Below, piece by piece: positions 1 through 64,000 of a DNA stretch of 64,000 bases. A model generated the notes under the pieces. That model ran no database searches. It saw only the letters and a list, made by a program, of their open reading frames with translations, and was not told the origin of the DNA. This stretch comes from a virus (lineage: Duplodnaviria; Caudoviricetes), in IMG/VR virus record IMGVR_UViG_3300047561_001367, positions 61,471-125,470 of that record. One strand, written 5' to 3'. Position 1 is the stretch's first letter. Every line of letters starts with the position of its first letter. A program made the position numbers and the translations under genes.

Positions 1-480
1 AAAACTGGCGATGCTGTAGAAATTAAAAATTTTGTATACACTAAGGAACTCGTAGATCACTTATTTATAAATCATCGGATTCCATATAAATGGAGGGGGG
101 CTTGGAAATACTGGAATTTTAATTCTACTAATTCGTCAATGAACCTAGAACAGCATTTAAATTTAATAGAAGAAAATAGTAATTATAATTTATTCTTTAA
201 TGGCCAAAAACTAATCGAGGGTATCGATTATCCTTATGATGGACTTACTGGTAATTTATTAATTGTTAGTCGTGATTATGATTATAATAATATTACTTCT
301 GGGATATCTTCTATTTTATTAGACAATAATTTTTACGATCAAACTTCTGAGATTTATGTAAATGGTATTCGACAAACTTTTAATGAAGATTATATTGAAT
401 TAGGTGAATTTGATTTAAATACTGGAACGCTGTTTTTAGAAAATCAACCTGATTTTATATATAATAATACAGACTTATAG
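1..480 (+). CDS. C-terminal part of a probable virion structural protein (open from the window start)
   Basis: Frame 1 is open from base 1 (KTGDAVEIKNF...) through the tracked ORF 139..480; has 'LFFNGQKLIEGIDY' and 'IYVNGIRQ' beta-rich repeats typical of phage tail proteins. Confidence 0.7.
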   Translation, partial: KTGDAVEIKNFVYTKELVDHLFINHRIPYKWRGAWKYWNFNSTNSSMNLEQHLNLIEENSNYNLFFNGQKLIEGIDYPYDGLTGNLLIVSRDYDYNNITSGISSILLDNNFYDQTSEIYVNGIRQTFNEDYIELGEFDLNTGTLFLENQPDFIYNNTDL

Positions 481-484
481 AGTT

Positions 485-3412
485 ATGAGAACTATTGATG
501 TTAATAAAATACAGGGCGGTAATTTTTATGGAGGATTTCCATATAAAGTAAGCTGGCAGTTTGGAGGTTTAAAAGAACCGTCTCGATTAATTATAGAGGT
601 AGTAAATAAAGATGGAAATTATGGTACTCCAATTTTAAGTTTTACGGATGAAGTATCTATGACTATAGGAAGTTTTAAGTTTCAAGGGTACTTAATTAGT
701 TACGAATTAGATTCCACAGTACAGGAGAAAATTTTAAGATTAGAATATGTTGATAAAAGTGTTATTATGGATAGATGGTGGGTTGGATTGAATGGAATCC
801 ATGGTGATAAAAAAAATAATAAAACTTTTCAAAATATGATTATTGTAGGTAAGCAATATCATCCATGTGATGAAAATATGGATTCTTCAATCGAATATAC
901 AGAAGTACAACCAAAGATTGATGCGTGTGATCCATGTCCATATCTTCCACCAAATAAATATGATAACGCATGTAAGCCGGAACTAAAAGACATGGAAAAT
1001 TTTGCTACATATTATACTTTTAGTGATTTAATAAATCAGGTAAAAACTAAGGTTCCAGATTTAAATATTAAATATGATGCAACTAAAATATATATGTATA
1101 AAGCTCAGCATATTGGACCATTAAGGAGTGTGTTAGACTCTTGGGCTCAAGATTTGGGACTTTTGTATTTTTGGGATCCTTTTACAAAGGAGTTAAGTTT
1201 TAAAAATAGATCTATATTAGTTCCGCATGGTTTAACTTACGAAGATTTAAAATCAAATAAACAAGACGTTGTAGATGTTAAGTTTAAAAAAACATTAGAG
1301 GGTACATACTCTCGTGGTTTTATTGGATCATTAAGAATGCCAGGTGAAGAAAAGCAATATAGATGTGAAAATGAAACTGCGGAAGTACTAAAACCATTAA
1401 CTATTAATGATTTATATAATTTGCAAGATAATACTACCCCAACTAATGCTAGTGATATTACTGATATGGAGGCTATAGAAATTTCTACTGCTTTATCCTA
1501 TTATTCACAAGATTTACGAGATAGTTTTTTATGGTTTAAATACTATAATATAAAAAACCATACGGATTGCGAAAAATATATTGTAGATACCGGCTCTTCA
1601 TCTTCGTCTTCATCTTCTAGCGGTTCATCATCGTCTTCATCAAAATCGTCTTCCTCTTCATCTAAACAACAATCAAGTAGTAAATCTTCTCTGAAGAGAT
1701 CACCTTCAAATAATCAGTCTAAAGGTGGGGCAAAAGGTAATTCTTATGTTGGAAGTTCGCAACAATCAATAAATTCTCAAAATTTTCAAAAAAAACCTGG
1801 TTCATTATGGGGTTCGACTTCTGTTGGGCCTCAACCAAAATCTGATCCTTTAAATTTAGAATTATTTGGTTTTATGAAGATATTAGATGTCTACCATCCA
1901 AAAGGTACGCGTGATAAATCAAAATCAAATTTTTATAAGTGTCGTCGTTACATGAGTAAAGATCAAAAGAAAGCTGCAATGGGAAAAAATGGGACTCCAG
2001 ATGATCCAAAATATTATTTTTTTGTAGCCGAAAGTGATGAGGCGTCTTACCAGATGCTAACACAAATTGAACAAAAACGTGCTTCCGAATTTTTAGGTAT
2101 TTATTATTGGCGTTATTTTAACACAAGAGTTCCAGGAGCAAGTAATGCAAGTACTGAAGTTAAGGTAACTGGACCGCCAGATGATGGTGGGGGGCAATGG
2201 TTTAGGGCAAATGAAGCTTCTAATAATTTAGCACTATTTAAATTTGACCATACTAAAGATTCTTTAATTGGCGGCTTTTTAAAAGACTCCCTATCATCTG
2301 GAGCGCAGGAAAATGATGATAAAATGGCTACTCGTGAAGCTACTACATATACAGCAAATAATAGAACCCCAGACGATTTATTAACAAAGAGTATAATGAT
2401 TTGGAATAGAACCCCGAAATGGGTGCCAGAAAAAGATTTTGCAGATAAATGGTACCAAACATTATATGCATGGCATAAAGATCAAATACCAGCAAAATTT
2501 TCAAACAGTGACGGTCGCCCCGAGTTTTTAAAAAAAATTTATGCTGATGCAAGATGGAATCCAAATATTAGATTATATATAGTTAAAGAATTAGATGATT
2601 ATAAATTTAGCACTAAACAGGTTAAACATCCCAAAGAGCAAAAACATGGAAATTATTTAAAAAATCATGAGAATGGAGATGGTAGCTCTTTTAAAGAAAA
2701 TCGTGGTACTTGGGGGTTACAAAATACTACTACTGTAGAAATAACTATTCCAGGTATGGTAATCTCACCACCAGTGCAATCCTTTAGCAAAATAACTGAT
2801 GATATAGCACAAGCTTATACTGTAGATGGGCCTAATCAAAGTTATACGAAAGGCTATAGAGTTTGGCCCGAATGTTCATCAAATTTTAAAAAATTATTAC
2901 CAAAATTTGAATACACTAAAGGATATGATGCTGAAAATGCTGATAAGGTTCAATTTGTTCAATATAATGCCGTTGAAATTGCCGAGTCGAATTTGTCTCT
3001 ATTTAGTGACAAATGTGTTCCATCTGCGGATGATATAGACGAATACGTACAAGATGTTGGCTTATTAAGTAAATATAGCGTTACAGATGAAAAAGATATT
3101 ATTAATTTTAGAATGGCTGGCGTTTTTCCAGAGGAATATCATATTGAAAATGGATTATCTTCTGCATCAGTTGAAATTTCTGATAAAGGTTCTTACACAT
3201 CCTATGAATTTACAGATATGTATTTAGAACCGCCATCACAAACAGCTCTCGATCAAAGTTTTAGAAATAAACGTCTTGATATGCGTTTGAGCTATTTAAA
3301 TAACTTAATATCAGCTGGTGGCATAGCAGAGGGTAGTAATTATAAAAGTTTACAAAGAACGGATGAAAAGATAGGTAAAACTATGAGAAGCAATCTCTAC
3401 GGCAAATTTTAG
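485..3412 (+). CDS. Large putative tail/baseplate protein with a poly-Ser insert (975 aa)
   Basis: Long ORF in the structural operon; N-terminus resembles baseplate-hub-type beta modules; no specific family recognised. Confidence 0.55.
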   Translation: MRTIDVNKIQGGNFYGGFPYKVSWQFGGLKEPSRLIIEVVNKDGNYGTPILSFTDEVSMTIGSFKFQGYLISYELDSTVQEKILRLEYVDKSVIMDRWWVGLNGIHGDKKNNKTFQNMIIVGKQYHPCDENMDSSIEYTEVQPKIDACDPCPYLPPNKYDNACKPELKDMENFATYYTFSDLINQVKTKVPDLNIKYDATKIYMYKAQHIGPLRSVLDSWAQDLGLLYFWDPFTKELSFKNRSILVPHGLTYEDLKSNKQDVVDVKFKKTLEGTYSRGFIGSLRMPGEEKQYRCENETAEVLKPLTINDLYNLQDNTTPTNASDITDMEAIEISTALSYYSQDLRDSFLWFKYYNIKNHTDCEKYIVDTGSSSSSSSSSGSSSSSSKSSSSSSKQQSSSKSSLKRSPSNNQSKGGAKGNSYVGSSQQSINSQNFQKKPGSLWGSTSVGPQPKSDPLNLELFGFMKILDVYHPKGTRDKSKSNFYKCRRYMSKDQKKAAMGKNGTPDDPKYYFFVAESDEASYQMLTQIEQKRASEFLGIYYWRYFNTRVPGASNASTEVKVTGPPDDGGGQWFRANEASNNLALFKFDHTKDSLIGGFLKDSLSSGAQENDDKMATREATTYTANNRTPDDLLTKSIMIWNRTPKWVPEKDFADKWYQTLYAWHKDQIPAKFSNSDGRPEFLKKIYADARWNPNIRLYIVKELDDYKFSTKQVKHPKEQKHGNYLKNHENGDGSSFKENRGTWGLQNTTTVEITIPGMVISPPVQSFSKITDDIAQAYTVDGPNQSYTKGYRVWPECSSNFKKLLPKFEYTKGYDAENADKVQFVQYNAVEIAESNLSLFSDKCVPSADDIDEYVQDVGLLSKYSVTDEKDIINFRMAGVFPEEYHIENGLSSASVEISDKGSYTSYEFTDMYLEPPSQTALDQSFRNKRLDMRLSYLNNLISAGGIAEGSNYKSLQRTDEKIGKTMRSNLYGKF

Positions 3413-3425
3413 TGTAATTATGTAA

Positions 3426-6236
3426 ATGGTCATTTCAGGTTTAAGGTCAAAATCTATATATCCCCAAAATAAAATAAATTGGGCGGCAGACTTTAATTTT
3501 TTACCTAATACTGGAAATAATTCCTTTTCTTTTGGATTTTCCGGTGGTAATGAAAACTACTTGGAAGTTTTTAAATTAAAAAATAACAAAATTTATGATA
3601 AAGACGGCTTATTAATTAGCAATTACTCTAATAATATAAATACTAATTTTTCGGGAAATATCGCGGAATCTGGATATAGTTTATATAAGAACGGAACTTC
3701 TTTATTTGATAATAAATTTAAAAATTCGTTTCCAATATCTTCTTTTGTATTAAATACGGATGGAAGTTTTGTTAATTTTAATAATTTAAAAATTTTAGGT
3801 ACACGTCCCGAATTTTTTATTAGTTCCACTCCGACAGTTTTCTCTAATTTCCAAATTAATATTCCTATTGCTATTTATAATAATGGATTATCTCCTTTTT
3901 ATATTTATTCTGGATATACTTATAACACGAATTTTTCAGTTTTTATTCCAGAGCAAATTTTAGTTAACCCTTCTAGTTCTGGTGTTTTTAACCTTATTAA
4001 TAATAATTTATATGAAGGTACTGCTAATGTACCTATAACTCTTTATACAAATATTGGTAATCTTGATTTAACTGTCAATCTAAATGGATCCAAAAATAAT
4101 TTAAATAATGATATATATTATTATTCTTTTGGTCCCGAAGCGTATACGATAGACAATAATATTACTGGAAAATATGGTCTAAATTTTTATAGTAAAAGCG
4201 GGTCTAATGTTTCTATTAGTTTCACGTATATAAGCGGAACTACTGGAAGTTTTTATAAATTTTACCAGGTGTTAAATATTATTGAAAATATTCCAGTTAG
4301 TGGTATAATTTCGGGAACTGGATTTTTAAATTCAGATTTACAAATTGGTATTGTTGAAAAACTAAATTTACTAAATAATGAAATAGAAACTGGTCTTGGA
4401 TCAGGATATATAAATAAATATAAAATAGCCGAAGATCAAATTGTTTCATATGATTATCAAGCATTAGCGACTGGATTAGGAAATGGATATTTATTAACAA
4501 ATATACCGGCCAGTGGACATCAATCTAATATTAAATATTCTGGTTATTTAAGTTATCTTGGTGGTGTAGTTACTGGTTATGCATTTGGTAATATTACAGG
4601 CACAGTTCCAGACGCTAAAGCTGGATGGATATATAATGAATATGGTGATTTTTTACCACCAGTAATAAGTCAAAATGGTATTAATATTATTTGTAAATAT
4701 AGACCAGAATTATCTATATGTAATGTCGGTACTGAATCTAATAATTTTATTTATAAAAGGGAGAGTGGCTATGCGTCTGGTATTTCTACTTTTTATTCAC
4801 AATATACTGGTAAAATTTTTCTAGATTATTCACCGTCCGATTATAATGAAATTAATCTTAAATCTTCATTATTATTTGTAACTGGTAACTTTAGTGGTTT
4901 ATTTGATATTATTGGTGGAGCCTATGCGACTGGTGGTAGAATTAGTGGGAAAATTCTTGGAGATTTTGCTCAATATTTTGAGCCAGGTCTTTGGACTTTT
5001 TCTAAACCTTGGGGCGGAGCAATTACTGGTGAATCTTTTTTAACGTGGACAGGTACCGGATTTAACCCAATCACAGCTGAATATTTAACTGAAATTACAA
5101 CCGGATTATTTGTGGGGACTATTTCTAGCTCAGGATTTTTAAATTTTTGTAATCCAGAAATTCCACAAAATTTAACGGTATCAGGTATACCCAATTTTGT
5201 TAAGAAATTAGACTCAAAAGATAGAAGTATTTATTCCAATCAACTTGCGGCGCCATTCATTTTAACACCTAATTTATATTTTGAAGAGTCTAAATATGAA
5301 AATAGTAATTTTTTAATTACAGGTGGAGATGCACGTTTATATAATGAATACCCTTCTGGAGGGAGAACTAGAATTTCTAGACTTGGAAATACTCCGAGTG
5401 GTAGTGGAAAATTTGATAATTTATTTCAAATCACAGGTTTTACTGGGCTATATTTTCAATACACGGGAGAAAATGGTGAACTTTTATATCAAGATAAATT
5501 AGATAGTTTTGGACAAAAAATTCCTAAATATAGCAGTATATATCAATGTATGCCATTAACTGGATCTAATGGACTTCCAATTACTGGCGCTGATGGTAAT
5601 CCTATTACTGGTTCAGATGGAAATTTTGTTCCACAGCCGCTACTTACTTCAAATGGTACTCCAATATTAAGGCAAGTTATTGATACGAATGGTGATCCAA
5701 TTTATGATGAAAATGGTAACCCAGTAATAGATTACGTATGCCAACCATTCCTTGGTTTAGATGGCAAACCAGTATATTTACCACAAAAAGACGCAAATGG
5801 AAATATTATTTATGATAAAATTCCTATTGATGAATATATTGCAACTGGTTTTTGGGGTTGGAAAGAAACCCTTGAAGTTATTCCTAGTACTTACTACGAA
5901 ACTGGAATCCCGCCATCTATTCAAAATATTCAGGCAAAATGTTATCTAAGCGACTCATGTGATGTTTCTATTATTAATTTTATAGTTAAAAAGCCTACAT
6001 TTTATTTTTCGGGTGAGGATACATCTATTAATGAGACTTCTTTTACTGGATGTTTTAGTGGCTGGCCATTAAGAGTTTTTGAAAATATCACCTCTGGAAT
6101 AATTTTTGGATACGATTCATTTGCATCTGTAAGTGCGACTCCATATAATAAAATAAAAATAAATATATCTAACGACGGCTTAAGATATTTTAAATTTACT
6201 GGCATTGCTACATCAAGTAGTTCATCGTCTAATTAA
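3426..6236 (+). CDS. Putative virion structural protein (936 aa) with DxNGxP repeat insertion
   Basis: Long ORF rich in N/S/G/T; preceded by GTGTAA motif at 3412-3417. Confidence 0.6.
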   Translation: MVISGLRSKSIYPQNKINWAADFNFLPNTGNNSFSFGFSGGNENYLEVFKLKNNKIYDKDGLLISNYSNNINTNFSGNIAESGYSLYKNGTSLFDNKFKNSFPISSFVLNTDGSFVNFNNLKILGTRPEFFISSTPTVFSNFQINIPIAIYNNGLSPFYIYSGYTYNTNFSVFIPEQILVNPSSSGVFNLINNNLYEGTANVPITLYTNIGNLDLTVNLNGSKNNLNNDIYYYSFGPEAYTIDNNITGKYGLNFYSKSGSNVSISFTYISGTTGSFYKFYQVLNIIENIPVSGIISGTGFLNSDLQIGIVEKLNLLNNEIETGLGSGYINKYKIAEDQIVSYDYQALATGLGNGYLLTNIPASGHQSNIKYSGYLSYLGGVVTGYAFGNITGTVPDAKAGWIYNEYGDFLPPVISQNGINIICKYRPELSICNVGTESNNFIYKRESGYASGISTFYSQYTGKIFLDYSPSDYNEINLKSSLLFVTGNFSGLFDIIGGAYATGGRISGKILGDFAQYFEPGLWTFSKPWGGAITGESFLTWTGTGFNPITAEYLTEITTGLFVGTISSSGFLNFCNPEIPQNLTVSGIPNFVKKLDSKDRSIYSNQLAAPFILTPNLYFEESKYENSNFLITGGDARLYNEYPSGGRTRISRLGNTPSGSGKFDNLFQITGFTGLYFQYTGENGELLYQDKLDSFGQKIPKYSSIYQCMPLTGSNGLPITGADGNPITGSDGNFVPQPLLTSNGTPILRQVIDTNGDPIYDENGNPVIDYVCQPFLGLDGKPVYLPQKDANGNIIYDKIPIDEYIATGFWGWKETLEVIPSTYYETGIPPSIQNIQAKCYLSDSCDVSIINFIVKKPTFYFSGEDTSINETSFTGCFSGWPLRVFENITSGIIFGYDSFASVSATPYNKIKINISNDGLRYFKFTGIATSSSSSSN

Positions 6237-6304
6237 TATAAAATGTGTAAATATAAGAAATAAATTAATAATATGGAACTTTTTAGGAAAATAAAGGAAT
6301 AAGT

Positions 6305-9300
6305 ATGATTAAATGGAAATTATTTGATACTAATAGTAATCAGTGGAATGGGCCTGTAAATATTACAGATAATAAACTTACGATAAGGATGTCTCGGGCT
6401 ACTCATTATTATGTAGGCACTGGAGATTTTGGATACCCTGATTCATTAGCGTGGAATAGTCCATCTGTTTGGGATGGTCGTTATGAAAGGTATACCTACG
6501 GGGGCGGAGATATAACAGTTCCAAACACATATTTAGAACCAGAAGGCTATTATGGTAACTATGTAAATTATAAATTAAAAGAGACTACTAGGTTTTCTAA
6601 TGGTCTATTTGTGTTAGAGGCTCAACTTATTGATGTGGGAATTAATGATTGGAGACTCCCATTAATAGATAATATTACAAGCTCAAACCCACAAGTTTTA
6701 CGTTATTTTGGTTATCCAAATCCATATACAACTGATCTACAATATTTTTATTATGGTAGTTTTACATCTAATCCAAGTTTAAATCTACGTTTTAATCCAC
6801 TCACGAATGGTAACCAAACAGGCATTACTAATTTGAGTTTTTGGTATCAAGGAGTTTTAACCGGAACTTTAGAAGTAAAATATCTTCAATATGAATATAA
6901 ATTTAAAGGATTGGATGTTCCTAATAAAATTCAATATAGAGATACTTATAAAATATCTAATTTAATTTCATCTGATGTAGAGTCTGATAATATTTATAAA
7001 CGTCCAATTATGGTTTATTCCTCTAACCCTTCAATTTTTGAAGTAGAAGGGCGGGAGAGAAATAATACCATTAGTTATACGGAGTTTGTTCCGACTAAGA
7101 GTGAATGGACTATTTCTGGAGTATCTACTGGAACTGCAAATTTAATCATAATAAAACCTAGCGATTATTTTCATTTACCTACACAGAAGATTATTCCTAT
7201 AGAGATTTCAAAACGAAATCAAGACGCTAATTTTCAAATAAATCAAAAACCATATTTTTGCCCACCATGGAGAACTGGAGGGTATGATTTAAAATTAGTT
7301 GGTCAAAACGTAAATAATTTCATTTATTCATGTAATAGTGATAAAGTAACTATTACAAATAATGGACTTTTTTATATAAATCCTAATGCAACTACCGGTT
7401 CTTTTGTAATTACTGGTTCGAGTGTTGGTAATAATTTTTATAATGGATGGACGGGTTCAATAACTGGAGTCTTATTATCAGGTTTAGCGCCTTTATTATA
7501 CCCTAAAAGTAAATATACAAATTATTCTTGGTCGAATGGACGTTTATCTAGCACCGTATTAGAATATTATTTTGAATTTTTAACTGGAGATCGTTCTTTT
7601 TCATTCAATTCTAGTTTAGATGTTAATAATGCTCCTTGTAGTAACTATAGCCCAGCAACAACTTTTCTTTACCCTACTGATCCTTATTATGCACCCCCTT
7701 ATCCAATATATACATTACCTCCAATAGTCTATACAAGTTCGAACCCATCCGTTGCTACTATAAATATTACAGGATTAGCTACGTTTTTAAATACGGGTAC
7801 TACAACAATAACCGCCGCTTTTACTGGAAGTAATCAATTTATACCAATATCTAGAAGATTTGAACTAGCTATTGTTAAAATACCAATAATAATTAAAGAA
7901 ACTAATGGATATTATAATAAAAATATTGGTAGCGCCCCTTTCTCTTTAAAATCATCCGTAAATATTGATAGTAGTTTTGTAAATCGTCATCCGAATGCAT
8001 CTACTTTAATTTTTAAAAATTTATTATATAGAAGTTTAAATACTGATATTCTGACGGTTAGCCCTGATGGATTAGTTAATATTGTTGGCGCTGGAAGTAC
8101 AAATATAGAAATATATCAAGAAGAAACGTCGGATACTCTTTCAGCTAGTTTGATGGTACCAATAGCTGTTTCTAAAAATAATGCTGTTATTACCATCCCT
8201 AATCTTAATTATACTAAATTAGTTACTGATAGCACTTTTAATTTAAATGCTACATCTAATAATGATGAAGTATTTTTAGATTATACAAACTCTAATCCTA
8301 GTGTTATAAGTGTCAATTCTACCGGCTTAGTCACAATTCTTAAAGCTGGCACGTCAAATATTATAATTAGCCAAGGCAGTAATTCTAATTGGGATGCGGC
8401 CATTAATAAAACAGCAAATATAACAATAAATAAATTATCTAGCATTTTAAATTATCCAACAATTTCTGGTAAATTTTTAAATTCGCCGCCATTTAATTTA
8501 TCAGTTATTAGTAATAATAATGAACCAATTTATTATAAATCAAATAATTCTGGAATAGCAGCTGTAAATTCCACTGGTAACGTAATTATTTTTAATAGTG
8601 GCCAAACTACTATCGAAGTTTATCAAACTGGAAATAATATTTGGACCCCTACGTCTATAACTCAAAATTTAATAGTTGGAGGATTAGATTTACCGAAATT
8701 TATTACTGGAGAGAAGATTATTATTTCAAATAATGATAATTATAATGGCATATATTGGATAAGAGAAATTACTCCAGATGGTAAACACTATATAGAATGT
8801 TTACCTGATTGTCCATCTGAACCCGTAATAGATGCGACTTTATCAGGTCCAGAAATTTATTCAAATTTCGGCTGGTGTATTGATTTGAATAGAGATGGGA
8901 ATACTCTTGTTGTTGGGGCTCCAAAAGAAAACTACCAATTTAAAAGAAATGTTGGCTTTGTTTATGTTTACAACAGATATGGAGACTCAAATTCTTGGTA
9001 TTTGAATACAAAACTAAGTGGGGCTGCAGCAGTTAAAGATTTAAGAAATTTTGGAAATTTTGGACAAAGCATTGCCATTAATAGCGGTAATATCATCGCC
9101 ATAGGCACGCCGTTCTATAGGCCATCAAGCCAGGAATTTTTACCATTTAATGGGGGCTTAGGCGCAGTTAGAGTCTTTAATTTAAATAATGGTAACTGGA
9201 GTGGTCAAAATATTTTAAGTACACACTCGGGTTCTCAATTTGGATATTCTGTTGATATTAATGATAATGGAAATATATTAGCTATTGGCGCTCCATTTGA

Positions 9301-10873
9301 TACTTCCAATAATAATGTAACAGGGGGTAAAGTTTATATTTATACTGGATTTGTAGGTAATTGGTCATTAACAAAAATTTTGTCTGGACAAAATAACTAT
9401 GGACATTTTGGAAGTGCGGTTAAATTAAATAGTGGAAATAAATTATTAATTGGAGAAAATAATTTTACACATTTATATGATTTTACTGGTAATAATTGGA
9501 TATTTGAAAAAACTTTTTATAAATCTAGTGCTGATTTAAATTTAATAAATAATAATTTTAATGACTTTATTGATATTAATTTATCTGGAAATTACGTGTT
9601 AGTTGGATGTCCTTATCAAAATAAATATGGAACAACTACTTTATATAAAAAGCAAAATACTACATGGATTCAAGTCAAAACATTTACTGGCGATTCTAAT
9701 TATAATTATTTTGGAGCGAGTGTCGGACTAAATACAAATAAAAATATTATTGCTATTGGATCTCCGGACGAAAATCAAATTTATATATATACAGGGCAAA
9801 ATTTCCTTTTAAGCGGCAAAATTGGATATAATGAAAAAAATATAAGAACAAGTGACCTGTGCCCATCTTCATTTTCTGGAATGGGCAGCTCTATTGGTAT
9901 GCATGAAGACACTAATTTTGTAGCTTTTGGCGCTTATTTTTCACCTAATGATTATTCTAACTCTCAATCTTATGGAAATCCAGCTGGCAAAGTTTTCGTC
10001 TTAGAGGATTATCATTATAGTAGTAGTTCCTCGTCGAATAGTTCCTCGTCGAGTAGTTCGTCGTCGAGCAGTTCGTCATCTAGCAGCTTCTCTTCGAGCA
10101 GTTCCTCTTCGAGCAGTTCCTCTTCGAGCAGTTCCTCTTCAGAGTCTAGTAGTTCATCTTCAAATGGTAGTATGGGTAGCGGTGGTGAGGGCGAAGGTAT
10201 TGGTGATCCGCATTTACATTTCACTATGAATGCCGATAGATGCCCACAAACTGTTATCGCTGCTATTGATGATAATGGTTCACAAATTAACCGTATGCTA
10301 TATTTTTATGGAGAGGATGATAATGGTAACTGGTGTGCTATTAGTTATACTAATAAAGAAATATTAGATGGTAATCTTGCTGGCGCTTGTTTAATAGATA
10401 CTATATATTATCATGGAGATCTTCAAAATTTCGGTATTCAAATACTTTCAGAAAATCCATCTTTATTAAGAATTTCTATTGCAGATTTTTCAATATTTAA
10501 AAATATTGGTGGATTATGGGGTAAGGTTTTAAAATATGTACAAAATACCTCATATGCATTTTATAGTAGTACGGGACCTAATGAAAGAGGCGTTGATCAA
10601 TTATGTAGTCGTGAACAACTAGAACTTGCCGCTGAAGAAATAATTGTATTTGAAAATAATCAATTTGCACCAATAACTAATCTTCAAGAAACATTAGTGA
10701 GTCGATCAGACATAAATACCGTACAAAGTATTATTAATGACCCATTATTTCCTATGGGTTATTATCCAGATATTTGTGGATCTTTACCAGCATATCCTTG
10801 GGATCCATATGCTGATCCTGATTACGAGCAAACTAATATGTCTGATATTATGTTAAAAGTAATAAATAATTAA
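6305..10873 (+). CDS. Tail fibre/adhesin-like protein: Ig-like (Big_2-type) repeats, FG-GAP beta-propeller, poly-Ser linker, C-terminal GDPH/VWD-like domain
   Basis: Repeats YTSSNPSVATI..G, FG.SV.I....LAIGAP, about 45 Ser, then GDPH. Confidence 0.75.
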   Translation: MIKWKLFDTNSNQWNGPVNITDNKLTIRMSRATHYYVGTGDFGYPDSLAWNSPSVWDGRYERYTYGGGDITVPNTYLEPEGYYGNYVNYKLKETTRFSNGLFVLEAQLIDVGINDWRLPLIDNITSSNPQVLRYFGYPNPYTTDLQYFYYGSFTSNPSLNLRFNPLTNGNQTGITNLSFWYQGVLTGTLEVKYLQYEYKFKGLDVPNKIQYRDTYKISNLISSDVESDNIYKRPIMVYSSNPSIFEVEGRERNNTISYTEFVPTKSEWTISGVSTGTANLIIIKPSDYFHLPTQKIIPIEISKRNQDANFQINQKPYFCPPWRTGGYDLKLVGQNVNNFIYSCNSDKVTITNNGLFYINPNATTGSFVITGSSVGNNFYNGWTGSITGVLLSGLAPLLYPKSKYTNYSWSNGRLSSTVLEYYFEFLTGDRSFSFNSSLDVNNAPCSNYSPATTFLYPTDPYYAPPYPIYTLPPIVYTSSNPSVATINITGLATFLNTGTTTITAAFTGSNQFIPISRRFELAIVKIPIIIKETNGYYNKNIGSAPFSLKSSVNIDSSFVNRHPNASTLIFKNLLYRSLNTDILTVSPDGLVNIVGAGSTNIEIYQEETSDTLSASLMVPIAVSKNNAVITIPNLNYTKLVTDSTFNLNATSNNDEVFLDYTNSNPSVISVNSTGLVTILKAGTSNIIISQGSNSNWDAAINKTANITINKLSSILNYPTISGKFLNSPPFNLSVISNNNEPIYYKSNNSGIAAVNSTGNVIIFNSGQTTIEVYQTGNNIWTPTSITQNLIVGGLDLPKFITGEKIIISNNDNYNGIYWIREITPDGKHYIECLPDCPSEPVIDATLSGPEIYSNFGWCIDLNRDGNTLVVGAPKENYQFKRNVGFVYVYNRYGDSNSWYLNTKLSGAAAVKDLRNFGNFGQSIAINSGNIIAIGTPFYRPSSQEFLPFNGGLGAVRVFNLNNGNWSGQNILSTHSGSQFGYSVDINDNGNILAIGAPFDTSNNNVTGGKVYIYTGFVGNWSLTKILSGQNNYGHFGSAVKLNSGNKLLIGENNFTHLYDFTGNNWIFEKTFYKSSADLNLINNNFNDFIDINLSGNYVLVGCPYQNKYGTTTLYKKQNTTWIQVKTFTGDSNYNYFGASVGLNTNKNIIAIGSPDENQIYIYTGQNFLLSGKIGYNEKNIRTSDLCPSSFSGMGSSIGMHEDTNFVAFGAYFSPNDYSNSQSYGNPAGKVFVLEDYHYSSSSSSNSSSSSSSSSSSSSSSSFSSSSSSSSSSSSSSSSSESSSSSSNGSMGSGGEGEGIGDPHLHFTMNADRCPQTVIAAIDDNGSQINRMLYFYGEDDNGNWCAISYTNKEILDGNLAGACLIDTIYYHGDLQNFGIQILSENPSLLRISIADFSIFKNIGGLWGKVLKYVQNTSYAFYSSTGPNERGVDQLCSREQLELAAEEIIVFENNQFAPITNLQETLVSRSDINTVQSIINDPLFPMGYYPDICGSLPAYPWDPYADPDYEQTNMSDIMLKVINN
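10022..10141 (+). repeat. Eight degenerate 15-bp tandem units encoding poly-Ser
   Basis: Consensus AGYAGTTCCTCNTCG. Confidence 0.85.
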
Positions 10874-10875
10874 AA

Positions 10876-13800
10876 ATGAAAATTACACCTACAATTAATT
10901 TTAATAGCATACCAGAAAAAGAAGTTTTATCTCCAGAATTTTCTGTAGAATTTACGTCTGATAGTGATGGTAAAATTACATATGGTTCTTCAGATGAAAG
11001 CGTGGCCATTATTGACAGAAACGGAATTATTACTATTACAGGCGCGGGGCTCTGTTCGATTGTAATTTTACAATTAGAAACCGATACTTTTGAACCTATA
11101 GCGGTTTCTACATTTTTAACCGTAAAAAAATCAGATCAAGATATTATATTTGACCCTCCAGAAACTACAAAACAAATTTCAGATAAACCTTTTGAAATTG
11201 AAATATACTCAAATGTTGGATTACCAATAGTAGTAGAAAATACTAATGATTCTATTTTTAATCTACAATATATAGGAAATAATAAATATAAAATAACTTT
11301 AAATTCTGTTGGTTCTAGTACAATTATCGTCACTCAAATCGGAAATCAGTCTTTTAATAGTGTTGTTAAAAATTTAAGTATAGATGTTCTTGATACCTCT
11401 TCCTTTTTAGAAGTCACCGCTAATATTAATATTAATAATGATATTTTTAAACATGATGGGTTGGATGAAGTTAATATTATTACTTCTAATCGGGGTAGAT
11501 TTGTAGGAACAAATTCACTAATATTAACTTCGAGTGAAACAGAACGCGGAATAGTAAGAGATATTGGAATATTAAATCTTAATGCTAGTAATTTTATAAA
11601 TGAGATTAAGTCTTTTTCTTCTGAATTATTATGCTGTGATGTCTCTACCAATTCAAGTTCGAGTAGTTCGAGTAGTTCATCGAGTAGTGCATTTATTGAT
11701 GAAAATTTTACAGAAGGTGGTCTTCCTGGTGGAGAAATAAGTACAGAATGTTTTGGTTCTAATCACTTTAAAATCGATACATTGGCTAATTGGACAGATT
11801 TGCCTATTGATAATAGTAGTTCAAAATATGTATTATATTATTTTGCAAGAAAAGGTTCTAAATGGGTGGCGGTTTTATATAAATGTAAAGACGAATCTAT
11901 AGAAGATCCAAATTTAATAAATCCCCCTTTATATAATACAATAGGTAATTTTAATAATCCTATTTTTGAAGGAGGAAATTTAATATCAGATATTCAAGTT
12001 ATTGAAAGTAGTAATCAATGCACATGGCTAAATAAATATAAAGATAATATCACTGATAATAGTTTTATATATCCTAATGAACTACCAAAAAGAAAATATT
12101 ATAATAAAATTAATAAAACACCAATAGGTCCTAAATATACATGTGATGGAACAGCCGGTTCTACGCCAGTAAATATTAATGAAAAAATAACTATGGACTA
12201 TTTAGATGGAGATGTATCAATTAGCATTTGCACTGAAACTATTATTGATAAAAAAATCTTATCTTTTAAAATAGTCCAAAAAGGAGAGACATTTACACAT
12301 TTAGGGGGTATATATGGATTAGCTTTAAAAGCGGCTGCTAATAATAATGGTCAATATTTAGATGATACTGGGTATGGAGAAATGTGTAAAATTAATGTAG
12401 GTTGCAAGAATAGCATTAATAATTTATGTAACGCGGCTTTAAAACCAAATTTTAATCGTAATATTTTTGCGAATGCAGCAGACTTTTTATTAGAAAAAAC
12501 TGCAATTTCATTAAATGGTGATTTAGTACAACCTGGGGTTAATATCAATAATATTAATTATTGTGTTTGGCCAATTAATGAATTTCAAAATTTACCAGCA
12601 ACTCGACCATCTTTACTTACTAATAAATTATTATATGTATGGGATCCATTTGTTTTTAGACTTATATCTTCATTACCATTATCTTCAATATATCCAATAA
12701 GGGATGTACATAGAATTCGAGAAAGCTTAAAGCCGCCTAAAAAATATTCGCAGGAGGGTGTATTTGATGATGGTACACCATGGTACCAACTAAGTTTAGA
12801 ATATACAAATTGGTATAACGCAAACGCTTGTGATACGGAAAGAGACCCTACCTATACAAACGGACTATACGATAAACCAGCCCTATGTGGTGATTTTCAT
12901 CAATCCCCTCCAGGCATAAAAGACGCTTTAAAATGGAAACCACCGACAATAATGTCTATTAAAAATTTTGAAGTTATTGGTATTTTACAACAATATGCAG
13001 ACCATATCGATAGTACTAATGATGGTATCACATTATTTAATTTTAATGAAACGAGTATTCCAAGAGTTACTAGCGATACAGAGATGCTTAGCTCAGCTCT
13101 AGAACATTTTTTTATTATACCACCAAATACTGAGTTATATGCTAATGCAGTCTATCAAGCTTGCGAAGGTTGTTATCAACCTCCAAATTGTGAAATATCG
13201 ATTGGATTTAATAATATTTGTGATAATAACCAGGGTTGGTCAGCTCAATGTAATAATTTATTTTTATATCAAGTAGTCAATAATTTTAATACGTCTGCTT
13301 GTAAGGATATTGATGAATATAATTATGAAAATTATGCACCCCAAAATGATTACAATGGTTGCGATGATTATTCTATAACAGAAGAACTTTCATGTATACA
13401 ACAGGCGGGTCAAGAATTAATAGTTAATACAAATGTAAAAGCTCAAGATATTTTAGCGAATTATGGCTGGAACTGCATTATTTTAGATAATATGGGAATT
13501 GCTAATGGTCCTATGGGTCAACAGGTTCCATTTTTTGATAATAGACCATTATCATGGAGTTATTTTAATAATGGTGGTTATAAACCTGGTTATTCTTCTA
13601 GATGTAGCCATTATTTTAGTGAATTTGTTGGTGAAGAAACTGTAAATGGCATAACATATAGGTTAGGAAACACTTTTTTAGCAGCGTTAAATAATGATAC
13701 TCATCATTTAAAAGTTCGTGGGCATATGTTATCGGATACAGGACCTGGAGAAGCAACATTGAAATATGTTCAGACTAGTGAATCATGCGTTCTTACAGAG

Positions 13801-15012
13801 GGCTCTACTACAATTCAAGTTAATAATGCTTATAGTTTATCAGTAGGAACTACTTTACAAAATGGTTTTGCTCCTGGAACTACAATTAAAACAATTCTTA
13901 ATAGTAAGTCTATTGAAGCTACGTCCCCAGCATTATTTAGTGGATATATAACTCTTCAACTTACAAAAGTAGTGACCACACTGCCAGGAACTACATTAAA
14001 TCCTATTGCGTTTGGTTACTTTTTTAAATCTGCTGGATGTACAAAATTTGTATGTGATAGCTCAACTTGTCAAACTATATGTCCAGATATTGATAATATC
14101 AAACAAGTTTTTAGTGGTCCCGACTGTATATTTACTATAGATATGGATAATAATATACAGTATTATGGACCAACACAATTTGATCGTAATAATATACCAG
14201 CAAATTTAAATATTTCGCATATTAAAGACATGAGTATTTCACTTTTTGGGGTAACGGCTTTATTAAAAGATCCGGATACTAATATTACAACTGTAGTCGA
14301 ATGGGGTCGTGAAGGTCATACTTATTATTCTAATGAGTCTGGAGGGTATAACATGTATCCGATGGGTAATGAAGCTATCTATGGAACTAACCAATCTTTG
14401 ACTGGAATTCCGTATGCGGTTCAAGATAAAACTATTAAAAAGGTATTAACTCATCAATTTTTAAGTTTTGCTTTAGATACGAATGGATATCTTTATTCAT
14501 GGGGATTATATGACGGTATAATTTCTATAAATGTGCAGGACTGGAGTCAAAAATTTCCAGAAGGTGAGCCAACGCAGCCAGAACGTATGCAAGATATAAA
14601 TGGTCTTAAACAAGTTCCTATACAAATTCAAAATAGAATTTTAGATTTTGGTTTAATGACTGAGTATGGAGCAGCTATTACAAATGATGGTAAAATCGTA
14701 TTATGGAAAAATGGTGTGGTAGCCTCACAACCATCCTTACCAGAAGGGTTCGATAATGTGACGTATAGTTGGCAAGATCCACATCCCCCGTATGCTATTC
14801 CAGAAAATGAAAACTATGGTTTTATAAAAATTGTTTGTGGTGATTTTCATTTTCTAGCATTAAGAGACGATGGAACTACATATGTAGGCGGAATATTTGT
14901 TCCATATAGGTTACGCGGATTACCTGTAGAGGCTTTTAGATCTTTTTCAAGAAGTCCAAAGAAAGCATATTATTGCCCAAATAATACAACTCTTACCGCA
15001 GGTTTTTATTAA
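10876..15012 (+). CDS. Tail fibre/adhesin-like protein: Ig-like repeats, poly-Ser, VWD-like domain, C-terminal RCC1-like repeats
   Basis: YGSSDESVAII..G.I Ig motif; IVCGDFHFLALRDDG and FALDTNGYLYSWG RCC1-like motifs. Confidence 0.7.
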   Translation: MKITPTINFNSIPEKEVLSPEFSVEFTSDSDGKITYGSSDESVAIIDRNGIITITGAGLCSIVILQLETDTFEPIAVSTFLTVKKSDQDIIFDPPETTKQISDKPFEIEIYSNVGLPIVVENTNDSIFNLQYIGNNKYKITLNSVGSSTIIVTQIGNQSFNSVVKNLSIDVLDTSSFLEVTANININNDIFKHDGLDEVNIITSNRGRFVGTNSLILTSSETERGIVRDIGILNLNASNFINEIKSFSSELLCCDVSTNSSSSSSSSSSSSAFIDENFTEGGLPGGEISTECFGSNHFKIDTLANWTDLPIDNSSSKYVLYYFARKGSKWVAVLYKCKDESIEDPNLINPPLYNTIGNFNNPIFEGGNLISDIQVIESSNQCTWLNKYKDNITDNSFIYPNELPKRKYYNKINKTPIGPKYTCDGTAGSTPVNINEKITMDYLDGDVSISICTETIIDKKILSFKIVQKGETFTHLGGIYGLALKAAANNNGQYLDDTGYGEMCKINVGCKNSINNLCNAALKPNFNRNIFANAADFLLEKTAISLNGDLVQPGVNINNINYCVWPINEFQNLPATRPSLLTNKLLYVWDPFVFRLISSLPLSSIYPIRDVHRIRESLKPPKKYSQEGVFDDGTPWYQLSLEYTNWYNANACDTERDPTYTNGLYDKPALCGDFHQSPPGIKDALKWKPPTIMSIKNFEVIGILQQYADHIDSTNDGITLFNFNETSIPRVTSDTEMLSSALEHFFIIPPNTELYANAVYQACEGCYQPPNCEISIGFNNICDNNQGWSAQCNNLFLYQVVNNFNTSACKDIDEYNYENYAPQNDYNGCDDYSITEELSCIQQAGQELIVNTNVKAQDILANYGWNCIILDNMGIANGPMGQQVPFFDNRPLSWSYFNNGGYKPGYSSRCSHYFSEFVGEETVNGITYRLGNTFLAALNNDTHHLKVRGHMLSDTGPGEATLKYVQTSESCVLTEGSTTIQVNNAYSLSVGTTLQNGFAPGTTIKTILNSKSIEATSPALFSGYITLQLTKVVTTLPGTTLNPIAFGYFFKSAGCTKFVCDSSTCQTICPDIDNIKQVFSGPDCIFTIDMDNNIQYYGPTQFDRNNIPANLNISHIKDMSISLFGVTALLKDPDTNITTVVEWGREGHTYYSNESGGYNMYPMGNEAIYGTNQSLTGIPYAVQDKTIKKVLTHQFLSFALDTNGYLYSWGLYDGIISINVQDWSQKFPEGEPTQPERMQDINGLKQVPIQIQNRILDFGLMTEYGAAITNDGKIVLWKNGVVASQPSLPEGFDNVTYSWQDPHPPYAIPENENYGFIKIVCGDFHFLALRDDGTTYVGGIFVPYRLRGLPVEAFRSFSRSPKKAYYCPNNTTLTAGFY

Positions 15013-15072
15013 TAATTCAATAAAATAATAATAAATAAGTGTAAAATAAAGGGGATAAAGGTTATTACTAGT

Positions 15073-17127
15073 ATGGACGAAAATTTATCAGAAATATTTG
15101 AAGGTATTACTCAATTAAATAGTGATTTACCGTTAGATCTTCAGGGCTTTGATCCGACGACTATTAATGATTATACTACCGATGGAGATTTCGAACTTTT
15201 AGGGCTTGGGTCTGAAATTTTAAAAATAATTGAGAATAATATTATTAATTGGACTCCTACCGAATTAGACGCAGTTATTAATGAATTGAATTCTACTTCA
15301 AATTTATTATTAAGAACTTTAGATATTGTTAGTGATAATATGTTTAGTGACCTCGAAATAGAGGAAACTTATCCTATTAGATTAGATTTTGAAACACGTA
15401 AAACTGGCGTAATGCTTGTGGTTGATATTTTTGAAAGTGGATTTAATAATATGCCCATTTTTATAGATTCTTATTCTGGTAGTTTATCCTCAGATGGTAG
15501 TATAATAAACAAAGAAATAGCTTTATCAACTGGAAACTATTTTAGCAAACTTTATTATAAAGAATTAAATTTAAATGATCCATCAATTAATTCATTAAGA
15601 TCGTATATAGGGTTTACAAATGAAACTTTTATTGGCTGTGAAAATCAAAATTTTTTAACATCAAAAATTTATAGAACTGGTTTTAAAGATTATTCCGTTG
15701 GTGTAAAAGTAATAGGGTATTTTCCAGAAAATAATTACGGATATAAATATTTATCCGAAGATGCTAAAAGTGGGATTATATGGTCAGGACAGTTTGAGGG
15801 TGACTCTTATGAATTATCATTACCAATTTATAATAATAATAAATTTGAAAGAAATGTATCTGGAAAATTTTGGCTCACCCTTCATGATCCAGTTCTACCC
15901 AAAGAATTGATTTGTGTCGAAAGGCAGGAAGCAAATTTTGTTATTGTTGATGATGAAACTCATACAACATGTTCTTCGACATTGGCACCATCTGAAACTA
16001 ATCCTCCAATATTTCCCAAATTTGCCGGTCTTGATTTTAGCCTAACACCTCAATCTATAGACTTAGGAGAGGCTTGGCCAATATGTGCTTCGAGTTCTTC
16101 GAGTTCTTCGAGTTCTTCGAGTTCTTCGAGTTCTAGTGATGGATGTAATTGCGATGGACCTATTTACGATACTTTAGATGGATTTTTAATAGAAGCTATT
16201 TATGTCGATAACCCAACTTTAGGAAATGATTTTTGTGATGTCCCCTCATCATCCTCATCATCCTCGTCATCTTCGTCTTCATCTAAGAAAATTATATCAA
16301 TTACTTCAAATCAATATCCATATAAAATTTTACCATTAGGAGTCGATGATTTTATAGCTACAGCGTCTATTACAGAAGCTCTTGCACAATCTATTATGTT
16401 TAAAGTGACTGCTACTTCTACGCCAGCATTACTATTATTAAGTGCTGAATGCAATAGTAGTTCGTCTAGTAGTTCGTCTAGTAGTTCGTATAATTTTACG
16501 AATGAAATAACATTAACTATTCCAGCTGGAGAAACCTCCGCAGATTTTTGCGTAAGAACTGTGCCGCCAGAGAGTGTTAATATAACTGATAGTGTAACAG
16601 TTACTTTAACAACATCCTTAGAGCCCCCTAATAATGATTTTGAATCGCACGGTACTGAATTTTTTGTTTATAAGGTAGATGGGGCTCTTGGTGCAACAGC
16701 GCCTTGTGGCGGTGGACACGGTTGTAATCGAGCTACATTTGACATAATAATTGGTAGTGATACTGGGCAAAATACCGTGGTATTAAATGCTAATTTAAAT
16801 AATGCGGGTGTAGGAACTCCAGGCCCAGCTCCTTTTGATGGGCCGAATGATAGATATAGTTCTGCTATAATAACTCAAAGCTCACAAATTTTTGGCGCAA
16901 CAGATAAAAATGGAGAGTTAAAAAACTTTACGGTAACAATTCAGCCATCAGCTGGTAATGATAATCCACATACTGGAATTTGCTGGGTAAGAATTAAAAA
17001 TAATTGTTGCCAAGTTATTTATAGTTGTTGTTTATCAGTCGGTGGTGGAAATACAACACCAAAAGTCCCATATACCAATGCTGGTTTATCAGATATTATG
17101 GATATAGTAGAGGAGTTAACTAAATAA
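15073..17127 (+). CDS. Putative virion protein with three poly-Ser tracts and Cys-rich C-terminus (684 aa)
   Basis: ORF track; GTGTAA at 15039-15044. Confidence 0.55.
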   Translation: MDENLSEIFEGITQLNSDLPLDLQGFDPTTINDYTTDGDFELLGLGSEILKIIENNIINWTPTELDAVINELNSTSNLLLRTLDIVSDNMFSDLEIEETYPIRLDFETRKTGVMLVVDIFESGFNNMPIFIDSYSGSLSSDGSIINKEIALSTGNYFSKLYYKELNLNDPSINSLRSYIGFTNETFIGCENQNFLTSKIYRTGFKDYSVGVKVIGYFPENNYGYKYLSEDAKSGIIWSGQFEGDSYELSLPIYNNNKFERNVSGKFWLTLHDPVLPKELICVERQEANFVIVDDETHTTCSSTLAPSETNPPIFPKFAGLDFSLTPQSIDLGEAWPICASSSSSSSSSSSSSSSSDGCNCDGPIYDTLDGFLIEAIYVDNPTLGNDFCDVPSSSSSSSSSSSSSKKIISITSNQYPYKILPLGVDDFIATASITEALAQSIMFKVTATSTPALLLLSAECNSSSSSSSSSSSYNFTNEITLTIPAGETSADFCVRTVPPESVNITDSVTVTLTTSLEPPNNDFESHGTEFFVYKVDGALGATAPCGGGHGCNRATFDIIIGSDTGQNTVVLNANLNNAGVGTPGPAPFDGPNDRYSSAIITQSSQIFGATDKNGELKNFTVTIQPSAGNDNPHTGICWVRIKNNCCQVIYSCCLSVGGGNTTPKVPYTNAGLSDIMDIVEELTK
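16090..16134 (+). repeat. Perfect (TCGAGTTCT)x5 encoding poly-Ser
   Basis: Direct reading. Confidence 0.9.
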
Positions 17128-17134
17128 ATATATT

Positions 17135-20100
17135 ATGGAAAAATGTATAAATAATTATTTTACTTCTTCAGATACTTATATAAATATAACTGGATCTGGA
17201 TCGGCTTCATTTATAGAAAAAAGTAACTCTTGGAAAGAATATTATAACTTATATTCTGGATATAATTTAACTGGATTTAAAGATGAAGAAGCTGGGGTTA
17301 TTTTAAAATTTAATGAAGTATCTGGTAAAGATTATTTTGTAGACTATAGAGTAAATACACAAATTTCAAATTCTAAAAATAAAATTAAACAACACATTAA
17401 AATAAAACAGTTTCCACCTACTAATCCTGGTTTTCCCATTGAATTTTCTTATGACGAAGCTTGGGCATCATATGATGTTAAAAATGGCACTAATTCTAAA
17501 AGAGTTTTTTCATATGCAGTAAATATTCAGGATAATATGTTGTTTCATGGATATATTATTACTGGAACTGGGGGGGAGTTTACAAGTAAATCTGGACTTT
17601 TAAATAAATATAAAAGGGGAATTTCTCCCCAATTATTTACGGGTCTAACTGGATATTTAAATCAATATCAAGTTATTTGTACACTAGGTACGGAATGTAG
17701 TAAAGAGCCTGATGAACCACCACCTATAGTTAAATGCTGGACTGGCAAATATACTACTGGTGTAGATTTTGATAATTGGATAGATAAAGAATTAAGTGGA
17801 TTAGCAAATCAAAAATATTTACCACCAGATGCCCCGATTTCTTTAAATTATTTAACAGGATCAAGCGTTAAACAGTATTTTTCTGTATATACTGGTCATT
17901 TATTATATAACTCATGGATGACAGGCGATAGTATTTCTTGGAGTTTATATAATTTTGATTATACTGGCATTTATAAACAGTATCATTTAAATAGTTTACC
18001 ACTTTATCCAACAACAGGCTTTACATTGGTATATCCACAAGATTGGAATTCAATTGATACGTTAGTAGATAAATTAAATGAAAAATTAAATGAGCCAATG
18101 AGCTATCCCGTATGGTATCCATATAGTTGTTTATCAGGAACTTTATCTGGAGTTTATATTACAGGCGGATTAATGAAATTCTGGAAAAATACTGGAATTA
18201 CTGGCATAGGCGAACAGAATAATCAAATTGATTTTGTATCGTTAAGGACTCTACCACAAGTTACAGTATCGTCTACAGTTAAAGATGCGGCTGGTAATAT
18301 AAAGAAATCTAGTGAATCTATTCAAGGTGGATATAGTTTAAGTCTATCCTTAAGGTCTGATAGAGATTTTCCCTGGTTTAGTGGTTATTCATATTTACTT
18401 CCTGATACTGTGCAATTAGAGGGATGGGATGCACGAACCTTAGAGTGGAAAATTTTAGATAAAAGATCTAATTTATTTTCACGATTTAATATAAAAGAAG
18501 GTAAAGACGGATATATACCAAGATTTACAAGATCCATTGTACCAGATTTAGAAGATCCAGCTATTACAGAAGCTGATATAAAACCAGCTGAAGAAATAGA
18601 CTGGGAGAGTTTTGCTAAAATTAGCAATACTAGTGGCAGTTGTACAATGAGTACTTTATTAGAGTTTAATAGAACATTAGTTAAATTAAACGGTAACCCA
18701 TTATGCCCACCAGCGATACAAAATCAAGAAGTTAAATTTATATATCCAAATAATTGCCCACCATATATTATATCTGGTGGTAAAAAAGTTTTAACAAATA
18801 GTATTTATTGGTGCAGTAATAACTCCGAGGACAAAATGCCAGAACCAGAGAAGTCTGACGAGGGTTCTGGCGGTGATGATAAACAAAAAGATGATAAAAA
18901 TCTTTTTAGTGGAGTTCTTAGTATTATACGAACTGGTTGGAATTTAACCGGTAAAAATGGAGCTAACGCTTTATATGACGAGTATGATAAATATAGAGTT
19001 AAGTTAATTCATTTTAAAAACGAACCTCCTATTGGATATATTCCTAAAAATTACTTTACAGTCGAAAATGTAAATCTATATAGTTTAACAGGGAGTAGTT
19101 TAAGTGAACATTCTGGCCCACCCCAATGTATTATAAATACTGATTATACTGTAGATATACAATCTGTAGTTCCTGTAAGACTAACTGGAACTTATTATTA
19201 TACAATAACTCCTGAGAAAAGTGGTATATTTGAATTTAGTCAAACCCCATTTGTTAGAAGTATTGAGGATTCCGAAAGACCTATAAAGTTTAATAGACAA
19301 TCTGGATTTATTATTTCAGATAGTGGTACTGGATTTTTATCTATAAAGCTTACGGGTTCTGGGCTAATGTCTTATATTAACTCTGATTATTATTTTTATG
19401 ATCCTATTTCAAGGGAAATGACTTTCGAAAAGAAACTAGAAAACACTTTAGTTGGAAGTGGATATATATCTGGAAAAGCTACGGTTATTAAACAGTCGGT
19501 AATAAACAGAGAACTCATGGGTGGAGGCAGACTATCACAGACAATAGGATATTTTGAAACTACTCAGGATGGATATTTTACTGGACAATTAAATGATATT
19601 AAATACAAAGCGTATGATTTAACTGGATATTATAAAATAACAGGTACAATTACTGGGTTTTCTCAATCTGGATTCTTAAGAGTCAATAAATTAATAAGTG
19701 GAGCGCCTTCTTATAGTTTAATTCCTGGAGAAAATGGATCTTATATATCTGATAGTCCTTATTATCCAATACCAACTGGTTATAAAAATGCAACCGGATT
19801 TATAAATATAAATTATAACAATATACAAAATTTTGATATTTTATCTATTAATAATAGTGATATAATTTACAACGCCGATGGTTCTAATTATTTACCACCG
19901 ATTTTCTTTGATGACACTGAAACACTTTTATATATTATTAATAATAATTCTGGATCGTTTTTAGTTAATGCTAAAACAGGTCTAAACCCTAATATTATTT
20001 ATTTAAATAGTTTAGTTTCTGGTGAAGCTGGTAATAGCATTAAATTATCTACAACTAATAATCAGTTAGCATTCTTTAATGGTACATCTTTGAGCGGTGG

Positions 20101-20539
20101 TAAAAATTATTATTCATTCCTTGATATGCCAACAAATATAAATTATTATTCTCCAAATTATTTTAAAGCCCAGTTTATAAAATCAATACCCGCGACTGGA
20201 TTTTATAGCGACCTGTCCACTGGATATTTAACTGGACTAATTAAAACATATTTAGGTGAAAGGGACTTTAATGGAATTTGGAATTTAAAAACTGGTTTAG
20301 CAGACAATAAACTAGTTGATTTTAATTTAAATAATTTTATAGAAAGCGGGATTTATAAACATGAACAAATTTATAAAGACGAAAGACTTAATAATTTAAT
20401 ATTTTACATTATATATAAAAATAATAAAAATTATGCGTCATTAGATAATCCAGATGTCGGACAACTAACTATCAAAGATTTATATAATACGGGAGTATCT
20501 GGGTTGAATATTATATTTAGAATAACTGGGATTATTTAA
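17135..20539 (+). CDS. Putative virion structural protein (1134 aa, TG/SG-rich)
   Basis: Long ORF in the structural operon; C-terminal segment resembles sheath/baseplate-type repeats (GEAGNSIKL...LSGG). Confidence 0.55.
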   Translation: MEKCINNYFTSSDTYINITGSGSASFIEKSNSWKEYYNLYSGYNLTGFKDEEAGVILKFNEVSGKDYFVDYRVNTQISNSKNKIKQHIKIKQFPPTNPGFPIEFSYDEAWASYDVKNGTNSKRVFSYAVNIQDNMLFHGYIITGTGGEFTSKSGLLNKYKRGISPQLFTGLTGYLNQYQVICTLGTECSKEPDEPPPIVKCWTGKYTTGVDFDNWIDKELSGLANQKYLPPDAPISLNYLTGSSVKQYFSVYTGHLLYNSWMTGDSISWSLYNFDYTGIYKQYHLNSLPLYPTTGFTLVYPQDWNSIDTLVDKLNEKLNEPMSYPVWYPYSCLSGTLSGVYITGGLMKFWKNTGITGIGEQNNQIDFVSLRTLPQVTVSSTVKDAAGNIKKSSESIQGGYSLSLSLRSDRDFPWFSGYSYLLPDTVQLEGWDARTLEWKILDKRSNLFSRFNIKEGKDGYIPRFTRSIVPDLEDPAITEADIKPAEEIDWESFAKISNTSGSCTMSTLLEFNRTLVKLNGNPLCPPAIQNQEVKFIYPNNCPPYIISGGKKVLTNSIYWCSNNSEDKMPEPEKSDEGSGGDDKQKDDKNLFSGVLSIIRTGWNLTGKNGANALYDEYDKYRVKLIHFKNEPPIGYIPKNYFTVENVNLYSLTGSSLSEHSGPPQCIINTDYTVDIQSVVPVRLTGTYYYTITPEKSGIFEFSQTPFVRSIEDSERPIKFNRQSGFIISDSGTGFLSIKLTGSGLMSYINSDYYFYDPISREMTFEKKLENTLVGSGYISGKATVIKQSVINRELMGGGRLSQTIGYFETTQDGYFTGQLNDIKYKAYDLTGYYKITGTITGFSQSGFLRVNKLISGAPSYSLIPGENGSYISDSPYYPIPTGYKNATGFININYNNIQNFDILSINNSDIIYNADGSNYLPPIFFDDTETLLYIINNNSGSFLVNAKTGLNPNIIYLNSLVSGEAGNSIKLSTTNNQLAFFNGTSLSGGKNYYSFLDMPTNINYYSPNYFKAQFIKSIPATGFYSDLSTGYLTGLIKTYLGERDFNGIWNLKTGLADNKLVDFNLNNFIESGIYKHEQIYKDERLNNLIFYIIYKNNKNYASLDNPDVGQLTIKDLYNTGVSGLNIIFRITGII

Positions 20540-20551
20540 TTATAATTATAT

Positions 20552-21235
20552 ATGGCAAGAGGAGGATATAATTATTTTCTATGTGGAGACGCTACTTTTA
20601 CACCTTGGACTATAAGCCCTGGAAAAAAAGATAATGCTACTGATAAAGATTTTTTAGTTGAGCCAGGGGTTTGTTTTTCCAGATATTCTTTAGATACCGG
20701 ATCTTTTGTGCCAATAAAAGGACTAAATAAAGATTTTACCGTCACAAGTTCTGAAGATAAATTTTTTATTCAATTTGATTTGCTTAGTAATCTGCAAGTT
20801 TCTGGAGCGCAAATTAAATGTGAACATGTCGGTAAAGATGCTCCAGATGATGGTTGGAAAACTTATCCAGAATTTTATGAAATAACTCCTCAAGATGAAT
20901 TTTCAACCGATGGTCGTGTTACAAAAATTCGTGATGGTAAACGTCAAACCAAATGTTTTGCATTAATCGGTTACCAAACAGAGGATCCTTATAAAAATAG
21001 CACTGGAGGAACATCTAGCTCTAGCTCTAGCTCAAGTAGTGCTGCCTCAAGTTCTAGTTCTGCAGCGGGTGGACAAAAGTTAGATGCCATTGATTGGATT
21101 CAAATTTTAGATCAAACTTTAATTTTAGCAGCAACTATTGTTAGCGGTGTTCCATGCGTAATACCATTTCCATATTTAAATGCTGGATATAACCATTTAG
21201 CATCATTAGTAGATATTGATGAATTTAAATCGTAA
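20552..21235 (+). CDS. Hypothetical virion-associated protein with poly-Ser
   Basis: ORF track, operon context. Confidence 0.55.
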   Translation: MARGGYNYFLCGDATFTPWTISPGKKDNATDKDFLVEPGVCFSRYSLDTGSFVPIKGLNKDFTVTSSEDKFFIQFDLLSNLQVSGAQIKCEHVGKDAPDDGWKTYPEFYEITPQDEFSTDGRVTKIRDGKRQTKCFALIGYQTEDPYKNSTGGTSSSSSSSSSAASSSSSAAGGQKLDAIDWIQILDQTLILAATIVSGVPCVIPFPYLNAGYNHLASLVDIDEFKS

Positions 21236-21249
21236 TAAAAATATATATT

Positions 21250-22194
21250 ATGTTAAATATTAATGTCTTAGGTTCTCATTGGCCCATCGATACGGAAGTT
21301 TTACCGGAAAGGCCTAATGTTGTAGGTCCTGGTACTGAATATCCAGTAGGTTTCACGCTATCACAAATAGCAAAATTATATTGGACAGTACGTAGTTTTA
21401 ATATTAATATTGCCGCCCCTGGAGTTGGAGACGCCTTTACTACATTTTTATTTGGTGGGGGTTCAACTGGAACAATAGTTGGATCTTTAACTGGTTTAGC
21501 ATTAGCAAGTATGTTAACTGCTGGGGCTTATTTGAGTGGACGAACTAAATCAGGAGCGGTATCCCACGCCAAGATAAGAAGAACTATAAGTCGAATAGAT
21601 AATGGTATAACCCAAGCAAATGCTAAACTTTTAGGTAGTGCAGATAAATCTGAAAAAAATCAAAACAATCCATTATCTCTTGATGCAGATATTAAACAAA
21701 ATATTCTTGGATCTTTAAATACAGACGTAAATGAAGGTACTATGGCAATAGGTGGATATCATAAATTAACTAATTCTGGAGGTTCAGTTTTTATTGATTT
21801 TCATGATATTATTTATGCAAGAAGACAGTATTGGCCTAAAATAATTATTTTGGTAGGCCCATTAACTGGAATTGGCCCTCTTTTTTCCTCTGCTATAGTT
21901 TTTAAAGATCCAAGACTTAAAGGATTAAATGTCTTAGGCGCTGGAGTTTGGAATGTAGTAACAATTGGTGGGATAATTTTTGAAGGTGCTGTAATTCAAT
22001 TATTTGGTGCTGCACCCTATTTTCCAGGATTGGGAATTATTCCTACCCCAGTATTTGGATCAATAACTACAGGAACTAAAGTTTGTGATCGGTTATATTG
22101 GGATGGTAAACCAGATAGTGAAAGAGAAGGTTATAAAGAAGATGAGTGTAAAGCTGTTGTTCAAGATCAAAAACCTAACCAATTCGGACTTTAA
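21250..22194 (+). CDS. Hypothetical Gly-rich protein with hydrophobic segments
   Basis: ORF track; last gene of the + strand operon. Confidence 0.55.
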   Translation: MLNINVLGSHWPIDTEVLPERPNVVGPGTEYPVGFTLSQIAKLYWTVRSFNINIAAPGVGDAFTTFLFGGGSTGTIVGSLTGLALASMLTAGAYLSGRTKSGAVSHAKIRRTISRIDNGITQANAKLLGSADKSEKNQNNPLSLDADIKQNILGSLNTDVNEGTMAIGGYHKLTNSGGSVFIDFHDIIYARRQYWPKIIILVGPLTGIGPLFSSAIVFKDPRLKGLNVLGAGVWNVVTIGGIIFEGAVIQLFGAAPYFPGLGIIPTPVFGSITTGTKVCDRLYWDGKPDSEREGYKEDECKAVVQDQKPNQFGL

Positions 22195-22950
22195 TTAATA
22201 TTTTTTATTCTTATTCTTAATGCCACTTATAATAGTAAACATTGACAATGGTGGAATATCTTTAATTTCAACCCAGTTGCTAGCTCCATCCATATTTTTT
22301 TGAACGGCTCTTTCTTTAATTTGTTCAAAAGAAATTTTATGCTCGTCCATTGTTTTTTGGAGTAAGGCTATTGGTTGAATAGCAATTGAACTTGGTTCAA
22401 TTTCTGCATCAATATGTGTGGTTTTACCCATTTCATCATTACCTACAATATTAATTTTAAGAAAACTACGAACTGCACGAATAAACGCACGATTTTCGGC
22501 AATAGCCATTAAAAAGTTTTTTGCAAAATCTTTTGTATTATCAAGATGAGCATCAGCAAGGGCAGAAAAAGAAACATTATGCCCAAACGTTTCATAATTT
22601 GAAAGCCAATTAATTGTACATTTAACTGCCACGTAATCTGGACGGGCTTCAATTACATCGTATTGCACATTTGTATATCCACGTATTTGTGCAAGCTCTT
22701 TGATACCAGCTAAAAGAATTAAGAGTTGATTATCTGGAAGAGTAGAGACATCGATTTCTTTTAAATTGACATCTTTTTGACCCTTAAAAGAATCTCTATT
22801 CGGAACGAGATAGTCTTTATTGATCATACTTCTCCAGTTAATAGTACTATCTGGATTAAATTTATACTCAACAGATGCTAATAGTCCATGATCATCCCTT
22901 AAAAAGGAATTAATTTCATTCTGATATCGATGTTCTGTAGATTTAGACAT
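22195..22950 (-). CDS. Rad52/Sak-like single-strand annealing protein
   Basis: MAIAENRAFIRAVR motif resembles the AETRAxxRAxR signature of phage SSAPs. Confidence 0.6.
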   Translation of the reverse strand: MSKSTEHRYQNEINSFLRDDHGLLASVEYKFNPDSTINWRSMINKDYLVPNRDSFKGQKDVNLKEIDVSTLPDNQLLILLAGIKELAQIRGYTNVQYDVIEARPDYVAVKCTINWLSNYETFGHNVSFSALADAHLDNTKDFAKNFLMAIAENRAFIRAVRSFLKINIVGNDEMGKTTHIDAEIEPSSIAIQPIALLQKTMDEHKISFEQIKERAVQKNMDGASNWVEIKDIPPLSMFTIISGIKNKNKKY

Positions 22951-22956
22951 AAATCT

Positions 22957-22985
22957 ACTTTATAAATATATGCAAAGATTGTCAA
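22957..22985 (-). promoter_or_regulatory. sigma70-type promoter, leaderless
   Basis: TTGACA-17nt-TAAAGT, 6 nt before the ATG at 22950. Confidence 0.65.
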
Positions 22986-24175
22986 GAATTATTTGAGTAT
23001 AATAAAATATGACTCAACTCTTCTTTAAGAGCTATCAATTCTTCGTGTGTAATTGAAACTTGGGTTTGGATATTCAAATTTTCTATATGAATTTTTTTCT
23101 TATAAGCATGGTGGCTAGGATATAAAAATCCATCAGCATATAGTAATTTTCGTGTTTTGTAAAATAATTGTGTATTTTCTACTGGATGATATTTTAAAGT
23201 TGAGATTTCTTGAATAACAATTAATGTATCAATTAAGAGTTCTTTTCTGGAATTTAACTCTTCGATTGAATTTAAAGAGGTATCGTAAATACAAATAAAA
23301 TCAATATTAAACAATGTTAAGTCATTAATAAACTCTAAATTAATAGAATTTGTAATATTATATATTACTTTTGTAAGATTTTTTTTAAAATTTAAAATAC
23401 CTTTAATGTCGAAAGGCTTATCAGTTATAATCGCAGTGGGCCTTATATTTAAATTATTTAATAAAGCTTGGTAATGGATATTCTCAATATTATCTGTATA
23501 GTCTAATCTATAATTTACCATTTGCCCTTCAAATAAATTAGGTGGGACAATTTGGTCTGGTAAACATTCAAATATGTCATTAGTATATGAATCGCCAATA
23601 AATTCTGTTTTAAGATTAAAAGAACTTTCTTTAAAAAGTATTTGATCTATAGCATTCGCAACGGTTTCAATTTTAATAGTATTAATTAATTTTGGATTTT
23701 CGTTCGGATTAAAACTAGGTTTCCAATTTCCTGGTGGTCTTAAACAAATCGCATTGTCTTTATTCCAAAATGGACCTGCAATTTCCGGCGAACTAACGCT
23801 ATATAAAGCAACAATAGGTATATTAAAAGAACTTGCCATATGTACAGCAAAACTATCATTTCCAATATGCATTTTAGAATTATCTATAATAAATGCTGTT
23901 TGATTAATATCAGTTTGACCCTGTAATTGTATAACCCCTGTTAATGGTCGGTCATCCTTTGAACCAATTTGAATGATTTCATACCCATATTTTTCCAATT
24001 TTGGTTTTAAAAAATTAATAACTTCTTGAAAATATGCGTAACATTTCGCAGGCATACCGCTGCTATTTTGTATTGTTATATATTTACTACATGGTAACGG
24101 AAAATATTTTTTTATAATAAATGGTTTATTTATTTTACTACCCGTAGACAAAGCGTATTTTTCTAATAAGTGCAT
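22982..24175 (-). CDS. Glycosyltransferase family 9-like protein (C-terminal lobe plus extension)
   Basis: IIQIG...GQTDINQTAFII...HIGNDSFAVHMASSFNIPIVALY matches the GT9 nucleotide-sugar-binding lobe. Confidence 0.7.
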   Translation of the reverse strand: MHLLEKYALSTGSKINKPFIIKKYFPLPCSKYITIQNSSGMPAKCYAYFQEVINFLKPKLEKYGYEIIQIGSKDDRPLTGVIQLQGQTDINQTAFIIDNSKMHIGNDSFAVHMASSFNIPIVALYSVSSPEIAGPFWNKDNAICLRPPGNWKPSFNPNENPKLINTIKIETVANAIDQILFKESSFNLKTEFIGDSYTNDIFECLPDQIVPPNLFEGQMVNYRLDYTDNIENIHYQALLNNLNIRPTAIITDKPFDIKGILNFKKNLTKVIYNITNSINLEFINDLTLFNIDFICIYDTSLNSIEELNSRKELLIDTLIVIQEISTLKYHPVENTQLFYKTRKLLYADGFLYPSHHAYKKKIHIENLNIQTQVSITHEELIALKEELSHILLYSNNS

Positions 24176-24176
24176 A

Positions 24177-26096
24177 TTAATGTAAATCTAAATCAATTTT
24201 GTCTTCCCCATTATGCATATAGCTGAGAAGTCTTTGTGTTGAAAAATATGGATGATAAACAATATCGCATATTTTTTCTTGACCCATACCACCTTCAAGA
24301 AATATTGCTGAGTCCATTGCTTGATGATACGGAATCCATTTATCAATATAAGGGTTGCCTTCTATTAAATCTCTATATTGTGGATTTGTAGCGATGTATA
24401 TAGTATACTCTCCTTTTGGATACCTATTGCGTAAAGATTCAAAAAGTGAAGTGACTAAATAAACATCCCCAATACTTTCGGGTTGAATGAGTAGAACTCT
24501 TTTTTTGTCATTCGGCTGAAACAATTCGGAGATATTAATTTTTTTATTTTTATTAATTTCTTCTTGAGCTACTTGTCTAAAATATTGTTCAATTTCAGTT
24601 TTTGGAGTTCTTTCTGATATTTTATGAAGCCAATGTCGAACACCTTCATCTTCATCAGTAACTTCACGACCCAATATATATTTATATAAAGATTTAATCC
24701 AAGATCTTTCATCGTCGTTATCTGGAACTACAGCGTTGGGATTTGCTTGATTTTTTAATTGAGTATCAAATTGAAAACTGTCTTCTGGTAGTACGTCTAA
24801 TGAGTCTATAAATTGTTCAATTTTACCCCCATTAACTTCAATCGCGTAATTTTCTAAAGCCCATTTCCTAGAATCCTGCTCCATTTTTTCTTTTAAAGCT
24901 GGTTTCATTTCATAAACTTTTTTAAAAATTTTAGAAATTTCATATACAGAAGGTTGTGATTTTAAAAATTGAGTTCCATGCTCGGTATAAAAATTAAATT
25001 TCATTGGAAGACATCCTTTATTGTACTCTACAATATCTTCCCCGAATGAATAGCCAGCTGTAGTTACTATTTTTTGAGTAAGAGCAGCTTCAACGCATGG
25101 TAATTCACATGCTCCAGAAGTTGCTGGATGTGAATATAATGAAAATATATTATATATTTCATTTAGTTGTTCATCCGTAACTCCTAAACTTACATTTGAA
25201 GTAATTAATGTTTTTTTCTTTGTGATGGGGTTTTCGATATCCTGCCCATGGAATGGCGCAATAAAATATTGACGCGTTTCTTTACAAATATATGTGCAAA
25301 GAACCTCTCTAGGGTCTACCCCGTATTGTTGACAAAGCCGACCAATATCCCACCCTTCACCATAATGAGTATGTGTATATAAAAATGTATTTTTAATTTC
25401 TGGATTAGCCTTTTTAAACATCGCGTAGGCTTCAATTTGAGTATTAATTAATTTACGTAATTGATTACGAAAAACGAATCCAATAATAAAAGCGTCTTGT
25501 GGTATTCCAAAACGAGCTTTAATTTCAGCAATTTTTTGTAAAGGTAGCTTATAAAAATTATTAGTATTTACTAATGGATATTGATTTTTAACATGGGTGT
25601 GACCAAGTTTATGAAACTCTTTTCTAGCAAAATCACTCCATGTCCAATAGTGTTTTAATTTTGGAGCTTTTTCAATAGTGTCTGGCAATAATGGTAATGA
25701 ATCAAAAGTATTCCAGCAAACAGTGGGTATTTTTTCAAAAAATGGGTGGTCAATTACAAACTGGGAACCCCAAGTATCATTAATAGAAAAAATTACATCT
25801 GGTTTAAAATCTTTAACAATATTATTAATTTCAAGACCTCCATATGCTGCCACTCTAGCTAAGTTAGGATCTTGATTTATTTGTTGAATTTTATTAGGAT
25901 CGGTTGGTAAGACACCTATAGTTTTCCAGGGATATTTTTTTGTATGAGGTCCATCGCTAGGAGTTCCTTGCGCTGCATTTAAAATTTCATATTTATTTGT
26001 TTTATAGAGGTAGGATAGAAGCAGTTTACACTGTTTACCAAAACCAGTAAATGCACCCGCATAATCGGTTAAAAACAAAACTCTTTTTTTACGCAT
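24177..26096 (-). CDS. GT-B (GT4-like) glycosyltransferase fused to a helical domain and a GT9 N-terminal lobe
   Basis: TGFG at N-terminus, GFVFRNQLRK, ELPCVEAA; C-terminal SIGDVYLVT..L...YP...NPYID. Confidence 0.7.
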   Translation of the reverse strand: MRKKRVLFLTDYAGAFTGFGKQCKLLLSYLYKTNKYEILNAAQGTPSDGPHTKKYPWKTIGVLPTDPNKIQQINQDPNLARVAAYGGLEINNIVKDFKPDVIFSINDTWGSQFVIDHPFFEKIPTVCWNTFDSLPLLPDTIEKAPKLKHYWTWSDFARKEFHKLGHTHVKNQYPLVNTNNFYKLPLQKIAEIKARFGIPQDAFIIGFVFRNQLRKLINTQIEAYAMFKKANPEIKNTFLYTHTHYGEGWDIGRLCQQYGVDPREVLCTYICKETRQYFIAPFHGQDIENPITKKKTLITSNVSLGVTDEQLNEIYNIFSLYSHPATSGACELPCVEAALTQKIVTTAGYSFGEDIVEYNKGCLPMKFNFYTEHGTQFLKSQPSVYEISKIFKKVYEMKPALKEKMEQDSRKWALENYAIEVNGGKIEQFIDSLDVLPEDSFQFDTQLKNQANPNAVVPDNDDERSWIKSLYKYILGREVTDEDEGVRHWLHKISERTPKTEIEQYFRQVAQEEINKNKKINISELFQPNDKKRVLLIQPESIGDVYLVTSLFESLRNRYPKGEYTIYIATNPQYRDLIEGNPYIDKWIPYHQAMDSAIFLEGGMGQEKICDIVYHPYFSTQRLLSYMHNGEDKIDLDLH

Positions 26097-26105
26097 ATTA
26101 ACCTA

Positions 26106-26546
26106 TTATAAATAAATTTGTTGTAAAGTCAATTTTAAATATTCTTGTAAACGTAATGTTTCTGCAAAGTTTAGAGCAATACTAATTCCACCCAATTTAA
26201 TAAGATACCCGACATGATTTTCATCTTTAACAAAAGGTTCTACAAAAATAGGAGTTTTACCAGCATGAACTGTAGACCATTTTTTTGTTCCGTTTGATTG
26301 TAAAACTAATAAAGTTTCTGCAATGTCGTTTTCACTTAATTTAATTCGTTTATGCTTTTCTGGGTTATTAACATTTTCTTTAAATGTACCGTTATTTGTC
26401 TCGTTGTTCCATCCAGCCTGTTTTAGCATGTTCACATAAAAACCATTTTTCTTTTCTTCTTCGTTATCAAGGGCTAATCCAAAAGTAATCCATGAACCAG
26501 TAACAGATTTAGTAGGTTTACAAAACTCTAATTTTTTCATATTCAT
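26106..26546 (-). CDS. Hypothetical protein, possibly Whirly/PC4-like ssDNA-binding
   Basis: ORF track; beta-beta-beta-helix pattern repeated twice. Confidence 0.4.
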   Translation of the reverse strand: MNMKKLEFCKPTKSVTGSWITFGLALDNEEEKKNGFYVNMLKQAGWNNETNNGTFKENVNNPEKHKRIKLSENDIAETLLVLQSNGTKKWSTVHAGKTPIFVEPFVKDENHVGYLIKLGGISIALNFAETLRLQEYLKLTLQQIYL

Positions 26547-26965
26547 TATATGCGTTTTTTTAAAATAAATCTAAGAATAAAATCGATAGATCGTAAAATT
26601 AAAAAGACAAATCCTAGCTGTAGAAAATCTTGAGTAATTAAACATATGATTATTGAAATCCATACAGTAAAACACGTAATACATGAAAATAATTTTAAGA
26701 AAAACTTTGTTTTAAAATCTTCAGTAAAGGAGTATTTTACAAAAACATACTCTATATAACTATCAAAAATCATGTCAGGATCTTTGTTATTAAAATAATC
26801 ATCTATTAAAAGAACTTTATAAATTTTTTGCGATAGCAAAAACCGAAAGGAACGAACGTAATATGCGAAAAAATCAGAATAAAACCATAAATGTATAATT
26901 AAGGCACCCCAGCAACAGAGTAAAAATACGTTTAAGCTTGACATCAGTGTAAAAAAAGTGTTCAT
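26546..26965 (-). CDS. Membrane protein with CxxC-x3-W motif (DUF1360-like)
   Basis: Hydrophobic helices; LFSCITCFTVWIS. Confidence 0.5.
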   Translation of the reverse strand: MNTFFTLMSSLNVFLLCCWGALIIHLWFYSDFFAYYVRSFRFLLSQKIYKVLLIDDYFNNKDPDMIFDSYIEYVFVKYSFTEDFKTKFFLKLFSCITCFTVWISIIICLITQDFLQLGFVFLILRSIDFILRFILKKRI

Positions 26966-27074
26966 TAAGGTAACTTATCTGTTCGTAAACTCGCTTCGCT
27001 CCTTTCCGTTTTGCTCGCTTTGCTCACAAAAGTAATTCATTATTGTTCTTAAATACGTAAAAATCTAAAATTTC

Positions 27075-27103
27075 TTGACATGTTAAATAAAACATGATAC
27101 AAG
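27075..27103 (+). promoter_or_regulatory. sigma70-type promoter with internal inverted repeat
   Basis: TTGACA-17nt-TACAAG with extended TG, 7 nt before ATG 27111; CATGTT-N6-AACATG palindrome at 27079-27096. Confidence 0.6.
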
Positions 27104-27110
27104 ATTATAT

Positions 27111-27704
27111 ATGTTAAATCTTAAAAAAATTAAAGATGACGTTTTAATAGAGAACGTAAAAATAAAAAATTGCAGTGAAAGTTTAAATGAATTAGTTGAT
27201 AGGCATAGTGGAATGTGTTTCACTATTGGTAAAAAATATGCAACATCATGTGGGTTAGATATACATGACATAAATGATAATAGACATTGGATAATTTATA
27301 ATGCTTTAAGCTCATACGATTCCAATAAAGGCTCTAAATTTTCTACATGGTTAGGAAATCAAATTAGATTTTTTTGTTTAAATTTTAAGAATAAAAATAA
27401 TAAATTAGTTGCTACTGATGACAAAGTCTTAGAATTTTTTATAAATGAAAATAATCAGGCAAACAGAACAAATCAAAAAGAAACTGTAGATATTATTGTA
27501 GATTTATTTAATCAAATTTCAGACTTGAATACTAAAAATGCTATTTATTATAGATATTTTTATAATAAAGATCGCATTTTAAATTATTCGGAAATAGCAG
27601 ATATATTAAAAGTAACACCTCAAACCGTTTTAAATTGGCACAATAAATTCATTAAATTTGCCAAAAAAAAATTGACAAATGCTAAAATTAGTGATAGTAT
27701 TTAA
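27111..27704 (+). CDS. Phage-encoded RNA polymerase sigma factor (sigma70 family, regions 2 and 4)
   Basis: YDSNKGSKFSTW (region 2.3) and YSEIADILKVTPQTV (region 4 HTH). Confidence 0.8.
   Translation: MLNLKKIKDDVLIENVKIKNCSESLNELVDRHSGMCFTIGKKYATSCGLDIHDINDNRHWIIYNALSSYDSNKGSKFSTWLGNQIRFFCLNFKNKNNKLVATDDKVLEFFINENNQANRTNQKETVDIIVDLFNQISDLNTKNAIYYRYFYNKDRILNYSEIADILKVTPQTVLNWHNKFIKFAKKKLTNAKISDSI
27672..27700 (+). promoter_or_regulatory. sigma70-type promoter
   Basis: TTGACA-17nt-TAGTAT with extended TG, 9 nt before ATG 27710. Confidence 0.6.
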
Positions 27705-27709
27705 AAACT

Positions 27710-28021
27710 ATGGAAAATACAAATGAAAAAACAAAACTCCAAGAAGCTGGCGCTTTTTGGATTAAAAAGTCAAAAGCTGGTAATTCTTTTTTAACTGGCA
27801 CTGTTAAGTCCCAATCGGGAGAGGCAATTAAAGTGATTGTGTTTAAAAACCAATACAAAACTGAAGGTTCTAACCAACCAGACTATCGTGTTTATTTTGA
27901 TACTAGCGTAGCGCCTAATTCTGAAATTACGAATGCGGCCCCTGCTCCAGTTAAAAACACGAAAGCTCCAGCAGTAGCAAAACCTGCTGTAGCCCCACAA
28001 ACTGAAGATATCCCATTTTAA
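27710..28021 (+). CDS. DUF736-like protein with SSB-type acidic tail (probable ssDNA-binding protein)
   Basis: GAFWIKKSKAG..FLTG, QPDYRV, Pro/Ala linker, C-terminal EDIPF. Confidence 0.65.
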   Translation: MENTNEKTKLQEAGAFWIKKSKAGNSFLTGTVKSQSGEAIKVIVFKNQYKTEGSNQPDYRVYFDTSVAPNSEITNAAPAPVKNTKAPAVAKPAVAPQTEDIPF

Positions 28022-28024
28022 TTT

Positions 28025-29116
28025 GTGTCTAATTTAGCTTTAAATTTACCATTAAATCCTACATCTTTAGGACAGGTATCACTATCTATTCTTCGAGAAC
28101 TTTTTTCTCGACAAAAGGATATAATCCTATTCCCGATAGGAAATATAGATTTATCTTCCCAAAAACAAGATAAAGATTTTAACGAATGGATTCTTAAAGC
28201 GGTACAAAATGCACAAAAGCAGCATGACAAAAATAATCCAGTTTTTAAACTTTGGCATTTAACTGGCAGTCTGGAGAGTTTTTCTAAAAAACAAGTTTTG
28301 CTTAGTTTTTATGAAGTTGACTCTCCAACCTCTACAGAGATTAATATAGTTAAAAATAATGAAAAATTATTACTGTCTAGTAATTATGCTGTAAATATTT
28401 TTAGAGACTGCGGTCAAAAAAATGTGAATTTTATTCCACTTGGTTTTGATAAAGTTCATTTTAATAATCAAAATTATACGTCTAAAAAAGAAGGTATTCA
28501 TTTTGGACTTTTTGGCAAATTAGAACCCCAAAGAAAGCGTCATTTAAAAACATTGCAGGCATGGGTTAAAAAGTATGGCAATAAACATGGATATTTTTTA
28601 AATTGTAGTATTTTTAATCCATTTTTAGATCCAAATTTACAAAGCCAAATTATCGGACAAGCCTTGAATGGAGAGAAATATTGGAATATTAATTTCTTAG
28701 GTTATGCAAAAGAAAACTCAATGTATAATCAAACTCTAAATAATACTGATATTGTTCTTGCAATGAGTGGCGGAGAAGGCTGGGGGTTACCAGAATTTCA
28801 AACGGTTGGCCTTGGAAAGCATTGCATTGGTTTAAATGCGCATGCTTATAAAGATTGGATGACGGCGGAAAATTCCGTACTAATTAATCCAAATGCTAAA
28901 ATTCCTGTTTATGATAATATGTTTTTTAAAGAAGGTGCTGATTTTAGTCAAGGGCAAATTTTCGATTGGGATGAAAATGAGTTTATCAATGGACTAGAGG
29001 AAGTTGAAAATAGGTTTAAAAAGAATCCTATTAATACTGCCGGATTAAAAATACAAGAAGAATTTACTTATTCAAAAATGGTAGATGGTATTTTAAATGT
29101 AATGGAAAATATTTAA
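28025..29116 (+). CDS. Glycosyltransferase (GT4-like, GT-B fold)
   Basis: GKLEPQRK and SGGEGWGLPEF motifs. Confidence 0.75.
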   Translation: MSNLALNLPLNPTSLGQVSLSILRELFSRQKDIILFPIGNIDLSSQKQDKDFNEWILKAVQNAQKQHDKNNPVFKLWHLTGSLESFSKKQVLLSFYEVDSPTSTEINIVKNNEKLLLSSNYAVNIFRDCGQKNVNFIPLGFDKVHFNNQNYTSKKEGIHFGLFGKLEPQRKRHLKTLQAWVKKYGNKHGYFLNCSIFNPFLDPNLQSQIIGQALNGEKYWNINFLGYAKENSMYNQTLNNTDIVLAMSGGEGWGLPEFQTVGLGKHCIGLNAHAYKDWMTAENSVLINPNAKIPVYDNMFFKEGADFSQGQIFDWDENEFINGLEEVENRFKKNPINTAGLKIQEEFTYSKMVDGILNVMENI

Positions 29117-29117
29117 T

Positions 29118-29273
29118 ATGAAAAAAAGAGACTTATTTACTTTCTCAAATATTGGAGAAAAACTTAAATTTAAAGATGGCACTGAATATATGCGAATGCC
29201 AAATGGAGAATTGCGTAGAATGTCTCCGAGAGCGTTTCAGATTAGAAAAAATAACAAAAATCAAGTAAAATAA
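29118..29273 (+). CDS. Small basic hypothetical protein (51 aa; not in ORF track)
   Basis: ATG 29118 to TAA 29273 exactly fills the gap between neighbours: MKKRDLFTFSNIGEKLKFKDGTEYMRMPNGELRR... Confidence 0.6.
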   Translation: MKKRDLFTFSNIGEKLKFKDGTEYMRMPNGELRRMSPRAFQIRKNNKNQVK

Positions 29274-29276
29274 GGT

Positions 29277-29618
29277 ATGCCTTATTACTTGTTTAGACAT
29301 CCAGACACCGAAGAATTAATAGAATTATTTTTTCATATGAATGATGAAAAAAAATTTATTGATGAAAGCGGAATTGAATGGCGTAGGGAATTTGTTGTTC
29401 CTCAAGCTAGTATTGATGCAAATATTGACCCATATTCAAAACGTGCTTTCATGGATAAAACAAACAAAGCAGGAACTTTTGGCGAAATGATGGATTTATC
29501 TAAAGAGCTAAGCGAGAAACGGGGCGGGGGGAAAAATGACCCAGTAAAAAAAGATTTTGTTAAAAATTGGAAACAAAAAAGAAATTTAACAAAAAATGGG
29601 TATACACCCTCCTTTTAA
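29277..29618 (+). CDS. FmdB-like phage protein (Cys-less variant)
   Basis: MPYYLFRHPDTEE N-terminus resembles the MPxYxY/F family. Confidence 0.5.
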   Translation: MPYYLFRHPDTEELIELFFHMNDEKKFIDESGIEWRREFVVPQASIDANIDPYSKRAFMDKTNKAGTFGEMMDLSKELSEKRGGGKNDPVKKDFVKNWKQKRNLTKNGYTPSF

Positions 29619-29694
29619 GAATGTTTTTTTTTATTTTGATAATTTGTTTATTTTTGCCATCTAATTCAGAATGTTGTAAATTTATATCCATAAT

Positions 29695-31674
29695 ATGAGT
29701 ACAGAAATTATTTCAGAAAGTTTTGCAAACAAATACGCTAACAAAAATCCAAATTGGGGATTTAATGGTTTAGGGTATATTGTTTATAAAAGAACATACG
29801 CACGTTTAAAAGATGAAGGTTTAACGGAAGAATGGCATGAAACTATTCGTCGTTGCATTAATGGCTCTCAAAAAATTGGAGCTAATTATACTCAAGAAGA
29901 GGCGGAGCAACTATTTGATTTAATTTTTAATCTTAAATGTAATTTTGCTGGGCGCATGCTTTGGCAACTTGGTACTCCGACAGTAGATCGTTTTGGAGCA
30001 AACTCTCTTCTTAATTGTTGGAATGTTTCCATGAATAGCACAAAATCTTTCTTATTTCTTTTTGAGAACTTAATGCTTGGTGGCGGCGTTGGCTTTTCTA
30101 TTCGTCGTGAAGACATTCATGAACTGCCTCGTATTAAAAAAGAAGTAAATATTATTCATAAAAATACTAAAGATGCTGATTTTATTGTACCGGATAGTCG
30201 TGAAGGATGGATTCGCCTTCTAGACCGCGTACTAGAAGCCTTTTATGTAAATGGAAAATCATTTACTTATTCCACTATTTTAATTCGAGGGGCCGGAGAA
30301 AGGATCGGCGGATTTGGTGGGGTAGCTAGTGGTCCACAGATTTTAATCGATGGAATAGAAAAAATTGTAAATATTTTTAAGACAAGGGAAAATAAAAAAC
30401 TGCGTTCAGTTGATGTTCTTGATGTATGTAATATCATTGGCGGGATTGTTGTTTCTGGTAATGTTCGTCGTAGCGCACAAATTGCAATTGGCGATCCTGA
30501 TGACTATTTGTTTCTTCGAGCTAAAAATTGGTCTTTAGGAAATGTTCCAAATTGGCGCGCTATGTCTAATAATACCATTTATGCAGATAGCTTTGATCAT
30601 ATATCTAGTGAAATATGGACAAATGGTTATATTTTAGATCCACAGACTGGTTTTGCTAAAGGTGAACCTTATGGATTTTTCAATCTTCCATTGTCTCAGC
30701 AATTTGGACGTTTAAAAGATGGTAAAATGAAAGATTCCACTCTTTATCCCACAGATGAAGATAATGTAGTCGGTACTAATCCATGTGGAGAAATTAGCCT
30801 TGCTTCATATGAGTGCTGTAATCTTTCAGAGCTTTATTTAAATAATATTTCTTCTAAAGAAGAGCTTATTCTTTGCGCAAAATTATTGTATAAAACACAA
30901 AAAGCTATTGCTGCCCTTCCATTTCTTCATGAGGAAACCAATAAGATTGTCCATAAAAATATGCGTCTTGGATTGGGCGTTACTGGTATTTGCCAGTCTC
31001 TTGATAAAATTGACTGGCTTGACGCTTGTTATAAAGAACTCCGTAAATTTGATAAGGAGTGGAGTAAAGAGCGCGGGTGGAATCGTAGCATTAAACTTAC
31101 TACAATTAAGCCTAGTGGCACCTTGAGCTTGCTAGGGGGATCTACTCCTGGAGTTCATCCAGCATATTCTAAGTATTATACTCGTCGCGTCAGAATGGCT
31201 AGTAACGATAAGCTTGTCCAGTATTGTCGTGATCTTGGCTACCATGTAGAGTATGTACTTAATTTTGATGGATCTGAAAACCATGATACTGTTGTAGTTG
31301 AGTTTCCATGCGAAACTCCAGATGGTGCGTTATTTGCTGATGATATGGGAGTTATCAAACAATTAGAAATGGTTAAAAAATTACAAGAAGTTTGGTCAGA
31401 TAATGCAGTAAGTGTTACAGCTTATTATTCTGAAGAAGAGCTTCCGTCACTTAAACAATGGCTTCAAGAAAATTATGCTAATTCTATTAAATCAGTAAGT
31501 TTTCTTCTTAGGCAAAAACATGGTTTTAAACAAGCTCCATATGAAGAGATTACAAAAGAAGTTTACGAAAGTAAAAAGTCTAAAGTAAAATCACTTGTTA
31601 ATATTAAACAAAATATTGGTCAAGAGGCTTTAGAAGGTATTGAGTGCGAAGGTGGAGTTTGCCCTATTAAATAA
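29695..31674 (+). CDS. nrdJ: Class II (adenosylcobalamin-dependent) ribonucleotide reductase
   Basis: GNVRRSA, TNPCGEI, TIKPSGT, C-terminal CEGGVCPIK; no nrdB nearby. Confidence 0.9.
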   Translation: MSTEIISESFANKYANKNPNWGFNGLGYIVYKRTYARLKDEGLTEEWHETIRRCINGSQKIGANYTQEEAEQLFDLIFNLKCNFAGRMLWQLGTPTVDRFGANSLLNCWNVSMNSTKSFLFLFENLMLGGGVGFSIRREDIHELPRIKKEVNIIHKNTKDADFIVPDSREGWIRLLDRVLEAFYVNGKSFTYSTILIRGAGERIGGFGGVASGPQILIDGIEKIVNIFKTRENKKLRSVDVLDVCNIIGGIVVSGNVRRSAQIAIGDPDDYLFLRAKNWSLGNVPNWRAMSNNTIYADSFDHISSEIWTNGYILDPQTGFAKGEPYGFFNLPLSQQFGRLKDGKMKDSTLYPTDEDNVVGTNPCGEISLASYECCNLSELYLNNISSKEELILCAKLLYKTQKAIAALPFLHEETNKIVHKNMRLGLGVTGICQSLDKIDWLDACYKELRKFDKEWSKERGWNRSIKLTTIKPSGTLSLLGGSTPGVHPAYSKYYTRRVRMASNDKLVQYCRDLGYHVEYVLNFDGSENHDTVVVEFPCETPDGALFADDMGVIKQLEMVKKLQEVWSDNAVSVTAYYSEEELPSLKQWLQENYANSIKSVSFLLRQKHGFKQAPYEEITKEVYESKKSKVKSLVNIKQNIGQEALEGIECEGGVCPIK

Positions 31675-32093
31675 TGAAAAAATATAAAGACTCGAATAAA
31701 GAAGATCGAGATGAATTAGATTCGAATCTAGAGCAAAAATTTATGCTTAATCTTCAATGGTCAATGTTATTTTTTGTCTTTAATCAAATTGCTAATAATA
31801 TTAACCAAGAAAATGAATTAGAGGACGACCAAAAGGTTCAAAATCAATTTATTAAAAGTTGGAAAAAATTTGCGCATTTAAATATAACAAAATCAGATTT
31901 AAAAATTATTAATGATATTTTAAATTCTCCTAAAAATATATTCTATAGCGCGCTTCAAAATGATAATGAAGTAACTGAAAGTACAGAGATTTATCAAGAA
32001 AAGTATAATGATATAATTAATAAAATTGCAGAGTTTTTTTTGAAAACAATATCTATCAACCAATATAATTCTACAGACGAAGAAGAGGATTGA
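31674..32093 (+). CDS. Hypothetical protein
   Basis: ORF translationally coupled to nrdJ. Confidence 0.55.
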   Translation: MKKYKDSNKEDRDELDSNLEQKFMLNLQWSMLFFVFNQIANNINQENELEDDQKVQNQFIKSWKKFAHLNITKSDLKIINDILNSPKNIFYSALQNDNEVTESTEIYQEKYNDIINKIAEFFLKTISINQYNSTDEEED

Positions 32094-32094
32094 T

Positions 32095-33141
32095 ATGAAA
32101 AAAGTACTTATTACAGGAGTCACCGGCCAAGATGGTAGTTATATGGCTGAATATTTACTTGGATTTCCAGACTATGAAGTCTATGGAATGATTCGTAGAT
32201 CATCCACTAATAATTATAAAAATATTGAGCATTTAATAAATAAACCTAAATTTAAAATTGTTTTAGGCGATCTTTCCGATTCTCAGTCTATTGAGAATTT
32301 AGTAAGAGAAATCCAACCAGATTATTTTATTAATTTAGCAGCGCAAAGTTTTGTTGCGGCTTCTTGGGAAATACCAGAACAAACTTTTGAAGTGGACGCT
32401 ATCGGTGTAATTCGTTGTTTAGAATCTATTAGAAAACATGCTCCAAAATGTAGATTTTATAACGCAGGTTCTTCCGAAGAACTCGGGAATGTTGATTATA
32501 GCCCACAAGATGAAAAACACCCATTAAAGCCAAGAAGCCCATATGGTGCTGCAAAAGCCGCCGCAAGACATATTGTAAAAGTTTACCGTGAAAGTTATGG
32601 TCTTTACGCTATACAGGGATTATTATATAACCATGAAAGTGAACGTCGCGGAGAAGAATTCGTAACTAGAAAAATTACTAAAAATATCGCTAGAATTAAA
32701 AATGCTATAAATAATAATAAATATTTTGATCCTCTTGAGCTTGGTAATATTGATGCAAAACGTGACTGGAGTCATGCTGAAGATTTTGTTAAAGGTATTT
32801 GGCTAATGTTAAACCAAAAAGAGCCTAAAGAATTTATTTTATCTTCAGGCTCAACTTATACCGTTAGAGAGTTTATTGAAATGGCATTTTTACAAGCTGG
32901 AATAAAAGGCCATTGGTCATTTTCGACAACAATCGGAAATGAGTCGTTACCAGAAAATGAAATCTTTTTAAAAGATACGGGGGAAATATTAATGAAAATT
33001 AATCCTATATTTTATAGACCAGCGGAAGTTGATCTACTTTGGGGGGATTCTACAGAAGCAAGAATAAAATTAAATTGGAAACCAGAAATTTCTTTCGAAA
33101 ACTTGGTAAAAAGAATGGTTGCAAATGATTTAAAACTATAA
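32095..33141 (+). CDS. gmd: GDP-mannose 4,6-dehydratase
   Basis: LITGVTGQDGSY, NLAAQS, PRSPYGAAK, NHES.RRGEEFVTRKIT, KRDW.HA.D, YRPAEVDLL.GD. Confidence 0.95.
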   Translation: MKKVLITGVTGQDGSYMAEYLLGFPDYEVYGMIRRSSTNNYKNIEHLINKPKFKIVLGDLSDSQSIENLVREIQPDYFINLAAQSFVAASWEIPEQTFEVDAIGVIRCLESIRKHAPKCRFYNAGSSEELGNVDYSPQDEKHPLKPRSPYGAAKAAARHIVKVYRESYGLYAIQGLLYNHESERRGEEFVTRKITKNIARIKNAINNNKYFDPLELGNIDAKRDWSHAEDFVKGIWLMLNQKEPKEFILSSGSTYTVREFIEMAFLQAGIKGHWSFSTTIGNESLPENEIFLKDTGEILMKINPIFYRPAEVDLLWGDSTEARIKLNWKPEISFENLVKRMVANDLKL

Positions 33142-33159
33142 TAGAGTGTATATATATTT

Positions 33160-33357
33160 ATGTCTGAAGCTCATCAATTAGTATCAAACTTTGATAGTTG
33201 TAAACATCGCTCTCCCGATCAAATCGGTAAAATAATCCAACGCTGTTCATGTCAGGGAGGTAATTACGAAGTCAAAGGTTTCTTTTGTAATAAAAGAAAT
33301 ATTTTTAAGTTAGAGCCTAGTATATGCCAAAGTTGTGAAGTTTATGAGTCTAAATAA
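33160..33357 (+). CDS. Small Cys-rich protein (65 aa)
   Basis: Six Cys including CSC and CQSC; GTGTAT motif 8 nt upstream. Confidence 0.55.
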   Translation: MSEAHQLVSNFDSCKHRSPDQIGKIIQRCSCQGGNYEVKGFFCNKRNIFKLEPSICQSCEVYESK

Positions 33358-33694
33358 AAAAGACTTTATTAAAAAATTTTTAAAGGACGGCACTAAAATT
33401 ATTTGGCCGAAAGAAATGAAAATGGTCAAAATGTTATTAGACATTTTTCCAGATGAATTATTTTGGAATTCTTTAGATTTAAAATTTAAATTAAATAGTT
33501 TATGTTGGTTATTATCTGATGATGGAAGGTCTTTTCTTAACACCGAATATCAAAAGTATAAATTAGAATTGCCAGAAGTAAAAAAGTATAAATTAGAAAA
33601 AAATAATATTGCCTTTGATTCAAAAATCTCTTATACTTCAGAAAGTCCTCTGAACTTAAGAGGCTTTTTAAATTTATGGCAAAAGAAACATTAG
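33344..33694 (+). CDS. Hypothetical protein
   Basis: ORF track (33335); ATG 33344 is the more likely start. Confidence 0.55.
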   Translation: MSLNKKDFIKKFLKDGTKIIWPKEMKMVKMLLDIFPDELFWNSLDLKFKLNSLCWLLSDDGRSFLNTEYQKYKLELPEVKKYKLEKNNIAFDSKISYTSESPLNLRGFLNLWQKKH

Positions 33695-34767
33695 GCGGAA
33701 AAAGTATCTTATCATCCCATTTAAAGGATAATAAAGATAGTCATTATAATTTTGAAGATGAGCAAATTTTTAATGTCTCAACAGGATCTCTTCTTTTAGA
33801 TTCTGAACTCGGTGGCTCATTAGAAGTTCCAGCGATTGTTAGATTTACTGGCGTAAGTGGTGGTGGAAAAACAAGTTCTGCACTCCTTATTATGAATAAT
33901 TTTCTTAAAACAATTCCTAATGCTAAAGGATTGCTTATAAAAGCAGAGGGGCGTTTAAACTCTAATGTTAAAAAAATCTCTGGGGTTGATTTTGTTGATA
34001 AACCCGAGGACTGGGATAATGGAAAATGTTTTGTATTACGTTCGAATGTTTATGAAAATGTTGCTACCTTGATTCTTGAATTAATTCAAAATAATCCAGA
34101 GAATACTCGTTATTATTTTCTTGTAGATAGTATGGATGCACTTATTTCTAAAAATGATTTGAGTAAAGGGTTTGATGATAGCGCAAAAGTTGCTGCTGGA
34201 GCGGTATTAACTTCTAACTTTTTAAGACGTATCATGTTACCACTATCTACTTTTGGACATATTTGTGGTCTTATTTCACAGGTTCGTTCTAATGTTCAGA
34301 TCAATCCTTATGCAAAGGGAGATCCTAAACTTACCAATAGTTCTGGTGGCAATGCATTACAGCATTACGCAGATTGGATCTTTGAATTTCAACCTAGATA
34401 TAAATCAGATCAAATTATTGAAGATGGTAAAATTATTGGGCACTGGTCAAAAATTCTTCTTCGTAAAACTACTAACGAAAAAGATGGTACTGAAATTACT
34501 TATCCAATTCGGCATGGTCGTTCTGATGGTAAAAGTGTTTGGCTAGAATATGAAATTGCAGATATGCTTATTCAATGGGGATTCGCTAAAAAAAGTGGGG
34601 CGTGGATTGCTTTTGATAAAGCTATTATTGATGAAGTAAAAAAAGAAACAGATCAGGATCTTCCAGAAAAAATTCAAGGAATGGATCAATTAAGAACATT
34701 TTTAGAAGAGAATCCTAAAATTTGTAACTATTTATTTAATAAATTTAAAGAAACTTTTGCAAAATGA
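33676..34767 (+). CDS. recA: RecA/UvsX-like recombinase
   Basis: STGSLLLD..LGG, Walker A GVSGGGKTS, Walker B FLVDS, ISQVR, SGGNALQHYA, KSGAW. Confidence 0.85.
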   Translation: MAKETLGGKSILSSHLKDNKDSHYNFEDEQIFNVSTGSLLLDSELGGSLEVPAIVRFTGVSGGGKTSSALLIMNNFLKTIPNAKGLLIKAEGRLNSNVKKISGVDFVDKPEDWDNGKCFVLRSNVYENVATLILELIQNNPENTRYYFLVDSMDALISKNDLSKGFDDSAKVAAGAVLTSNFLRRIMLPLSTFGHICGLISQVRSNVQINPYAKGDPKLTNSSGGNALQHYADWIFEFQPRYKSDQIIEDGKIIGHWSKILLRKTTNEKDGTEITYPIRHGRSDGKSVWLEYEIADMLIQWGFAKKSGAWIAFDKAIIDEVKKETDQDLPEKIQGMDQLRTFLEENPKICNYLFNKFKETFAK

Positions 34768-35690
34768 TAGATATTAAAGATTACATAAGATCTTATTATA
34801 AAGATAAAATTTCAGAGAAATTACCTTTAAAAGATTTAGCACCTTTAAATGTAACTGTGAACGCTATTACTTATAATCCTGGGATAGGTGATACCACTAT
34901 TATTAATAATCTTTTATTTAAGGACGAAAATACAAGAAGCAATATTCATATATTTGCCCCGAGTAATCATTATCAAACTATATTAAATTATAATAAATTT
35001 AAAAATTCAAATATATTTAATCAAAATAATCCCACTTTTAGAACAGAGGTCCTTGAAGATTATAATTTAGGTTCTGGACACATTATTCAGAAAATGCGTA
35101 AATTTTTTGGTTTAGAAGTCTTTAAAAGACCAAAGTCTTTTTTACAAACAGGGCTTTTAAAAACAAAAAATAAAATTGGTATTCATTTAACGACTGGACG
35201 GAGTGCATTTGAACTTTCTTCGTTAAACAATCATCCTAGACAGATATATAAAAATAATATTGAAATACTTCAAGATTTTATTAATAAAAATTCTCAATAT
35301 GAATTTGTAGAATTTGGCGGACAAAGTATAGGTATACAAAATTGTAAAGATTTTACAGGAAAAAGCTTAGGGGATTCAATTGAAGAGCTGTCAACATGTG
35401 AATATTTTATTGGTTTAAATAGCGGCTTTATGAATTTAGCTGCATGTTTTGATATTAAATCTATTATTATAGTTAACATACCAGTCGCATCACAAGATAT
35501 TGTGTTACCAGTATTAAAAGATATTAGAGTCGCAGATATGAATTGGTTATATCCACAAAATGTGCATTTACATCAAGACGATGATACTAAAATAGTGCCA
35601 GCATTTAATTATAAAAATATCCAGAAAGCTTTAAATGGCGAGGTATACCCATTCTGGTCAGAAGAATATTTAGATTTAATTTATGATTAA
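34764..35690 (+). CDS. GT9-like glycosyltransferase
   Basis: GIGD near N-terminus; FIGLNSGFMNLAA. Confidence 0.65.
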   Translation: MIDIKDYIRSYYKDKISEKLPLKDLAPLNVTVNAITYNPGIGDTTIINNLLFKDENTRSNIHIFAPSNHYQTILNYNKFKNSNIFNQNNPTFRTEVLEDYNLGSGHIIQKMRKFFGLEVFKRPKSFLQTGLLKTKNKIGIHLTTGRSAFELSSLNNHPRQIYKNNIEILQDFINKNSQYEFVEFGGQSIGIQNCKDFTGKSLGDSIEELSTCEYFIGLNSGFMNLAACFDIKSIIIVNIPVASQDIVLPVLKDIRVADMNWLYPQNVHLHQDDDTKIVPAFNYKNIQKALNGEVYPFWSEEYLDLIYD

Positions 35691-36015
35691 TTTATTAGTA
35701 GATGAAGCTTATGCTTTTGATTATTTAAGTATTTTATATATTAAAACATCAAAATCTAAAAATGGCTTAAATACATTTGAACAATGCGCGAATACTTTAA
35801 AAAAGCAGCTACCAAATTATATTGAAATTATATCTTCTAAAGAATATGAAAATTTAATTGAAGCAAACCAAATAACCTTTGACGCTGTAGAAAAGGCTCG
35901 ATATTCAGAGATTTCTGCAAAAGAAGTCGATGATGCAAACATGCTAAGACATAAAAGAAAAATTGAATTACAAAATAGATTTTTTAACTCCACAATAGTA
36001 GAATATAAAACATAA
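35683..36015 (+). CDS. Hypothetical helical protein of a type often found near phage glycan genes
   Basis: DYLSILYIK...R...K..L motif; coupled ORF. Confidence 0.5.
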   Translation: MINLLVDEAYAFDYLSILYIKTSKSKNGLNTFEQCANTLKKQLPNYIEIISSKEYENLIEANQITFDAVEKARYSEISAKEVDDANMLRHKRKIELQNRFFNSTIVEYKT

Positions 36016-36704
36016 TGATTAATTTACCTTCAGTTACTTTAATTTGTTTATCTTCTATTAAATTGCCAACAGCAATAGAAGCTATAAAACATTGCTGTCA
36101 ATATGTTAATTTTGGTGATGTTAAATTAGTAACTCATGAAAATATTCAATCAGATAGCCTAATTAAAGTAGAAAAAAGTCCTCAATTCTATAGTTTACAG
36201 AATTATAGTGATTATTTAGTGGCTAATCTATCAGATCATTTTGAAACTACCCATTGTCTTCATATTCAAATGGATGGACTGATTAGTAATTACAAAATGT
36301 GGACCGATGAATATTTAGATTATGACTATATTGGGGCTCCATGGCCGTTACCATTAGTAGCAAAAATATTACAAAATGTATCCAATGAAAAAGACCATGA
36401 AGGTAGACCATTTGAAACAAATAAACCAAATTTACAAAATTATGATATTAATAATTATAGAGTTGGTAATGGCGGATTCTCTTTAAGAAGTAAAAAATTA
36501 TGTGATCTTTTAAAACAATACGCGTATAAATATCCTAATAAATCAGAAGATTGTATTATTTCGATATATGAAAAAGAGTCTTTATTAGAAGAGGGTGTTA
36601 AATATGCACCCCTTGAATTGGCTTCAAAATTTGCGGTAGAAGATCCAACCGAATTAAATCCAATAAAAGATACTTCAAAGACTTTTGGATTTCATAGATT
36701 CTAG
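36015..36704 (+). CDS. DUF5672-like putative glycosyltransferase
   Basis: IQMDG, YDYIGAPW, VGNGGFSLRS, ED, FGFH. Confidence 0.8.
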   Translation: MINLPSVTLICLSSIKLPTAIEAIKHCCQYVNFGDVKLVTHENIQSDSLIKVEKSPQFYSLQNYSDYLVANLSDHFETTHCLHIQMDGLISNYKMWTDEYLDYDYIGAPWPLPLVAKILQNVSNEKDHEGRPFETNKPNLQNYDINNYRVGNGGFSLRSKKLCDLLKQYAYKYPNKSEDCIISIYEKESLLEEGVKYAPLELASKFAVEDPTELNPIKDTSKTFGFHRF

Positions 36705-36718
36705 ACTTATATTTAATT

Positions 36719-37573
36719 ATGATATTACTAATTGGTTCATCTGGATATATTGGAACAGAATTTAGAAAGCAGTTGGAAAAAAATAATATATCTTATTTAA
36801 GATTATCTTATCAAGATGTAAATCCAAATAATTTATCTAGAATCATTAAAGAATATAATATAAAATATATTATTAATTGTGCTGCATTTGTTGGTAGTCC
36901 AAATATTGAAGCGTGCGAATCACAAAAAGATAAAACAATATCTGGTAATATACTATTACCATATTTATTAAAAAATATTTGTGAAGAATTTAATATTGTC
37001 TTATGCCATATATCAACAGGATGCCTTTATAATGGAGACTCTTTATCAAGATATGGCTGGAATGAAAATGATAATCCTAATTTTACTTTTGAATTTAATA
37101 ATTGCAGTTTTTATACCGGCACAAAAGTTATTGCAGAAAATTATATTAAATCATATGAGAAATCGTATATATGGAGAATAAGACTTCCATTTGAAAATAT
37201 TCATAATGATCGAAATTATATCTCAAAAATAATTAACTATGAAACTTTAATAACTGACTCTAATTCAATCTCTAATAAACAAGAATTTGTTACAGCTTGT
37301 ATTGATTCAATACGATTGAATATTCCATTTGGTATATATAATATTACTAACACGGGATCAATATCTTCAAAAGATGTGGTTGAAAAATTAATTAAAACTA
37401 TCCAACCGGATAAAAAAGCTCGATTTTTATCAATGGATAATTTTTATAAACAAATAAGTTTGCTTCCACGTTCGAATTGTGTTATAGACAATAGAAAAAT
37501 ATTGTCTATGGGAATATCAATGTCCGAAATAAATGAGTCTATAGATAAATGTTTAAATACTTGGGAATGGTAA
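36719..37573 (+). CDS. NAD-dependent NDP-sugar epimerase/reductase (RmlD or NRS/ER-like)
   Basis: GSSGYIG, NCAAFVG.PN..ACE, STGCLY, YTGTK, RIRLP. Confidence 0.8.
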   Translation: MILLIGSSGYIGTEFRKQLEKNNISYLRLSYQDVNPNNLSRIIKEYNIKYIINCAAFVGSPNIEACESQKDKTISGNILLPYLLKNICEEFNIVLCHISTGCLYNGDSLSRYGWNENDNPNFTFEFNNCSFYTGTKVIAENYIKSYEKSYIWRIRLPFENIHNDRNYISKIINYETLITDSNSISNKQEFVTACIDSIRLNIPFGIYNITNTGSISSKDVVEKLIKTIQPDKKARFLSMDNFYKQISLLPRSNCVIDNRKILSMGISMSEINESIDKCLNTWEW

Positions 37574-37574
37574 T

Positions 37575-38702
37575 ATGAAAAAAGAAATTATAAATTTAGG
37601 AAATCTACCTCTAGTTAATAATCTTTTTAAATCAGAATCAGATAGTATTAATACTAAAAGATACGGTTTAAAAGTTATTGAGGAAGATAATCTTTTAATG
37701 AAATTAGATGTAGAAATTCCATCTCAAGATATGTTTGAAACATATCTTTATCGTTCATCGATAAATAAACCTTATGCATATCATTGTATAAAGATGTGGT
37801 CATATATTGATAATTTCAGTCCTAAAAGAATCGCAGATATTGGTGGTAATGATGGTACACTTTTATCTGCTTTTAAACAAATGTCTAATAATCAATTAGA
37901 TCTTGTTAATATAGATGCTAGCTCTTCATTTAAAGATGATAATGAAAACAAAGGAATTACATATATACAACAATATTGGGGTGATTTAATTTTTGATAAA
38001 AAATTTGATGTTATTACTTCTACAAATGTTTTCCAACATAACCCTAATTATAGAAAATTTTTAAATGGCATTCGTAATAATTTAAATGGAATTTGGATAT
38101 TAGAATTTCCATATTTTTTAGAAACAGTTAAAACAAATCAATTTGATCAAATATATCATGAGCATGTTTTTTACTGGTTACTTACTCCATTGTATCCTTT
38201 ATTAAAAGAGTACGGTTTAAAAATTATAGATTTATCTATACAAGATATTCATGGTGGATCGATGCGAATAGTTTCTTCTAATAGGCCGGAACACAAAGAA
38301 AATACCGATCAAATCAATTTATTTTTAGAAGAAGAGTCTAAATTTAATTTTGATAAATGGGGTGATAAAATTTCTAAGAAGTTAAAGATAGATCGTATAT
38401 TTTTAGATAATTTAAAAGGGTCTACGGCGGCGTTTGGTGCTGCGGCTAAAGGATGTGTATATTTAAATTGTGTTAAGCCTAGTACTATCAAATATATTAT
38501 TGATGATACACCAGATAAACAAAATATGTTTAGTCCAGGAACTGGTTTAAAGATATTAGATAGGTCTATTTTAAAAATAGATCCGCCTGATAATATAGTA
38601 ATATTAGCGCATAATTTTAAGCACTATATAGCAGAATCTTTAAGATCGAATGGATACACTGGTAAAATTTTTGCCATGCTACCAGAGATTGAAGAATTAT
38701 GA
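37575..38702 (+). CDS. NDP-sugar C-methyltransferase
   Basis: LGNLPLVN, DIGGNDGTLL, FDQIYHEH, IHGGSMR, FGAAAKG, DDTPDKQ..F.PG. Confidence 0.85.
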   Translation: MKKEIINLGNLPLVNNLFKSESDSINTKRYGLKVIEEDNLLMKLDVEIPSQDMFETYLYRSSINKPYAYHCIKMWSYIDNFSPKRIADIGGNDGTLLSAFKQMSNNQLDLVNIDASSSFKDDNENKGITYIQQYWGDLIFDKKFDVITSTNVFQHNPNYRKFLNGIRNNLNGIWILEFPYFLETVKTNQFDQIYHEHVFYWLLTPLYPLLKEYGLKIIDLSIQDIHGGSMRIVSSNRPEHKENTDQINLFLEEESKFNFDKWGDKISKKLKIDRIFLDNLKGSTAAFGAAAKGCVYLNCVKPSTIKYIIDDTPDKQNMFSPGTGLKILDRSILKIDPPDNIVILAHNFKHYIAESLRSNGYTGKIFAMLPEIEEL

Positions 38703-38703
38703 T

Positions 38704-39402
38704 ATGTTAAATGTTATTTATAGATTTTGCAATTTACCATGTTTAGAAAGACATAATCGTCCAGAATGGTTTTCAAAAATTAATTGTTTTGAATCTATTT
38801 ATCAAAATTTTATTGATAATGATACTCGGTTATATTGTGTACAGGATGGTGACGATGGACCCTTAACAGATTTTATTAAATCAAAAAGTAATATAACAGA
38901 GTTTATAAATATTAAATATAATTCTAACTCAAAAAGTTTAAATTTTTGTTTAGAACTGCCTGATAAAATACCCGATGGAGATTTATATTTTGTAGAAGAT
39001 GATTTTTTACACACTAAGAATTGCAAAACAGTTCTATTAGAAGGTATTAAAAATTTTGAATTAGTCACTTTATTTGACCATTTAGATAGATATCAACGTA
39101 CAGATGATATAACACAAAATTGCGAATCAATTAATTTGACAGAATCATCTTATTGGAGAACGTGTGAAAGTACTACTTGTACATGGGCTTGTAATAAATT
39201 TATGTGGAATAAAATAAAAAATGATGCTATCATTCATAATTTAAATGATAGAATGTTTTTTAGACATTTAATTGCAAAAAAAATTCGTCTTTGGAGCCCA
39301 ATAAAATCTTGTTCTACACATTGCGATAGAAATGGGCTTGCCCCATTAATTGATTGGAGAGAAATTAATAATTCATATGTAATAAATAGGGATAATGAAT
39401 AA
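38704..39402 (+). CDS. GT-A fold glycosyltransferase
   Basis: YFVEDDFLH DxD-type motif; start adjusted from tracked 38650. Confidence 0.65.
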   Translation: MLNVIYRFCNLPCLERHNRPEWFSKINCFESIYQNFIDNDTRLYCVQDGDDGPLTDFIKSKSNITEFINIKYNSNSKSLNFCLELPDKIPDGDLYFVEDDFLHTKNCKTVLLEGIKNFELVTLFDHLDRYQRTDDITQNCESINLTESSYWRTCESTTCTWACNKFMWNKIKNDAIIHNLNDRMFFRHLIAKKIRLWSPIKSCSTHCDRNGLAPLIDWREINNSYVINRDNE

Positions 39403-40111
39403 TGACATTAATTGTTTATGGATAGGTTCAAAATTATCTTTGATGGAAAGACTATCAATAATTTTAGCTCAAAAAATGGGTTACAATGTAATATTGTGGT
39501 CTAATTCAAATTTTGATAATCTACCCGAGGGGGTAGAAATAAAAAGTATACCTACAGATATTTTACCGCCAGTTAGATTTAAAGGGCATCGACATCCAAA
39601 TTTATCAGATGGTGGTATTGGTTCACTATCTCATTGGTCTGATTATTTTGCTTTTAATATTTTATACAGATATGGTGGAAATTGGATGCAACTAGATTTA
39701 GCAATGGTAAATAAAATTGAAATTACAAAATCTTATGCTTTTATTGCATGGGGTAAAAGCTTATCACCAATTTTTATGAAAATTCCAAAAAATTCTGAAT
39801 ATGCGAAAGAAATGATCAAAGAGTTAGAGGGGCCAATAAAAAATGAATTAAAAGATCTAAAATGGGAGTATTCTTTACAATTAATGGGTAAAATAGCGAA
39901 AAATAATAATATATATGATAATTGCCATATAATAAAACCCGAAGATGGATATATTGACTGCGGAGCGAGCAGTTCCTGTGCCTATCATTATCCAGTAAAA
40001 AAACCTTATTCATGGATTCACTGGTCTAATGCAACACATAATAGTAATAAAGATAATCCAAAAGTTGATAGTGAATATTATAAATTATGCAAAATGAATA
40101 TTTTAATATAA
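39395..40111 (+). CDS. GT32/Och1-like glycosyltransferase (DxD replaced by QxD)
   Basis: LWIG..LS..E.LS, SDYF...LY.YGG.WMQLD. Confidence 0.65.
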   Translation: MNNDINCLWIGSKLSLMERLSIILAQKMGYNVILWSNSNFDNLPEGVEIKSIPTDILPPVRFKGHRHPNLSDGGIGSLSHWSDYFAFNILYRYGGNWMQLDLAMVNKIEITKSYAFIAWGKSLSPIFMKIPKNSEYAKEMIKELEGPIKNELKDLKWEYSLQLMGKIAKNNNIYDNCHIIKPEDGYIDCGASSSCAYHYPVKKPYSWIHWSNATHNSNKDNPKVDSEYYKLCKMNILI

Positions 40112-40115
40112 TAAA

Positions 40116-40529
40116 ATGAAATTTAAAAATATATTTGGCAAAGAAGTTAATAAGAATATAAACAGTTATTTAGTTAAATGGAATGAACCATGTAGAAGTA
40201 AAGTTCAGTTTAATATTAAAAAATTTTTTGAAACTTATTGGCAAACACATGTTGTTGTAGAAGAATTTCCCGTATTTGGTTCGAGAATGAAATGTGATTT
40301 GATTAATTTTACTAAAAAAATTGCAGTAGAAACGCACGGATTGCAGCACGATAAATTTGTTAAATATTTTCATCGTACACGAACTGGTTTTAAAAAAAGC
40401 GTTAAAAGAGATTTGCAAAAGTATTCATGGTTAGAAATGAATGGGTTTAGAATTATTGAAATTTTTGAAAATGAAACTCATCTTTTAAATTCAGAGTGGA
40501 TAAAAGAAAAATTTGATATAGAAATTTAG
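40116..40529 (+). CDS. Vsr/DUF559-like endonuclease
   Basis: EEFP, CD, AVETHG.QH, RD..K..W...NG..IIEI. Confidence 0.7.
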   Translation: MKFKNIFGKEVNKNINSYLVKWNEPCRSKVQFNIKKFFETYWQTHVVVEEFPVFGSRMKCDLINFTKKIAVETHGLQHDKFVKYFHRTRTGFKKSVKRDLQKYSWLEMNGFRIIEIFENETHLLNSEWIKEKFDIEI

Positions 40530-40530
40530 C

Positions 40531-40558
40531 TTGAATATCAAACAAACTTGGGTATAAT
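40531..40558 (+). promoter_or_regulatory. sigma70-type promoter, leaderless
   Basis: TTGAAT-16nt-TATAAT, 6 nt before ATG 40565. Confidence 0.65.
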
Positions 40559-40564
40559 GAATTA

Positions 40565-41164
40565 ATGGATCCACTATATATTGGAATAGCTGGGGTTTCC
40601 CGTTCGGGGAAAGATAGCCTAGCAATTGAGATAGAAAAAATTATTCGCGCTTACGTTGGAAATGCTTTTATTTATAAAAGTTCATTAGCACAACCGTTAA
40701 AAGAAGATTGCGCGGCTTTTATTAAAAACTATTTAAATTTAAACGTCTTTACTGATAAGACTGAAGAGAAATCTATTTTTCGTGAATTTCTTGTTTGGTA
40801 CGGTAAAGTTAAAAGACAGCAAAGCGAAGGCAAACATTGGACAAATCTTTTAGATCAGCGTGTCGGAAAATTTCAACCAGATATTTGTATTGTTCCAGAT
40901 ATTCGTTATCAACAATATAGGGAAGATGAGGTTAACTGGCTTAAATCAAAAAATAGAAATGTTCTTATTCACTTGCAAAGAATTGCAATTAATGGTGAAA
41001 TAGTACAACCAGCAAATATGGACGAATCAATTAACGACTCTATTCTTCAAGATATGGCAGACTATAAAATTGTTTGGCCTACATTCGTAGAAGATGGCAA
41101 AGATGATTGCATGCGAGAAATTGCTATCAAAGCATTTAATACTGTTATTAAGGAAAAAATTTAA
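40565..41164 (+). CDS. Deoxynucleoside monophosphate kinase-like P-loop protein
   Basis: IGIAGVSRSGKDS, LA.PLK, IVPDIRY..E. Confidence 0.7.
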   Translation: MDPLYIGIAGVSRSGKDSLAIEIEKIIRAYVGNAFIYKSSLAQPLKEDCAAFIKNYLNLNVFTDKTEEKSIFREFLVWYGKVKRQQSEGKHWTNLLDQRVGKFQPDICIVPDIRYQQYREDEVNWLKSKNRNVLIHLQRIAINGEIVQPANMDESINDSILQDMADYKIVWPTFVEDGKDDCMREIAIKAFNTVIKEKI

Positions 41165-41166
41165 TT

Positions 41167-42645
41167 ATGTCGTCAATTCGTAGCGTAGATATTGAAAAAC
41201 ACGTCCTAGCTGGCTTTATTAAGCATCCAGCGGTATTCTTTGAAGTCTCCCACTTTATTAATGAGGGCGATTTTAGTAATGGGCATAAAACGATATTCAG
41301 CGTTTTAAAAGGTCAGATCATGAAAAGTCAACCACTTGACCCAGTAATTATTGCCGAAAAGATTAAGAGTTTAGGTATTAGTTTTAAACAGGACTTTAAT
41401 ATTTTTGATTATATCGAAAGCCTTGCTTTTTTGAAGATTAGTCAGAAGTCTCTTGTAGAGGCATGCAAGAATCTTAAAACAATCACAATTCGGCGCGAAA
41501 TTGCTGAAACCGCGGGTTTGATTGCGGACTCGATGTCAAACTCTGGCGACAAGTCTGCTGATGAAATCATTACGCTTGCAGATAAGATGTATAATGATAA
41601 AATTGCTGCTTATGATCTTGAAGCTAATCCAGAAGATCTTTTTTCTGATATTGATAAGCTTATTGAGGAAAGAGCTAATAATCCAATTTCTGAAACAGGA
41701 TTTTTAACCCCATATAAACATTTTAATAGAATGTACGGTGGATTAAGGCCTGGTGAACTTTATGCTTGGGTAAGCCGACCAAAGCATGGCAAGAGTACAA
41801 TTCTTAGTGATATTGCAGCAAAAGCAACCTTAATTAATCCAAATTTACAAGCATTGATTCTTGATACGGAAATGCAAACAAGTGTGATTAAGTTTCGTAT
41901 TGCTAGTAGTATTACTGGAATTCCAATGTGGTATCTTGAGACTGGTAATTTTAAAAATAATCCAGAGCTACTTGCGAAATGGAATAGCAAAAAAACAGAA
42001 CTATCCAAGGCTCAGGGTAAGGTTAAACATCTTCAAGTAGCTGGGAAACCAGTGTCTGAAATTGAATCTATTATTCAGCGTTGGTATCTTGGTCAAGTTG
42101 GCAGGGGTAATCCAGCGATTGTTGTATATGATTACATTAAACTTACTGGAGAAATGGAAAAGGGTAAGCAGGAATATCAATTAATTGGTGATAAAGTAGA
42201 TAGATTAAAAGAATTATCTGTTCGTTTGAATATTCCCATTCTTACCGCTTGCCAATTAAATCGTAGCGCAGAAAATGGAGCAGATGATAGTAGCGCTATT
42301 GCACAGAGTGATCGTTTACAATGGTTTGCGGCATATGTTGGTATTTTTCGCCGTAAAACTATTGAAGAACAGGCGGAAGATGGTGCACAATTTGGTACCC
42401 ATAAAATGATTGAACTTGCAGCACGTTATCAGGGCCAACACGCTCAGGGACATACAGATTTAGTTCGTGTTGTAGAAAATGGTCGTGTAGGATATCGTAA
42501 AAATTTTATTTCTTTCAGTGTAGAGAACTTTAATGTGGGCGAAAAGGGAACTCTTCAAGATATTGTTAATCACCAGAATGGCGTTGGGATTAATATTTTT
42601 GACCGTGAAAATGGTGGACAAGAAGAAGGCGACGGATTGCTATGA
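41167..42645 (+). CDS. dnaB: Replicative DNA helicase
   Basis: GGLRPG, SRPKHGKS, DTEM, VYDYI, CQLNR. Confidence 0.9.
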   Translation: MSSIRSVDIEKHVLAGFIKHPAVFFEVSHFINEGDFSNGHKTIFSVLKGQIMKSQPLDPVIIAEKIKSLGISFKQDFNIFDYIESLAFLKISQKSLVEACKNLKTITIRREIAETAGLIADSMSNSGDKSADEIITLADKMYNDKIAAYDLEANPEDLFSDIDKLIEERANNPISETGFLTPYKHFNRMYGGLRPGELYAWVSRPKHGKSTILSDIAAKATLINPNLQALILDTEMQTSVIKFRIASSITGIPMWYLETGNFKNNPELLAKWNSKKTELSKAQGKVKHLQVAGKPVSEIESIIQRWYLGQVGRGNPAIVVYDYIKLTGEMEKGKQEYQLIGDKVDRLKELSVRLNIPILTACQLNRSAENGADDSSAIAQSDRLQWFAAYVGIFRRKTIEEQAEDGAQFGTHKMIELAARYQGQHAQGHTDLVRVVENGRVGYRKNFISFSVENFNVGEKGTLQDIVNHQNGVGINIFDRENGGQEEGDGLL

Positions 42646-43532
42646 GACTTTTAGAATTATTAAAAGATGCCGGATGTAAGCCTAGAAATTATGGGACTTA
42701 TATTACTTGTGCTGCGAAGTATCGTGATGGCGATGATCCATCCTCGGTAGCGATTTATCTTTCTACAAATATTGTTAAAGATTTTGTAACTGGGAAAACT
42801 TTTTCTTTAGAGGAGTTTTTAAAAGCTACTTTAAAACTTAAAGATATCAAACAGGTACAAGGTATACTAGAAGATAAAGCTAAATATTTCACAGGATTTC
42901 AAGACGAAGAAGACCCATTTAATAAAAGCATTAAGTATTATTCTAATGAAGATATAGTAGATTTAAAACGTAATGGGTTTTATTGGGGTAATCGTAGAAT
43001 AAGTCAAGAAACTCTAGATGTTTTTGAGGGCGGGATCTGTACAAGCGGTAAGATGTATCAAAGGTATGTATTTCCTATTTTTGATGCTCGTAAAAAAATA
43101 CAGGGATTTTCTGGGCGTGATGTCACAGGAAAATCTAAGATTAAATGGAAACATATTGGTAGGAAAAATGAGTGGGCTTACCCATTTATTTTCAATCATG
43201 AAGTTATTAGAGAAAAAAGAGAATTAATTCTTGTAGAGAGTATCGGTGACATGCTTTCTTTATGGGAAAGCGGTATCAAGAATACTGGGGTAACATTTGG
43301 AACCGAGGCTGGTGGAGGCCTGCTAAAAGCAATAATACGTCTCGATCCAAAGCGTATCATCATTGCGACCAACAATGATGATAACAGGGCTGGGCAAAAA
43401 GCTGCTGCAAAAATACGTTCGACGCTTGCGCATTTTTTTGACCCAGCCCAACTTCAGATTTTCCATCCATTTAAAAATGATTTTGGTGATCAAACTGTAG
43501 AAGAAAATAAGGAGTGGTATTCAAATATATGA
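42642..43532 (+). CDS. dnaG: DNA primase (TOPRIM)
   Basis: RYVFPI, GFSGR, LVESIGD, NND..AG; follows dnaB with ATGA overlap. Confidence 0.8.
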   Translation: MRLLELLKDAGCKPRNYGTYITCAAKYRDGDDPSSVAIYLSTNIVKDFVTGKTFSLEEFLKATLKLKDIKQVQGILEDKAKYFTGFQDEEDPFNKSIKYYSNEDIVDLKRNGFYWGNRRISQETLDVFEGGICTSGKMYQRYVFPIFDARKKIQGFSGRDVTGKSKIKWKHIGRKNEWAYPFIFNHEVIREKRELILVESIGDMLSLWESGIKNTGVTFGTEAGGGLLKAIIRLDPKRIIIATNNDDNRAGQKAAAKIRSTLAHFFDPAQLQIFHPFKNDFGDQTVEENKEWYSNI

Positions 43533-43951
43533 GAAGCACTTGGAAACAACATGCTATGAATTTAGCAACTATTGCAATGCAAAGATCAGAAGATACTTTT
43601 CAAAAGGTTGGGGCTTGTATTCTCGGGCATCATAATGAAGTATTATCTGTAGCGTACAATGGTCTTGCAGCTGGTATTAATGTTACTCCAGAATTTTGGA
43701 ATGATAGGGATGCAAGAAGACCGTATATGATTCATGCTGAAAGTAATGCCCTCGCAAGAATCAAAATGGGCGAAGGAAATATTTTAGCATGTACTCTTTT
43801 ACCATGTTCTTCATGCGCTACAAATATTGCTGCGTATGGAATTAAACATGTAATTTTTAAATCAATTTATACTAGAGATGTCAAATCAATTGATATTTTT
43901 AAATTTTATGGAATCTCTTGTGAACAAGAGGATCCAACATACCCATTATGA
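43529..43951 (+). CDS. dCMP deaminase
   Basis: KVGACI, YNG, HAESNA, PCSSC. Confidence 0.9.
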   Translation: MRSTWKQHAMNLATIAMQRSEDTFQKVGACILGHHNEVLSVAYNGLAAGINVTPEFWNDRDARRPYMIHAESNALARIKMGEGNILACTLLPCSSCATNIAAYGIKHVIFKSIYTRDVKSIDIFKFYGISCEQEDPTYPL

Positions 43952-44937
43952 GTGAATTAATTAAACTTTCAGCTAGTCGTATCAAGACGCTACAATCTTG
44001 CTCTTGGACTTATTACTGTAACTATAATTTAAAGTTACCACAGAAAAATAACTCTGGCGCAATGCGCGGAACTGTAGCACATCTTATTTTTGAAGTTCTT
44101 GGTAATCCAAGGCATGAACATTATATTAAAAAAATTGTTAAAGATAATACCTGTTTAAAACAAAAAGCTATTTTTCGTTTAATTATTAAGACGGCTAATA
44201 GAGAAGGTCTTGATCTCGATGAAATGGTAAAGCCCCTAAAGAAAAGTGGTCAAGAAATATCAAATCTTAAATGTATTGACGAGATGGTTCTTGTTGGATT
44301 AAAATTTGATTTTATTGGAGACTATAAACTCGTAGGTACTGAATGGGAGTTTGATATAACTAGTAAACAGCCAGCTTATAGAATCGGTGGATTTATTGAT
44401 CGTATTTTTAAAGATAAAAAACAATTAATAATTAGAGATTTTAAGTCAAGTAAACTTGCTTTTAAAGGGGAGGAGTTGGAAAGTAATATTCAAGCAATGA
44501 TGTATTCTCTAGCCGTAAGAAAGAAATATGCTAAACAAAAAGAAGTGCTTGTTAAATTCTTGTTTTTAAGATACCCAGATAATCCAGAACGTGAATGTCC
44601 ACATTTTACAGAAGAACAGCTCGTAGGATTTGAGCATTATTTAGAATATTTGAATGGTTATCTTACAAATTTTGACGAGAAAAAGGGCAAATCAAACTTT
44701 GCAGCGAATGATTTTGCCAAAAAATGGATGTGCCAAACTAAATCTGGATGGCGTTGCCCCTACCTTGACCCAATAGATTATAAAGTTTTACTTGATAAAG
44801 ATAATAAAATTATTAAATCAACATTTGCAGATAAAGAATTTAAATTATCTGATATTAAAAAAGAATATCGTATTGAAACAAGACGATACGATGGATGTCC
44901 AGCTTGGGTTAAATCAAATGATGATTTTGGTTTTTAA
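43948..44937 (+). CDS. PD-(D/E)xK (RecB/Cas4-like) exonuclease
   Basis: LSASRI...C, GT..H, GFIDR, IRDFKS, Q..MY, C-terminal Cys. Confidence 0.8.
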   Translation: MSELIKLSASRIKTLQSCSWTYYCNYNLKLPQKNNSGAMRGTVAHLIFEVLGNPRHEHYIKKIVKDNTCLKQKAIFRLIIKTANREGLDLDEMVKPLKKSGQEISNLKCIDEMVLVGLKFDFIGDYKLVGTEWEFDITSKQPAYRIGGFIDRIFKDKKQLIIRDFKSSKLAFKGEELESNIQAMMYSLAVRKKYAKQKEVLVKFLFLRYPDNPERECPHFTEEQLVGFEHYLEYLNGYLTNFDEKKGKSNFAANDFAKKWMCQTKSGWRCPYLDPIDYKVLLDKDNKIIKSTFADKEFKLSDIKKEYRIETRRYDGCPAWVKSNDDFGF

Positions 44938-45582
44938 TTAAAAGCTATAAAACTCGAGTTCTTTTTGCGACCAAGAGTACTCATTATTAAAAGTAAACCA
45001 CATATTTTTATATACAGTATTATTTTTTAAAATTGGTTTCGAAGCTACTGGTGTATTAGAGTCTTGTAAATAGCACCAATCAATAGCTACCCATTGATTA
45101 TCAGACTCTCTTAAATATGCTACATATCCATGCCCACCCTGGGGTGCGGTTGGGGCGGGTTGAACAAATCCAGCGACTACCCTTAGTCTAAAAGCTGGTA
45201 CGCCCGAATTAACAGCTAAAGCCGCAATTAATAATGCGCCGTCTTCACAATCACCAGTCCCCAAACGTAAAGTTTCAAATGGAAATTGCCAATACTCAAC
45301 AACACCTGAACTTAAATTATCACCAATATATTTAATATTAGTAACTACCCATTTTTGAATATTAAGCATTTTTTCATCATTATTTGTACCAGTAATAGCT
45401 TTATCTCTAATTATTTTTTTAACAATACTATCATTAGTAGTTAACATTGTTTTGACATCAATTTCTAAATTTGTCAAAATAATTTGACCATTAACCTTTT
45501 GTGGTATTGATCTGCCTCTATAAATAACAGGATTCTTTGGATATTTATTATCCCAATAATTTTTGAGTTCTGTATCGTTCAT
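44938..45582 (-). CDS. Transglutaminase-like cysteine protease
   Basis: YWQFPFETL..G.GDCED, GH.Y, W..ID catalytic triad; GTGTAA 8 nt upstream. Confidence 0.8.
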   Translation of the reverse strand: MNDTELKNYWDNKYPKNPVIYRGRSIPQKVNGQIILTNLEIDVKTMLTTNDSIVKKIIRDKAITGTNNDEKMLNIQKWVVTNIKYIGDNLSSGVVEYWQFPFETLRLGTGDCEDGALLIAALAVNSGVPAFRLRVVAGFVQPAPTAPQGGHGYVAYLRESDNQWVAIDWCYLQDSNTPVASKPILKNNTVYKNMWFTFNNEYSWSQKELEFYSF

Positions 45583-45610
45583 ACGTATAATTACACCTAC
45601 TATATATAAA

Positions 45611-45639
45611 TTGACTTTAAATCCAATTAATGATATTTT
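45611..45639 (+). promoter_or_regulatory. sigma70-type promoter
   Basis: TTGACT-17nt-TATTTT with extended TG, 8 nt before ATG 45648. Confidence 0.55.
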
Positions 45640-45647
45640 AAAAGATC

Positions 45648-46400
45648 ATGCTACCAATATTCAGATCAAACTATTCCCTCACCTCAGTTTTAACACTTGA
45701 GGGCTATACAGATAAAGAGTCCCGCGACACAAATCGTCCAGATTCAATTTTTGATATAGCTAAAGATTATGGTCTAAAAGATGTTTATATTGTTGATAAT
45801 ACTCTAACAAGCCTTGTTGAAGCTTATGAAAATTCAGTAAAAGCAGGTCTTAATTTAAGATATGGTTATCGTGTAAACGTATGTAGAGATATAGAAAATA
45901 AAACTCCAGAGTCAATTATTACCGAAAGTAAATTTATCATATTTGCAAAAAAGAATTCTTTTATAGACTTAATTAAACTTCACAACATTTCTACTACAGA
46001 GGGGTTTTATAATGGAGCGCCGCGCTTAGATTTTAATACTTTAAAAAAATATTGGTCAAATAATTTGGTTTTAGGTATTCCGTTTTACGATTCTTACATT
46101 TACTATAATCTTCTTTATGGACGAGAGTGCGTTCCAGAGCTAGATTTTACAGAACCTTTTTATTTTAGTGAAAATAATGGATTACCGTTCGATAATCTTT
46201 TGAATACTCATTTGCAATCAATAGTAAAGAATCATGAGATTGTTAAGTCAAAAACTATTTACCATCGTACTTATAAAGATTTTAAAGCTTATATGACATA
46301 CCGTTGTATTTTAAATAGAACAACTTTTCAAAAACCAGAATTAAGACATTTCGGTAGTCAGGAATTTTGTATGGAGGCTTGGGAAAAATATGCAAAATAA
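45648..46400 (+). CDS. Stand-alone PHP domain of DNA polymerase III alpha (probably catalytically degenerate)
   Basis: SNYSL, IFAK....LIKL..., GFY..PRLD; canonical HxH absent. Confidence 0.7.
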   Translation: MLPIFRSNYSLTSVLTLEGYTDKESRDTNRPDSIFDIAKDYGLKDVYIVDNTLTSLVEAYENSVKAGLNLRYGYRVNVCRDIENKTPESIITESKFIIFAKKNSFIDLIKLHNISTTEGFYNGAPRLDFNTLKKYWSNNLVLGIPFYDSYIYYNLLYGRECVPELDFTEPFYFSENNGLPFDNLLNTHLQSIVKNHEIVKSKTIYHRTYKDFKAYMTYRCILNRTTFQKPELRHFGSQEFCMEAWEKYAK

Positions 46401-47022
46401 TCTTCTACGTTTTAATAAAAAACAAAAATATATTGTGTTCGATACAGAAACCGAGAGTTTGGCACTTGCTTTAACTCGTCCTTGGCAATTATCTTGGTTG
46501 GTATATGAAGATGGTAAAATTGCAAAAAATGAAGACCATCTTTTGTATTGGAAAGATTTGAATATTTCTGCTGATGCAGCTAGGATTACTCATTTTGATT
46601 ATAATAATTGGAAAGAAAAAGCCCAAGATCCACTAACAATTCTTAAAAAATTTGAAGAGTATCTTTATAATCCAGAATATTTGATTATTGGAGCTAATCT
46701 TTTTGGTTTTGATATTTATGTAATTAACGCGTTAAGAAAATATTTAGGTTTAGAATCAGATTACTCATATATTGATAGAGTTCTTGATATACAATGTATT
46801 CAAAAAGGTATATATTTAGGACTCAAAGCAATTCCAGAAAATAGGACTGCTTGGCAATATCAAATGTATCATTATGTTAAAAAGGGAGTTAAGACCTCAG
46901 TAAAACATTTGTGTGGACTATATGATGTTGAGTATAATGAATTGAAGGCGCACGATGCAGTTTACGATAACGAAAGATGTTTAGAAATCTTTAAGAAACA
47001 AATCCTAACAATTGAAATATGA
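46390..47022 (+). CDS. DEDDh 3'-5' exonuclease (DnaQ/epsilon-like)
   Basis: FDTET, GAN..GFD, AHDAVYD. Confidence 0.85.
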   Translation: MQNNLLRFNKKQKYIVFDTETESLALALTRPWQLSWLVYEDGKIAKNEDHLLYWKDLNISADAARITHFDYNNWKEKAQDPLTILKKFEEYLYNPEYLIIGANLFGFDIYVINALRKYLGLESDYSYIDRVLDIQCIQKGIYLGLKAIPENRTAWQYQMYHYVKKGVKTSVKHLCGLYDVEYNELKAHDAVYDNERCLEIFKKQILTIEI

Positions 47023-49547
47023 GTTTTACAGAACAATTTAAAAATATTGAAATGAAGAATGTCAACCTAGTACGGTTGCCTAATATCTCATTTACAAAAG
47101 AAGAAAAGGGTAAGTTTTCTGAAACAGAGGATAACGAGAAGTTTCTTCAGCAATTGGTAAACGATGGATGGAGAAAATTTCGTGATAAAATTCCCGAGCA
47201 TAAAAAGAAAGAATATCTTGATCGTATCAAAGAAGAGTTTGATATTGTAAAAGATCTAGGATTTATTGATTATTTTCTTCTAGTTTGGCGTGTTATTAAT
47301 AAGGCTCGTAGTCTTGGAGCATTTATTGACTGGGGTCGTGGCAGCGCGGCAGGTAGTCTAATTTTCTATTTGATTGGCGTTACTGGGGTTGACCCTATTG
47401 ATAAGAAACTCTTTTTTACGCGGTTTATATCCAAGGCTCGCGCCAAGAAGGAAGTTATTGATGGGGTTACATATATTCAAGGCGATCTTGCTCCAGATGT
47501 TGATATCAATCTTGGTGGAGTTCGTGATGAAATCATTGAATGGCTAAAAGAATGCTATCCAAATAAAGTTTGTAAGATTTCTTCTTTATCGACATTCTCT
47601 GGTAAAATTCTTATTAAAGACGTCTACAAGATTGTAAACGAGGCTACAGAAGAACAAGCTAGTAATTTAGCTGATACAATCGGTAAAGTATTTGGTGTTG
47701 TTGAAGATATTGAAGATTCTTATAAAAATAGCGAAAAATTCCGCGATTGGGCTGATGGATATAAAGAGTCTTATGAAATCGCCCTTAAACTTCGCGGGTT
47801 AATTCGTGGTAAATCCACTCATGCCAGCGGATATTTTCTTTCGTACTATCCATTGGATAAATTTGTTCCTATCGAAAAGAACAAGGAAGGAGAACTAGCT
47901 ATCTCTTATGAGATGAATACTGCCGCAAAGTTTGGTATTAAATTGGATCTATTAGGACTTATTAGTAATGAAATTATTAAAAATGTTTTCGAACAGATTA
48001 CAGAGAAATTTGAAGATATTAATCTTGATGATAATATTGAAGTATATCAACATTTACAAGGGGATAATTTACTTCCTTATGGATTGTATCAGATTAGTGC
48101 AGATTGCGCGTATCGTGTTTGTAAAAATATTAAACCAGCAAACATTAGTCAATTGAGTGATGTTAATGCTATTGCCCGACCTGGTGCATTAGCTTATGAA
48201 AAGCATTATGTTGATTTTACAGGAGAAGCCCCGCATGAAAAATTACGTGAAGTGTTTTTAGAGTCACGTAATCTTCCTCTATATCAAGAGCAATTGATTC
48301 AAGCCCTTGTTACGGTTGGATTTACAGCTGACGAGTCTGAATATATTAGACGTATTATTGGTAAGAAAAAGCGTGATGAGATGCCCAAGTGGAAGGACAA
48401 AGTATTTCAAACCTGTGAGACTAATGGGTTTGGAGAGCAAGTGGCCGAAGCGATTTGGAAAGTCATGTTGGACTCTGCAGATTATTCATTTAATAAATCG
48501 CATAGTTTTTGTGTGGCGTACCTTGGTGCTTTAACTGTTTACCTAAAGTATAAATACCCTCTAGAGTTCTTTACAGCATGTCTAAATGCCGTTCAAAAAC
48601 TTGTAGATCCAATGGAAGAAATTCGTCTAATTGAACGTGAACTTCCATATTTTAATATCAAACTTTTACCTCCTCACTTGTTAAAGTCTGAAATGGGATT
48701 TACAGTCGAAGGCCCGAATATCCGGTTTGGATTGAGTGCAATCAAAGGTATTTCAGATAGCGCAATGGAAAAATTGGTTAAATTCCGTGGAGAGTATGAT
48801 AGTAAGATAGATTGTTTTATGGCGGCAAAACAGGCTGGTTTAAATATTGGAGTAGTATCTTCACTTATCCAAGCTGGTTCTTTGGATGATCTAAATACTA
48901 AACGTAGCCGTCTTGTTCTCGAAGCTCAGACATTTAATATTTTAACTGATCGTGAAAAGCGTTTGGTTAAAACAATTCACGACGAGACAGATCAAAAGGA
49001 TATTCTAACTATTTTGACGATTCTTGTAGAAAAGAATCAAGTAAAAGCTTCACGCTTTGAAACGATTAAAAAGAAATATAACCCATATAAAGAAATCTAC
49101 ATGTTGAATAGTCGTAATGAAGATCTAACAAATTATTTTTATGAGAAGAATTGTTTGGGATTTAGTTACAGTCAGAACTTAACTAAGATCTTTAAGAATA
49201 TTAATCCTAATTTTAAAACTATTCGATATGCATTTGAGAATTGTGAGGAGAATGATCAAGTGCTTATTATTGGAGAGATTTTAGAAACTCGTCAATCAAA
49301 GTCTCGGAATGGCAACAAGTTTTTTAAAGCTGGGGTTGCTGACGATACTGGAAAGGTTTCCGTACTGCTATTTGATGGTCAGCGTGGACTATTTCAAGAG
49401 TGTAAGGACGAGAATAAGGGCAATTTTCCCGAAGAGGGTGATATTGTTATTGTTAAAGGCCGTCTTAAAGGAGATGATGCTATTTTTGCAGACAAAATAG
49501 TTAAACAGGATTGTAAGATATATAAAAATATGAGAGATCTAAAGTAA
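47019..49547 (+). CDS. dnaE: DNA polymerase III alpha subunit (family C), lacking PHP
   Basis: GRGSAAGSL, PDVD, HASG, KLDLLGL, RPG, YQEQ, YSFNKSH, RFGLSAIKG, C-terminal OB fold. Confidence 0.92.
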   Translation: MSFTEQFKNIEMKNVNLVRLPNISFTKEEKGKFSETEDNEKFLQQLVNDGWRKFRDKIPEHKKKEYLDRIKEEFDIVKDLGFIDYFLLVWRVINKARSLGAFIDWGRGSAAGSLIFYLIGVTGVDPIDKKLFFTRFISKARAKKEVIDGVTYIQGDLAPDVDINLGGVRDEIIEWLKECYPNKVCKISSLSTFSGKILIKDVYKIVNEATEEQASNLADTIGKVFGVVEDIEDSYKNSEKFRDWADGYKESYEIALKLRGLIRGKSTHASGYFLSYYPLDKFVPIEKNKEGELAISYEMNTAAKFGIKLDLLGLISNEIIKNVFEQITEKFEDINLDDNIEVYQHLQGDNLLPYGLYQISADCAYRVCKNIKPANISQLSDVNAIARPGALAYEKHYVDFTGEAPHEKLREVFLESRNLPLYQEQLIQALVTVGFTADESEYIRRIIGKKKRDEMPKWKDKVFQTCETNGFGEQVAEAIWKVMLDSADYSFNKSHSFCVAYLGALTVYLKYKYPLEFFTACLNAVQKLVDPMEEIRLIERELPYFNIKLLPPHLLKSEMGFTVEGPNIRFGLSAIKGISDSAMEKLVKFRGEYDSKIDCFMAAKQAGLNIGVVSSLIQAGSLDDLNTKRSRLVLEAQTFNILTDREKRLVKTIHDETDQKDILTILTILVEKNQVKASRFETIKKKYNPYKEIYMLNSRNEDLTNYFYEKNCLGFSYSQNLTKIFKNINPNFKTIRYAFENCEENDQVLIIGEILETRQSKSRNGNKFFKAGVADDTGKVSVLLFDGQRGLFQECKDENKGNFPEEGDIVIVKGRLKGDDAIFADKIVKQDCKIYKNMRDLK

Positions 49548-50327
49548 TTACAACTGCTTTGTAACTGTAAAAGATCCTTCTGGAAATCCTCCTACATCAG
49601 CACTAATATTTGCGGCAGTTAAAGACCCATTAGTTACGCTATAACTAGCTCCACCACCGCCGCCGCAAAGTGCTCCAACGCTTGCACTAGCTAGTTGAGT
49701 AGCTGGACAAAATGAAACTGTGCCACCAGCGCCAACACCTTTGACCGTTAAACTTTCTGTGCCACCATCAAAAGTATACTGCCCTAATGGAGTACCATTG
49801 CTGCCAAGAATTAATATTGGTTTCCATTGAAAAGAGGCTTCATATTGAAAGCCTAAAGCATTAGTAATTGAAGCCGTTGTTGCAGCGGAGGCACCGTGTG
49901 CAAATTTAAGATTAGAATTTGGTGTATTATTCGGACTACCTTGTCCAATTGTTAGTCCAATTCCAGGTTGGAAGGATACAAAACTACATGAAACAGTAAT
50001 TAAGCTTTGAGGTTCTGCACTTACAGATAAACTTGTTAAATATGCTTTTGTAATAGTTGCACCACCAATTACAATTGTAGTCCCTTGATAAGTTGTAGGG
50101 CTACCTAAAATAGCAGTACAGATCGATCTTACCGGATCATTCGAAAGTATATAATAATCAACGTTAACGGTAGTTTCTTGTGGGCCACTCGGCGCTTGAC
50201 CCTGCGCTAAAGCGAACCCAAGTGATTTTACAGCTTGTTGGCTGATAGAAGTAGAAGCTTTTGCACTACTTGCGTATATTTTACTACCATCGATTGTAAC
50301 TGAGATGTCTTGTGCGTTATATGCCAT
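49548..50327 (-). CDS. Putative tail tube-like structural protein
   Basis: Beta-rich S/T/G/A protein with internal duplication; resembles the neighbouring gene. Confidence 0.45.
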   Translation of the reverse strand: MAYNAQDISVTIDGSKIYASSAKASTSISQQAVKSLGFALAQGQAPSGPQETTVNVDYYILSNDPVRSICTAILGSPTTYQGTTIVIGGATITKAYLTSLSVSAEPQSLITVSCSFVSFQPGIGLTIGQGSPNNTPNSNLKFAHGASAATTASITNALGFQYEASFQWKPILILGSNGTPLGQYTFDGGTESLTVKGVGAGGTVSFCPATQLASASVGALCGGGGGASYSVTNGSLTAANISADVGGFPEGSFTVTKQL

Positions 50328-50330
50328 AAT

Positions 50331-51128
50331 TTAATATATATAGGATTTGTAGGTTAGTTCTACTCTTGTGGCATTACTAGTACTCGAATCCAAATTTTCA
50401 GAAACTAATCTAGCATCGGGTATTGTAAATGATTCCATAATCGTAGTGTTATCACAATTATTTAGTTCTAAAGTTATATCTTTATTAGGACCGCATAAAA
50501 TTGCTTGTATATCATTACACTCATAATCATCTATTTCAACACCAATATTTAAATTAATTTCTAGGGGTCTATTTAGTGACACGTCTAATGCATTATTAGA
50601 TCCCAGCGTATAAATTGGAATTCTAGGACAATCTATTGATAAGTCAAAAGAAACTATTCTATTCGTTGCTCCTTCAGAAGTTTGCATATTGATATTTCCA
50701 AAGTGGGACACGTTCAAATTTAAATCTTGGTCATTTAAATTTTGAGGAGTCATAACTATTCCACCACCCATATCCCCATATATTTCAAAATCAGTTTGAA
50801 CCATTGAAATCTCACCGACTGCACATGATAAACTATAATTTGATAGATAACCGCTATTAAAAGAATAATTTTTATTTTTATAAATTAAAATCCCACTAAA
50901 TGGGTTAGAACCAGTTAAAGATCTCAATGGGTCATTTGGTATTAAATATTTATTAATTGTAATTTTTCTAGTGTCTGGACCGCTTTTTTCATCTGAACCA
51001 TATATAGAACCTAGCACCCTATTATATTGAATAGGTATTTCAAAATTTCCTTTAAAGCTGGTTACTCCTAATAGTTCAGTACTATTAATGAATACCCTTT
51101 GATCACCATATATAATTCTACCGTACAT
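50331..51128 (-). CDS. Putative tail tube-like structural protein
   Basis: YLSNYSLSCAVG parallels YLTSLSVSAEP in the neighbour; GTGTAA 9 nt upstream. Confidence 0.45.
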   Translation of the reverse strand: MYGRIIYGDQRVFINSTELLGVTSFKGNFEIPIQYNRVLGSIYGSDEKSGPDTRKITINKYLIPNDPLRSLTGSNPFSGILIYKNKNYSFNSGYLSNYSLSCAVGEISMVQTDFEIYGDMGGGIVMTPQNLNDQDLNLNVSHFGNINMQTSEGATNRIVSFDLSIDCPRIPIYTLGSNNALDVSLNRPLEINLNIGVEIDDYECNDIQAILCGPNKDITLELNNCDNTTIMESFTIPDARLVSENLDSSTSNATRVELTYKSYIY

Positions 51129-51188
51129 TATCCTACTTTACACTTAAAATATAGGGCTGAATTTTATAATTAGTGTAAATAATATATT

Positions 51189-51686
51189 ATGCCCCTTCCA
51201 AACCCCAAAAAGAAAGAAAAACAGGGCGATTTTATTTCGCGTTGTGCTGGAGACAAGACTACCAATAAAGATTTTCCAGACACAAAACAACGCGTAGCCG
51301 TTTGTTACTCCCAATGGAAGAAAGCCAAGGCTAGTGCAATGGCTAGTTTTGGAGAAGGTTACAATGAAGTTTTATTTGAATGTCCAGAGTGCGTAAAAGC
51401 TGTTGAAACAACTAAATTGGCAGCTTCGGAAGAGTCTTTAGATGAATATAAGAATGAATTTATTGAAATGGCGCTAGGATCCATTACAGTAATTGCAGAC
51501 CATGCAAAAGAAATTCTTGATAATGTGAATGATCCGAAAGTAAAAGAAAATTTATCGGAACCATTTTTACAAAAACAAATAGCATTAGCTGAAGATTACA
51601 TGATGACTATTAGTAATTATGTAATGTATTCTAAAGAATCTGATCAAGAAACGGATTTAACCCAACCAAATACAAATTTAGAATAA
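51189..51686 (+). CDS. Hypothetical phage protein (MPxP...FISRC...QRxAVCYSQW domain)
   Basis: Motif recurrent in phage proteins; GTGTAA 10 nt upstream. Confidence 0.55.
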   Translation: MPLPNPKKKEKQGDFISRCAGDKTTNKDFPDTKQRVAVCYSQWKKAKASAMASFGEGYNEVLFECPECVKAVETTKLAASEESLDEYKNEFIEMALGSITVIADHAKEILDNVNDPKVKENLSEPFLQKQIALAEDYMMTISNYVMYSKESDQETDLTQPNTNLE

Positions 51687-51694
51687 TTAAAAAT

Positions 51695-52084
51695 ATGAAA
51701 ACAGAAATTAAAGCAGACGCGGCTAGCGCCGGAACATACATCGCAACACTTTTAAATGCAAGTACCTCTTTACACTATTTGCATTTTAGAACCCGTAGTT
51801 TCTCTATGCATGAAGCTCTTGGTGATTTATATGAAGGCGTTATTGGATTTGCAGATACTTTAACAGAAGCCTATCAGGGTCGTCATCAAGTTATTCTTGA
51901 CTTTCCATCCCAATCAGTAACAATGCCAACAAATGAATTGGAGTTTGTTCTTAAACTTCATTCTTACGTAATTAATGCAAGATATTCTTTTGCTCCAGCC
52001 GAAGAAACCGAATTGCAGAATATTATTGATGAATTAATCGGAGCTATTGATAAAGCTGCTTATAAAATTAAATTTTTAGCTTAA
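51695..52084 (+). CDS. Dps/ferritin-like protein (DUF5856-like)
   Basis: H..H..T.S...HEALG.LY......D...E.YQG; ELQNIIDE. Confidence 0.75.
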   Translation: MKTEIKADAASAGTYIATLLNASTSLHYLHFRTRSFSMHEALGDLYEGVIGFADTLTEAYQGRHQVILDFPSQSVTMPTNELEFVLKLHSYVINARYSFAPAEETELQNIIDELIGAIDKAAYKIKFLA

Positions 52085-52088
52085 TTAA

Positions 52089-52640
52089 ATGAAAGTCATC
52101 TATAAAAAACAATTTATAGGTAATCAAGAAATTTTACTGTTTTCTTATTCTAGCGAATGTGAAGAATGTGGAACTGAAGAAGAATTGAGTGAAGATAATT
52201 TTTATATTCCCGATGAATCAGAATACATAAGCGCAGAAGAGGTTGATTTCGAAGAATCAGAAGTTGTTGAAATTGATGCGGGTGGACTCTGGGAAAATAT
52301 AAGAAAGAAAAAAGCTAGGGAGGGCAAAAATTATAAACCCGCAAAACCTGGTGATAAAGATCGCCCCTCAAAAGAAGCATGGAAAAAAGCTCGGGCATCA
52401 GAATATCAAGGCAGAAAAGTTCAATTAAATAAACCTTTCAGAACTCCAGGTGGTCCTAAAAAGTTTTCCGTTTATGTCAAAAATGATAAAGGAAATGTTG
52501 TAAAAGTTAATTTTGGTGACCCAAACATGACGATTAAAAAGAATATCCCAGCGCGCAGAAAAAGTTTTCGCGCCCGTATGAGATGTGATAATCCTGGTCC
52601 CAAATATAAAGCCAGATATTGGGCATGTAAGAGTTGGTAA
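52089..52640 (+). CDS. Hypothetical phage protein with acidic N-terminus and basic C-terminal domains (DUF5872/DUF6321-like)
   Basis: GLWENIRKK; KKFSVYVK...VKVNFGDP...RRKSFRAR..C...ARYW.C..W. Confidence 0.6.
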   Translation: MKVIYKKQFIGNQEILLFSYSSECEECGTEEELSEDNFYIPDESEYISAEEVDFEESEVVEIDAGGLWENIRKKKAREGKNYKPAKPGDKDRPSKEAWKKARASEYQGRKVQLNKPFRTPGGPKKFSVYVKNDKGNVVKVNFGDPNMTIKKNIPARRKSFRARMRCDNPGPKYKARYWACKSW

Positions 52641-52647
52641 GTTTACC

Positions 52648-52675
52648 TTGACTAAACATAAAATACTGTTACTAT
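52648..52675 (+). promoter_or_regulatory. sigma70-type promoter, leaderless
   Basis: TTGACT-16nt-TACTAT with extended TG, 7 nt before ATG 52683. Confidence 0.6.
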
Positions 52676-52682
52676 AGACATT

Positions 52683-52979
52683 ATGATAGTAACATGGACA
52701 GCAAAAGGCGCAGATTGGAAACAATCCCTTAAAGCAGATATTGACTCTAACCCAGGAGAAATTGCTACACAATGTGTTGAGAATTTAATGACATCTCTTA
52801 AAGATGAAGACGATGAAGCTAGTTTTGGAGCAATAATCGGTATTAGTCATTCACGAATGAAAAGTGACGAAGAACATTATTTTATGTACGCCCCTCTTGT
52901 TCTTGCCAACGCTGGCTTTTATGAAGACGCAGACGCTTTAGAAAAAGCAATAGATATGGACTCTAGCACCAAAGAATGA
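52683..52979 (+). CDS. Hypothetical acidic protein
   Basis: ORF track; promoter upstream; ATGA coupling to next gene. Confidence 0.6.
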   Translation: MIVTWTAKGADWKQSLKADIDSNPGEIATQCVENLMTSLKDEDDEASFGAIIGISHSRMKSDEEHYFMYAPLVLANAGFYEDADALEKAIDMDSSTKE

Positions 52980-54211
52980 AAGAAACGCTAACCTATGATG
53001 AGTATAGAGAGATTATGGAATCTCTTATCGAACATCATGGGATCTTTTACCAATTTTGGAGAATCTGTAAACCAGTATTCTCTAATGAAATTCCTACGGC
53101 TTGTGTAGGATTTGATAAAGACGCTAATTGCATTGAATTTTTAATTAATAAAAAGTTTTGGAATAAACAATCTGAACACAATAAAAAATTTATAATTGCC
53201 CATGAATGTATCCACGTTATACATTCACATGGAAAACGCGCTGGTAAAAAAATGTCCCCTGCTGCCAATCAAGCAATGGACATTGTTGTAAACGAGTCTC
53301 TTGTTAAATATTTTGGATTTGACCGCAAACAATTTGATCCTTCTAATGAATATCATTGGTTAGATACAAGTTTTAGCAAAGAAGATAATGTATTACCATG
53401 GAATAATTTTGAATATTACTATAACCTCTTACTTAAAGATAGCAAAAAAGTAAAAAATAAACAATTAATAAATGATCATGGTGGGCTTGGTGATATTCCA
53501 GAAGAACATGTCCAAGAAATTATTAATCAATTGAGTGAAGAAGAAACTGAAACACTTAAAAATATCACAGAAGACGCCGAAAAAAATAGCCGCAAAAATG
53601 AAAAACAAATCGGCAATACAAAAGGTGGATTAACTCAAAAATTAGAAAATAAAGCGGTTCCTGTAAAAAAGAAATGGGAAACAATTATTAAACGTTTTGA
53701 AAAGAAAATGACTAGAGATGATACACTCGAAAATCACTGGATAATGAAAGATAGGAGGCTGTTTAATTTAAATTTTGATATATTTTTGCCGTCTGATATA
53801 GAGCAAACCGTAAGAAAAACTGAATCTAATAAAATTGCTACTTGGTTTTTTATGGATACAAGCGGATCTTGTTGGGGATTAGCTCCACGATTTTTTCGTG
53901 CCGCTAAGAGTTTAAATCCAGAGAAATTCGATGTGCAATTTTTTGCATTTGATACTGATGTTTATAAAGTTGATTTAAAAAAGAATAAAGTAGATGGCGG
54001 CGGTGGCACTAGTTTTAGATGTATTACAGATTATATATATAAAAAACATGCGCAAAATCCTTACGTCTGGGTAATTACTGACGGATGGGGTCATGGCGCA
54101 AGTATTCCAGAAGACCAACGTAAAAAATGGAATTGGTTTTTAACTAGTGATGGAACTACTGCTTATATACCAAATGGTTGTAAAGTTTATTCTTTACAAG
54201 ACTTTGGGTAA
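52976..54211 (+). CDS. DUF2201-type metallopeptidase plus VWA domain protein
   Basis: PTA.V, HECIH, N.AMDI.VN; MIDAS DTSGS, GGGT.F, ITDG. Confidence 0.85.
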   Translation: MKETLTYDEYREIMESLIEHHGIFYQFWRICKPVFSNEIPTACVGFDKDANCIEFLINKKFWNKQSEHNKKFIIAHECIHVIHSHGKRAGKKMSPAANQAMDIVVNESLVKYFGFDRKQFDPSNEYHWLDTSFSKEDNVLPWNNFEYYYNLLLKDSKKVKNKQLINDHGGLGDIPEEHVQEIINQLSEEETETLKNITEDAEKNSRKNEKQIGNTKGGLTQKLENKAVPVKKKWETIIKRFEKKMTRDDTLENHWIMKDRRLFNLNFDIFLPSDIEQTVRKTESNKIATWFFMDTSGSCWGLAPRFFRAAKSLNPEKFDVQFFAFDTDVYKVDLKKNKVDGGGGTSFRCITDYIYKKHAQNPYVWVITDGWGHGASIPEDQRKKWNWFLTSDGTTAYIPNGCKVYSLQDFG

Positions 54212-54221
54212 AAATTTACTT

Positions 54222-54989
54222 TTAAGTATCTAAAAGTACAAACTCAGGGTCTACAAATTCGCTATTCAAAAATTGTTGAAGATTAATTTGATTAGTCTGG
54301 CTACAATAAGGATCGTTAGGATTTTTAGGGTTATTTTTAGCCTCCTCCTCCAATTGACGAAGTTTCGCGCTAGTTTCAAGCCAGTCATTTACAGGCCCTA
54401 AAATTCCAAGTACAGCTAGTGCTCCGCCTAATCCTCTCGCAGCCATTCCTAGTTTGCTCATTCTAAGTTTATTAAGTTTACCCGCAACCTTGTCATAAAA
54501 ATCAGGATCGCTGCTACCAGTAGTTGATCCGGAACCTATACTCACACCTCTTACGCTACTCCCTCCTGGGCTACTTATGTTTCCACGAGCAGCATCTGTA
54601 AAAGTTTTTTCAGTTTGCTCGAGATCGTATTTTAATTTGTTTAATTGAGCTTTTAATGGATTTATTTTGTCTTTCGGCCCATATAGTTGATCATATTTAT
54701 TTAATTCTTTTTCTAATGCCGCTATTTGGTCTTTTTGGTTTTGAGTCCAACAATGATAATTACTTTTTGGATCATTTTTTAAAGCATCTAATTCATTTTT
54801 AAATTTTTCGTTATTTATACGTTGTTGCTCTATTTTAGCCTTTTTAGCTGCGGTAGCTGCTTGAAGAACTTCTAACCCGATCATTAACGCAGCAGCCCCT
54901 ATCGCTTGACCAACTGAAAAAACCATCATTGGATTTTCTGGCGTATCTACTCCAGCAGTGGGTCCGAATGGAAATTGATCTTCGTCCAT
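54222..54989 (-). CDS. Coiled-coil protein with two hydrophobic segments
   Basis: ORF track; hydropathy pattern by eye. Confidence 0.55.
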   Translation of the reverse strand: MDEDQFPFGPTAGVDTPENPMMVFSVGQAIGAAALMIGLEVLQAATAAKKAKIEQQRINNEKFKNELDALKNDPKSNYHCWTQNQKDQIAALEKELNKYDQLYGPKDKINPLKAQLNKLKYDLEQTEKTFTDAARGNISSPGGSSVRGVSIGSGSTTGSSDPDFYDKVAGKLNKLRMSKLGMAARGLGGALAVLGILGPVNDWLETSAKLRQLEEEAKNNPKNPNDPYCSQTNQINLQQFLNSEFVDPEFVLLDT

Positions 54990-54993
54990 ATTA

Positions 54994-55863
54994 TTAATTT
55001 ATTTTATATTTATTATTCTGTTTAGAAAATAAAGGTTCTTGCGTTGGGTTCATATTTACTATTACATTATTTTGTATAGATACTGGATAACTTGGATGTG
55101 TTTTTAACCCGTCATAATTTATAGTAATTTGTATAGTAGTTTGTAACTCTGGTTTTAAATATGCAAAAATTGGATCCGATCCATAGTCATAAAAATCTTG
55201 ACCATAAGTATCTCTATAGTCCCGCTCTAGACTTTTAATAACACCGCTTCTTCCATTAATCTGCGCCCAATTAGGCAACGCATTAGTTCCATTTATATAA
55301 AAATTTATAGCTTCTAAAAATAGTGACTCTAAAGTTCTATTTTTAAATTCTTTTGCTTTTTCTAAATAAACAACTGGATTTTCACTAGTATTATTATAAG
55401 GAATATATGGAGATGAATTTGTGGGGACATAACCATTTCGTGTTTTAAAAAGTCCCACCTTTTGAGTTGTATTATATAGACTATCCGATGCTAATTGCGA
55501 AAAAACTGTATATGTATTAAAAGATATATTTTGAGCCCAAACACTAAGATTAGGAATTTTTGTAAACTCTACAGCTGGAGTTGCGATTTGCTTGGCTTTT
55601 TGAAAAACTATTTTAATTTTTTGATCTGTATATAATTCAAATCCTTTTTCAGCATTTATACTATTATAAACGTCTTTATTTGAATAACTAGTATTTAAAT
55701 TAATACTATTTGAAGAGGAACTACTCGACGAGGAACTACTCATCGACGAAGAACTACTCATCAACGAAAAACTACTTGTATTTGAGTAATTTAGCGAGAA
55801 CCAAACTTGCGCTTGATATACAGCTGGAGTTACTGGTAAATTTAATTGTAGATTATTTGCCAT
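54994..55863 (-). CDS. Hypothetical virion-associated protein with poly-Ser
   Basis: Likely start MANNLQ at 55863, after the upstream gene's stop. Confidence 0.55.
   Translation of the reverse strand: MANNLQLNLPVTPAVYQAQVWFSLNYSNTSSFSLMSSSSSMSSSSSSSSSSNSINLNTSYSNKDVYNSINAEKGFELYTDQKIKIVFQKAKQIATPAVEFTKIPNLSVWAQNISFNTYTVFSQLASDSLYNTTQKVGLFKTRNGYVPTNSSPYIPYNNTSENPVVYLEKAKEFKNRTLESLFLEAINFYINGTNALPNWAQINGRSGVIKSLERDYRDTYGQDFYDYGSDPIFAYLKPELQTTIQITINYDGLKTHPSYPVSIQNNVIVNMNPTQEPLFSKQNNKYKIN
55712..55777 (-). repeat. Degenerate 15-18 bp tandem repeat encoding a Ser-rich tract
   Basis: AGTAGTTYYTCGTYG(ATG) units on the minus strand. Confidence 0.75.
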
Positions 55864-55871
55864 ATATAAAA

Positions 55872-58800
55872 TTATTTGTTTTCTTGATTTAGGTTTTCTA
55901 AATGTTGTTCTAAATTCATAGAAGAACTTGTTGATGGATTCCAAGAATAAGGCCGAGGTGGTACATATTTATCGGCTGGTTTAAATGGAGTGTCTGGTTC
56001 TGGAGAAACGTTAAGGTCACTAAATTTATCTCCAGTATTGTTAATAAAATGCCAAGATCTTAATTGTGAATTAGATGGATTATAACTAGACCATTCAGTA
56101 TTCCATAAATATTCATTTCTTTTCCATTTTTGGAATTTAAGGGAATTTTCCCAACTAGCATTATATATAGACTCGTAAGAGAAGGAAGTAAAACCTTTTG
56201 ATTTAACACGATCTGCAGATTGCATTCTTAATGAAATATCTACTTCATCATTAATACCATATCCAGTATAGGTTATTAAAAATTCTGTATCGGTTCCAAC
56301 ATTACCACCATCAGTGCTAATGTACTCTATGTATAAATTAATCCCACTTGGTACAATACCATCCCAAGTTCCAGTGCTTAAGATTTTATGACCATTATCT
56401 TGAGAGTATAAGGTATTATATAAATCGTAAAAATGAGTGTTATATAATGGAGTTGTTTGTTGTAAATGATTTTTTACTTTATATTCCGTGTATGGAATCG
56501 CAGAAATTAAATCTATTTGATTATCAGGATTACCATTATATATACAAGATAAAGGATCTGATGTATTAAAATTAGTACAACCCGTATAATTTTGATAATA
56601 GTCTAAAAGTCCAGTAAAGAAAGATAGATCATCATTAGCACTTTCTGTAGATCCATAATAATCGTCTAATAATCCACTTCCACTTATTGTATAGTAATCA
56701 TTAATAATAGAATTAATTTGGCTAATACTAGAATTTATATTAATATTTATACCATTTGTCATTGTATCTTTTAGATACGCAATACCACTAACAATTTCAC
56801 CTAATAAATTTTGCTTTTCGTTATTAGAAAGTTTAACTAATCCGTTAGTAAATACTGGACTGCTAGAACCTAAATATACTCCACGGACTCTAAGCCCAGA
56901 CGCTATTTTAATATATTCATTTTTTAAGATTTCTAATTTTCTAACGTATCCATTTCCAATCATTATGTCGTTACTAATTCCAGATACTCCAGTGATTGAA
57001 AGTATATTATTCCAAGCTTTAGAATCTTGAGCGGTATGTAATAAGAAACCAGTCCAATTAGTACCATTGGCAGATTTTAGTCCACTCAATGAAGAAGAAC
57101 TAGTACTTGGAATAACTGTCCATTCTTTTCCATTATAACTTATACCGCCCCAATTAGCATTAAGTGGAACGTTTAAAGCAGACCAAGTATTTCCGTTACT
57201 TGAAGTGGCGAACCTTGATCCACTAGAAGGAACTGCGATAAATTTACCATTTCCGTATTCTAAATAGGAAATAGATCCGGTAGTAATTGTATTAAATGCG
57301 AATCCAGTCCAGTTAATTCCATTGGCTGAATGTGAACCGCTTGCGGTAGGATTTTGATTAGAAAATGTGACCCATTTTCCACCACCATAAGCAAGAGTTG
57401 TATTAAAATATGTTGTAGCTATATTATTAGTTCCATATGCAGGTAAAATAACACCGCTATTAAATGGAATAAAATTATTTCCACTCCAAGTCGTTCCGTC
57501 TGTAGAGGTTATAGTACGTGGAGCGTAACCCGTAACAGATCCAGTCGCTATATAGTACCCACCAGAACAACAGGCGGATTCAGACTTAATTCCATTTATT
57601 ATAGTACTATTTTTAGATAAATTTCCAGTAGCACGATATGGTAAACCTAAGTTACCACTTATATAAGAATTACTTCCAGATTTAAATATCCAAGTACTAC
57701 TATTATCAGATGTACCTAATCTTGCATTAATTGTTATATATGGATCATCGACACGATAAGCAAAACCACTATTATTAACTACTAATAAAAGATGATCTTT
57801 TGTTTTTGGCAAGTAGCCTTCAGCAAAAGAACCAAAAGTTCCATTTCCATAAGTTTGATTAGGATAATCATATCTAGTTTGAAATTTATAGACTAAACCA
57901 TTTGGGTTTACTAATGGAAATGACTCCCAAGGACCGTTAGGGCTATTAGAAGCAAACCACGCCACACCCCAACCGGCTGCCAGATCAGCACCATAATCTT
58001 CCAGTATATATATAGGACTTCCACTGCTTAATTTAAGGGCATGTTTATTTATGCCATTGAACCCTGTAAATACAGCCGGACGACCACCTAATCCACTAGG
58101 TATATTATTACCAAAATATGTTGCAAGATTAGGATCAGATTGTGTCCATCCGGTAGTACGCAAAGGTAATGATGAGGTAGAAGACACTGCTGGTTCATAG
58201 GGAAGTCTAACAAATCTTAAATGAATTGGATCACCAGTTGGTGTAAAATTATTTTTGTTTTCAATATATAACTTTGAATATTGCCCTGATCCTTGATATA
58301 GGTCGTCATTAACGTAATAAAATGGAACATCATTAAAATTACCTAATAACCCATATCTAGACAGATTAATAGTGTCTGAATTTAAAAATTCAACTGTTTG
58401 TGGCTGAAAATTACTAGTATATCTAGATGTATTGGAAATTCTTACTTCGTCAATGTAACCCTTAAAGTTTCTGTAAAAACCTGGAGAATCAGCCGCTGTT
58501 CCAATATAGCAAGGCCTACTACTTAATACATCTCCATTATTATAGTATGTATTTTTATTAGAAAGCGTTCCATTAATATAAATTTCCCAGTTAGAGGCGC
58601 GTCTTTGAACGGCTATATGAGTCCATTGGTTTAAAGGAATTGTTCGATTTGAATCAATAGCTCCATTTCTACTACCATCATAGAACAGAACTTCTGATGT
58701 GTTACTTGTAATAAATAGCCCAACACCATTACTACCCCCAGCATTTCTTAAATCAATGATTGCTGTCAAATCATTTTCATCAGCAAGTTGCGTTGGGTAC

Positions 58801-60317
58801 ACCCAACATTCTATTGTAAAATCTTCCCGACCAAAACCAAAAGCTTTATCATCTGAAATAGATAAATAATCTCCGTCTCCATCAAAATATGCAGAACTAG
58901 TTCCGAATTTCTTTTGACCAGACTTAATATTTACATTACCGTGAGGTGTAACTAAGAATTTATACGAAGAGTTGTCTATAAAAGTAGTTGAACCATTAGT
59001 TCCACTCATATGAAGCAATAGACTTAAATTATCTAAAGTTGCGCCATAATTCCATTTCGCCATAGTTGTTTTAGCCTTGCTTAAATCTCTAGCTAAACCA
59101 GTAGTTGTACCCGTAACACGACTAGCACCTACAGCTACCCAACGATTTGTTCCATTAAAAACAATTTTATTAAAATACTCCATTGGAGTATATGCCCCAT
59201 TATTAGTTCCGCTTAGATTTATTACTGACCATGTTACTCCAGTATTTGTTGAAGTGGCACCTTTAGATTCCCGATAATATGTTGGTACTGTTATCCAACG
59301 ACCAGTACCTTGGGCAATACTTGACCATAGCCCAGTAATAGGTAGTGCGTTTGTTACTGTTTGCCATGTTATGCCACTATTTGTTGAAATTGTGATATCT
59401 GCGGTTGGATTATTATAATTATTTTGACCTACTGCTATCCATTTCCCACTAGCATAATCAGCATCTAATAATTTTTGAGTTACTATGTTTTCAACATCTT
59501 TTTGTTGAACCGACTTAACAGTCTTAATATTTTCTACAACAGTATTAAAAGTTCTAGCGGAAGCTTTATGTGGACTGACGTATACAATATTTTGATTTGT
59601 ATTATTTCCAGTTGAAATAACTAATAATCCATCCATAGTTCCGGCGTCATTTGGAGTATATGGAACAATTTTTACTGGATAGTTAAATTTTGGATATTTG
59701 TATACAAAACAACTTTGCGGATATGGCGCGTAAGCATTTACGGGCATATATATACCTTTTTTAGAATCCCATCCGCCAGGTACATATTTAAAATTATTAT
59801 TTTGTTTTAATGAATTTGTAATCGAATTATTTGCTAAATTTACTGGGGATTGGTAAGTAGATAATATGTTAGTAGTATATACCCCCTTTAAACGCTTTGG
59901 AAATGCAAACCTATTATAAGAATACAAGGGGTTGGTATTTTTATTATCAAATTCATGTTTTAAAATTTTACTAAAGAACTTCGCGTCTAAAAAATCTCTA
60001 CGAATTTTACCAATATTAAAATTTTCTAATTCACCGCGGCGCGTAAGAAAAAATTTATCTATTGCTTTGTAATATTGAGTGGCTGCAATAGGTTTAGATG
60101 AGTAGGTAATATGTCCAATATAACCTTTTTTATAATTTGTTTCAGATAAAACAGGGCGTACAAAAGATAAGCATACATTGGGTTTTGTTAAAGTACCCAA
60201 ATTATCTTTAGTTAACACGTAAGAATCCACTTGGATATTTGAACTATCTAAATTAATATTACTAATTAATGATAAGTTACCACCAAGTCCTAATTTTACA
60301 GAATTGCTTTGAGTCAT
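55872..60317 (-). CDS. Tail fibre/receptor-binding protein: BNR-like propeller repeats with inserted LamG/concanavalin A-like domain (1481 aa)
   Basis: S.NG..W repeats, YGNGKFIAV; SAYFDGDGDYL..DFTIECWVYP..WTHIAV.R..GYIDEVRIS. Confidence 0.8.
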   Translation of the reverse strand: MTQSNSVKLGLGGNLSLISNINLDSSNIQVDSYVLTKDNLGTLTKPNVCLSFVRPVLSETNYKKGYIGHITYSSKPIAATQYYKAIDKFFLTRRGELENFNIGKIRRDFLDAKFFSKILKHEFDNKNTNPLYSYNRFAFPKRLKGVYTTNILSTYQSPVNLANNSITNSLKQNNNFKYVPGGWDSKKGIYMPVNAYAPYPQSCFVYKYPKFNYPVKIVPYTPNDAGTMDGLLVISTGNNTNQNIVYVSPHKASARTFNTVVENIKTVKSVQQKDVENIVTQKLLDADYASGKWIAVGQNNYNNPTADITISTNSGITWQTVTNALPITGLWSSIAQGTGRWITVPTYYRESKGATSTNTGVTWSVINLSGTNNGAYTPMEYFNKIVFNGTNRWVAVGASRVTGTTTGLARDLSKAKTTMAKWNYGATLDNLSLLLHMSGTNGSTTFIDNSSYKFLVTPHGNVNIKSGQKKFGTSSAYFDGDGDYLSISDDKAFGFGREDFTIECWVYPTQLADENDLTAIIDLRNAGGSNGVGLFITSNTSEVLFYDGSRNGAIDSNRTIPLNQWTHIAVQRRASNWEIYINGTLSNKNTYYNNGDVLSSRPCYIGTAADSPGFYRNFKGYIDEVRISNTSRYTSNFQPQTVEFLNSDTINLSRYGLLGNFNDVPFYYVNDDLYQGSGQYSKLYIENKNNFTPTGDPIHLRFVRLPYEPAVSSTSSLPLRTTGWTQSDPNLATYFGNNIPSGLGGRPAVFTGFNGINKHALKLSSGSPIYILEDYGADLAAGWGVAWFASNSPNGPWESFPLVNPNGLVYKFQTRYDYPNQTYGNGTFGSFAEGYLPKTKDHLLLVVNNSGFAYRVDDPYITINARLGTSDNSSTWIFKSGSNSYISGNLGLPYRATGNLSKNSTIINGIKSESACCSGGYYIATGSVTGYAPRTITSTDGTTWSGNNFIPFNSGVILPAYGTNNIATTYFNTTLAYGGGKWVTFSNQNPTASGSHSANGINWTGFAFNTITTGSISYLEYGNGKFIAVPSSGSRFATSSNGNTWSALNVPLNANWGGISYNGKEWTVIPSTSSSSLSGLKSANGTNWTGFLLHTAQDSKAWNNILSITGVSGISNDIMIGNGYVRKLEILKNEYIKIASGLRVRGVYLGSSSPVFTNGLVKLSNNEKQNLLGEIVSGIAYLKDTMTNGINININSSISQINSIINDYYTISGSGLLDDYYGSTESANDDLSFFTGLLDYYQNYTGCTNFNTSDPLSCIYNGNPDNQIDLISAIPYTEYKVKNHLQQTTPLYNTHFYDLYNTLYSQDNGHKILSTGTWDGIVPSGINLYIEYISTDGGNVGTDTEFLITYTGYGINDEVDISLRMQSADRVKSKGFTSFSYESIYNASWENSLKFQKWKRNEYLWNTEWSSYNPSNSQLRSWHFINNTGDKFSDLNVSPEPDTPFKPADKYVPPRPYSWNPSTSSSMNLEQHLENLNQENK

Positions 60318-60335
60318 TTAACCAACAATAGGTGT

Positions 60336-60637
60336 TTATTTATGCACCCCTATTACCAGGGCCATAAAATGCTTTCCTACCTCTTATCAAAGTTGTTATC
60401 GTTAGACATTTTATTTCTAACATCTCTACGTCACCGTAGAGTTCAGACTATATCTTGTTACTACTTTCGTAGTAATCGGGGCGCTCGTGTTTGGTTTATT
60501 GTTTGCGTTACTCACCAATTAGTCGTTGCACCTTCTACATACTTTTTGTACGCTTATGTAGCTTGGCTCAGGATTGTCTTATTGCTAAGGTTTCCCCTGA
60601 ATTCACCCCGAAAGGTCATTTTAAATTTTAAAGAACT
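60336..60637 (-). ncRNA. Group I ribozyme (catalytic core P3-P9, IA-like), intergenic, not interrupting a gene
   Basis: Minus strand: P AAUUCAGGGGAAA, Q AAUCCUGAGC, R GCAACGACUA, S AAGAUAUAGUC; P3 CGGGGUG/CGCCCCG; P5 GCAA, P8 GAAA and P9 GUGA tetraloops; candidate omega-G at 60388. Confidence 0.9.
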
Positions 60638-60644
60638 ATTCTAT

Positions 60645-60650
60645 TTACAC
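60645..60650 (-). promoter_or_regulatory. GTGTAA late-type promoter motif in front of the ribozyme
   Basis: Same hexamer found 8-10 nt before several structural-gene starts. Confidence 0.6.
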
Positions 60651-60676
60651 ACGTTATAAGAAATGCGCAATAATTT

Positions 60677-61351
60677 TTATATATTATTTAAAATATTTAG
60701 CATTAAAGACTCCATACTAGGAGTATCATAACACTCTTCAGAATCTTTATTTGGCGAATCTATGATTGCTTTTCTTAAACTTGCAACTTCATCTTTAGCC
60801 GTTTCAGAAGGTTGTGACTGATACCAGTTTATTAAAGCTCGTATTAATTCGTATATACTTATTACCGAAGCAATAATATTTGCACGGTATAAGAGTACTT
60901 TTAAATTTATAAATTTATAGGCATTGTACCATGCTAATTTTTTTGCGGCGCATTGTGCTGCATAAATTGTTCCTACTTTGATATTTACGCATTTTCTTTC
61001 TATCAAGCTTGCGTCTTCCAAAGACTTACTAACGATTGAATCAAGCGGAGCTTTTTGAGCTTTTAACTCGCCTAGTTTTGATAATTTACTTTGGCATTCA
61101 TCCGTTAGAGATTTCCCTTGCTTATATAAGCTCTCTATTTCTTCATCTAGTGCTTTAATTTCGTCCTCGAATTTATAGCATTTATCTTTTGTCAAATTTG
61201 CCAAATCTTTGCATGCGTCTCTTTCTCTTGTTAGTCTTTCAAGCTCCCTATTAGCTTCCGCTCTTGCATTTAATAATTGTGACGTAGCATCTATTATCAA
61301 AAAAGGGAGTGATAATAATATAGCTCTTAATAAAAATGCTAAAAATGGCAT
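60677..61351 (-). CDS. Coiled-coil protein with two hydrophobic segments
   Basis: ORF track; GTGTAA 9 nt upstream (61361-61366). Confidence 0.6.
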   Translation of the reverse strand: MPFLAFLLRAILLSLPFLIIDATSQLLNARAEANRELERLTRERDACKDLANLTKDKCYKFEDEIKALDEEIESLYKQGKSLTDECQSKLSKLGELKAQKAPLDSIVSKSLEDASLIERKCVNIKVGTIYAAQCAAKKLAWYNAYKFINLKVLLYRANIIASVISIYELIRALINWYQSQPSETAKDEVASLRKAIIDSPNKDSEECYDTPSMESLMLNILNNI

Positions 61352-61409
61352 ATTTATTTATTACACAAATTTTTCTTTACAATCTTAAAAATGTTTATAC
61401 CATAAAAAT

Positions 61410-62444
61410 ATGGCAAACGACCTCAATACAATCAAAAATAAATTAAACCAATATTTTAAATTGGGTAAAAACGTACTATTAGAAGGTAAACACGGAACTG
61501 GAAAAACAAGTCTTGTTACTGAAATTTTTGATAAAAATTGTAAAAATTGGTTGTATTTTTCTGGTTCCACTCTTGATCCTTGGGTTGATTTTATTGGTGT
61601 TCCAAAAGAAGTAAAACGTGGTAATGAATACGTATTATCGTTTGTACTACCGGAAAAAATGAGTGACGATAAAGTTGAAGCAATTTTTATTGATGAATAC
61701 AATCGTAGCCATAAAAAAGTTCGCAATGGAACAATGGAATTAATCCAATTTAAAAGTATTAATGGGCGTAAATTCCCCAATCTTAAAGTGGTATGGGCAG
61801 CAATTAATCCTAATGATGATGACGATGAAATTTACGATGTTGAAACTCTAGATGGGGCTCAAACCGACCGTTTTCAAGTACAAATTAAAGTTCCATTTAT
61901 TCCAGATTATGAATATTTTGTTAAAAAATTTGGATTAGACCATACAAAATCTGCACTTGAATGGTGGAATGGTATGCCAGATAAAGCTAAAAAAATGGTT
62001 TCTCCGCGTCGTTTGGACTACGCATTGGAAATTTTTAAGGAGGGCGGCGATGTATTCGATGTTCTTCCGCTTGAAACAAACCCTACAAAACTCTTGGCAA
62101 CATTAAAAGTGGGCAGTCTAGAAGATAAATTAAAAAGTTTATTTAAAGCCAAAAACGCTGATAAAGCTAAAACGTTTTTTGAACAAGAGAACAACTTTCA
62201 AGCGGCGCTACCTATTATTAAAAGAAATGACGAGTATTTGAAATTTTTTCTTCCAACAGTGGATAATGAAAGAATTTCCTCCCTATTCTTTAGTGATAAT
62301 AAATTTCGTGAATTTATTTTAGAGCATGCTCCATATTTTAAACCCGCTCTTGAAGAAATCTCTAAGCTAAAGTCTTTAAACAAAAATGATTTGGGTCAAA
62401 TTAATCAAGCCCTTAAACAAGTAGGCAATATTACTTACTTCTAA
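61410..62444 (+). CDS. MoxR-like AAA+ ATPase
   Basis: GKHGTGKT, FIDEYNR, AAINP, LD.A..DRF, SPR; TTTACA-16nt-TACCAT promoter 6 nt upstream. Confidence 0.85.
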   Translation: MANDLNTIKNKLNQYFKLGKNVLLEGKHGTGKTSLVTEIFDKNCKNWLYFSGSTLDPWVDFIGVPKEVKRGNEYVLSFVLPEKMSDDKVEAIFIDEYNRSHKKVRNGTMELIQFKSINGRKFPNLKVVWAAINPNDDDDEIYDVETLDGAQTDRFQVQIKVPFIPDYEYFVKKFGLDHTKSALEWWNGMPDKAKKMVSPRRLDYALEIFKEGGDVFDVLPLETNPTKLLATLKVGSLEDKLKSLFKAKNADKAKTFFEQENNFQAALPIIKRNDEYLKFFLPTVDNERISSLFFSDNKFREFILEHAPYFKPALEEISKLKSLNKNDLGQINQALKQVGNITYF

Positions 62445-62629
62445 CAATAAAAAAGCTCTTTTAGAAAACTCCATCCAGCAGCCCCAGCCACCCCTAATTG
62501 CGCGGTAAATGCAGCTGTATGCGTAACTTGACCGATTAAAAGAAGAACGGATCCAGTAAGTAATAATAATGAAACAATTCCCAGAGTATTTAAACAATTA
62601 TTAATCGCTTGCTTCATTTTTTTACTCAT
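62441..62629 (-). CDS. Small two-helix membrane protein (holin-like?)
   Basis: Two hydrophobic segments, 62 aa. Confidence 0.45.
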   Translation of the reverse strand: MSKKMKQAINNCLNTLGIVSLLLLTGSVLLLIGQVTHTAAFTAQLGVAGAAGWSFLKELFYC

Positions 62630-62637
62630 AATTTTAA

Positions 62638-62952
62638 TTAAGTTTTATTGCTTAAAACAGCTACAGAACGTTCAATTTCTCTGAGCCGTATTTCAATAAG
62701 ATCAAGAGTTTTATTTTGAGTATTATCAATTTGATTTTTAATTTCTAATTGACCTAAAATTAATTCGATTTTTTGAATTTGATCTTGGCTTTTCTGGAAT
62801 TCCGTGCGGGTAATAAAAGTATTTTGTAAGTAAAGACTTGCAATCATAAAGCCTAAAATAGCCAATTTCCATATATTATCAAAAGATAAGAGTTCGTGAA
62901 GAGTAATTGGTTTTGGGTTATTATGAACTTTAATTTTATTGGAATTAACCAT
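62638..62952 (-). CDS. Single-TM coiled-coil protein
   Basis: IWKLAILGFMIASLYL followed by a heptad region. Confidence 0.5.
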   Translation of the reverse strand: MVNSNKIKVHNNPKPITLHELLSFDNIWKLAILGFMIASLYLQNTFITRTEFQKSQDQIQKIELILGQLEIKNQIDNTQNKTLDLIEIRLREIERSVAVLSNKT

Positions 62953-62988
62953 ATCCTGTGTAAGTAATATTACATTTAAAATCTTAAC

Positions 62989-63636
62989 ATGGCCTACATA
63001 AATACAGACATACCACTTTTTTCGGCCTATTTAGACAAAAGTTTTTTATATGATAAAAACCCAAGAGAAGAGAATGGGTTTATTCCTATAGAGATATTTG
63101 GGTTCACTTCTTTAAATCGTAGATGTGGATTATTTTCAGTAATGAGTGATATGGGAAGCGTCCATGCAAGAGTCCCAATACATTATATTGTAACAAATCC
63201 AGAGAATCCTTCTAATTTTCCATTAGATTGGTTACAACTATGGGATTCATATAGCCCTTATTTTAATTGTTATAGATATGAATACTTGAAAAATCTTGCT
63301 TGCAAAGTTCTTTTAAAAGATAAAAAATGGCATAATGCTAAATATTTAATGACTTTTGATTGGTGTTATGGGCCAGAATTTCAAACAGGGCAAGCAGAAA
63401 ATCCTGGTGGTCATAAACAAGGACATCTTTTAGTTGGAGAGGGCGGTCAATTATTTATTCAACCTGGAAATCGTGTTATTTGGCGTGATGGTGGCGCATG
63501 GATTGGAAAAGAACTCGATGGTCATCAAAAATGGCGCGCATTTAGTAAAGAATTTTCATGTGAACAAAATGGCAGTCGTTGGTTTGCTGGAGAAGAGGAA
63601 CTATACTTTTACCAATTTGAGCCTAATAAAGATTAA
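62989..63636 (+). CDS. Conserved-looking hypothetical phage protein
   Basis: MAYIN.DIP, LQLWD..S, YLMTFDW, HK..H, QP.NR.IW pattern recurrent in aquatic phages. Confidence 0.6.
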   Translation: MAYINTDIPLFSAYLDKSFLYDKNPREENGFIPIEIFGFTSLNRRCGLFSVMSDMGSVHARVPIHYIVTNPENPSNFPLDWLQLWDSYSPYFNCYRYEYLKNLACKVLLKDKKWHNAKYLMTFDWCYGPEFQTGQAENPGGHKQGHLLVGEGGQLFIQPGNRVIWRDGGAWIGKELDGHQKWRAFSKEFSCEQNGSRWFAGEEELYFYQFEPNKD

Positions 63637-63673
63637 TATTGATTTTTAAACCAGATATCTTTACCATGTATTC

Positions 63674-64000
63674 ATGAATAATACGGTAGAGTTAATCGGT
63701 TACTATGGTTCAGACGACGTTCACGCCTGTTCAGCTTGGACTTCGACAAGTAGGGAGATTACAGAAGAAAAGCGTGCGCGAATTCCAAGTCTATTAAAAA
63801 TGCTTGCTGAAGCTGGGCATCACACCCCATTTGAAAAATCTTCATTACATTTTCTAGTTAATTGTGATATCGCTAGCCATATTCATTTGATAAAACACAG
63901 GGTTGGGGTTAGTGTTAATGGAGAATCTGCCCGTTATAAAGAATTAAAAGAAGACAAATATTACATTCCTGATGATTGGAAGGATATTGGATGCGAAGAC
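63674..64000 (+). CDS. thyX: Flavin-dependent thymidylate synthase (partial, runs off the window)
   Basis: MNNTVELIG...GHHTPFE...HLIKHRVGVSVNGESARY; TTGATT-17nt-TACCAT promoter 6 nt upstream. Confidence 0.9.
   Translation, partial: MNNTVELIGYYGSDDVHACSAWTSTSREITEEKRARIPSLLKMLAEAGHHTPFEKSSLHFLVNCDIASHIHLIKHRVGVSVNGESARYKELKEDKYYIPDDWKDIGCED

Follow-up and report, generated by a model that had tools for sequence, protein, structure and literature searches.

A promoter-led family of group I ribozymes in the leaders of phage virion-protein genes, with a candidate cleavage site next to the start codon

Results

The analyzed DNA (64 kb, hereafter the window) comes from an IMG/VR virus record of 125 kb, and the whole record contained one ribozyme element and one gene of the protein family that follows such elements. 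On the minus strand, the element was located between two complete ORFs. The upstream one (60677-61351, 224 aa), which is separate from the ribozyme unit, ended with a TAA stop codon at 60679-60677 and carried a GTGTAA sequence of its own (61366-61361), 9 nt 5' of its ATG. The downstream gene (55872-60317) encodes a 1481-aa protein of virion type that contains a ConA-like lectin domain and belongs to the ribozyme-following paralogous family; matches to Pfam Laminin_G_3 and to PHROG baseplate/virion families were restricted to residues 428-651, and the ATG (60317) was directly preceded by an in-frame TAA. All three reading frames were closed in the region between both ORFs, including the part upstream of 60663, and no endonuclease ORF was detected there by inspection of the ORFs of the locus. 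This inspection bore out the preliminary description, which had placed the upstream stop codon at 60677 and the ATG at 60317 after an in-frame TAA, and had reported no homing endonuclease. No terminator was found between the upstream ORF and the ribozyme unit. The 224-aa ORF, characterized by a hydrophobic N-terminus, a long coiled-coil-like middle part and only weak PHROG matches, was situated between a divergent 344-aa gene and the ribozyme in the window phage and in a near-identical strain (L002), and was missing from the equivalent site in most relatives (L003-L006, L009, L121).

When the 64-kb window was searched with Rfam, the only match reaching a gathering threshold was to the group I intron family RF00028 (60672-60424, minus strand; 81.6 bits, E 3.5e-19, gathering cut-off of 50 bits), and it covered the full model. 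The catalytic core (60611-60401) was delimited from this match together with RNAalifold and pair counts on 11 copies, and comprised P3 (60611-04/60483-76), P4 (60600-595/60573-68), P5, P6/P6a and a P7.1-like helix, P7 (60526-20/60450-45), which forms a pseudoknot with P3, P8 (60475-69/60464-58), P9 (60441-35/60430-24) and P9.1 (60421-14/60408-01). In the alignment of the 11 homologous copies, extending from the GTGTAA hexamer to a conserved UUG and with P7 added by hand as a pseudoknot, 98.3% of the cells of 60 pairs were paired, and both sides had changed in a compensatory manner in 28 of these 60 pairs. None of 500 shuffled alignments reached any of the five measures evaluated, and pairing in slid controls was only 34-48%. 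P7 with its guanosine site, J8/7 (AAGAUAUAGUCU) and J7/9 were invariant in this alignment. The element is thus a group I ribozyme by fold, and its core is under selection. The complete minus-strand group I core proposed in the preliminary description was confirmed by the covariance-model match, its helices P3, P4, P5, P6a, P7, P8, P9 and P9.1 agreed within 1 nt with the RNAalifold consensus of the 11 copies, and its view that intact helices imply selection was substantiated by the covariation and the high pairing.

Seven further copies scored 66-86 bits against RF00028. The region from P4 to P7.1 (alignment columns 76-200) occurred in two versions that were swapped between copies: only those with the first version, plus L118, L119 and L123, exceeded the RF00028 threshold, and a second core type (L004, L005, L006, L010a/b, L084, L121) fell below it and was clearly homologous by nhmmer and alignment. 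Orthologous loci whose flanks were 88-93% identical (L003 vs. L004) had only 57% identity in this module, but two copies of a single genome, G001 (L010 8143-8408 vs. 2642-2909), had 100%, their downstream proteins sharing only about 30% identity. Such identities indicate that the module was probably exchanged by gene conversion among ribozyme copies.

Homologues of the N-terminus of the downstream protein (44-48% identity) were retrieved from six metagenomic clusters, each of which had a homologous ribozyme in a gap of roughly 390 nt 5' of the ATG. Further copies were recovered with the ribozyme sequence, including four in one 147-kb virus record (G001), and a protein profile search gave 53 family representatives at 50% identity. 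Five more contexts were added, four with ribozyme copies (L119, L121, L123 and L124) and one (P0035) known from its gap, which was of matching size. In total, about 20 ribozyme copies were collected, 16 of them at distinct loci with a visible downstream gene. At all 16 loci, 7 of which had been found through the ribozyme sequence alone, the ribozyme was non-coding, and the gene immediately 3' of it had the same direction and belonged to one and the same paralogous protein family. In G001, each of the four ribozymes preceded one of exactly four family genes. The statement that the ribozyme interrupts no gene therefore held at the locus and at 16 distinct homologous loci, the opposite of the earlier concern that homologues might always lie inside coding or tRNA genes.

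The upstream neighbour was divergent at most loci, with its start codon within about 20 nt of the conserved region, so that no upstream exon of any size is possible there; in the window, L010a, L010b and L003b it was co-directional and ended with its own stop codon. The downstream protein aligned with its family from residue 1, and the N-terminal region of the family shared the motifs LGLGG, NLGTL, YPQS and STG..IVYVSPH. No PHROG or PDB relative of the N-terminal domain was found, Pfam gave no match in related full-length proteins, and its AlphaFold model had a mean pLDDT of 35. A distant family member (L120 1434-3386; profile E 9e-22) was encoded in an operon, 4 nt after the preceding gene and with neither gap nor ribozyme, which makes the association lineage-specific rather than family-wide. 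Four clustered tRNA genes were observed on the strand opposite to one ribozyme copy, at a distance of a few hundred bases (L084 3480-3900; L118 2062-2479).

The GenBank phage collection contained no near-identical phage, and in a distant search of that collection similarity to classical introns was confined to the core. Searches for related loci with the 224-aa ORF, the downstream-protein N-terminus or the family alignment returned nothing, or G001 only. Scanning the genome collection with a 19-mer gave three chance matches in GC-rich MAGs and no host clue.

The 5' border of the ribozyme unit was marked by a GTGTAA hexamer (60650-60645), a promoter-like (-10-type) signal. The hexamer was invariant in 15 ribozyme copies, in 11 of which it was placed exactly 8 nt 5' of the invariant G of GUUCUUU; more distant copies had GTGTAT or ATGTAA instead. 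The raw count of GTGTAA in the window was at chance level (29 vs. 29.8 expected), so its enrichment is positional: of about 55 gene starts, 7 had the hexamer no more than 35 nt upstream (about 0.44 expected), all of them heads of transcription units. These figures identify GTGTAA as a gene-start motif by position, in line with the earlier proposal that the ribozyme has a promoter motif of its own. In 12 non-ribozyme genes from the window and its relatives, the ATG was 8-11 nt after GTGTAA. Together, these sites suggest the specificity of a phage-specific sigma factor or RNA polymerase. Sites of the form GTGTAA(T/A) at unit heads, which mark a second promoter class besides the sigma-70-like one described below, were observed in the window at 3412, 15039, 45596(-), 51143(-), 51173, 61366(-) and 62958, those at 51143 and 51173 facing each other, and likewise in L004, L006, L010, L095 and L121; their distance to the ATG was 8-11 nt, sometimes 15-30 nt. 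At most ribozyme promoters, a T6-8 A7-8 tract followed by CA(A/T)G was present 15-18 nt 5' of the hexamer (L003 370-400, L004 3625-3650, L009, L058, L095, L121). This tract was rare at other GTGTAA sites, and it may be an UP-element or a -35-type signal peculiar to the ribozyme units.

No Shine-Dalgarno sequence was detected before any gene in the window. Sigma-70-like promoters (TTGACA-N17-TATAAT) were noted before many first genes (22950, 24175-26096, 27111, 27710, 45648), and these genes look leaderless because the ATG is only about 8 nt after the -10 box. The phage and its host thus appear to rely on leaderless or near-leaderless mRNAs. The hexamer was followed by a conserved 5' tail (60636-60619) formed by GUUCUUU and an A/U-rich stretch, with the G and UCUUU invariant in the 11-copy alignment. 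G60636 thus occupies the position that the A of the ATG has in genes of the leaderless type, and it is the probable first transcribed base. No consistent cis partner was found for the invariant GUUCUUU as a guide, and no covarying hairpin that could represent P2 was detected between 60636 and 60619.

Between the upstream stop codon and the hexamer there was an A/T-rich stretch (60676-60651). Both Rfam and the minimum free energy fold drew there an 8-bp 'P1' (60670-60663 with 60652-60645), which in the Rfam alignment contained non-canonical pairs. The best U.G-closed pairing of the hexamer region with the 70 nt upstream was compared with shuffled sequences in 14 copies, and was at chance level in all of them (combined Fisher P=0.998). 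The 8-bp pairing of the window itself was not better than shuffles (P=0.25) and had no counterpart in the 13 other copies. The hexamer is therefore interpreted as part of a promoter, and the P1 drawn upstream as coincidental. The earlier contention that there is no room for P1 was thus corrected, since Rfam aligns one at 60670-60663/60652-45, but that pairing equals chance. Another P1-like hairpin, proposed earlier at 60387-60364, was discarded: it was lost in L010a and L009 and overlaps a covarying helix of the spacer.

In all copies, P9.1 was followed by GAUAACA and then by 0-4 nt, with UUG next in 13 of 15 copies (60400-60388 in the window). The UU before G60388 is complementary to the AA of J7/9 (GAAC), in the manner of P9.0, and in L123 the J7/9 sequence was GACC and the terminal G was preceded by GU, a single compensatory event. 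G60388, already named as candidate omega-G in the preliminary description, is thus conserved and preceded by UU. The idea of another terminal G immediately 5' of GGUUA (about 60326-60323) was rejected, as the base before that strand was U, C, A or G depending on the sequence class. For either candidate 3' site, P10 was represented only by U-run/purine-run pairings that were not conserved.

From the terminal G to the next paired element (Pz, see below), a structured spacer or 'X domain' (60387-60324) was recognized, whose length was 68-230 nt across copies. Its outer helix (60381-76/60332-27) covaried (GGUAGG/CCUAUU, GGUGAC/GUCACU, GGAAG/CUUCU, AUAGA/UCUAU), and it enclosed a GUAA-capped hairpin (60361-48); the hairpin loops were of the GNRA type, mostly GUAA. 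No Rfam family matched the spacer. In some copies the distance between UUG and start codon was 140-230 nt, with long perfect hairpins (L084 2675-2860, L119 1835-2000, L124 1354-1500, L118 1266-1490), and the long spacers of L119 and L124 shared the motif AGAAGUAAACU.AGCCUUGCCCA...GGUAACAGAU, also without Rfam match. The enlarged spacer may be a further functional RNA domain.

A short helix, here called Pz, joins the 5' flank of the core with the bases before the start codon. Its 5' strand, the guide-like UGACC (60618-60614), is 2 nt 5' of P3, and its 3' strand, GGUUA (60323-60319), is just 5' of the start codon and was followed across copies by an A-rich run, usually AAAC or AA-AUG; U60320 pairs with G60617 in a conserved wobble. 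The 5'/3' strands of the sequence classes were UGACC/GGUUA, AGGCC/GGCUU, AGGUC/GACUU, CGGCC/GGCUG, AGCGU/ACGUU and GUCCG/CGGAU, in addition to the register-shifted GCCAU/AUGGU and GCCUU/AAGGU. The 5' strand was taken at a fixed offset, its complement was sought in the 45 nt upstream of the ATG, and strands were swapped between 9 sequence classes. A perfect 5-bp complement was present in 6 of the 9 classes vs. 24% in swaps (derangement P=0.0006), and the inner 4 bp were complementary in all 9 vs. 49% in swaps (derangement P<0.0002). Per-copy shuffle tests of this short helix (4-5 bp) were not significant. Compensatory changes were observed at four of the five positions. The second position stayed G.U in 7 of the 9 classes while its neighbours changed by Watson-Crick compensation, being G-C in L095b and U-A in L118; the register was off by 1-2 nt in L010b and L121. 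The wobble is oriented as at a group I 5' splice site, with U in the substrate strand, G in the guide strand and the guide running 3' to P3. Pz was 1-13 nt from the ATG in most copies, and it looks like a P1 helix with its putative substrate strand 3' of the core. RNAalifold also paired UUGAU, around G60388, with GUUAA; this alternative would compete with Pz and showed no covariation. Because its covariation joins the ribozyme with the bases before the start codon, Pz supports action in cis on the downstream mRNA. The earlier suggestion of a domesticated ribozyme is consequently retained for cis action on the downstream message, while its extension to RNAs in trans was unsupported.

Discussion

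The ribozyme was probably recruited to process or control the messages of the downstream family, since related phages keep the layout of a ribozyme before a family gene. The reading that we favor, with a probability of roughly 0.55, is a promoter-led leader ribozyme that would cut itself off the mRNA at Pz by guanosine attack. Transcription would start at the unit's own GTGTAA promoter, probably at G60636, and such a start would leave no upstream exon. The RNA would fold into a normal group I core (P3-P9.1) followed by the structured spacer, and UGACC (60618-14) would serve as an internal guide pairing with GGUUA (60323-19) in a P1-like helix with the wobble U60320.G60617. Before the cut, Pz would hold the start region. 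The guanosine cofactor would then attack after U60320, cutting between 60320 and 60319, 2 nt 5' of the ATG, and would free an mRNA with an A-rich leader of 2 nt (AA) in the window and of 2-13 nt in most relatives (about 26-40 nt in L119 and L118). Such a short leader would match the leaderless-type starts of the other genes of this phage. Read-through from the upstream gene could, in the window, generate a transcript carrying the 8-bp P1-like hairpin. We infer where transcription begins, that the RNA is catalytic, where it is cut and how the phage benefits.

Cleavage limited to the first step does not explain the conserved UUG/P9.0 at 60388. The linear order of guide, core, terminal G, spacer and 5'-splice-site-like helix was kept in all complete copies, and it equals that of a permuted intron-exon (PIE) construct. 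A second reading, which we consider tentative and on balance unlikely, is accordingly that the element is a circularly permuted group I intron of natural origin, with its opening in the loop of P1 and with circularisation of its spacer. GTP attack after U60320 would yield an mRNA with a fresh 5'-triphosphate G and the 2-nt leader, and the new 3'-OH would attack after G60388, producing a 68-nt circle (60387-60320) in which U60320 is joined to A60387 and freeing the core. Among the readings considered, it is the only one that uses both the downstream U.G helix and the upstream UUG/P9.0. We know of no natural permuted (PIE-order) group I intron. PIE constructs are man-made, are used for circular RNA and are usually opened in peripheral loops (PMC11394858, PMC13580324); the element shares with them the succession of core and terminal G, spacer and U.G helix.

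It is rather improbable that the element is a conventional self-splicing intron in untranslated RNA, with transcription starting upstream, P1 formed by upstream sequence and the GUGUAA region, and removal of the intron from the leader by splicing, either at G60388 or near 60326. The alignment of the full Rfam model including P1, the pairing UUGCGCAU/GUGUGUAA of the minimum free energy fold with its terminal U.G at 60663, the conserved UUG with P9.0 and the lack of a terminator after the upstream ORF would all fit such an intron, and splicing by a group I ribozyme inside a 5' UTR has a precedent in C. difficile (PMC3984707, PMC9481103). Yet the P1-like pairing was no better than shuffles in 14 of 14 copies, and the divergent neighbour of most relatives has its start codon 5-15 nt from any candidate splice site. 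The supposed guide hexamer is moreover invariant despite wholly different upstream sequences, the same hexamer marks 12 other gene starts, no consistent P10 was found, and the covarying Pz would be left without a role.

Similarly doubtful is a structured leader without catalysis, in which a stable 5' domain would protect the long mRNA or Pz would gate translation, no cutting being involved. The closeness of Pz to the ATG in most copies is compatible with gating, as is the alternative UUGAU/GUUAA pairing that would compete with it (RNAalifold), and access to the 5' end matters in a phage without Shine-Dalgarno sequences. However, the parts needed only for chemistry (the P7 guanosine site, J8/7, J7/9 with UUG, and the G.U of Pz) were invariant across diverged paralogous copies, which counts against this explanation because a merely structural RNA would be expected to drift there.

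Two further explanations appear highly improbable. Exchange of the P4-P7.1 module between copies could reflect a selfish or decaying intron relic spread by recombination and without function for the phage, but none of the 20 copies was degraded, the helices are kept by compensatory changes, and the element keeps strictly to a single gene family and a single position and lacks a homing endonuclease. A released core cutting or joining other RNAs in trans, through its 5' end or another guide, could make use of the invariant 5' GUUCUUU that has no cis partner, but no candidate target was found, and action in cis is favored by the covariation of Pz and by the one-to-one linkage in cis of ribozyme and downstream gene.

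Classical phage group I introns include those of T4 td, nrdB and nrdD and of Twort orf142. The nearest one by sequence was that of Clostridium phage phiCP13O, which splits the tail gene gp23/gp24 (71% over 190 nt of core). The element resembles these introns in P3-P9, the P7.1-type insertion, P9.1, J8/7 and the guanosine site of P7, and in a score above the RF00028 threshold. In classical introns, which interrupt coding or tRNA genes, the guide pairs with the upstream exon, and a homing endonuclease is often encoded (PMC3984707); unlike them, this element interrupts nothing, has its own promoter motif and finds the partner of its guide-like strand downstream of the core. Thus, the features of the RF00028 family were present (threshold score, P3-P9 with the P3/P7 pseudoknot, P7 and J8/7, and omega-G with P9.0), whereas neither an upstream-exon P1 with U.G nor a gene restored by splicing was found. 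Having no upstream exon or P1 and interrupting no gene, the element falls outside the introns, and is best regarded as a leader ribozyme, domesticated and promoter-led, that occurs in multiple copies.

Reviews describe bacterial and phage group I ribozymes as introns of coding, tRNA and rRNA genes, with C. difficile as the sole domesticated exception (PMC3984707, PMC9481103). In that 5' UTR, a c-di-GMP-II riboswitch is combined with a group I ribozyme (Lee et al. 2010, as cited in PMC3984707 and PMC9481103); this system has an upstream aptamer and normal 5' and 3' splice sites, needs guanosine/GTP and is reported from a single species. Both systems have a group I ribozyme domesticated in an untranslated leader, and in C. 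difficile its processing decides the translation of the downstream ORF; the phage element differs in that no aptamer family was detected, there is no upstream exon and it is multi-copy in phages. No riboswitch family, including the c-di-GMP-II aptamer, was matched by Rfam in the window or in 12 related loci.

A closer parallel in position is GIR1, the lariat-capping ribozyme of the twin-ribozyme introns of Didymium, Naegleria and Allovahlkampfia (PMC3679873, PMC2219692), which is derived from group I introns, stands before an ORF without splice sites, needs pairing between the 5' and 3' flanks of its core and makes the 5' end of an mRNA by cutting itself off (PMC3679873). The phage element is likewise immediately 5' of an ORF, has no upstream 5' splice site and joins the two flanks of its core by pairing. 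A rearranged core, branching, a eukaryotic setting and nesting in another intron are found in GIR1 only; in contrast, the element has a canonical RF00028 core and a conserved U.G wobble typical of guanosine-initiated cleavage. Neither a GIR1-type core nor a match to an Rfam GIR1 model was detected in the window, and no Rfam family other than RF00028 reached its threshold there.

The finding concerns a whole family of about 20 copies, up to four per genome, each probably heading its own transcription unit. These ribozymes are tied one-to-one to large, fast-diverging virion proteins, and their guide-like strand pairs with the bases before the start codon. Our literature search turned up neither a phage leader ribozyme like this one nor any permuted group I intron of natural origin. 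If the RNA is cut at that site, the family would be a bacterial-virus counterpart of the eukaryotic lariat-capping ribozyme, making the 5' end of an mRNA, and with GTP as cofactor that end would be triphosphorylated; alternatively, it may be the first natural permuted group I intron. Either outcome would widen the known roles of group I ribozymes, and could also yield a compact self-processing leader for RNA engineering.

Follow-up and report, generated by a model that had tools for sequence, protein, structure and literature searches.

The window analysed here is a 64,000-nt stretch of a Caudoviricetes genome (IMG/VR record IMGVR_UViG_3300047561_001367), in which two co-directional genes encoding proteins of 224 and 1481 aa flank a group I ribozyme on the minus strand. 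An Rfam scan of the window matched the group I intron model RF00028 at 60672-60424 (-) with 81.6 bits (E 3.5e-19, model positions 1-253), the cut-off of the model being 50 bits, and this was the sole group I intron match across the 125-kb viral contig. The ribozyme is placed between the stop codon of the 224-aa ORF (60677) and the ATG of the 1481-aa ORF (60317), so that no gene is interrupted and there are no exons to join. The main features of the locus are as follows.

55872 to 60317, minus strand: 1481-aa gene with a LamG-type insert, its message preceded by the ribozyme
60388, minus strand: omega-G, 3' splice site, in the context GAUAACAACUUUG, homologous to GAUAACAAAAUG of phiCP13O
60401 to 60611, minus strand: group I catalytic core, from Rfam RF00028 and covariation in 30 sequences
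60677 to 61351, minus strand: 224-aa coiled-coil ORF, an insertion, preceded by a GTGTAA motif of its own

For the 1481-aa protein family, searches of Pfam, PHROGs, PDB sequences and the ESM Atlas pointed to no function beyond the LamG insert. Protein searches yielded homologues, the DNA of which was then examined; wherever this DNA included the upstream flank, the gene was preceded by a gap of about 360-410 nt with the ribozyme in it, and the link between ribozyme and gene family persists at 27-48% protein identity among distinct relatives. Further members of the class were found by scanning viral contigs with a 16-mer from the core. Most relatives have, as the next gene upstream, an ATPase gene in divergent orientation, the ATG of which lies only 30-60 nt from the ribozyme, and the 224-aa ORF is an insertion compared with the closest relative (L146) and with most others. 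The product of this ORF has a hydrophobic N-terminus and a coiled-coil-like sequence, and a similar gene is found at the same position in L119, where both the ribozyme and the large gene are lacking. The ribozyme occurs three times on the phage contig IMGVR_UViG_3300042507_006854 (L118, L131), in each case before a paralogue from this protein family (621, 914 and 539 aa), and the contig of another class member (L074) encodes a tmRNA at 11653-12040 (+) (Rfam RF00023, 105 bits).

The letters that an initial annotation of this DNA had quoted are present on the minus strand where it had placed them. The helices P3 to P9, the guanosine site in P7 and J8/7, by which the core of group I introns is recognized, are all found in the ribozyme, on the minus strand, at the following positions.

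60611-60604 with 60483-60476, minus strand: P3
60600-60595 with 60573-60568, minus strand: P4
within 60401 to 60611, minus strand: P5 with a GCAA loop, P6/P6a and a P7.1-type insert
60524-60520 with 60450-60446, minus strand: P7
60475-60469 with 60464-60458, minus strand: P8
60441-60435 with 60430-60424, minus strand: P9
60421-60416 with 60406-60401, minus strand: P9.1

In an alignment of 30 sequences (A4), P3, P4, P8, P9 and P9.1 covary and P7 is invariant. The ribozyme ends in a terminal omega-G, the column of which is nearly invariant in A4. The placement of this residue at 60388, already proposed in the initial annotation, fits the end of the homologous intron of the Clostridium phage phiCP13O, which has a 71% identical core, splits the tape-measure gene, and has a 3' end reading GAUAACAAAAUG followed by the coding sequence of exon 2. 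No homing endonuclease ORF is encoded in the window ribozyme. The Rfam scan of the window gave RF00028 only and no match to GIR1, the lariat-capping ribozyme, a family which Rfam presumably includes; a c-di-GMP-II aptamer or riboswitch was likewise absent from the window matches, assuming that the library holds the aptamer model, and the DNA directly 5' of the ribozyme consists of an AU-rich promoter region only, with no aptamer. Three relatives (L125, L126 and L128) are clear family members with an intact core, yet gave no RF00028 match even at E 0.001; standard covariance-model scans under-count or mis-describe this ribozyme class.

A promoter-like motif stands directly in front of the ribozyme and recurs elsewhere in the window.

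60628 to 60636, minus strand: GUUCUUUAA, boxA-like, presumed 5' end of the ribozyme RNA, near-invariant in an 11-sequence alignment (A2)
60645 to 60650, minus strand: promoter-like GTGTAA, 8 nt ahead of the conserved GUUCUUUAA
3412-3417 (plus strand), 45591-45596 (minus), 51138-51143 (minus), 51173-51178 (plus) and 61361-61366 (minus): GTGTAA before operon-first genes

The hexamer lies 8-10 nt ahead of the ATG of these five operon-first genes, about 0.04 such placements being expected by chance; its total count in the window is not enriched, the placement alone is. About 27 of 30 class members have GTGTAA at a fixed spacing (8-9 nt) before GUUCUUUAA, which is itself found in most members and has a single C variant (L141) in A2. 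In L144 the position of GTGTAA is taken by GTATAAT, some members carry TGTATAAT instead, and in L044 and L074 GTGTAA has a divergent partner, TTACAC, which sits 10 nt from the ATG of the oppositely oriented gene. A scan with the sigma-70 consensus gave no sites in front of the ribozyme. GTGTAA resembles a phage promoter that would give leaderless or near-leaderless mRNAs and, because it stands directly in front, the ribozyme RNA most likely starts about 20 nt ahead of P3. The sequence GUUCUUUAA resembles the boxA of rRNA operons, and L141 (about 632-648) reads UGCUCUUUAACAAUUUA, which we take to match the boxA of E. coli; such an element could prevent Rho-dependent termination within the long untranslated leader. 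Members with TGTATAAT promoters (L213) lack it.

A long-range helix connects the start of the ribozyme with the start region of the large gene.

60614 to 60618, minus strand: internal guide sequence UGACC, 5' strand of the long-range helix read as P1 (A4 columns 10-14)
60319 to 60323, minus strand: GGUUA, 3' strand of the same helix (A4 columns 428-432), with the predicted 5' splice site after U60320

The pairing of UGACC with GGUUA was first proposed by RNAalifold on 11 family members, in which both sites are invariant. It is formed in 30 of the 30 sequences of A4, with changes on both sides at four of the five pairs, in an alignment that leans toward the helix because the 3' ends of the aligned pieces were set by the analyst at the pairing site. 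The pair at columns 12-430 is AU in 14 sequences, GC in 12, UA in three and CG in one, and the guide/site combinations include UGACC/GGUUA, UGUCC/GGAUA, AGUCC/GGAUU, UGGUC/GGCUA, AGCGU/ACGUU, UGGUC/GACUA, UGGCC/GGCUA and UGGGC/GCCUA. Permuting the partners among the nine distinct combinations gave p ~2.5e-5 for the observed pairing, and an upstream complement of the guide occurred within 150 nt in only 8 of 30 class members, at scattered distances; the permutation test and this upstream control lessen the selection bias of A4 and do not remove it. At the fifth pair, with G60617 on the ribozyme strand and U60320 opposite, 29 of 30 sequences have a G.U wobble. Single-sequence duplex energies of the 5-bp helix are non-significant alone, the signal being comparative. 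Together, the covariation shows that the guide pairs with GGUUA and that G60617.U60320 is a conserved wobble.

The guide has 5 nt and is sited 2-3 nt ahead of P3 in the 30 relatives (a 2-nt spacer, UU, in the window), and GGUUA ends 2 nt ahead of the ATG of the 1481-aa gene, giving the junction GGUU|AAAUG. The G of the wobble is on the 5' side of the letters that bind the exon, and the 3' end of these letters enters the core. In the class members the pairing site always precedes A-rich sequence, with the ATG 0-35 nt further on; in the window the wobble U is followed by AAA. In phiCP13O, tape-measure exon 1 closes with GGCU followed by AAAC, with GGUC a few nt downstream; read by eye, GGCU and GGUC probably form the P1 of this intron, and the L074 pair, GGCU|AAAC with GGUC, is identical in letters to this putative P1. 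The long-range helix is read as P1 because of the wobble polarity, the A-rich 3' context and the letter identity with phiCP13O, and with this assignment U60320 would be the last nucleotide before a 5' splice site that lies 3' of omega-G, in a permuted topology opened in the P1 loop and without P2. The arrangement found, a guide pairing 3' of omega-G with a U.G at the junction, is that of permuted intron-exon RNAs; a P1 with a U.G from a 5' exon upstream of the core is not found in the class, the window alone having a separate upstream candidate. As a P1 the helix is unusual in having only 4 bp on the exon side and a linker of only 2-3 nt to P3. A P10 between the first bases of the leader and the letters 5' of the guide would have at most 2 bp. 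The sequence GUUCUUUAA was also considered as a guide for the leader start and was rejected, as no covariation was found.

The exception to the wobble is L223, in which G-C replaces G.U. In this member (about 7628-7998 (-) and downstream) the P1 site is followed by a terminator-like hairpin (GCGAGAG...CUCUCGC) that runs into a stretch of U, and the gene has a new GTGTAA promoter of its own. The ribozyme unit of L223 is uncoupled from the gene, being either in decay or kept for its RNA products.

The stretch between omega-G and the predicted 5' splice site forms a leader with structure of its own.

60320 to 60387, minus strand: 68-nt leader, the predicted circle "exon", set by the positions of omega-G and P1
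60339 to 60368, minus strand: inner long hairpin with a GGUAAUA loop, containing the second hairpin of the initial annotation (60361-60348)
60364 to 60387, minus strand: first hairpin of the initial annotation ("P1-like"), -1.1 kcal/mol, not conserved
60376 to 60381, minus strand: GGUAGG, 5' strand of the outer stem, pairing with CCUAUU at 60332-60327, with covariation

RNAalifold on 12 leaders returned no consensus structure because the leader types are too divergent, and named structures were therefore tested on these 12 leaders instead. The leader folds as a rod with free ends of 6 and 7 nt, an architecture common to all four leader types. In the outer stem 87.5% of cells are paired and four pairs are changed on both sides; its covariation is 0.74 versus 0.30 in shuffles (0/500) and beats all slid controls. 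The inner long hairpin is present in the minimum-energy folds of all close relatives, with stem variants, by eye, of CCCU/GGGG, UUGC/GCAA, UUAC/GUAA and UCUC/GAGG. The fold energy of the leader is unexceptional (z -0.8). A 9-codon ORF, MALVIGVHK, is located in the leader at 60336-60365 (-), 13 nt after AAGAGG; L125 has a similar leader ORF with a GUG start (MFSVIEVHK), whereas the frame stops after 3 codons in other relatives, so that the conservation looks RNA-level.

Together, it is suggested that the locus is best explained by a stand-alone group I ribozyme with a permuted intron-exon topology, a reading held to be probable rather than assured. Cleavage, circle and transcription start are all predicted from the sequences. 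The RNA would start about 8-9 nt after the GTGTAA promoter motif, near GUUCUUUAA (60636), and would carry in order the guide UGACC, P3 with no P2 before it, the full core, omega-G at 60388, the 68-nt rod leader and GGUU|AAAUG. With the helix between guide and GGUUA acting as P1, free GTP or guanosine would attack after U60320 once this site has been transcribed; this first cleavage would free an mRNA beginning G-AA-AUG and unmask the start region. Through its newly formed 3'-OH, U60320 would then attack at omega-G and be joined to A60387, the rod fold of the leader bringing both splice sites together, and the second step would yield a 68-nt circle (60387-60320), with the predicted junction ...UUGUUGGUU|AUAAGAGG..., and a linear ribozyme. 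The broader proposal, for which the chances are put as even, is that a widespread group I class of aquatic phages is naturally permuted, has its own promoters and uses cellular GTP for the release of structural-gene mRNAs 2-35 nt before the start codon, each reaction ejecting a circle of 64-145 nt. Members with TATAAT-type promoters (L154, L205 and L213) have predicted splice sites well upstream of the start region; in L154 a Shine-Dalgarno-like AAGGA precedes the ATG and the predicted splice site lies about 30 nt before the ATG, so that the ribosome site would remain on the processed mRNA.

The initial annotation had already proposed a permuted group I ribozyme with its 5' splice site 3' of omega-G and a G-added 5' end for the mRNA of the gene, an idea which the 30 relatives support, whereas the elements it had named for this role do not hold. 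It had read 60387-60364 as P1, with a splice-site U.G after U60379, and 60361-60348 as P2. The pairing can be drawn, with the U.G beside the loop, and stands out as an isolated 24-mer (z -3), and the P2 of phiCP13O is also capped by a GUAA loop. However, this first hairpin (AUAAGAGGU/GCAUUUUAU) alone reaches only -1.1 kcal/mol and is missing from the minimum-energy fold, both in the interval of the annotation and in the whole leader, where it is outcompeted by another fold in which its 3' strand lengthens the second hairpin (UUUUAUGGCCC...GGGG-UGCAUAAA). The U.G becomes U-A in L127 and L130 and C-G in L125, the hairpin is missing from leader types B and C, and over the 12 leaders the two hairpins have 50.7% of cells paired, no better than slid controls. 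The second hairpin is real as the tip of the longer conserved hairpin with the GGUAAUA loop, and is not P2. These elements are thus highly improbable as P1 and P2. The 9-nt exon that followed from them is replaced by one of 68 nt (60387-60320), inside which both hairpins fall, and the steric objection that the annotation had raised against a circle is thereby removed. A decaying selfish intron, stranded between genes and now without function, would agree with the lack of a homing endonuclease and of an interrupted gene; it is given a very slight chance, since compensatory changes have kept the core while the adjacent protein diverged to 27-48% identity, and since one phage contig has three copies, each before a paralogue.

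Two further readings concern the long-range helix and the upstream flank. Site-specific hydrolysis at the 3' splice site is a known side reaction of group I RNAs, and the helix might be a structural clamp or P2 substitute that masks the start region and is not a substrate, the RNA undergoing only hydrolysis at omega-G, with an mRNA from A60387, or no catalysis at all. The conservation of both the helix and omega-G would agree with such a clamp, and the lariat-capping ribozyme, as discussed in PMC8637638, also has an end-closing helix and processes a downstream mRNA. This reading is unlikely, as it leaves unexplained why the G.U is fixed in 29 of 30 sequences while neighbouring pairs vary freely, as well as the U|AAA context and the identity with the P1 letters of phiCP13O. 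The absence of P1 and P2 in front of P3, as described in the initial annotation, is true for the class, whereas the window itself has an upstream pairing from which an ordinary, non-permuted intron could be drawn.

60647 to 60668, minus strand: window-specific P1/P10-like pairing, GCGCAU (60668-60663) with GUGUGU (60652-60647) and UCUUAU (60661-60656) with AUAAGA (60387-60382)

Such an intron would be spliced after U60663 from RNA reading through the 224-aa gene, with the canonical junction ...GCGCAU|AUAAGAGG... (60663|60387). It would have a 6-bp P1 with a terminal U.G and a 6-bp P10, both correctly placed; the P10 is kept through a wobble in L124, three substitutions versus L146 each create P1 pairs, and the RF00028 alignment is full length. 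No terminator-like site was found between the 224-aa ORF and the ribozyme, so that read-through RNA might splice conventionally. On the other hand, the splice site follows the stop codon by 14 nt, which would leave the exons without coding sequence; the pairing is broken in L146 (GUAAAU), which has no upstream gene, and is unrecognisable in most relatives; GUGUGU overlaps the promoter-like motif, which is conserved for other reasons; and the Rfam alignments of the 5' hairpin disagree between homologues and are uninformative. That the window element is simply an ordinary intron is considered quite unlikely, and conventional splicing may be a minor route in the window, possibly alongside the permuted reaction.

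Group I ribozymes are textbook selfish introns, and to our knowledge only one bacterial case has been turned into a gene-control device. If the permuted reading is true, this chemistry would have a new natural use in a conserved class of phage RNAs, in which back-splicing makes mRNA 5' ends and small RNA circles; the class would also offer a natural template for circular-RNA technology, which is now hand-built, and add a new layer of phage late-gene control. Addition of a G to the mRNA and unmasking of the start region would tie expression to the folding of the ribozyme and to the GTP supply, and the ejected circular RNA of 64-145 nt may have a role of its own. The three clear family members without any Rfam match indicate that covariance models miss such elements.

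A natural permuted group I ribozyme was not found in bacteria or phages in the literature searched, the coverage of which is incomplete; in this literature, reports of group I RNA that is permuted in nature are limited to a coral mitochondrial intron, and the one domesticated bacterial group I ribozyme that it describes is the c-di-GMP-controlled leader of Clostridioides difficile. In the engineered permuted intron-exon constructs derived from the T4 td and Anabaena pre-tRNA group I introns, a single RNA likewise carries the 3' splice site ahead of the 5' splice site, the sequence between them becomes a circle and the flanks leave as linear pieces, and the same would be expected of the phage ribozyme. 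The latter differs in being natural, in having its own promoter, in being broken in the P1 loop without a P2, and in that a whole mRNA hangs from its 5' splice site, so that the processed mRNA and not the circle may be the main product. The giant ND5-717 intron of mushroom-coral mitochondria, as described in PMC8637638 (citing Chi et al. 2019), also comes from a group I precursor that is permuted in nature and resolved through back-splicing; in the coral, a coding gene that is split on the circular genome of the organelle is restored, whereas the phage ribozyme would enclose a small non-coding leader and make the 5' end of a phage mRNA. GIR1, from the twin-ribozyme introns of Didymium and Naegleria, is similarly group I-derived, precedes an mRNA and defines its 5' end, and has a 5'-3' helix, but it has a remodelled core and catalyses a branching reaction, in contrast to the standard core, omega-G and P1-type G.U of the phage ribozyme. 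The allosteric group I ribozyme controlled by c-di-GMP-II in a 5' UTR of C. difficile, reviewed in PMC3984707, is also a domesticated ribozyme of a 5' leader, and whether its message can be translated depends on the position that GTP attacks; the phage ribozyme has no aptamer and would have a permuted instead of a canonical order. Natural circularly permuted group II introns of bacteria (Roth et al. 2021, PMC8637638) are also stand-alone, permuted and self-splicing and yield small RNA circles, but belong to another ribozyme class with another chemistry and do not abut an ORF. Among the canonical phage introns of this lineage, the tape-measure intron of phiCP13O shares the 71% identical core, the omega-G context and the P1 letters, whereas introns of this type split a coding gene and have an upstream P1, a P2 hairpin and an endonuclease ORF.
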